This document shows positions 1 through 29,889 of a stretch of 29,889 nt of DNA, piece after piece (position 1 is the first letter of the stretch; each line of letters opens with the position of its first letter). The stretch spans positions 1 through 29,889 of the forward strand of contig NIVC01004967.1 of assembly GCA_002269645.1 (NCBI GenBank), given 5' to 3'. The DNA is from Macrostomum lignano. Lineage: Eukaryota. The notes under the pieces are model-generated. The model saw nothing but the letters and a program-made list of their open reading frames with translations. It did not search any database and was not told the DNA's origin. A program made the position numbers and the translations under genes.

Positions 1-3000
1 GTCCTGATAAATGTCTTCTGTTTGAATGTCCATAATAAAACTGTCTGTGTCAGTGTACAAGAGTTTCATTTTATCCTTGTACTGCTGCTTCATGCCATAG
101 AAGAATTGGTACATCAGACGTTTTGATTCGTCGAGAACAGTGACACCTGTATAGATCGGCTTGCGCAGCGTCACCTTGGTTTTGTAAAATATGATCACAC
201 CTAAGTAGCTATTAAAGATATGGAGTTCTTTGAATGTTGGCTTTGACATATTTGCCTGAATAACATCAGGCTCTGATGAGGTAACAAGTTTCAGGTTTGT
301 TCTTTTCCGCTCATTCTCAAGAGTCTTGCCATAGACAGAGTTGTTGGCCAACTTAAAGAGGTTCTTGTCAAAGTCGTTGGTTGCTTTGGTCCTAAACTGG
401 GTGTTCTTATCAATGTAGGGTTTCATCCACGCTTCCTCTGTAAATGTAAGAGCCCGGTGAACTTTGGTGACCCTGCAACCAAGTGAGATAAAATATCTGA
501 AGCAGTTTGTAATGGATTTTGTAACGTGTCTTGTTGTTTAGATTCTGTGTTAGTTTCTCTGTATGTTCTTTTTCTGTTCCTGACAGGTGCCAAGTTCCAT
601 TATTATCATTGGGAGTTTCGATTATTTTCGGCACTTGATGTTCTCTGGGAAGGGTGGAAAGTCAGAGAAATAGTCGTGAAGCTCTGGTGGAATGTAAACA
701 TCAACCTCATAAATGGCAGCCAATGAAAAGTCCCATTTGAATTCTGATGAGGGTAGCCATCGAAAATCTCTAACTGGAAGATCTTGACTCATCGCCCACC
801 CGTAGAGATTATTAGCGTCCAAGTAAGTAATGTAGTTTGAGGGCTGCTCCTTATTGTAAGATTCAATGTAGGGATTGTTTGCTTTTGCATACCTGTTAAC
901 GCAAATTGAGATTCCCCCTCGCTTTGACGATTCGACAAAATTGTACATGTCAATGTCTGTAAGAAGTTCAATGTACCAATCTGGATCTTGATCCCATTTC
1001 ATTTTAAGCAAAGATTCCCAGCTAGTGGCAGGCAGAGACACATAATGTGCTGGATCGAGGCCATATGCTGTGTACCAGGTGCATCTGAAGGTTTCAAACA
1101 CATCAGCCAGCAGAAACACATCTGTGAAGAGGTAAAGCAGGTGATACTGGAAGAAGTTTTGACAATTAAAGTAATTATAGACATGCTTCGCGTGCTCATA
1201 GTCTTTGTCAGAGATTCCAGAGTCTGTTAGCTTTGAAAAGAACTTCTCCTGTGGTGGTAAACCTTCTTCAAATACGTGATACCCAGTAATATTTTCATAG
1301 GGGTAGAAGCCTTTTTCTCAGGAGTTTAAATGATTCATCAGTGTTGTTAATTTACTTGCAAACATCTTTGTATATGTACATTGTTCATCTTTTAGATTCT
1401 TGCTTAGTTCGTCTAGACTGGCAGCTAGAAATTGATATGAATCCTTCAGTCTTATTTTACCTGTACCCGAATTATCCTGTTTAATATCAACACACTTAAA
1501 CTTCTCCTTGTTCTCTGCGATGCAATCAAGGTGTATGTCTGGAATCATGCCGATTTTTTCAACTATTAAATGCATGTCATAGTTCTTTGCGTTGTGACAA
1601 AATATCGTTAGATCATGAATGTTCGATTTTAGCTTTAGATTACAGGTGTTATGCGCTGCACCTCTAAATTTCCCAGTAAAGTGGCAGTGGTCCCTAACGG
1701 TGGGGTTTTTAATATTAGTGCAAGTTAAATGTTTCCTGCAGATGTGGCAATGAGTTGCTGATAGGAAATTACTTTCATCCTCCTCAGTCATCATTATTGG
1801 AACAGGTTGAAGGGTGCTAATCACTTTTTGCAACTCTAACATTCTGGCAATAAACTGCTCCACACACTGCTCTCCAAAGAAATAATTATACTCAACAAGT
1901 CCTTTTGTATTAATAAAGGCATATGCTACTGAATTGGGGACATGTTTTTGAGTTTGAGTTTGTTTTTGAGTTTCCGGCATGATTGAGCATTCGAAATCAG
2001 CATATACAACAAATGGGAGCTTCTCCATCTTGTGATAGTTCTTAAACCGGAGATACTTCTCTTCAGCTGAAGGAAGAGAGCAGTTTGTCGGGTGATCCTC
2101 GCATGATAATTCATGCTCTGTTAGTTTTCAAAGCGTTCAGGTCCACTGTAATGCTTAAGGCACAAGCGGCAGATGGCAACAGCCTCGTGATGATTATTCA
2201 ACTGCTTGTGAATGAGTCTTGAAAGATCTTTAATCCAAACATAGTGAGCCTCCTCTAGTAAATTACCAATCACTAGAAGATCCACTTCAGTCCGCCTTTT
2301 CCCCTCGGGATCTAAAACGTCTTTGCTACATCTGACCGGTTGAACTTTCTCAGTTTTTTCACTCCACTCAAAGACTGTGATTCTAATTTTGTTATTAAAC
2401 ACTTCTTCTAGCTTTGGGATCTGAGAGATCGCCAAGCCTCCTTTGTCAAACCTGATTCCCTTCTTTTCGCATTCGATGAGATAGTAGTTGAAATAATTTT
2501 GATAATTTGAGGTTCTTTCGGGGTGGTGAGGTACACTAAAAAGTGCAGAAAGAACTGCCCATAGAGCACAGCAATTGTCTTTATTTTTAACATTTATGCA
2601 AGCTTTTTTACCGGCTAGCTTATGCGGGAGCTCTATATAAGAGGAGGCTTTAAGTGGGTCATATTTCATGACCATGACAGTCGCTCTTTGAATCCCTCCC
2701 ACGACCCATCCGGAACCTCTGGATGTAAACGCTTCAATTTTCTTATTGACATCTTGAAGGAAAGGATCCAGTGTGTCTGTAGGGGTGAATGGCTTTGCCT
2801 TTGTTGTCATGTAATACTCGAGATGCTCAGTGGGTTTCGCAGGCATATAAAACGCAATCTTGAATGATATCTGTAGTTTAAAAGTCTTGCGTGTTTTGAG
2901 TGTGTGATCAACAACTGATTGGATGCTGTCTTTATAGTCGTAGATGTTTGCGGTGGTACCGTTGGTGCCGTTTATTGGGATTGTGTACTCTATGTAATGT

Positions 3001-3380
3001 TCTGTAAACTTCCTCTGTGCAAAATTAATCTCTTCAATGGCAAGCTCCGACTCTTTTAAATGGATTAATTGCTCTAATTTCTCTTGTTCCTGCTTATTTT
3101 GTGGGTACTTAGCTTTTTCACCAGTGAGAGTTTCGTATTTGTTAACTAAGTTGCGACTCCTCTCTTGGTGTTCCTTTGCAGAATTTTTTATAGGCGCATA
3201 CTGGTTTGATTCTAATTGATTGATGATTTCCAACTGTTTTTCATAGCTTCCCAGGTGACCAGGGTCGGTGTTGAACTTTTGTTTGCATGCTTCTCTTAGT
3301 GAATTACTTTTGTCTTGAAATGAGACGCCTTTTGAAAAATATTTGTTGACTAAATCTCTTGCTGGATTAGCTTTTGGCAT
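1..3380 (-). pseudogene. Protein-primed family B DNA polymerase (pPolB), frameshifted, 3' end outside the window
   Basis: Stitching frames gives ExoI YADFE, ExoII FCHNAKNYD, KGFYPYE, ExoIII YLFTDVFLL, motif A YLDANNLYGWAM, motif B KLANNSVYGKT and motif C LYTDTDS (about 39-59). The N-terminal 419 aa has GSGW and CINVKNKDNCCALW typical of Maverick PolBs. Frame breaks lie near 2125, 1350, 1314, 625 and 491. Confidence 0.95.
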
Positions 3381-3423
3381 TTTTTTCTATAAAATAAAAA
3401 ATTTTTTTGAGGGTGACCACCCT
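3381..3423 (-). promoter_or_regulatory. Palindromic promoter-like motif upstream of pPolB
   Basis: Minus strand reads AGGGT-GGTC-ACCCT (3423-3410), then C, A7, TT, with 29 nt between palindrome and ATG. The same architecture recurs at 7480-7520. Confidence 0.6.
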
Positions 3424-3504
3424 GATAGAAAAGTTGAACTGTTTCTACATCCTATAAGTAGCGTTAGGTTTATGAAGCTGGATAAAGTGGGGTTTTAAAC
3501 CTCA

Positions 3505-3950
3505 TCACATCCGCATTATTGTAAACCCAGCATTGTGCAGTGTCATGATGGCTTTGACAATGTCAGACTTGCTTACAGAATTTTCATTCTCACAATCATC
3601 ACGATCGGGGCAGCCCTCTCCTGCCTTAATTGTTATACCTTTGTCTCTTGCAATCTTTTGCAATTCAGCTGGTGGGCTCTATCATTCCCAGCTTTAACAG
3701 CAGTTGCTACACCTCCAGCTACACCACCTGCGGCACTTACAGCGCCTGCAATGATCGGAATAAGAGCTGCTAATGGTAGGATTCCTCCTGACTTTTCATC
3801 TGTGATGCTGTGTCTTTGCTCATTACACTGAAGTATTTGCTGCGTGGGATCGATTTTTACTTTGACACCTTTAATTGATATAATACCTGGTTTCTTTGAT
3901 TCAATGATTTTATTGAGTTTATTGATGGTTCTGGTTTCAATCTTTGTCAT
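3505..3950 (-). CDS. Adenovirus pX(mu precursor)-like small virion protein with one frameshift near 3670 (about 148 aa when restored)
   Basis: KSGG-ILPLAALIPIIAGAVSAAGGVAGGVATAV resembles the adenovirus pX C-terminal GGILPLLIPLIAAAIGAVPGIA. Adding one G at CAG(G)CT continues the frame as ELQKIARDKGITIKAGEG...DIVKAIMTLHNAGFTIMRM to TGA at 3507-3505. Confidence 0.7.
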
Positions 3951-3966
3951 TTTTTATTTTAATATT

Positions 3967-5004
3967 TTAATTAATTTCTGTGTCAGCTGGTATCACTAGG
4001 AGTTCAGCTCTAGTGAATGACCGCGTGGGGGATTTAGGGTTAAAGGCCTGAGATAAAAAGTAATAGTCACCGGAGTCGGAGGTAAAATGTCTGTCTATTT
4101 TATGTACATCAAGGCTGAAGTATGGATCTGTAGCTCTTCTTTTGGTGTCCTTCTCTAGCTCTCCAGGTAGATATAAAAAGCGTAGAAACTCAGAGTTTGT
4201 CAGTATGTATGGTGATTCAACTCCTGGAAGCTTAGGGTAGTTCGAGGTGTGTTTTGTGTTGTGTGTGTTGTGTGGGGTTGTCGTGTTGTTGTCTGTTCTA
4301 TGAGATGCCTTAAGTTCGACAGTGTCTTGTTTAATTGCATGGGATGGTTTCAATCCAGTCATGCGTGTGACTTCATTGTTCAGTTGCTCTATAACAGTGG
4401 GGAGCCGGTCTGACCACTTGGTATAGTACTGACCACTTTTTAGTTTCAGCTCTTCAGCTGTCTGCTTAGTGAATAGCCTCTTGGCTAGAGTTAGATTGAA
4501 TCTTTCCACAAAAGCCTGGTCTCTGTGCAAGTTTGTTCTGCCATAGCGAATCTCTGTGTTTTTCTTTTCCATAAGGGATTTCACTACACCCATGAATTCC
4601 TTACCCGGGTCGGTCATAAAGATTTGGGGGTATGTGAGCGGAGAGTTTTTATAAATATCTTGCAGTGCGCTGGCAACAACCTCTGACTTCTTCGTCTTGA
4701 GTGGGCGAGCTTCCTTATATCTGGAAGCAATGTCAATAATTGTAAGAGCATACTTGTAGCCTGAGTCGTTGGGGAGAAACAAAAGATCTGCTTGGTGCGC
4801 TTCATTAGGTTTATAAATACTGAAATGGCGCCTTTCAAATTTTACTGGTGGGAAATAGACTTGAAAGACAGCCTGCTTAGAGAGCCATTTTTCTACTGTA
4901 GCTTTTGGCTCTTTACTCAGCTCCATGAGTTTACTAACAGCATTTTTGCCTACAAAGAATCCTTTGTCGCTGTAGTAGAGTTTTTTAAGTTTCTGATCTG
5001 TCAT
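3967..5004 (-). CDS. Retroviral-type (rve) DDE integrase of Maverick type, intact, 345 aa
   Basis: QADL, LTIIDIASRY, TDPGKEF and FVERFNLTL supply the D-D-E triad. The C-terminal part has YLPGELE..RRATDP..SL and ELLVIP. There is a CA-rich low-complexity insert at about 4245-4295. Confidence 0.95.
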   Translation of the reverse strand: MTDQKLKKLYYSDKGFFVGKNAVSKLMELSKEPKATVEKWLSKQAVFQVYFPPVKFERRHFSIYKPNEAHQADLLFLPNDSGYKYALTIIDIASRYKEARPLKTKKSEVVASALQDIYKNSPLTYPQIFMTDPGKEFMGVVKSLMEKKNTEIRYGRTNLHRDQAFVERFNLTLAKRLFTKQTAEELKLKSGQYYTKWSDRLPTVIEQLNNEVTRMTGLKPSHAIKQDTVELKASHRTDNNTTTPHNTHNTKHTSNYPKLPGVESPYILTNSEFLRFLYLPGELEKDTKRRATDPYFSLDVHKIDRHFTSDSGDYYFLSQAFNPKSPTRSFTRAELLVIPADTEIN

Positions 5005-5034
5005 TTATTTAAAAAGAAAAATTTAAATAAAATA
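5004..5034. promoter_or_regulatory. Symmetric bidirectional intergenic element between integrase and PLA2 genes
   Basis: Only 30 nt separate the divergent ATGs (5004 and 5035). The 10-bp arms TTTATTTAAA (5004-5013) and TTTAAATAAA (5022-5031) are reverse complements. Confidence 0.6.
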
Positions 5035-5484
5035 ATGCAGCGCTCTGGTGGTAAAATAGATTCACATGGACTGATAGAAAAGCTTCCTCGTCCAAACAAA
5101 GGCTGGACACTTCCCGGCTATAAATATTGCGGGCCTTTGAATCCACTTGAAATACAGTTAGATAAAAACAATTATCCAAATCTTGGGCATGAGCCTGTGA
5201 ATGAGCTAGACTCTGTCTGCATGTGGCATGACGTTAAATATAGAGATTTTCCTGAGGAGAAGAATCGCTGGGACAAAGAAATGCTTAGGAGACTAGACAA
5301 TATAGGGGCTTCAAGCGGGTGGAAGGAATCGATCGCTCGGAAGCTAGTTAAAGCTGTTATTTTTAGTAAGGCAAAGTTGGGATTGGGAATGGACGTCGAG
5401 GGTGGGGTGGGTTTTGCATTGCACGCGCCAAGCAAAGAATTAGGAAGACTGCTGAAAGAGCTGGGGGTTGAGAGAGCAGAATGA
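5035..5484 (+). CDS. Parvovirus VP1u-type phospholipase A2-like protein, 149 aa (true start MQRSGG at 5035; the upstream part of the 4792 ORF overlaps the integrase antisense)
   Basis: Ca-binding loop LPGYKYCGPLN, catalytic LDSVCMWHDVKY and a downstream D in WDKEM. Confidence 0.9.
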   Translation: MQRSGGKIDSHGLIEKLPRPNKGWTLPGYKYCGPLNPLEIQLDKNNYPNLGHEPVNELDSVCMWHDVKYRDFPEEKNRWDKEMLRRLDNIGASSGWKESIARKLVKAVIFSKAKLGLGMDVEGGVGFALHAPSKELGRLLKELGVERAE

Positions 5485-5630
5485 TTCAAGTGGCTCTAGC
5501 GGTTGGAAAGAAAGCTTGTAAAGGGCGGCTATATTTTCCTTATGACATTTTGCCGTGTGGTGGGTGGGTGTTGAGCGGAACGGATATGGCAGCTGTTTAT
5601 TGTCAACCATTATCCTATACTCAATGTGCC

Positions 5631-5722
5631 GCAGATACTGCAGTATTCAATGTGAAAAGTATTCAATGTGAAAAGCAGCAGATACTGCAGTATTCAGTGT
5701 GAAAAGTTTTTTATGTGAAAAA
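5631..5722. repeat. Short repeat cluster between convergent genes
   Basis: GCAGATACTGCAGTATTCA occurs twice, each copy with the 12-bp palindrome ATACTGCAGTAT (5635-5646, 5682-5693). TGTGAAAA occurs four times. Confidence 0.8.
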
Positions 5723-5765
5723 GCAAGAGTCATAGCAGCAAGAATCATTAGTCACAGCAGATTAG

Positions 5766-6383
5766 TTAACCCAGGAGTGCACTGGCCTCTTCTTCTTCTA
5801 GCATCTTCAATGCCTCATCGGCATACTTAATTATTGAGCGCAGTCGATACAGCGAGATGCCACAACGATTTAGAATAGGGCGAGTGTTGCTGAGTCTTGC
5901 CACCCGGATTAAGAAATTCCCCCAAACCGGCTTAAATCGAAGCTTCATGGCAAACGCTCTATATTCCTCAGCAGACAGTACGAGCTTCATGCGGATCAGA
6001 ATTTTTCCAGCCTTTATTCCGTATTGAAGTCCTTGATTTTGTAGTTCATTTATCATTTTTTCAATTTTGTTGAGCTCATTCACAACTTCTGCAATGTCGT
6101 GCCTCCCAGAGACAAATTCCACAGCCGGTTGTGGAATGACACGAGCAAGTGAATCACGGAGTAAGTTCGCAGCCTCATTGATGTGCTCCAACTTCTTTCG
6201 TTCGTCAATTCCTTCCACCCTACCAGTGATAGATGGTAGATTAATCACACACTTATTGAATCGCCTCGCAACTTTGTTAAATTCCTCAATCCAATACTTC
6301 GATTGCTTCATGTCATCACTCTCGCACATCCTCCTTACTAAAGCAACCAAATCATCCTCAAATGTAGGCATTGCTATGTCCAT
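5766..6383 (-). CDS. Uncharacterised accessory protein (about 205 aa from MDIAM), helical, possible C-terminal HTH-like domain
   Basis: Uninterrupted ORF. Candidate 74-nt 5'-UTR intron 6464-6391 (AAG|GTAATA ... T-rich tract ... TTTTAG|A). AATAAA on minus at 5601-5596. The domain call is pattern recognition only. Confidence 0.65.
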   Translation of the reverse strand: MDIAMPTFEDDLVALVRRMCESDDMKQSKYWIEEFNKVARRFNKCVINLPSITGRVEGIDERKKLEHINEAANLLRDSLARVIPQPAVEFVSGRHDIAEVVNELNKIEKMINELQNQGLQYGIKAGKILIRMKLVLSAEEYRAFAMKLRFKPVWGNFLIRVARLSNTRPILNRCGISLYRLRSIIKYADEALKMLEEEEASALLG

Positions 6384-6763
6384 TGAAATTCTAAAACACA
6401 TTGTAGGTGAAGTAAATGAAAAAAAAGCAGAACTAGTATAAGCAAATATATTAATAATTATTACCTTGCAGATTTAAAAAAATATTTAGCGCGTATATGG
6501 ATACTGAATCGGGAATCAGTAGTTCTTTAGTAGGTAGAGCTCTGCTCAATACTAAGCTCTACTCTAAGATATGGCTCTAAGAATTTTTCTCAGTGCATTA
6601 TACAATAGATACAGTAGCTTCCGCGCGATCGACACTGACACGGTAACGTTGTTATCCCTGGGCGGCAAATGTGGCAGCAGCTGGTGGAACCGGTTAAAGA
6701 CACAATACGCTCTCTTATACCCAGTAAGTATAAATCTATATTAACCCTGGAAGAACTCTGCCC

Positions 6764-7013
6764 TATACGATTTGCTGTACACGAAATGAGCGGGAGGAAA
6801 ATCTATAGTTTACAACTCCAAGTCCAAGAGGCAAGGCCGTTCTAGCTTCTATTGTGCTACAATTGAGGCACTGGCAAGCAAGAGAGGGAGAGAGGGACGG
6901 GACGGGAGCCATGGACGGGACGGGGCTGCTAGAGTCTGGCAAGCGGGCAGAATTATAGGGCTATTGCCATATACAATTTGCTGTACACAAAATGAGCGGG
7001 AGGAAAATCAATA
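6764..7013. repeat. Pair of 44-bp direct repeats (6764-6807, 6970-7013) flanking a G-quadruplex-type motif
   Basis: TATAC(G/A)ATTTGCTGTACAC(G/A)AAATGAGCGGGAGGAAAATC with 3 mismatches over 44 bp. GGG-N5-GGG-N2-GGG-N2-GGG at 6886-6906. Confidence 0.85.
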
Positions 7014-7083
7014 TTCTTCTGGATCCGAATAATATCGATTTTGGATTGTGCGAGGATCTACAATATCTTGTTCTTCCTCTACC

Positions 7084-7479
7084 CTATTCATTTCCAACCG
7101 TGCAACTAGCTCGCACGTCGCGGAGGAAATTCTCGGGCGGATAGCCCTGCACACTCAGTGTCTGCTCTTTCCTCCTTATTTCCTCCTGTTTTATGTAAAT
7201 ATACTTGTGAATAAATGAACTTAGTATGTTTTTAGTAAACTTCAACTGCCTAATGATTTCTACAAAGTTATAGTAGCTATCGTAATCTTTTACGTAGGTT
7301 ACTCCATACTTATGAAACCAATGTCTTTGGAGAGCTTGATTAATATTAGGGACGATGATATCAACGCCGGGCCAATATTTTCTCATGTACTCGCTGCATT
7401 CAAGTTTGCATCGGTACTTACTCTTGTAATTAGGCTCGTGCGTTTTGTAATAAGAACCTGGAGAGACAACTGGAAACAT
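7084..7479 (-). CDS. Uncharacterised accessory protein, about 131 aa (likely start MFPVV)
   Basis: Open Tyr/Lys-rich ORF. The ATG sits in the A-rich context AATAAAA-ATG like the other Maverick genes and is preceded by the same palindrome as pPolB. Confidence 0.6.
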   Translation of the reverse strand: MFPVVSPGSYYKTHEPNYKSKYRCKLECSEYMRKYWPGVDIIVPNINQALQRHWFHKYGVTYVKDYDSYYNFVEIIRQLKFTKNILSSFIHKYIYIKQEEIRRKEQTLSVQGYPPENFLRDVRASCTVGNE

Positions 7480-7520
7480 TTTTATTGAGAATTTAATTTT
7501 TTTCAAAGGGTAAGGACCCT
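7480..7520 (-). promoter_or_regulatory. Second copy of the palindromic promoter-like motif
   Basis: Minus strand reads AGGGT-CCTT-ACCCT (7520-7507), then TTG, A7, TT, with 27 nt between palindrome and ATG at 7479. Confidence 0.6.
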
Positions 7521-7596
7521 GGGTTAGGGGATTCAAAGTCTTTGGGATGCGTAGCGAATTGCGAATTGAATGTGTGGAGAAGAATACAGATTGTTT

Positions 7597-7920
7597 TCTG
7601 ATTGTTTCGAAGATGCTATGGGTGGATGTCAGTGGATTATGTCAGTGTCAGTGAGCATAACAGGTGTCCTACTGTTATGCTCTGATTCTGTCAGGGATAA
7701 TGCTCTGATTCTGTCAGGGATAATATGGATGGATTTAATAGGATTGTGGAGGATGTTTTGTGAGCGAGTGCGACCCCCCTTTTTTCTGATTCTGTCAGGG
7801 ATAATATGGATGGATTTAGGTGGATTATGGACGAAGTTTTTGGAGCAGGTGCGACCCCCCTTTTTTCTGATTCTGTCAGGGATAATATGGATGGATTTAA
7901 TGGGATTATGGAGGAGGTGA
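7597..7920. repeat. 81-bp (27-codon) tandem repeat, about 3.5-4 diverged copies, probably the decayed 3' end of a minus-strand gene
   Basis: TCTGATT anchors at 7597, 7681, 7704, 7785 and 7866 (81-bp period plus a 23-bp duplication). Minus-frame unit SSIIxLNPSILSLTESEKRGVAxAxKT. Perfect 11-bp hairpin 7653-7682. Confidence 0.85.
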
Positions 7921-7924
7921 AAAA

Positions 7925-9170
7925 TTTTGTCCCAGAAGCCCCCTCATGCCTTCTACTCGGACACGTTATGAGACAGCTGGGCGTTCTGGAATGCCTGGTG
8001 GAGACCACTGGCAACAACGGCCGCTTCAAGGCGGCAGAGCTGCCCGTCATCGACTGTTAACAGGAGTTTGGGCTGCTCGGCCGGAATCTGCTGGTCCTCG
8101 CACCGGTGCACCATGCCAGTTCTGATGAGTCAGCCGCCAGCAACAGGTATGAGAGCTTGTTGGGAATATCTGGTGCTACGGGAGAGATCCGTCTTTGTGC
8201 AGGAGCTAGGCCAATTTTCCAGGCAGCCAGAGAACTGCCCTTAGCGCTGAAGCACTTGGTTAAGAAGGAGCTGGACCTGATGGAAAGTGCTGGAATCGTT
8301 GAGAAGGTGATGTCGTCGGAATGGGGCAGTCCAATTGTGGTGACGGTGAAGTCAGATCGGGCATCCGTGAGAATTTGTGGAGATTATTCGGCTGTTAATC
8401 GGTTGGTTCAAGACCAGACCTTCCTCACTCCCTCGATTGAGACAGCCTTTTCAAAAATGGCCAACAAGAAGCTGTTCTGTCGGTTGGACCTATCGGATGC
8501 GTACTATCAGGTTCCCCTGGATGAGGAATCGAAGGCGGTGACCACCATAAACACTCCGTTTGGTTGCTACAGGTTTAGCCGGTTGCCGTATTTCATTAAG
8601 GTGTCGCCATCTGTTTTTCAACGTGTGATGGAAAAGCTCCTGGGAGACCATCCATGTGTCATAGTATATCAGGACGCTGTGCTGATCGGTGCTGCGAGCC
8701 GGGCAGAGTTGCAGAAAATTAGGGAGCAGGTGCTCAACAAGTTAAAGGCCGCAAATGTCAAGATCAACGAAGCGAAGTGCGTGATGGAAGTTAACAGCCT
8801 GAAGTTTCTTGGTTACATTATTGATGATGAAAGAATAAAACCCGATCCGGGCATGGTGAAACGTGTGATGGATGTCGAGGTGCCGAAGACCAAGAAAGAT
8901 TTGGAGAGATTTCTAGGACTGGCTCAATTTTATAGACGGCTGGTTCCAAACTTTTCTGAGAAATGTCGGCCTCTTCAGGAGCTTCGCCGCGGTGACCGGA
9001 TCAGGCTGGGCTATCGATTCAGGGTGCCAAGGCTGGCTCTGACTCGGAGCTGCGTGAACCTGAGGTGACAGACTGTGACTCCCCGCTGAGTTCTGGAGAT
9101 GAGACTTTCCAGCCCCACAGCTCGTATGATTTGCGGCCTCGTAAACCTGTTTGTTATAAAGGTCTAAAGA
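7925..9170 (+). pseudogene. pol: Defective gypsy pol (TAA at 8058-8060; YQDA instead of YxDD at 8667-8678; internal deletion)
   Basis: Translation of the ORF track frames 7806, 8106 and 9065. Confidence 0.9.
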
Positions 9171-9219
9171 CTTGTTTTGGCTTGTTTTGTTTTTTGTTTT
9201 TCTGCTTTTGGGGGAGCAG

Positions 9220-9479
9220 TGTTGGGGTTGTACTTTGGTTTTTACGTTGTTTCACTGTCTCTTTCTCTCTTCCCCTCCCGTGACTGATCATTCTTGCGCG
9301 CTATCGTTTTACCCCTACCCGTTGGTACATTTGCGCTTGCCAGTGTGCATGGTTTTAACCCCCAGCCAATCAGAGGGCATTTGTCTATTAATGTACGTGG
9401 TTTCGTGTTATGAAGTCAAATAAATACTTTCGTCACTTCGGTAGAGTTCTTTAATGGTATTCTCCTTCGCTTGCAAACA
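9220..9479 (+). repeat. 3' LTR of gypsy element 1 (260 bp) preceded by PPT 9210-9219
   Basis: GGGGGAGCAG followed by TGTTGG...CAAACA termini. CCAAT box at about 9366 and AATAAA at 9419-9424. Confidence 0.75.
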
Positions 9480-9509
9480 TGACCTGACTCAGTTTAGCCT
9501 AGACTAACA

Positions 9510-9671
9510 GCATCTTTGTTACTTTGAGTGACTGAAGCATCTTTGTTACTTTGAGTGACTGAAGCGTCTTGGTAACTTTGAGTGCCTGAAGTGTCTTGGT
9601 AACTTTGAGTGCCTGAAGTGTCTTGGTAACTTTGAGTGCCTGAAGTGTCTGGGTGACTTTGAGTGACTGAA
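9510..9671. repeat. 27-bp minisatellite, 6 copies
   Basis: Unit GCATCTTTGTTACTTTGAGTGACTGAA with variants, starting at 9510, 9537, 9564, 9591, 9618 and 9645. Confidence 0.95.
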
Positions 9672-10087
9672 GCGAAAGCGGAAGCGAAAGCGGAAGCGAA
9701 AGCGGAAGCGAAAGCGGAAGCGAAAGCGGAAGCGAAAGCGGAAGCGAAAGCGGAAGCGAAAGCGGAAGCGAAAGCGGAAGCGAAAGCGGAAGCGAAAGCG
9801 GAAGCGAAAGCGGAAGCGAAAGCGAAAGCGAAAGCGGAAGCGAAAGCGAAAGCGAAAGCGGAAGCGAAAGCGGAAGCGAAAGCGGAAGCGAAAGCGGAAG
9901 CAAAAGCGGAAGCGAAAGCGGAAGCGAAAGCGGAAGCGAAAGCGGAAGCGAAAGCGAAAGCGGAAGCGAAAGCGGAAGCGAAAGCGGAAGCGAAAGCGGA
10001 AGCAAAAGCGGAAGCGAAAGCGGAAGCAAAAGCGGAAGCGAAAGCGGAAGCGAAAGCGGAAGCAAAAGCGGAAGCGAAAGCGGAAGC
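9672..10087. repeat. 12-bp minisatellite (GCGAAAGCGGAA)n, about 35 units, fused to the 27-bp array
   Basis: Direct reading. Variants are 6-bp dropouts and GCG to GCA changes. Confidence 0.97.
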
Positions 10088-10099
10088 CATCACAATAAT

Positions 10100-11562
10100 T
10101 GAAGCTGAAGTGATGGCTCCAAGGGTCGAAGAGGCAGCAGCCGCAGACATCTCAGCTGTCCCAAAGCCTTCAGTATTTGGCTTCGGGCCAAGTCTGTTAC
10201 ACGTGCTTCAGCGGCAGATTCAGTCGGTGGTCGACTTTCCTTTGGAAAGTATTCGTGGAATCCTCGATCTTCGTGCAGCTGTCACTTCGCCGCGAACAAA
10301 TGATGAAGAACAGTAAATTGGAAACCCAACAAAAGCGCTGCCTAGAAGAACTGCAGGCGTCAATTCGCGCAGAGCAAGTGTGTGTGGAGTTCGTTGAGTT
10401 GCAGCCAACAGAGATGCCTTCAGAAATGGTAAGTTCAAGAAAATTTAAATCTCAGACTCCAGTCCAGTCCTCAATATTTATCTCACCCCTCTACCATGGG
10501 CGTATTAATTACATCTTTTTAATCTCAGCCTCAATTTAGCTAAATTAGCGTACCTCATTTTTGTCTCATTTTTTGCAATTTCTGCTTACCTCTATGTTAA
10601 ACTCGTCTGTTTCATTCTCTTTGCACTCTTCCTGACGACAAGTGACAACACAATCTCAGATAATCACGGATTCAACTATTACTTGTCAATCATATGCGTT
10701 GTTTCTGTCATTATAGAAAACTCTGCTTCTCGCTAAGCGGTCGACAGTGTCAGAGACAGTTCGGACGATAATGGACTCCCGTTTGACTCCCGACCTACAA
10801 GCAGCTGTCAGATTCAATAGAAGAGATATGCAGAGTCGAGGTTGTCTGGCAGGATCTAAAACAGCTTTGACTGATTAGCATCTGGGCTTCAAAGTAACAT
10901 TCCTGAATTATTTTCAAGGTGAGAATCATTTCATTATGCAATATCATAAGCTTTATGAGTCCGCTCAAGCGGCATTCAAATAAGTCTCAAATAACTTTGC
11001 AGAATTTTCATGCTGCAATTTTTCGCAAATGAATCTGAAAAAAAACTCAAACATGAATTGACTCCTAAGTCAGCTACTGTTAGTAGAAATGTAATATTAT
11101 CTAATACATTAAGTGTTGGAATTATTCCTACATCTCTAGCTATAAAACTATAACGCACGCAAATGCCATCACGAGCCTCTATGCTTTGGACGAAGCCAAG
11201 CCAACAACGGCTAAGGTGCATGATAAGGTGAAAAGACCTGTTGCATCGCGGTACGGACCGCTTAAAAAAGCATTTTCACCGCATCTATCTGCACCAGCGA
11301 CCCCAACTCGACATCGGATCCACGCCACTGCTCACCAGGCGTCCAGCGCAACTGCAGCACCCGTGGACAGCATTTATCATGTGCTGCAGGTGGGCAAGGA
11401 TCAAACAAGAATAAGCGTCAGTCGATGCAACGCTTCGCCTATTCCCAGCAGTCCCACAATGACCCGGACGACGACCAGAATTGCACTAGCTCTAGCGACA
11501 GTGATGCAGAAAATTTGATGGATGAACTAGGAAGAAATATACAGAAATTATTTCGACTGTGA
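10100..11562 (+). pseudogene. Possible decayed host-gene exons
   Basis: Protein-like stretches in shifting frames (KLETQQKRCLEELQASIRAEQ; LSDSIEEICRVEVVWQDLKQL; HNDPDDDQNCTSSSDSDAENLMDELGRNIQKLFRL*) with donors ATG|GTAAGT at 10429 and AAG|GTGAGA at 10919. No family recognised. Confidence 0.25.
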
Positions 11563-12439
11563 AAGCTGGGTCAGATAACGTTTTGTCCTTAATTTCACTT
11601 TGCTTTGATATGGATGGTAGATAGTAAAATTTAGTAAAAAATATATAGTATTTGAAAGAGCGGCTTAACAATTTTCTATGAATCTTCGAACGAAATTCAA
11701 CGGCTAACAAGACGAAAAGTATTTAAATATGGAATTATAAAACAGGTACTGTATGAACTTGATGGAGAGCAATTCTTCCAGTAGGTGATTAAAATAGGTA
11801 TTCAGTCAATATCAAATATCGAATGTACAAATGGCTGGCAATATAACTATATTAGGCATTTAAAAAAAGATGAAATTCTTAATAAAAATGTAACAACCGA
11901 AAGAGGGCGTTTAAAACAAAGATTTAAGTAGGCATTAATTGTTTGCAGTTAAAGTATTTACGGTATACGGATAGACTCGATCGCACCGGTATTTGTAAAT
12001 GGAAATAGATACTCGCAGGAAACATTCAAAAAGGAGATATAGCAAAAGGTGGGTATCTAGCTTTGACACCCAAAGGATTCGATTCGATACGGATTCGATT
12101 GGTGTAAGACGTGTACTAACAGCATGGCACACACGGCGTTGTCCAATTTTTTATGTTGGTTGTGGAGGAAGATTATTTATGAGTTTATGAATCTTCTCGA
12201 TAGCTAGCAGGTCTTTTTTAGTTTTGCTTTCGTTTGTAGCACAGCCTAAGCTGTAGAAATGCCGGTAGGGTGGATATTCAAACATTTAAAACGATCGTCA
12301 GTAACTTTAACAAAAGTGACCTACTTCAGCGAATATTTAAACTTTCTATCGTCGAGTCAAATTTAATTTATTAACTGACCAAAAAACTGATTTTGAGATC
12401 ATCGATTAAATAACGATTAAAAGCAAAGAGAAGATTGCT

Positions 12440-12839
12440 TTATTGCAGGTTCAGGGGTCGGCAGACTCCGGCCCTCGGGTGCTGTGAAACTTTACAATAG
12501 CAATCTGGCCCGATCAAGGTTGGTGTCTCTTCTCAGCTGTCTTCTCTCTCCTTTCGTCGTTATTTTCTCTCCCATCCTCTACTCTCCTCTCTCATCTCCT
12601 CTCATTGAGGACGACTACACTGAGGAAACGAGCTCTGCGGACCTGCACGACGAAGAAGAGGAGCCCGCAATAGTAAGTGATCGCTAAATTCTGTTCCCAT
12701 GTGTTGTGTCGTGACCAAGAGCCCGTAAAAGGGCCGTTCGTCTAACTAACCTTTTCTTACTTTTTCTTACTACTCTACTTTAAGTAGTGCAGTTAATAAA
12801 TTACTCGTGTTTCTTGTGTTAGTCTGCCGAGACACCACA
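12440..12839 (+). mobile_element. LTR-like segment abutting the LINE remnant
   Basis: TATA-like CGTAAAAGGG, AATAAA at about 12795, ends ...ACACCACA where LINE similarity stops. It shares a 47-bp motif with 18733-18780 (inverted). No TSD found. Confidence 0.3.
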
Positions 12840-13093
12840 CCATGCTTGCGGGGAAGTGGGTTTTTCGAGTGACTGGTCACCACTCGTAAACTCTTCACTT
12901 TTGTCTCATCTCAAAGGGCCGGCCCCGAGCACCACCAGGGAGCGGATTCCTTGCCTAATTTGTATTCATAGGCTTTTAGAGGGCAGTCTGCCTCGTAGGT
13001 AGTGGTGATCGCCCGGCGTCCAGGGAAGGAGGCGAGATCATCCACGTCCTGGCAGTCAGAGGTCCCTGCGGGGCCATAGCTCAGCTTTGAGAC

Positions 13094-13868
13094 AAAAACG
13101 GCACAATCGATATTTATGACATTCTGACTACATGTGACCTTTGGCTTTTGCCTGGTCAGCCCAATGCAAAAGCGGATAAAACGGTGGTCCGAGAGCGAGT
13201 CTTCGTCCTAAAATTGCTAACCCGACATGTAACTGCAAATACATGTAGTAGTCCGGGTGAGGCGATGGTGGTGTCGATGACTTCGATGACCGCCCGTTGT
13301 TGAACCATGCCCCGCTTCATCTGCTCGGCCGTCTGGTGCTGTGCGCTGGGTGTTGGTCGCCTCCGCCCTCAGCAGCTCCCGCCTCCGCCTCGGACGCTTC
13401 TGCGTCCCGCCCCCCCCCCGCCTTGCTTACTGCCATGGGGAGGGTCGGCCTCGAAGGAAGGAATGCGCAGCTTCCAAAGACCAACGTTGATGAAACTGTC
13501 GAGCGAATAGCGCCACATCACGCCTCATCAAAGCGTCCGACAGCCCCAGACTGGCTGCGAATCCGGTGCCGTCTGTGCGCTTTTGGATGCCGTGCACGGA
13601 CCGAAAGGAGCTTGTGGTGAAGCGGTTGCGGCTGACGGGACCAGGAGACCAGGAGGAAAAACGGCACAATTGATATTTATGACATTCTGACTACATGTGA
13701 CCTTTGGCTTTTGCCTGGTCAGCCCAATGCAAAAGCGGATAAAACGGTGGTCCGAGAGCGAGTCTTCGTCCTACAATTGCTAACCCGACATGTAACTGCG
13801 AATACATGTAGCAGTCCGGGTGAGGCGATGGTGGTGTCGATGACTTCGATGACCGCCCGTTGTTGAAC
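13094..13868. repeat. 212-bp direct repeat (13094-13305 and 13657-13868) enclosing a 345-bp insert
   Basis: Base-by-base comparison gives 4 substitutions in 212 bp. Confidence 0.95.
13312..13657. repeat. 345-bp copy of 18221-18565
   Basis: 6 substitutions plus a 1-bp poly-C length difference between copies. Confidence 0.95.
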
Positions 13869-13942
13869 GTGAGTACACTGTCCACGTTGCTTTTGACTTA
13901 GGCCAGCAGTTCTTCGCCTCTGTTGTTGGTGTTCTTGCTACC

Positions 13943-14193
13943 TGTTATGTTTTCAGGTAACTTAAAGTCTTCAATATACTTAAGGCATTAATTATTAGTG
14001 CTGATATCCTAGCAGACGTTTACGCTGCTCCAGGGTTCTTAGTCTTGCTCTTATTTTTCTTCATTTCACATTCTCACAGCGGGCTTTTAACCCAAGCCTG
14101 TTTTGCAGCTTAATTTAGTCCATTGATAAAACAAAACGCGTCAAACTGCATATGCAATTAAAATAATATTAATATTATAGCCACGTCATATCA
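13943..14193 (-). repeat. 3' LTR of gypsy element 2 (251 bp) with PPT at 14205-14194
   Basis: The pol stop is followed immediately by AGGAAAGAGGGA, then TGATATG...CATAACA (6/7 inverted termini), after which LINE coding sequence resumes. Confidence 0.8.
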
Positions 14194-14205
14194 TCCCTCT
14201 TTCCT

Positions 14206-17200
14206 TCAAGATGCTTGGTACCTGTCCGGTGCTCTCCGGATACGCACTGGGTACCTGGACTCCGAAGGTTGAATTGAACTTGGTTCTTCATCGTCTTCGA
14301 TAGGCTTGGGGGTTTCAGCCTCGGCTCTGTCTCTGACATGGTTCCGGTGCACCACCAGATCTCGTCCTCTATGGTCCTGTACTCGTCTCAGCTGTTCTCC
14401 AACCGCTTCTTGAAGTACTCCCTCTCTCCACTCCTTGTTGAAGGGATCTTGGATCCAAACAGGACTGTGAATTTGATCTGTTTTCTTGTCCTGGAACGAC
14501 CGACGATGTAGCAATGACAGTCTAGTATTAAACTGGCGCCCAAACATTTCTCGACACGGAGCGACACCGTTGGCTCTTGGGCCGACTCGAATGGCGTACA
14601 AAGCTTGTTGCATTCGAACTTCCGGGTCTGGATCGTTTAGCTGTTTTAGCTTGGTCTTCAGCTTTTTCACTGCTACCTCGGCTACTCCATTCGAAGCGGG
14701 ATGGTATCTGGGTGACTTGAGGTGTAGCACTCCAATTCGCTTTAACCAGGCTTCTGTTTCACTTGCAACGAACTGTGGTCCATTGTCAGTAACCAGTACT
14801 TCCGGGATGCCAAAGTTGCAAAACGTTCTTCGCAGCACTTTGATGATGGCTGCCGCATCAGTATCACGAATCCATTCGGCGCTAATAAATCCAGTCTTAG
14901 CGTCCGAGACCACGAGAAAATATCTTCCTTCTAATTGACCCAGGTCAGCATGCACTCGGCACCAGGCTTCCTTTGGTACTGGCCACGGTCTGAGCACAGC
15001 TTTCTGTGACGGTCTTAGGCGTTGACACGTGTGACACTCGGCCACGCACTTTTCAATCTCCGCCTCCATATTTGGCCACCACACATACTGCCGCGCCCAA
15101 GCCTTCATTGCTTGGATTTCTGGATGGGAATCATGGAGAAAGCGCATAACTTGTGCTCTCAACTTTGAAGGGATGGCAATTCGTTGGTCAAATAGCAGTA
15201 GGTTATCCTCGCAGCTCAGTCTGTTCTGCACTTTCCGGAATGGCTCTGGAATATCTTCCCCAGATCGCAAACGACCTAGAACTTCTTGGATCTCCACGTC
15301 TTTTCGGGTTGCCTGTTCTATTTGATCCGCATTGACTGGTCCTTCGTCGGACAGGGAGATATCCACCGCAGCGATTTCGTTCACTGCTTCAGTCACTGAC
15401 CTATCACTCCAGTTGTTTCCCTCAGTTGGGAGTCTTGATAGCGCATCTGCATGTGGAATTTCGTGTGTCCTTTTCCCTCTGATGTTATATTGGTACGTTG
15501 CAAGCAGTTCCGCCCAGCGCTGCACTCGTTTGCTCGCTCTTTCAGGCAGGTCCTTGTGAGATGCGAACAGAAATTCTAGCGGTCTGTGATCTGTCACAAT
15601 CACAAAACTTCGATAGGCCAGAAATCTATTTAACTTCTTGACGCACCAAACCTCACCAAGAGCTTCTCGCTCAAGTTGGCTGTATCGCGACTCGGCAGGT
15701 GTGAGTTTCTTAGACACAAACGCTACAGGCCTTCCATTTTGCTCCAGCACTCCTCCAATGCCGTAGGGCGATGCATCTGTAGTCAGAGTTAGCTCCTCAC
15801 TTGGATCGTACGGCGCTAGCACCTGCCTTGATGTAATGTCCTGCTTCAATTGCATCACGGCCTTTGTGTGCTCTTCTTGCCATGTCCAGCTGACATCTTT
15901 CTTCAGCAGGTCATACAGAATGGCAGTCTTCGTGGCCACTTGCGGAATGAACGGCGCATAGAAATTTATCAGTCCCAGAAAAGTTCTCAGCTCTTCCTGG
16001 TTTCTTGGATCTTCCATGCTTTGTATTGCCGTTACCTTATCCTCGTTCATGCAGCATCCATCCTTTGAGATCTTAAGGGCTAGAAACTCGACCTCCTCCT
16101 TGTCGAACTGGCACTTCTTAGCATTCAGTGTGATGTCATTCTCTTGCAGCCTTTTAAGTATTATTTCCGTCTTCTCGGCTAAATTTTCCCGGTTTTTTTC
16201 CACAGACTAGAATGTCGTCAATGAACACCACCACTCCGAGGACATCCCGAAGCAACTCGCATAGTGTGTTCTGAAACAATCCAGGAGCAGATGACAGTCC
16301 GTATGGTAATACCCTGTACCGAAAGTAACCAAAAGGTGTTGCGATAGTAGTGATATCCCGTGAGTCCTCGCACAGCTCAAGGTTATGGTATGCATCCTTC
16401 AAATCTAGCACAGTGAAACGGCTGCATCCTGAGATGGCTCGTTGCACATCCGCCTTTGTTGGCATATCGATTGGCGGTAGCCGTAAAAACTGGTTGACCC
16501 GTCTATAGTCTCCACACAGCCTGATGTCTCCCGAGCTTTTGGGAACGACCACAATCGGAATAGCAAACACCGGCTGTTCTACTTTTTCAATTATCTTCCG
16601 CTTTTCCAGATCTTCTAATCTTTCCTTAACGGCTGGTACCAGCGAAAATGGGAGTGGTCGGGCCTTCGATACCACTGGTCTCGTGTTTTCTTCTACTTCC
16701 AACTTTACTTGAATTCGCTTATAAGCCACTGAAGCTTGACAACGGCGTTTTGTAACTTCGATACCCAAACTACTGAACCAATTTCGGCCAATAACCGGCT
16801 TTGCGTTCATCTCCATGACTACCACAGGTAATGAGCACTCACTTTCATCTTCGGTCTAAACTCGAACATCTGCGGTACCACATACTGGTAGGTCTTGTCC
16901 TCCATATGATGTTAGTCGACAATTTGGGTCTGTCCAATGCAGTCCTAGTTGTTCAGCCAAAATCTTAGGAATGCAGGTCACTGATGCTCCAGAGTCCACC
17001 ATCATAGCAACGTCCTTATCGTTCAGTTTTACATTGATCCAGACGCTTGATCTGTCCCGGTCATCGCATAAGCTAAAAAGCTCATTGTCCTTGGCTGGTT
17101 TATCCTCCTTGATTCCTGCACACTCTCGCATTGACAGCTTTCCTTTGATGGAGCCGGATGCCATCCTTCCATGTGAGCTAGCTGGCTTATTAAGCTTACA

Positions 17201-17455
17201 TGCAGCTTTAAAATGGTTCATTTTCCCACATTTTCGACATTTTGCTCCAAACGCAGGGCATGCCTTTGGCGGGTGCCTCATCATACAGAAATTGCAAGCC
17301 TTACTGAATGTGCGTCCCTGAGCTTGGGCCCTATTTTGTTGTCGTACTCTGCCCTTGGTCGCACTGACTGTTTCCACCTTTCCATTAGCGCTTAAGGCAC
17401 TCTTGCTTACTTGCTCTTGCGCCGTGGCGGTCTCCACTGCCAGCTCCAGGGTCAA
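14206..17455 (-). pseudogene. pol: gag-pol of gypsy element 2 with an in-frame TAG at 16858-16856 and a frameshift in the A7 run at about 16193-16199
   Basis: ORFs 16856-17479 and 16154-16825 share a frame. ORF 14206-16203 carries the RT C-terminus, RNase H and integrase intact. Confidence 0.93.
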
Positions 17456-17475
17456 AAGCCAATGCACCAATTTCA

Positions 17476-17871
17476 CCAATGCATGTGGTGCGCACTTACT
17501 TTCCTTTCAATGAGCAGCTCGAACTGATGGGACACGGCGTAGTCAAGCTAGCGCGTCGCAGAACACTGGATTGTCGCGCGAAAAGTAGACGGATGCTATA
17601 CCAGCGCATATTTATTGGGAAGGAGGTTATTGATTCAAAAAACACAGATGTCCCTACAGTCCAAGGGTCAGGTTTAATTCATGCCTCAAAAGCTTTTGCA
17701 GCAAAAATCAAAGATCTTGAGCGAGGCTGGGAGTCTGCCATGCAAAAGCAGTGCGTGGTAGCCAGACGGTACATTAATTGGCTTACCTTTAGTCATCCAG
17801 GGAGCTATTTCTGTCGTGCGCACCAGGTTGACTGACGCCTTCACGCAGTGCTGGGTGTTAGTCTGCAGACA
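17476..17871 (-). pseudogene. APE-type LINE ORF2: N-half of the endonuclease, frameshifted
   Basis: CLQTNTQHCVKASVNL, PW..KG, PRSRSLIF, CRDICV, IASVYFSRD and ELLIERKVSAHHMHW correspond to the LQxNxxH, QEPW, S.Y.P and GDxNAHHxxW motifs. Confidence 0.8.
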
Positions 17872-18600
17872 TCAGGTGTAGACGCTGGCATCATTGCAGA
17901 TCGGGCGTTGCAGCCGTCAGGAGTTTCTCCTCCTCCTCGGCGCTCCACCAGCTTCGGGTGGGGATCACCGGTGTCCATGGGCTCCTCTTCAACGAAAAGC
18001 CCCTGACCAGCAGGAAGGCAGCCTTCGTCCATCGGCTGCAGGGTCCTCTACCTCGGATTGGTCAAATGCCCTGGAGCAGCCAGCCACCAGGGCAGGGGGT
18101 CCGTCTCAGGTCGGCCATGCCCCGGGGGGTTGGGCCCAGCTGGGACGTCCCTGGACAAACTGGTGCGTCTGGACGTCCGGGCGACCTCTCGCCTCAGCTG
18201 GCTGATTTTGGCAATGCGGACCGCTTCATCTGCTCGGCCGTCTGGTTCTGTGCGCTGGGTGTTGGTCGCCTCCGCCCTCAGCAGCTCCCGCCTCCGCCTC
18301 GGACGCTTCCGCGTCCCGCCCCCCCCCGCCTTGCTTACTGCCATGGGGAGGGTCGGCCTCGAAGGAAGGAATGCGCAGCTTCCAAAGACCAACGTTGATG
18401 AAACTGTCGAGCGGATAGCGCCACATCACGCCTCATCAAAGCGTCCGACAGCCCCAGGCTGGCTGTGAATCCGGTGCCGTCTGTGCGCTTTTGGATGCCG
18501 TGCACGGACAGAAAGGAGCTTGTGGTGAAGCGGTTGCGGCTGACGGGACCAGGAGACCAGGAGGAGCTTGTGGCTAAGCGGGTGAAAAGTTCGCTTTAGA
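17872..18600 (-). other. GC-rich putative 5' region/ORF1 of the same LINE, degenerate
   Basis: Directly upstream of ORF2. A low-complexity frame 18392-17841 with one stop (KRPRRRR, EEEPMDT). No zinc knuckle seen, so the ORF1 identity is positional inference. Confidence 0.45.
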
Positions 18601-18615
18601 CAGAAAAAGAGAGGT

Positions 18616-18681
<66 letters not shown>
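18616..18681. repeat. (AGAT)3(AG)n microsatellite
   Basis: Direct reading. Confidence 0.98.
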
Positions 18682-18684
<3 letters not shown>

Positions 18685-19426
18685 ATTACGGTGTGTCTAA
18701 ATGCACGAACTCTCACTTCCGGACCAATTGTCTGGGCACGGAATTGAATGATCACTTACTTTTCACGGGCTCCTCTTCTTGTAGGTCAGATTCCAACGGC
18801 GCGCAGGGGTTGAATTCTGAAGTCGGGCGAGTATAAGAGCAGTTTTAGTAATCGTAACGCTTTAATCCGTCGACATTAGTTTCTTCCTCGTATTCAGTGA
18901 TCAGAATCAGGGATGCTCCCTCTTAATAAAATAAACTCTATGACAGTAACGAGGTCCTCGAGGAAGGGCGTCTTCTTCTAGAAAAAACAGAATCAGAGTC
19001 GTGTGCTCTTAGCTGTTACTCTAGGGTACCAAATCAATAAATCGATAATCGTTTAAGAGTATCGGAATTGGTCCAATGGATCGTATCCAATCCCTTAGTA
19101 ATTACTAATCCCTTAGCTCTAACTAACCAAATAACAAAGACTTCAACAAAGGCTTACCGATTGGTGTAAACTTCTCTCAGAGATGTAGCGTCGTTCCAGT
19201 AGTAGTTCTGGATGGGTCTCAAGTTCTCTTGAGGCTGCTCCGAGTCTGAAATTTCAGCTCGGATTGTTGTTTGAGTGATTGTTTAATTGTCGCGCCTGTT
19301 AATACGCACGGCGCGTTGAAAATAAACACCTTAACAGAAGTTGAACTGATTTTTTGAGGTTTACAAATTTTATCCTTAATGCGATTGCCTTTTCATTTTG
19401 CACTATTTAGTGCAAATAAGTGTAGC

Positions 19427-19830
19427 ACTGTCCACCATTGAGTACCCGAAAACCGTGGCACAGTGAGTACATATTACGCTCGTATCCATCATTGAGCACT
19501 CAGAATTTGTGACAGTGAGCACATATTGTCTATTATTGAGTACTCAGAATCTGTGACAGTGAGCACACATTGTCCACCATTGAGTACTCAGAATCTGTGA
19601 CAGTGAGCACACATTGTCCAACATTGAGTACTCAGAATCTGTGACAGTGAGCACACATTGTCCACCATTGAGTACTCAGAATCTGTGACAGTGAGCACAC
19701 ATTGTCCAACATTGAGTACTCAGAATCTGTCACAGAGGGCACATATTGTCTATTATTGAGTACTCAGAATCTGTGACAAATGAGCACCGATTGTCCACCC
19801 TTGAGTACCTAGAGTGAGCAGACATTGTCC
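19427..19830. repeat. 44-bp minisatellite, about 9 copies, with a palindromic core
   Basis: Unit ACATTGTCCACCATTGAGTACTCAGAATCTGTGACAGTGAGCAC. TGTC anchors at 19527, 19571, 19615, 19659, 19703, 19747 and 19792. Confidence 0.95.
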
Positions 19831-20346
19831 TCTCAAGGACCACTGAAGTCACTTCGTTAGGTAGTCTTCTAAAGTAGGCCTTGTGTCTTCTCTTGAGTTC
19901 CCAGAGGGTGACAAAATGAGCTCTTTAGTGACAATGGCAACCGTTCTTTAGCTAGGCAGATGTTTTGGACCTTCAATCGGTGACTATGGACATCCGGCTT
20001 CGAATTACTCTAATGTCGTTTATCAAGCCTTGACGCTGGAAACCATTTCCTAGTATAAAAAACAGTAGAAACTTATTCCTACTATTAAATGTCAAAGATT
20101 CTTTTGTGCAAGCTGATCGTTTAAATTAATGAAGCCCGACTGTCACTTCCAGGCACTGTTCAGCATCAATAACTTTTCACAAATTGAACATGCTCTGTCG
20201 TGTTGTCCCCAAGCGCGAAGCGAAGGCCTTAAAAGTCCTCGATGACACAAGTAGCTTCCACCTGATAGTTGAACTCTCATGCAGAGTCTCGATCGCTGTG
20301 CAAAAATCGGCCGACTTGATTGTCTGTAAGGTCTAAAATTGGCTCA

Positions 20347-20974
20347 AAAGGGGATGTGTACTTAAAAGTCAAAATGGAGCCTGAAGCATTGGGTCCAGAT
20401 TTCTCTAAGCCAATCCTTTCATTTGGAGCCCAATAGCTCCCGTTATGCCAAAAACCCGACCACTTTAGCATTTGGGGATCTCTATGGGGAGAAATGGGAT
20501 AAATAGGGATTTCATGTGAACTTAAAGCTCTATGAGCTTGAAATACTTAAATGACAAGATGACCAAGACGACCATATTACCAGAGCATTAGCATAGTCAT
20601 CTGGCGACCCATCTGGCGACCAGATCAATCAGTCCCAGAACGACCACACCACAGGCTCTGCTGAAGAGGGACAGCTGCACGTCGAACATCGCCCGCCGCC
20701 GGCAACTTCAGCCGCCCCGACTAAGGATCCTCCCGTCTCATCCCCAGTTACTGCCTCGTCATCTGTTTCATGACGTCAACGCCCTCCTTACCCCCATGAC
20801 TGCAATGATGCAGCAGAATCAGCTCCGGCCGCTCTCATCCGCTCCACTGTCCTTTTGAAGGTTCGTCTCCCGACAATCAACGGCGCTGACCCTGCCGCAT
20901 TCCCGTAGTCCCGTATAGAAATCGGGACCCAATGCTTTAGGCTCCATTCTGACTCTTAAGTACACATCCCCTTT
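20347..20974. mobile_element. MITE-like or foldback element with 58-bp inverted repeats
   Basis: 20347-20404 and 20917-20974 are reverse complements with 4 mismatches. No TSD identified. Confidence 0.6.
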
Positions 20975-21099
20975 GAAAGAGTAATGTCCAAAAGTACACT
21001 GACTGTACAAACCTGTTTAACAGCCGTTGCTACGCTCGTAACAGGCCCGATTGGGCCAATAGGGCCGATTTTATGTTTGCCTGTCTGAGTTGCTATAAC

Positions 21100-21106
21100 T
21101 ATAAAA
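21100..21106 (+). promoter_or_regulatory. TATA box of the WSC-PAN gene
   Basis: TATAAAA about 80 nt upstream of the ATG at 21185. Confidence 0.6.
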
Positions 21107-21184
21107 GAGAGTCCTATTTGACTGGAGATGCCGAACTGCTTACCACAAACTCAGCTGCTCAAAAAAATCTCTCTGAGCAGTGAA

Positions 21185-21923
21185 ATGTTCCGCCCAGCAG
21201 CGACTCTCTGCGTTCTGTTCTGCACTGCCTTCCTGTTGACTTTCGTCACCTGCAGGTTCGTCCGCTTCTCCTACCTGGGATGCTACGAAGACCGATCCTC
21301 AGCCAGAGACCTGAACGGGCTCAGTGGAGTCAGCAAGATTGGTGGATTTGATGTCGATAACGGGCGAGTCAGAAGTACTACGGAGATGTCGCACGAGCTG
21401 TGCAGCGGCATCTGCTCGATAGGCAGCTTCCCGTACTTCGGAGTGCAGCATAAAAAAGAGTGCTACTGTGGTCACTCATACGGATCCCATGGCTTGGTGA
21501 GCGAAGCCGACTGCAGCAGGGATTGCGTGGGAAACGCAATGCAGAAATGTGGCGGCGGCTACAGAAACTCCGTGTTCTCCCTGAGCTACCCAGGTACTGT
21601 TCTGATTTCTAAGTCTTAGTACCTATAGCCAGAATGAAAGCATGCTAATTATTTAAAAGTTGCATCTTCGTTGAACTTCAGTTTCAGACAACAACATCTA
21701 CACGGTAGTGAAGCAGTCCAGCCCTCCCGTGACATCCGGTACGACTTCCGTCTGGCCTGTCGCTGCCCAGTCCGTCGAGGACTGCCTGCTCCGGTGCAGC
21801 GCCAGAGCCGACTGCCAGGCCGCCGTTTTCTCCCGACAGGAGCTCGCCTGCCACCTGCTGGAGTTCGTGTACCCGCCTGGCCACCTGAGCGGACCCGAGT
21901 GGACTCTATTCGTGCGTGGCTGA
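21185..21923 (+). CDS. Secreted WSC + PAN/apple-domain protein, 214 aa, two exons (21185-21593, 21688-21923)
   Basis: Signal peptide MFRPAATLCVLFCTAFLL. WSC motifs YLGCY, C..IC, YFGVQ...ECYCG and C...C.G...QKCGG. Phase-1 intron G|GTACTG...CTAAT...TTTCAG|AC joins in frame to CLLRC...CQAAVF...CHL. AATAAA at 22023-22028. Confidence 0.9.
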
Positions 21924-22447
21924 GCTCGCGAGTGGTGCGGTGACCGACTGGCTTAGTTGAGCATGGACTGAAGCAGACTGTATCAACCCGTCCTTGATGC
22001 GAAATCCCACATCTTCGAGACAAATAAAGGTCCAACCTAAAAAGCTCTGTTGGTTTTATTGCAGAAAATCTGATTGAAGGGTTCCGTTCGTTTCTGTACT
22101 GTTTTTGGCGCTGAATAACTTCCTCTTGAAAAATCATTAGTAATGGATTTTAAACTTTCCGGTTTTTTTCTATTTGATTAAATTCAAATAAGTATCATTG
22201 AGTGGTAAAACAAAACAGAATCATTTCAAAATTAGAGATTTTCGCTTTTATTTGTATTTTTCTGGATGCTTTTGCTTCCAAAGAGACGGCTGCTTTGTGG
22301 AATCGCATTTCGGCATTACTCTTCTAGGTACTTTGTAGCTTGAAATTACTATGAGAATCAACCTTGGACAAAACATACGCTTGCTTCGTTTGCAATTTTT
22401 TAATTCCCAAGTTGACTTTTTACATAATACCCAGCGACATTAAAAAG

Positions 22448-24118
22448 TCGCCATCACAGAAGATTCTACCTGTGGTCGCCACTTTTCAGAGTGCAGGTAA
22501 AGTCTCTCAATCTTTGCGAGTGACGCAGCACAGCTACGCCGCGGCAGTCTTGAGTTGAGAAATGAAGTGGGGGGAGCGGTGTGCGAGGGTTAAACAGATT
22601 AAAGCTACCCCGATCAGTTTTCTCGTATATTCCAAGAGTCCAAACAGTCCAAGAGAAATTGCACACTGGCGCATAGAGTGGCGACTTTTCAACGTTGTTG
22701 GGTATACACTCATATACGGTAGCTTTCTCACCTCTATGTTCTTCCATGACTGTAGTTTGTTTGCCTATGGACTCAAGCAACTCTGTAATTAATCATCCCA
22801 CACAACCAACGGCAATTCTGCCAATTCAGCTGATTCCTAAACACATACCAGCTCGCAAATACTGTATACAGGCACGCAATCATGCACACTCTCACATAGG
22901 GTACACAGCGAAACTGAATTTATGACCATCAGGCATATACACTGTCCTGGGGGTTGGACCTGATGCGTGTACGTTCGTGGGAATCATACGACAACACATG
23001 TTGCTAATTGTCGTATACAAGACCCAAATTGATGCAGCTGGAATCTGGAATCGAATTATCGAACTAGTGGCGCGATCGAGTCAGGTGCGGGTTCTTCTGC
23101 TATAAGCAACGTTGCAGCTGCGGAAACAGTCCATGACGCTTAACAATAGATCAATTGTTGCTCGCTTCCTGCAGGTGGGATTTTTGCTTGATTTCCTTTA
23201 GACCGCCCAGGCTTAACTTCCGTCAAGGATGTGCGGGCTAACTTTTACCATCTTTAGGGCAGCAACCGAAAGCAAAAGATGCATGGCTTAAAAGACGATG
23301 CAAAACATTAGAAAAGCTTTTCTTCGGCATCTCCTTGACAAAGTCACAATAGTGGAAATAGTTTCCGCAATTCCAACTGTAGAACTATGGAAGTCTGCGG
23401 AGCATTGAGCCATTGTTTAACGCATTCAGATATACCCGAAAGATCTCATTTTTAATGACACGCGCCTGCATGGCATGGCTAAAGTCTGTGGCTACCAGAA
23501 CAATTGCATTAGACTTTCGCTTCACTATAGACCCCCTATAAGCTTCGATCGATTTCAAAAGTTAGTCTGGAAATGGATGGAGCAATGGAAAATTAGGCCA
23601 GCAAGGAGTGTGATCCGACAGCAATACTGATGTTCCACTAAAGCTCGGATCCTGAGTGCGCTTCTCTTATCTGCAGGGGCGTCGCCACCGAGGGGGGGGG
23701 GACATGTCCCTCAGTAAAAGCTATGGGGGGCCAGATCTTTGTTCCCGAGGAATTGTGAAAACCGATGATACCAATGGCGAATACAACTAAAACTTTCTTT
23801 GTTGCACGACATGTTTCGCTGAACACGCAGTATCGTCAGGTATACTCAGAAACATCGAAAATTCGCCATCACAGAAGATTCTACCTGTGGTCGCCACTTT
23901 TGAGAGCGCAGGTAAAGTCTCTCAATCTCTGCGAGTGACAGAACATAGCTACACCGTGGCAGACTTGAGTTGAGAAATGAAGTGTGGGAGCGGTGTGCGA
24001 AAGTTAAAGACGGATTAAAGCTACCCCGATCAGTTTTCTCGTATCGTTTAGTTCAGAATAGTCCAAGAGAAATTGCTCACTGGCACATAGAGTGACGACT
24101 TTTCAATGTTGCTGAGTA
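22448..24118. repeat. Dispersed direct repeat of about 257 bp (22448-22704 and 23863-24118), roughly 85% identical
   Basis: Both start TCGCCATCACAGAAGATTCTACCTGTGGTCGCCACTTTT and stay collinear. Confidence 0.92.
23674..23745 (+). mobile_element. Single hAT-like terminal fragment
   Basis: CAGGGGCGTCGCCA...G-run...GGGACATGTCCC resembles hAT-type ends. The partner TIR was not seen. Confidence 0.4.
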
Positions 24119-25205
24119 AATTAGTGAGAACCAACACGGACGCAAAATATAAATTTGAGCACGGTGTACAGATTAGCTATAAATGCGCAAACATAATTTA
24201 CATAGTCGATGGAACTAGAAGATTCTGAGGTGCACACTGCTGCCTCTCCCTGCTAGTTGAACGTTTAGGGAGGGTTTGAAATCTTTGATGTGCGTTGACG
24301 ACACTCATTTTCTAATACGATCTTATAAGTTTGTTTTACTTGTACATCGAAAAATTAAAAAAATTGAGTTCATATACTCTCGGTTTTTCTCCGTCCGCTG
24401 TTTACTCCCTCTGCGCATGGCTTTTGTCCTGTGCCGTAAGACAACCTCTTTAAGCGAAGACTTAATTAGTTTATTATGTGTAAAATTCAGTTATATTTCG
24501 CCAACTTCAGCTTCAACCAATTGGAAACTTAGATTGATCGATCTCTTTATTTAGTAATTACTACATTAATAAATACTGCTCATGCTGTGGGTTCAGCGAA
24601 CCATGCCGTGCAACAAATAACTATTTAGTTTTATTCACCATCGATATCATCGGTATCCACAAATATTCGAAATAAGCAGAATGTATCCTCATACGTTCGG
24701 GACTTGTCAAAATAATTAAAATATAATCCAAGATGCGTTTCCAAGTCATACTAGTGAAATTCCAAACAGCTGTGAATCAGCGCCTACGAGAAAGCGGTTA
24801 CCTGAGCATTGGCATGAAAGTTGATATTTCATCGAATGAAAGTTGGTATTGAAGCTAAATTGTGCTCATTTGTAATGTAGTTAGCGATGGAGCACGGCTG
24901 CTCAGTTTTGGATGCTGTGGTCACCACAGTGTATAAATGCATCCGACCATGGTCGCTGGACTTTGTAGGCATTGAACTTGAGATGACCGTCCTGCTGTTG
25001 ATGACAGAAATTACGATCTAAGCAGGGAAGGATCAAACAAGCAATGCTTTCGAGTGATCTCCTGCAAAGACTGGGGATACTCGTCCAAAAGTGCAATCTT
25101 TACAATCAACAAATTTTTGCCAACAGTCAGTTTTTTCTTACGTGTCTTTCGTGCATCGCTTCATTGAGCAATTGCCGGTAAGCTGCAGTAACTCGACTAA
25201 ATGAC

Positions 25206-25693
25206 TGTGTACCCCCCCCCAGGGATGAACCGGGAGCTGCGAACCCGTCTATTCCTACTCTAATACTGCGAGAGTTCACTGCATAACTCGTTTCCATGCG
25301 CGGCACCCCGGTAAGTAAAGAGACTCGCACCTGCAGTTTGTCGAAATCCAACAACGCGCCCGAATGCACCGCTAACTGTTGCGTATATTTTGCTATTCAC
25401 TTCACTACCGTCAGTGGGACACAGGGCGCGCGCATAAATAGCAAAGCAAAAATGGGGAGAGTTAAACCGACAGACAAAGCAAGTACACCCAACCCAACTG
25501 GCTAGCCAATCACAAGCCGCCGCGGGAAGGGTGGGGCAACAGAGCTGGCCCGCGCACGAGCTGACCGGGCCCTGGGCAGGCCGTAGCCAGACTAGAGCGA
25601 GGCCTATAAAGCCCCCAAACCCCAGCCCGACCGGCCGGCCCGGTGAGAGAAAAGGCCGGGGGGAAGCCCTCACTGACGCAGCACGGCACAACA
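25206..25693 (+). promoter_or_regulatory. GC-rich promoter-like or solo-LTR-like island
   Basis: AGCCAATCA at about 25505 and CTATAAAGCCC at about 25606 in a GC-rich patch. TG start at 25206 and candidate CA end at 25672 with near-TSD ATGAC/CTGAC. Confidence 0.35.
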
Positions 25694-27401
25694 GGACCAA
25701 TGCGCTCTTCTTCGGCTAAGCGCATCCGTCGAAAATTTGGATAGACGCTGTTGTCATGGCAAAAAATGTATTCTCCTTTGACAAGCAGCAGTCCCACTGC
25801 TCCGAAATTTGGAGGGCCCGTTTCATAATAAAAGTGTAAATTTTGCTTCATCCAACTACTTTGCAAGACGCTTTTACAGGTCCAAAAAGGACAATTACGT
25901 TTTCTGGAAAGATGGAGTTCAAATTTGGCGGTAGCCCTTCATTTTAAGACAAAAGATGACAGTGCTTCGCAGTGACTTACATATAGGGGTTTCATTTAGC
26001 AGCGCCTTAAAATTATATACTTCGACCTATTGGAAGTCTCCGATTGGACTGCATCAACGTTGAATCTCGACATTTGAAACGTCCTTGAACTACTTCACGA
26101 TTGTGTGAGCTAATACGAGCGTAGTATCAAATGGAAGGCTACATTTGTGGTTCTCTTATACTCGTAAGCCAAAAAGATTCGCAATTGAAATGGTGTTCAA
26201 TTATCGATCTTTCGGTGGGCGGAAGCCTTTTAGCTTATAGCTGTTTATCTGACGAGCTTGCAATGCGAATCAAAGAAAACAACAATATATGAAGTATTCG
26301 ATTGGATTTTCCTTCTCACTAAGCTCGCAAGCACCTACACTTAATCTAATTCAGAGTGAACGAGCTACTCTTGTCATCAACGATTCATGTACTTTAAGCT
26401 TTAGCAAGGACTAGGGTGCAGCAAAGCGTTCATTGATGTCTTCCATCAATTTTTTTGATATATCAACGATATATTTCATTGATGTATAACAATTATAAGC
26501 CAATAAATTATAAGCCAATAAAGATTCCAATCAAAGGCTTATATACAGCCGAGCCCACCCAATTCGAACCGAAATCCACTTTATGTACTTCTTTTTAAGT
26601 GTTGTAATTAACAAATGTTGTAGCTCTTAATTTTTTCCCGCATACTCTTTTTCGTCTGTATCATGAGAATATACAAAATACGTAGCACATGTACAGTAAT
26701 GATGGCAGCTTAATATAGATTGATTATATTACAACCGAATTAATTCTACAAGGTTTTTTAAAGACATTGACGGTGACGTTGAGAAACGATTATGATGAGA
26801 CAATCTATTATACTTTGCTCAATATAGTACATTTAATTTGTTTACTAGACACCGTCATAAAGCTGAAAAATGTGCACAATATGTTTAGTTCGTAAAAGTA
26901 CAAGCGATATTTATGTCAATAACCGAAACCAAATGAAACAAAATATATTTCAAAGGCAACTTTTTGAGTACAAAAACGCAGTGTGTACAAAAAGGTACAG
27001 TTATTAAATCATACATCTAATCGCTGTAATTTTGTGCATGTATGCGTAAAACAAACGTTAATAATATTAAAACGCTTTTTAGGCTTTATGGTTTTCAACA
27101 AAAACTTTTTAGAGAATAAAGTTGTTTTTCATTTTTCTACTTTTAAACCTCAATTCAATTTAATAATTCAACAAAATCTGCATGTCGGCTCACGAAAACG
27201 AGAATGGATATCAAGTCGTCTTTTCAAATAAAGTCGATCGGTAGCTACGCAAAATTACAAAAACTGCATGATAGATAATCGAAAAATATAGAAACAACAA
27301 AAGAGCAACAGATACATTTTGAAAGAAACAGAACGACATGGGTTGCAAATATTTTTTACTAAACAGATTACTAAATTAGATAAACAAGTACACTTGGAGC
27401 T

Positions 27402-27533
27402 TCATCCGACCGTCTCCTTTGTAGCCTGCCTGGTTAGGACGGCGGCTCTCTTGCCAGCTGTAACTTTTCGCTGAAGTTGCTGCTCTCCGTCACTCAGTTC
27501 TACTGCTTTGTCGTCGTCATCTTCAAATCGTTC
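27402..27533 (-). CDS. Possible terminal exon of a host gene
   Basis: CTTTAG| then ERFEDDDDKAVELSDGEQQLQRKVTAGKRAAVLTRQATKETVG*, GC-richer than the flanks. Confidence 0.35.
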   Translation of the reverse strand, partial: ERFEDDDDKAVELSDGEQQLQRKVTAGKRAAVLTRQATKETVG

Positions 27534-27726
27534 CTAAAGATTTGATCAATCGGTTGTTTTTCATTAATTAAATCGATTGTAGAACTTTCTGTTTTCTTAT
27601 ATTCAGTTTTCTTAGTTTCTTGTTTAAAAAATGGTGAGCTTCAGGTGCCCTAAAAAGTGTCCCTCGATATTGGGAAAATCAGGTAAATTTAACTAAAGTG
27701 TAACCGAAATCTAGGTAGTGTAGCTT

Positions 27727-27913
27727 CTCCGTACAACAATATGTCGTTGGCGACGTCTAGCCGACGTTCTCGACGTCTCTCGACGTCCATGACAAATATG
27801 CGCTTTTACAGTTACATTATCTGAACGTCGATGTAAAAGCACATGTTTGTCATAGATGTCGATAGGCGTCGGCAATGTTGGCCCACTGGCCGACGTCGGA
27901 TTGCTGTAAGGGG
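27727..27913. mobile_element. 187-bp imperfect-palindrome (foldback) MITE
   Basis: Inner arms 27789-27810 and 27832-27853 match 20/22 and the symmetry extends outward through CGACGT repeats. Confidence 0.75.
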
Positions 27914-28499
27914 TCTGAGTCTTGAACTGTCCGACCAAAGGCTGATAATGAGCAAAATTGCTGTAAACATGCAGACAAATAGTCCTATTTTTGTTTAATT
28001 TAATTTGGAAAATAAAATTTTTTTATCCATTAGTATCACACGCGAGTTAGTGAAGGAAAAAACAAGTTAGAGATCGTGACGCAAAAAGCAGAAATGACTG
28101 TATGAATTTTGAATCAAAACGTTTCACAATTACATAAAACATCACATCACAACACTTCAAGGTACTGAATTAAGTGAATCAAAGCCTTTCAATTCTGTAA
28201 TAATTCACTTAATAATTATTTATTGGAAGATTTGTTAGCTCAGTCAAAAATAAATTAGGTATATTATTACACGATTACATAGAGTTTTTCAATCACTCAA
28301 TTCGTTTATAAAAGCTCACTTAAATAAAGCGCGCGTAAAAATCGCTCTATTCGTCGTTTACATATGATGGTTGCCAAAAGTAGTGAAATTTTCCTACTTC
28401 TGTTTAATTCTTATCGTAAGCGTTCTACCCGTTGCATGCTTAGATGCATTTACAGCGACTACTGCCGTAGAACGCTGCACTCGATTTTCTTAGAAATGA

Positions 28500-28631
28500 C
28501 CCGAACAGCAATGCGACCTTGTCGACTTCGGCAGACGTTCCCGATGTCTTTGAAATATCTAATTTTTATTTCATCGATGGATAACAAAGTCATGAGTATG
28601 GAACGTCGGCCGACGTCGGATTGCTGCTGGG
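28500..28631. mobile_element. 132-bp MITE with TIRs related to the 27727-27913 element
   Basis: CCC..CAGCAAT.CGAC left end versus GTCGGATTGCTGCTGGG right end. GGCCGACGTCGGATTGCTG is shared with the first element. Confidence 0.65.
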
Positions 28632-29740
28632 GTGAGCTGGAGAGCGGTAGTTAGTCCAAATTATGTGTGTCGTATTGCTAGTGTATTTTAGGATGCTTAG
28701 AATTTCTTTTTCGCCAAAGAAAATCTCATTCCTGAAAGCATGCTGTTCTAGAAATGCACCAGCGAAACAACAAATGCACATTCGTTACCGGCCTTCGACA
28801 CATATCTTAGAAAATCGAGTGGTAGAGTCCTTCGACTTCTGAGATTTTAATGAACAGCAGTTTTCGATCGGCCATATCCAGATTATAGGAAGTTCATCAT
28901 GTTTCAAACTTTTTCCAAAAATCCTATTTATGGCGAAAGTTTGAATCTTCTATGCAGCCGATCGATTCGACATGATTTTCCGATTTTTCGACATGCATCG
29001 CTCGACATGTATAAGTTAAAATGGTTACTTAAGAAATCGACAACAATTTATCACACTTCAATTTTGTTACAGCTAGAGCCTAATAAAAATCGTTTAAAGT
29101 CAGGTCGATTTAAAAGAAGAATTCGTGTTTTCTTTCTGTGAGAAAGGAAATGCGCGCTCTATTTATTCGTTTCATGCTAAAAAAAGTTTTTAGAGTGCCA
29201 CAAACCTTCTCGGTCTCTTATCGTCGTCGTCCTGCATGTATTTTAAAACATTTTTGGCACAAATATTACTAGTAGCTAGTTTGGAGATCATTTTTTGATA
29301 GACAACATCGAGATACGTATAAAAGCGCACAGATTTTATAACATCATTCGATTAAAAATGATGGCTTACACTTCTAACAAATTAAAAAGAGTGTCTCTAA
29401 GAGTTATATAAACATTTGTCGAATATTCAAATCGGTACGAGACAACGAGCTTAAAAACTTAGTCTACAATTCTCAGAACTGTTTTAGCTATACTAAAGGA
29501 CCAGCTCTGCAACATTAGTTTCTATGCGTAAGACATAATAGCTTAGAAGCACATCATAAAATACAACACTACCCAAAACCATTACAATAATCAAATCTCC
29601 CATCACCAGATTTTTATTGTGTTAGCTTATGCAACGGGTTTTCACTAACAACAGATTAAGCAGTATTCTACTCGTACATATACTCTCACGTACGGAATGT
29701 ACTAAAATATTCTACCACATAAATTATGGAGCTCAGTGGA

Positions 29741-29815
29741 TTATTGAAGTTTAGGCTGCGTTTTAGCGCGGACTTCAGTAGCAGCTTCAGCGCCTGCCTC
29801 TCGGGCAGCGAATTC
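29741..29815 (-). CDS. Possible terminal exon of a host gene extending beyond the window
   Basis: Acceptor TTTTATTCCTAG| then EFAAREAGAEAATEVRAKTQPKLQ*. AATAAA on minus at 29618-29613. Confidence 0.3.
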   Translation of the reverse strand, partial: EFAAREAGAEAATEVRAKTQPKLQ

Positions 29816-29889
29816 CTAGGAATAAAATTAACAAACGAGCGAACAATTGCAACGAACATACTCAAATTGCTGCGGAGTTTTTTGTTACA

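Follow-up and report, generated by a model that had tools for sequence, protein, structure and literature searches.

Frame breaks in an assembled Maverick copy of Macrostomum lignano: consensus error or recent mutation?

Mavericks replicate by a protein-primed polymerase and insert into the genome by an rve integrase, and their packaging is believed to involve capsid and core proteins. A contig of Macrostomum lignano (GCA_002269645.1, NIVC01004967.1), analyzed here over positions 1 to 29,889 of its forward strand and called the window throughout, begins within what appears to be such an element, and the reading frame of its polymerase gene is interrupted several times by small changes of length. 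The question raised by this locus is whether the interruptions belong to the DNA itself or arose when the DNA was assembled. An earlier reading of the letters alone (the sequence-only reading) took every lesion for an indel of one or two letters at a homopolymer, saw no nonsense change in the polymerase, and from this pattern preferred long-read assembly error or very recent slippage to old decay. We compared the locus with protein relatives and with contigs from public sequencing runs. Four runs of four studies (X2, X4, X6 and X12) were aligned as contigs to positions 1-9450 at 90% likeness, so that copies less than 90% alike are excluded. Short-read contigs drop rare variants, and one of the four runs may be the window's own source.

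A Maverick end inside a Ty3/gypsy element

Positions 1-7957 are very probably one end of a Maverick/Polinton, judging from the polymerase, the integrase and the end motif (Table 1). The Maverick side of the window spans about 8 kb and covers a single end of the element. The protein-primed DNA polymerase B (pPolB) gene is collinear in tblastn with 83 relatives of 1,000 or more amino acids, at 25-41% identity among the eight matches listed; these relatives are about 1,277 amino acids long, and at window position 1 the alignment has reached residue 1,127 or so. Among the best 120 of 1,447 matches there was no long polymerase protein more than 40% identical, and the named relatives among the matches listed come from insects and molluscs. 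PF03175 matches two pieces of the gene (E 1.9e-6, exceeding the curated cut-off on one piece), and PF02945 matches inside one piece. A pPolB2 label based on the PF02945 match was not adopted, as no tree stands behind it (bioRxiv 2023.08.22.554363, cited from an excerpt).

Table 1. Features of the Maverick end and its insertion site, in window coordinates
Feature	Position	Strand	Details
Protein-primed DNA polymerase B (pPolB)	1..3380, continues past position 1	-	In pieces; PF03175, tblastn
pX-like core protein gene (Adeno_PX)	3505..3950	-	PF05829 E 2.3e-7; 16 relatives of 83-168 aa
rve integrase	3967..5004	-	Open, 345 aa; PF00665
PLA2-like gene	5032..5484	+	Open; PF08398 E 6.4e-14
Accessory arm	5388..7240	.	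Minority form; contains 211-aa ORF
Probable terminal inverted repeat region	7241..7957	.	81-nt tandem units varying among copies
Host Ty3/gypsy protease-RT stretch	7958..8999	+	RVT_1; Maverick insertion site

In the integrase, whose closest relative found is 69% identical, the DDE residues D73, D132 and E167 are invariant in all nine aligned sequences. No relative of it was found in viral_contigs, where none of ten pattern matches was confirmed. An in-frame stretch rich in Thr, His and Asn (about 16 residues at 4244-4300, from a short GT-rich repeat) is absent in all eight aligned relatives. Two accessory ORFs of 211 aa (5769-6401, minus strand) and 131 aa (7087-7479, minus strand) belong to no Pfam family, and Atlas searches with them gave no usable match. 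Pfam found no capsid, ATPase or protease among the ten Maverick-side ORFs; the element leaves the window within the polymerase gene.

The Maverick ends with TCTACT at 7957, which agrees with (ACT)2 in five of six letters; Maverick ends are described as (AGT)2//(ACT)2 or (AG)3//(CT)3 in the available part of PMC8097293. The element end is fixed at 7957 by contigs of X12 and X6 whose match to the window sets in at 7958, partway through the contig record, as expected of a Ty3/gypsy without an insertion. The probable terminal region has no inverted-repeat partner inside the window, the second end of the element lying beyond it. In the run contigs this region carries joints and the bins of highest depth (7246-8190). 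The host gypsy differs from the X12 and X6 contigs by 17 other letters and no gaps in 1,042 nt; it has an in-frame stop at 8058, and YQDA replaces the double-aspartate motif of its reverse transcriptase. At 8999 it breaks off: contigs of all four runs stop matching there and those of three continue with other sequence, probably because of an internal deletion.

Farther along, the window holds a second Ty3/gypsy (14206-18600, minus strand) whose RNase H-integrase part is open over 666 codons; its frame changes at a seven-letter run (16193-16199), and positions 16856-16858 form an in-frame stop. A repeat of its 5' part, 98% identical, is present at 13312-13657. We considered the repeat pair 13312-13657 and 18221-18565 (six mismatches and one gap in a C run) as an LTR clock and dropped it, since the pair resembles a duplication of the gypsy's 5' part and not two LTRs. 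Arrays of 27-nt (six copies) and 12-nt (35 copies) units at 9509-10087 are open in several frames, and a 44-nt tandem repeat of 7.3 copies lies at 19485-19808. A probable host gene at 21122-21943 (plus strand) begins in a signal-like way and includes one exon for a WSC domain and one for a PAN domain, with a 61-nt inverted repeat pair (20347-20974) upstream.

Six frame breaks and the forms present in the runs

The six breaks in pPolB and the pX-like gene are where the sequence-only reading had put them: length differences against the run contigs, at 496, 629, 1314, 1350, 2124 and 3666, lie 0-5 nt away. In tblastn with the 83 long relatives, the first break is a single net frame change near 2125 (2121..2128, minus strand). 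The second and third (1311..1353, minus strand) form a pair, in which the sequence departs from the pPolB frame at about 1350 and rejoins it at about 1314, and the main frame between them has one stop. The fourth and fifth (491..631, minus strand) form another: the sequence departs from the frame at about 625-629 and returns to it at about 491-496, and the main frame has two stops in this interval. Both excursions were read from three-frame translations and from ungapped matches to the 83 long relatives, which favor the other frame strongly at 626-494 and weakly at 1332-1320. The pX-like gene is broken at about 3666-3670, where 12 of 15 relatives tested (15 of its 16 matches) switch to a frame that stays open from 3666 until a stop whose end is at 3505.

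Because two pairs of breaks restore the frame, one might suppose that programmed frameshifting or editing keeps the gene functional in its assembled form. Against this stand the main-frame stops enclosed by each pair, the abundant run forms, which differ at the breaks, and the long relatives, which are single open proteins; we regard such recoding as next to impossible.

The four long polymerase pieces have no stops in their own frames, as defined by the relatives, and the integrase and PLA2 ORFs are open, in agreement with the sequence-only reading on these points. As assembled, the copy still falls short of an intact Maverick as one section of PMC8097293 defines it (all core ORFs open, terminal inverted repeats and a target duplication), having five breaks in the polymerase and one in the pX-like gene; most features that the definition requires (capsid, ATPase, protease, the end of the polymerase, the other terminus) fall outside the window. 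To describe all lesions as indels was too wide, since each run shows 102-122 substitution places over 9,450 nt, and there are 27 length differences besides (40 of 136 substitution rows and 12 of the 27 length differences were listed).

The placement at homopolymers did not hold up. Two of the six breaks alter a run of three or four letters, one alters a run of two, and three leave run length unchanged; the letters proposed earlier agree with the sequencing runs at two of the six places. None of the homopolymer classes is enriched over chance (p 0.61, 0.11 and 0.08). Random places have a run of three or more letters within 5 nt in 63% of cases and within 10 nt in 84%, so that anyone choosing freely where a break goes can hardly miss one. 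In the polymerase, one of the 16 homopolymers of length five or more touches a break, and none of the four of length six or more does. We conclude that the breaks are scattered changes of one or two letters without a homopolymer signature.

The absence of stops carries little weight at such divergence. A stop results from 4% of single changes, and the chance of meeting none is 0.67, 0.44, 0.32 and 0.20 at 10, 20, 28 and 40 substitutions. The argument that had been drawn from this pattern was wrong: its homopolymers stem from free placement of the breaks and the contigs disagree with them.

We then asked how the runs read at the six places. Length differences from the window appear in all four runs at 496, 629, 1350 and 2124, and are listed in three of the four at 1314 and 3666. 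At five places one or more runs have the difference in their entire depth: X12 and X6 at 496 and 629, X6 at 1350 and 2124, X12 at 3666. In X2 and X4 it accounts for 55-85% of the summed depth at 496 and 629 and for 11-38% at 1314, 1350, 2124 and 3666; the rest of the depth pools contigs with other letters, contigs with the window's form and contigs whose ends lie close by. X6 has a depth of 260.7 at 3666 without a listed difference, and gap letters and loose ends near 1314. The X12 contigs with the difference have depths of 591-1,315, compared with 910-1,160 for the main polymerase contigs. Contigs bearing the difference thus match the main ones in depth and represent an abundant family form without the six breaks. 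We hold it very likely that the abundant family forms in these runs do not share the breaks, which would then be private to this assembled Maverick copy.

A young family and the cause of the breaks

Twenty runs from seven studies contain 59-67% of the sampled 31-mers of positions 1-7600, a divergence of about 1.3-1.7% if the differences are evenly spread. Of 8,003 aligned contigs in X2, 4,082 are 99% or more alike, and other runs give similar shares. Six frame breaks in 3.9 kb might be expected of an old, long-dead fossil. That reading is refuted by the 31-mer sharing and the contig alignment: the copy is about 1.3% from the run forms, a main run form has another length at each of the six breaks, the integrase and PLA2 ORFs are open and there are no stops. 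We consider a fossil extremely improbable, and here the preference against old decay was well founded. The family is young, abundant and apparently open in the polymerase.

Depth, taken as a relative hint and not as copy number, sets the main polymerase contigs of X12 against 155 for the gypsy and 48-56 for the window's own arm; in X6 the polymerase contigs have 251-446, the gypsy 48-50 and the arm 37-41. That X6 derives from RNA is a guess; it covers all 30 bins, spacers and gypsy included. The similar proportion of the family in X12 and X6 would be more in keeping with numerous integrated copies than with free replication in bursts. Over the arm (5388-7240) depth falls about 200-fold in the summed bins of X2, and 6-24-fold by single contigs in X12 and X6. 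In X2 the abundant form departs from the window sequence at 5387, inside the PLA2 gene, with a loose end in five contigs and a fall in depth. It continues with other sequence behind that point, so the arm present in the window (to about 7240) represents a minority form, which suggests that arms are exchangeable among copies of the family. Rearranged copies with skips of 66-867 nt within the stretch from polymerase to integrase are also present, and the terminal units vary. Opposite-strand joints in the polymerase (1909-1973; 1909/1949) occur at low depth in three of the four runs, as a fold-back or an inverted family copy would give.

Open polymerase forms at many times the gypsy depth and about 1% apart, exchangeable arms and variable terminal repeats, possibly with free genomes or particles, could mark an unusually abundant, still replicating Polintovirus-like family. 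We think this doubtful; if true, it would offer a natural system for seeking Maverick virions, which, according to PMC8097293, had not been observed. Free genomes or particles of this family, if they existed, would make it of much greater interest.

For the breaks themselves we propose the following. The window begins within a single copy, inserted in a Ty3/gypsy, of a Maverick family that is young and abundant, and the breaks may be consensus errors of the assembly, made in a multi-copy repeat where short-read correction fails. We judge such errors the most likely cause by a narrow lead, with about an even chance of being the right one. Frame changes are concentrated in the polymerase and pX-like genes (six in 3.86 kb, versus one in 6.46 kb of coding DNA elsewhere in the window; p 0.013, or 0.036 if two are counted), which favors error. 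Four of the six breaks lie in the first 1.4 kb, and would suit a thinly covered contig end if position 1 is the end of the contig. The long X6 pieces show 13 other letters and three gap events in 1,565 nt of polymerase, an indel share that is high for natural decay, where there is about one indel for every 7-10 substitutions. In endogenous Polinton-like viruses, as reported in part of PMC10120064, stops and frameshifts vanish on correction, and false consensus arises where near-identical copies stack; an excerpt of PMC11131425 makes a general remark on misassembly.

Other observations point away from error, including the minority shares at four places in X2 and X4 and the X6 coverage of 3666 without a listed difference. 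The flanking gypsy has no gaps in its 1,042 nt (chance 0.21 at the polymerase rate) and the integrase and PLA2 genes are unbroken, so the contig is not error-rich throughout; the indel shares of polymerase and gypsy do not differ significantly (p 0.10). The substitutions, with a ts/tv of 1.4-1.6, are transition-rich and resemble real mutation. The breaks may accordingly be real, in a copy that, after a recent insertion, lost its function and accumulated substitutions at about 1% of sites plus a few small indels; we hold this explanation less likely than not and second to consensus error. It would account for the lack of a run preference, and rearranged copies of the family do occur in the runs. 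The neighbors of the copy have decayed by substitution: the host gypsy through its stop and altered motif, and the second gypsy through its own stop. In vertebrate genomes, according to the consulted part of PMC8097293, up to 38 intact Maverick copies occur and 96% of Maverick loci are degraded. An absence of stops is likely enough at 10-40 substitutions (0.67-0.20). Six real indels would, however, imply about 40-60 private substitutions at the ratio given above for natural decay, and the chance of no stop would then be 0.09-0.20. Moreover, silent changes make up four of the eight listed polymerase substitutions, and at several of these places some depth remains for other letters, which means that lineages in working order vary and account for part of the 1%; and the integrase, PLA2 and 211-aa ORFs of the same copy are unbroken.

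The depth data also allow a mixture, in which a unique end (the junction and the minority arm) was joined to a polymerase pieced together from near-identical copies, the breaks being part real alleles of other copies and part errors. The arm is a minority form, yet the polymerase matches the abundant one; the substitutions cluster at 3182-3301 with partial shares; and false consensus is known from comparable regions (PMC10120064, in part). Linkage is unseen either way, as no listed contig piece spans the stretch, and we consider a chimera of this kind rather unlikely.

Because contigs drop rare variants, they do not show the window's form to be absent, and they close neither consensus error nor real decay. 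In preferring error or recent slippage to old decay, the sequence-only reading was right to discard decay, and error probably leads; what has gone is its reasoning from homopolymers and missing stops. The six indels in themselves matter little, since among young viral insertions present in many copies, ones that look broken are common. The state of the family is to be judged from accurate long reads, not from this contig.

Comparison with known Mavericks and related viruses

The element resembles the Mavericks/Polintons described in sections of PMC8097293 in having a pPolB, an rve integrase, an accessory region by the terminus and an end motif close to (ACT)2, and in the presence of degraded and open copies together in one genome. 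Here polymerase and integrase lie on the same strand with the pX-like gene between them, and the capsid, ATPase and protease genes, the second terminal inverted repeat and the 6-bp target duplication would lie beyond the window. With the Alpha adintoviruses, as far as PMC8502044 is cited here, it shares a PF03175-type PolB, an integrase, a PLA2-like gene and an adenovirus pX-like domain. Their PLA2X joins PLA2 to a C-terminal pX-like domain, whereas in the window Pfam places the two in separate genes on opposite strands, 1.1 kb apart; the PLA2 end of the abundant form behind 5387 is seen only in part. Alpha adintovirus PolB has an OTU-like domain at its N-terminus, and a Pfam search of the 421-aa N-terminal polymerase piece returned no family.

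The closest parallel to the breaks comes from the endogenous Polinton-like viruses (PMC10120064, in excerpt), where a multi-copy viral insertion associated with Ty3/gypsy likewise has apparent stops and frameshifts that are not in short reads. Artefactual breaks in such elements are therefore already published. In that case the gypsy lies inside the virus, the hosts are protists and the correction was made from raw reads; in M. lignano the Maverick lies inside the gypsy, and the comparison draws on run contigs only.

Follow-up and report, generated by a model that had tools for sequence, protein, structure and literature searches.

A spaced dyad ahead of the polymerase gene and a terminal orphan gene of a decayed Macrostomum lignano Maverick as a candidate promoter-proximal site for a dimeric factor

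The locus analysed here raises the question whether two genes of an integrated Polinton/Maverick, the protein-primed DNA polymerase B gene (pPolB) and an orphan open reading frame, carry a common regulatory site. The window, by which we mean the whole stretch of 29,889 nucleotides from Macrostomum lignano, contains exactly two perfect matches to AGGGT-N4-ACCCT, both on the minus strand. Site 1 (AGGGT-GGTC-ACCCT, 3410-3423) lies in the non-coding gap between protein X (pX) and pPolB, 29 nt from the pPolB ATG at 3380, and site 2 (AGGGT-CCTT-ACCCT, 7507-7520) lies 27 nt from the ATG of ORF7479 at 7479. With slightly better than even confidence we read this dyad as a DNA site close to the promoter in both genes, at which a common dimeric factor would bind.

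By its profile matches to pPolB, integrase, PLA2 and pX the element is a decayed Polinton/Maverick of the Alpha adintovirus type, in agreement with the original prediction. pPolB (1-3380, minus strand; PF03175, PF02945) runs off the window and is split among several frames (ORFs 2121-3380, 1318-2028, 622-1002 and 1-426); 23 full-length homologues were found. The pX gene (3520-3950, minus strand; PF05829, E 2.3e-7) is frameshifted, its first frame (3633-3950) stopping early and coding-like sequence continuing in another frame to about 3520. The retroviral-type integrase (3967-5004, minus strand; PF00665, E 1.7e-8) is an intact ORF of 345 aa, 44-50% identical to the integrases of five related loci, and the parvovirus-type PLA2-domain gene (5035-5484, plus strand; PF08398, E 6.2e-14) is divergent from it. 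Two more frames are found on the minus strand: ORF6383 (5766-6383; 205 aa, all-helical, of an unnamed family and without an upstream dyad) and ORF7479 (7084-7479; 131 aa). Tandem repeats at 7594-7946, with periods of 81 nt (7704-7912) and 23 nt (7677-7724) and degenerate copies at both ends, are likely the terminal-repeat region. A candidate element terminus, 5'-AGTAG (7953-7957, minus strand), matches the (AGT)2 end motif at five of six positions, the terminus call being based on the AGT-type end motifs given in the consulted part of PMC8097293. Adjoining it, outside the element, is a flanking Gypsy-type retrotransposon pol fragment (7958-9068, plus strand; RVT_1). The AGTAG and tandem repeats form the one candidate end in the window; the opposite end lies outside it. 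Capsid, penton, packaging ATPase and protease were absent among the ORFs of 1-7960, and the element continues past the left edge of the window.

The orphan ORF7479 looks like a real gene, with coding-like codon use. It probably comes first after the likely end of the element and is transcribed inward, in line with its proposed tie to the element. No homologue was found among the candidates examined (0/3 and 0/54), there was no Atlas match, and the two scores obtained against NCBIfam were both far below the cut-off. The pLDDT of its structure model was 37.6.

The minus-strand leaders read as had been claimed, with respect to the dyads, the spacings of 29 and 27 nt and the A7TT word. Both are A/T-rich: the pPolB leader (3381-3409) contains A7TT at 3400-3408, a T tract and a splice-acceptor-like TAG 6 nt ahead of the ATG, and the ORF7479 leader (7480-7506) contains A7TT at 7495-7503. 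These are two of the five occurrences of AAAAAAATT in the window. The leaders of integrase, PLA2 and pX are purely A/T-rich. In the 120 nt ahead of pX, integrase, PLA2 and ORF6383 no dyad was detected beyond one site with two mismatches, 86 nt before pX and within the integrase coding region, and the earlier statement that the motif is missing before integrase, pX and PLA2 holds with that exception. An open frame runs through site 2, yet the stretch is not coding-like, and a dyad inside coding sequence was rejected on this ground.

Two exact matches in the window were not reached in any of 100 shuffles. At up to two mismatches 13 sites were counted against 8.0 expected, and no site had exactly one mismatch. 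A look-elsewhere test was set up over six gene starts (100 nt each, 20,000 shuffles) with a dyad common to two leaders as the target. Arms with at least two G/C at positions within 5 nt were obtained in 2/20,000 shuffles, a statistic that was chosen after the sites had been seen and that concerns two sites in one decayed copy. The same arms at any position were obtained in 13/20,000 shuffles, any arms within 5 nt in 102/20,000 and any arms at any position in 848/20,000. Leader pairs were also surveyed in 22 relatives and the window, each with at least three ORFs (656 pairs). Among these 23 sequences a GC-containing dyad common to leader pairs was seen in the window and in locus L002 only, and a position-matched one in the window only. 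Both results favour the original view that a position-matched dyad with a free spacer is non-random.

They also speak against coincidence, according to which Polintons generally have A/T-rich leaders and the eye was caught by a 5+5 dyad that happened to recur once, as does the fact that the pPolB ORF and ORF7479 both behave like real genes. We consider coincidence unlikely, though still a serious contender. Plain local alignment of the two leaders was not significant, its score being reached by 140 of 2,000 shuffles, and the signal therefore rests on the dyad; three other pairs among the 15 leader pairs align about as well. Chance is further favoured by the 81 spaced palindromes present in 8 kb of sequence and by the finding that 17 of 300 shuffles contained some repeated GC-rich dyad within 1-7960. 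At 11864-11891, outside the element, an A-rich leader with ATG matches that of ORF7479 over 28 nt at 89%, with neither dyad nor ORF. The A7 tract is present in both leaders, as proposed, but carries less weight than had been claimed, since given the local composition A7TT followed the dyad in 1,068/20,000 and 697/20,000 shuffles.

No sister copy of the element was found, and the relatives gave a mixed picture. The exact sequences of nine window proteins were absent from the protein collection in which sister copies were sought, the element had no match, protein or DNA, in the phage collection, and the closest pPolB N-terminal homologue was at most 37% identical. A scan of bacterial and archaeal genome contigs yielded 48 distant Polinton-like loci. 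The relatives all stand far off (end branch 1.2 changes per site). None of the 48 contained the full motif with A7TT, and the sole exact dyad among them (L016) was inside pPolB coding sequence. The expectation that related Mavericks carry AGGGTN4ACCCT upstream of pPolB was not borne out in 17 distant relatives (0/17), which again favours coincidence. The core GGT-N4-ACC was present before pPolB in three of the 17 against 0.23 expected, the three matches having been noticed before the test was set, and was the best of 239 dyad types seen. These three have TATA-like spacers and stand 8, 17 and 62 nt from the ATG. L007, with 9/10 arm bases 8 nt before its pPolB ATG, has an upstream region homologous to that of L030; with one of the two dropped the count is 2/16 (p about 0.02). 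AGGGT-GGT-ACCC in L017 and L029 was counted as weak: its spacer is 3, and it lies about 79 nt out, where it overlaps an upstream stop codon. A6TT was not enriched in the relatives (3/17 vs 1.2 expected).

Comparison of the two sites showed identical arms (10/10), spacers agreeing at 1/4 positions and upstream flank identity at background level (8/24, 6/25 and 17/50), which argues for a selected dyad and not a decaying duplicate. In the dimeric-factor reading, a double-stranded DNA cis-element would serve two transcription units, those of pPolB and of the terminal gene ORF7479. Its two 5-bp arms, separated by about one turn of the helix, would be recognised by a protein with two-fold symmetry, either a host factor or the element's own ORF6383, irrespective of the spacer, and the A/T-rich stretch after the dyad would comprise the transcription start region and a short 5' leader. 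Placed in this way, at the start site or immediately ahead of it, the dyad could switch both genes together, apart from integrase, PLA2 and pX. Promoter position, protein binding and co-regulation we infer from sequence features, and the early timing of the proposed 'early regulon' is conjecture from two sites. Against this reading, an upstream activator site would be expected farther from the ATG than 27-29 nt. The dyad is probably a common on/off signal, though a pair of sites in a single broken element is no proof of this; it is a good lead from a single decayed copy, not a family rule.

The background-level flanks also bear on the possibility that the symmetry is incidental and that we are dealing with a core-promoter element or transcription-factor site of host type that is not symmetric, or with the relic of a leader copied between genes. 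A copied-leader relic must, with such flanks, have lost everything except the arms. Site 1 contains GGGTGGTC, which we take to be close to a GLI site, and an unpaired CAGGGT half-site is found at 6744-6749; the GLI-like core is however missing from site 2, and CAGGGT by itself shows no enrichment (11 seen vs 9.8 expected). By eye, the matching word in L007 and L030 is closer to a TATA-like, one-way ATACC word, which also stands before their terminal small ORF. Taken together we hold this explanation to be distinctly improbable.

Alternatively, the left arm could reflect RNA processing, its C-AG-G, about 40 nt ahead of the ATGs, serving as a 3' splice acceptor or as one for a spliced leader, or the pPolB dyad lying in a 5' intron that ends at the TAG. 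A pyrimidine-rich run (11/14 and 9/14 pyrimidines) precedes CAG/G at both sites, 41 and 39 nt from the pPolB and ORF7479 ATGs; for pPolB the TAG, 6 nt ahead of the start codon, supplies a second acceptor-like site, as is found no more than 12 nt from the pPolB ATG in four relatives, and a donor/acceptor-like pair occurs in the ORF6383 leader. Such an acceptor would account for CAGG only, leaving GT and the right arm unexplained, and acceptor-like sites are common, the minus strand of the element having 64 at the 9/14 threshold. The spliced-leader acceptor of M. lignano, YTNCAG in the consulted part of PMC8629364, fits neither site, and we regard RNA processing as improbable.

Two further readings are largely excluded and have, in our view, a very slight chance: that the dyads form an RNA stem-loop, acting as terminator or polyadenylation hairpin, and that they are paired recombination sites around the 4.1-kb cassette. 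The predicted fold of site 1 has a 5-bp hairpin, but the minus strand of site 2 folds differently with an unpaired centroid, the fold z-scores were -0.82 and 0.09, and Rfam gave no match at E <=1; the readings as an RNA hairpin and as an Rfam family were rejected. There is no gene upstream of site 2 for a terminator to end. Recombination sites of the lox, FRT or dif kind require matching spacers and longer arms, and that reading was rejected because the dyad spacers agree at only 1/4 positions and the arms are short. Overall, the earlier interpretation was supported in part, a DNA site being favoured over an RNA hairpin.

Promoter motifs ahead of polymerases are known for virophages and Polinton-like viruses; in the literature searched, as far as the consulted parts go, they were described for protist virophages and giant-virus-dependent Polinton-like viruses only, and none was found for animal Mavericks. 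The Polinton-like virus PgVV has the giant-virus early promoter AAAATTGA (bioRxiv 10.1101/2022.07.28.501842, consulted in part), likewise a short motif in the leaders of the DNA polymerase and a few other genes and taken to mark an early class. It derives from the helper giant virus and is A/T-rich and one-way, whereas the Maverick dyad is G/C-armed and spaced. AAAATTGA, with its conserved TG before the start codon, had six matches in the window and none in the pPolB and ORF7479 leaders, and was rejected on that account. Mavirus and EMALE promoter motifs, including the TCTA late motif, are similarly specific to element type and lie within 100 nt before ORFs, according to the consulted parts of PMC8547959 and 10.64898/2026.07.28.741278; these elements are protist virophages needing giant viruses, and their motifs were derived from many ORFs and copies and are not dyads. 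The TCTA late promoter of Mavirus and CroV is a 4-mer set in A/T-rich surroundings ahead of most ORFs. Alpha adintoviruses and animal Mavericks resemble the present element in pPolB, rve integrase, PLA2, pX and the AGT-type end, but in this element, unlike in Alpha adintoviruses, PLA2 and pX have a gene each; the consulted parts of PMC8502044 and PMC8097293 describe terminal motifs and yielded no promoter motif.

If the dimeric-factor reading is true, a 14-bp site before pPolB together with a candidate binder would offer a handle on Maverick gene control, bear on the reactivation of integrated animal Mavericks and let accessory genes be sorted by expression class. Operators of dimeric DNA-binding proteins, such as ParB/KorB-type palindromes, have inverted arms and a sequence-free spacer near the start site. 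The window element has the same arm and spacer layout, and a small helical protein, ORF6383, is encoded nearby and predicted to form a homodimer. Its homodimer score in structure prediction was 0.58 against 0.00 for the best control, the runs agreed in at least 47% of contacts, and pLDDT was at least 60. The homodimer mark was reached by 21/30 solved pairs and 0/23 single chains from microbes, and by 17/29 pairs and 0/30 single chains from eukaryotes.

Provided that the site is real, ORF6383 is a possible, on balance unlikely, binder of the dyad. The fuller scheme, in which its homodimer would bind AGGGT-N4-ACCCT operators and gate replication (latency versus activation) apart from the integrase and virion genes, with the GGT-N4-ACC core retained ahead of pPolB by some other Polintons, is a long shot. 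Eight homologues of ORF6383 were found, and it was not detected in the 48 distant Polinton-like loci. Pfam on nine family members gave no DNA-binding family, nor did it bear out the DUF3102-like look that we had presumed. Its model had no Foldseek match at E <=0.001 among solved and viral structures. The best structural Z was 6.7, and the helix-turn-helix region of Spo0J ranked 32 (Z 5.2, rmsd 4.7, 96 aligned), in the noise range for helical proteins.

Exact matches to the dyad AGGGT-N4-ACCCT occurred twice in the 29,889-base window, both on the minus strand: site 1 at 3410-3423, 29 nt before the pPolB ATG at 3380, and site 2 at 7507-7520, 27 nt before the ATG of the orphan ORF7479 at 7479. 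None of 100 shuffles yielded two. A C stood directly before each dyad, and AAAAAAATT came behind it at a distance of 1 or 3 bases, as the original prediction had correctly described. When up to two mismatches were allowed, 13 sites were found against 8.0 expected in the window, none of them with a single mismatch; the two exact sites are thus isolated and not the top of a family of weaker sites. The leader of ORF6383 contained no dyad. Between the two sites the arms were identical in 10 of 10 positions, the spacer in 1 of 4 and the upstream sequence in about one third. We lean towards reading the 14-mer as double-stranded DNA that a dimeric factor would bind, placed where transcription of pPolB and ORF7479 would start or just ahead of it; this would distinguish the two genes from those for integrase, PLA2 and pX. 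Promoter position, factor binding, co-regulation and early timing are what we infer for the dyad. A one-way host site or a relic of duplication is, in our judgement, quite improbable.

To assess chance, we shuffled the 100 nt ahead of six genes (pPolB, pX, integrase, PLA2, ORF6383 and ORF7479) and counted any pair of leaders with an identical 5-bp-arm dyad (spacer 0-10) in common. Pairs whose arms had at least two G/C and whose positions differed by no more than 5 nt appeared in 2 of 20,000 shuffles, and in 13 with position free; for any arms the counts were 102 and 848, respectively. The same four criteria on 200-nt leaders gave 3, 45, 19 and 394 per 10,000 shuffles, and a GC-rich dyad was repeated anywhere in 1-7960 in 17 of 300. 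As a real-sequence control we used 23 sequences with at least three long ORFs, namely the window and 22 relatives, which gave 656 leader pairs: such a dyad was common to leaders only in the window and in L002, a distant Polinton-like locus, and was position-matched only in the window. Coincidence is unlikely in our view, although the statistic was picked after the sites had been seen and a plain local alignment of the pPolB and ORF7479 leaders was equalled in 140 of 2,000 shuffles. Three other leader pairs among 15 aligned comparably (104, 175 and 195 per 2,000), A7TT followed the dyad in 1,068 and 697 of 20,000 proximal-segment shuffles for the two sites, and a 28-nt stretch at 11864-11891 matched the ORF7479 leader plus ATG at 89% without the dyad. 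The evidence thus reduces to the position-matched dyad; the A7 tract counts for less than proposed, and the overall leader similarity is not significant.

Both left arms can also be read as splice acceptors, with a pyrimidine run and CAG|G 41 and 39 nt before the ATG; a second acceptor-like site lies 6 nt before the pPolB ATG. We consider this reading improbable, as it covers only four bases, 64 sites of this type occur on the minus strand of the element, and neither left arm matches YTNCAG, the spliced-leader acceptor of M. lignano according to the accessible part of PMC8629364. Site 1 makes a small hairpin in the predicted fold, but site 2 does not, neither dyad region folds better than shuffles and an Rfam search gave no match; a hairpin or recombination site is very improbable. 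Donor- and acceptor-like signals at 6391-6465 (minus) suggest a short intron in the ORF6383 5' leader.

Pfam searches identified pieces of pPolB, pX, an rve integrase and a parvovirus-type PLA2 domain. Judged from sequence, the gene set is that of an Alpha-type adintovirus/Maverick, the basis of comparison being the accessible part of PMC8502044. Since pPolB is split over several frames and pX is frameshifted, this copy is decayed. To the right of ORF7479 lie tandem repeats with 23- and 81-nt periods, and at 7957 (minus) 5'-AGTAG agrees with the (AGT)2 end motif (PMC8097293, in part) at 5 of 6 positions; beyond it lies Gypsy pol sequence. We regard this AGTAG as a candidate end of the element, the opposite end lying outside the window. 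If it is right, about 440 nt separate site 2 from the end, and ORF7479 comes first among the genes when the element is read inward. The order in the Polinton-like locus L007 (AGTAGT, repeats, small ORF, pPolB) resembles that of the window. The WSC-domain gene elsewhere in the window suggests that the host may be a flatworm such as Macrostomum.

Under a codon model for which seven ORFs of the element served as the training set, ORF7479 (7084-7479, minus, 131 aa) scored 0.117 (z 2.8; 2 of 1,000 shuffles), the remaining five frames were negative and the open frame through site 2 scored -0.076, not coding. An ATG frame as long arose in 24 of 2,000 shuffles. Sequence searches found no homologues. 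The original prediction had tied the orphan ORF to the element; its location inside the candidate end agrees with this, while the codon score indicates coding and not membership, since Gypsy RT passes too. A 27-codon acidic frame at 7008-7091 (minus), overlapping the ORF7479 end, is coding-like by score (z 1.6), and there may be a frameshift in the last part of ORF7479.

Elsewhere in the element, the divergent integrase and PLA2 start codons (5004-5035) are 30 nt apart, and their spacer is an A/T palindrome with 10-bp arms, possibly a minimal two-way promoter. Between the convergent PLA2 and ORF6383 genes, a 47-nt tandem duplication (5628-5721) includes one perfect palindrome of 12 nt per copy. 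A 49-nt direct repeat (6759-6807 and 6965-7013, 92%) lies in the non-coding sequence that separates ORF7479 from ORF6383; it contains the word TTTTCCTCCCGC, which resembles E2F sites.

ORF6383 (5766-6383, minus, 205 aa) had 8 homologues at E <=0.001, of which P0031 begins at the same ATG, and no family in Pfam, PHROGs, NCBIfam or solved-structure sequences. Its model was confident and all-helical (pLDDT 83). Foldseek gave no match at E 0.001; in a wide structural search the best Z was 6.7, and the Spo0J helix-turn-helix region (Z 5.2, rmsd 4.7, 96 aligned, rank 32) was within noise. Modelling two copies together supported homodimer formation via helices 97-132, with a score of 0.58 against 0.00 for the best of 3 controls; runs agreed in at least 47% of contacts at pLDDT of at least 60. 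The score mark was attained by 21 of 30 solved pairs from microbes and 17 of 29 from eukaryotes (1 of 7 where no older solved relative existed), and by 0 of 23 and 0 of 30 single chains, respectively. The dyad would call for a small symmetric dimer, and ORF6383 is a candidate binder on this modelling.

None of 9 window proteins was found by exact sequence in a search for sister copies, and the closest pPolB N-terminal homologue was 37% identical. One scan over genome contigs of bacteria and archaea gave 48 Polinton-like loci, spread over many genome bins and presumably stray contaminants that derive from eukaryotic hosts or from free viruses. Three trees, the third a quick one, were built from rows with one uninterrupted frame, which kept 26 of 31, 32 of 41 and 10 of 10; in them the window element sat on a long branch (1.2, 1.25 and 0.72) with no supported sister; its integrase grouped in a set of seven with L001, L002, L007, L030, L031 and L033. 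The pPolB N-terminal region was reached in 30 of 48 loci, 19 starts were judged usable, and collapsing two near-identical pairs left 17, of which 150-nt leaders were used. The exact dyad was present in 0 of 17. GGGT-N4-ACCC was present in one (L007, where 9 of 10 arm bases agree and the ATG is 8 nt away; p 0.008) and GGGT-N3-5-ACCC in two (L007 and L017, the latter overlapping a stop codon; p 0.0002). The core GGT-N4-ACC occurred in three (L007, L030 and L043; 0.23 expected; p 0.0006), ranking first of 239 dyad types seen in these leaders; these core-motif tests were fixed after the matches had been seen. L007 and L030 have a homologous upstream ORF, and leaving out either gave 2 of 16 (p about 0.02). 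The core lies 8, 17 and 62 nt from the ATG, with TATA-like spacers in all three, in contrast to GGTC and CCTT in the window. GGT-N4-ACC as a wider pPolB-leader core is thereby weakly supported, and a rule for the whole family is not supported.

Protist elements are known to carry leader motifs common to several genes, polymerase included, examples being AAAATTGA in PgVV (10.1101/2022.07.28.501842), and TCTA and others in mavirus-like elements (PMC8547959; 10.64898/2026.07.28.741278), according to the accessible parts of these sources. AAAATTGA was absent from the window's pPolB and ORF7479 leaders. For the terminal repeat of a Polinton, predicted factor sites are mentioned in 10.1101/2024.01.15.575659. 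The original prediction knew of no description of such a motif; likewise, no animal-Maverick promoter motif was found in listings and abstract openings of the mostly open literature, supplements of which may bear on this, or in the accessible parts of PMC8097293, 10.1101/2023.08.22.554363, PMC8502044, 10.1101/2024.01.15.575659, PMC12220804 and PMC11161782. The dyad is a real observation and a reasonable lead; the shared leader motif as such is known, in protist elements.

Among the relatives, TG[AT]CAC[AG] occurred in 5 of 17 pPolB leaders (L001, L002, L015, L033 and L043; 0.5 expected; 1 of 3,000 shuffles), found post hoc, and is a further candidate motif of Polinton polymerase leaders. By eye, an ATACC-type word is common to the leaders of the terminal small ORF and pPolB in L007 (790-821 and 1111-1132) and L030 (95-127 and 428-458), the same gene pair as in the window. 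AAAATTGA, the mimiviral early promoter word, stands directly before pPolB in one clade (L008:144-151, L009:146-153 and L012:5836-5843), which suggests that this clade may depend on a giant virus. Elsewhere the window contains tandem arrays with 27- and 12-nt units, another Gypsy element, an array of 44-nt units and a host gene with a WSC domain (9509-10087, 14206-17284, 19441-19836, 21128-21619).
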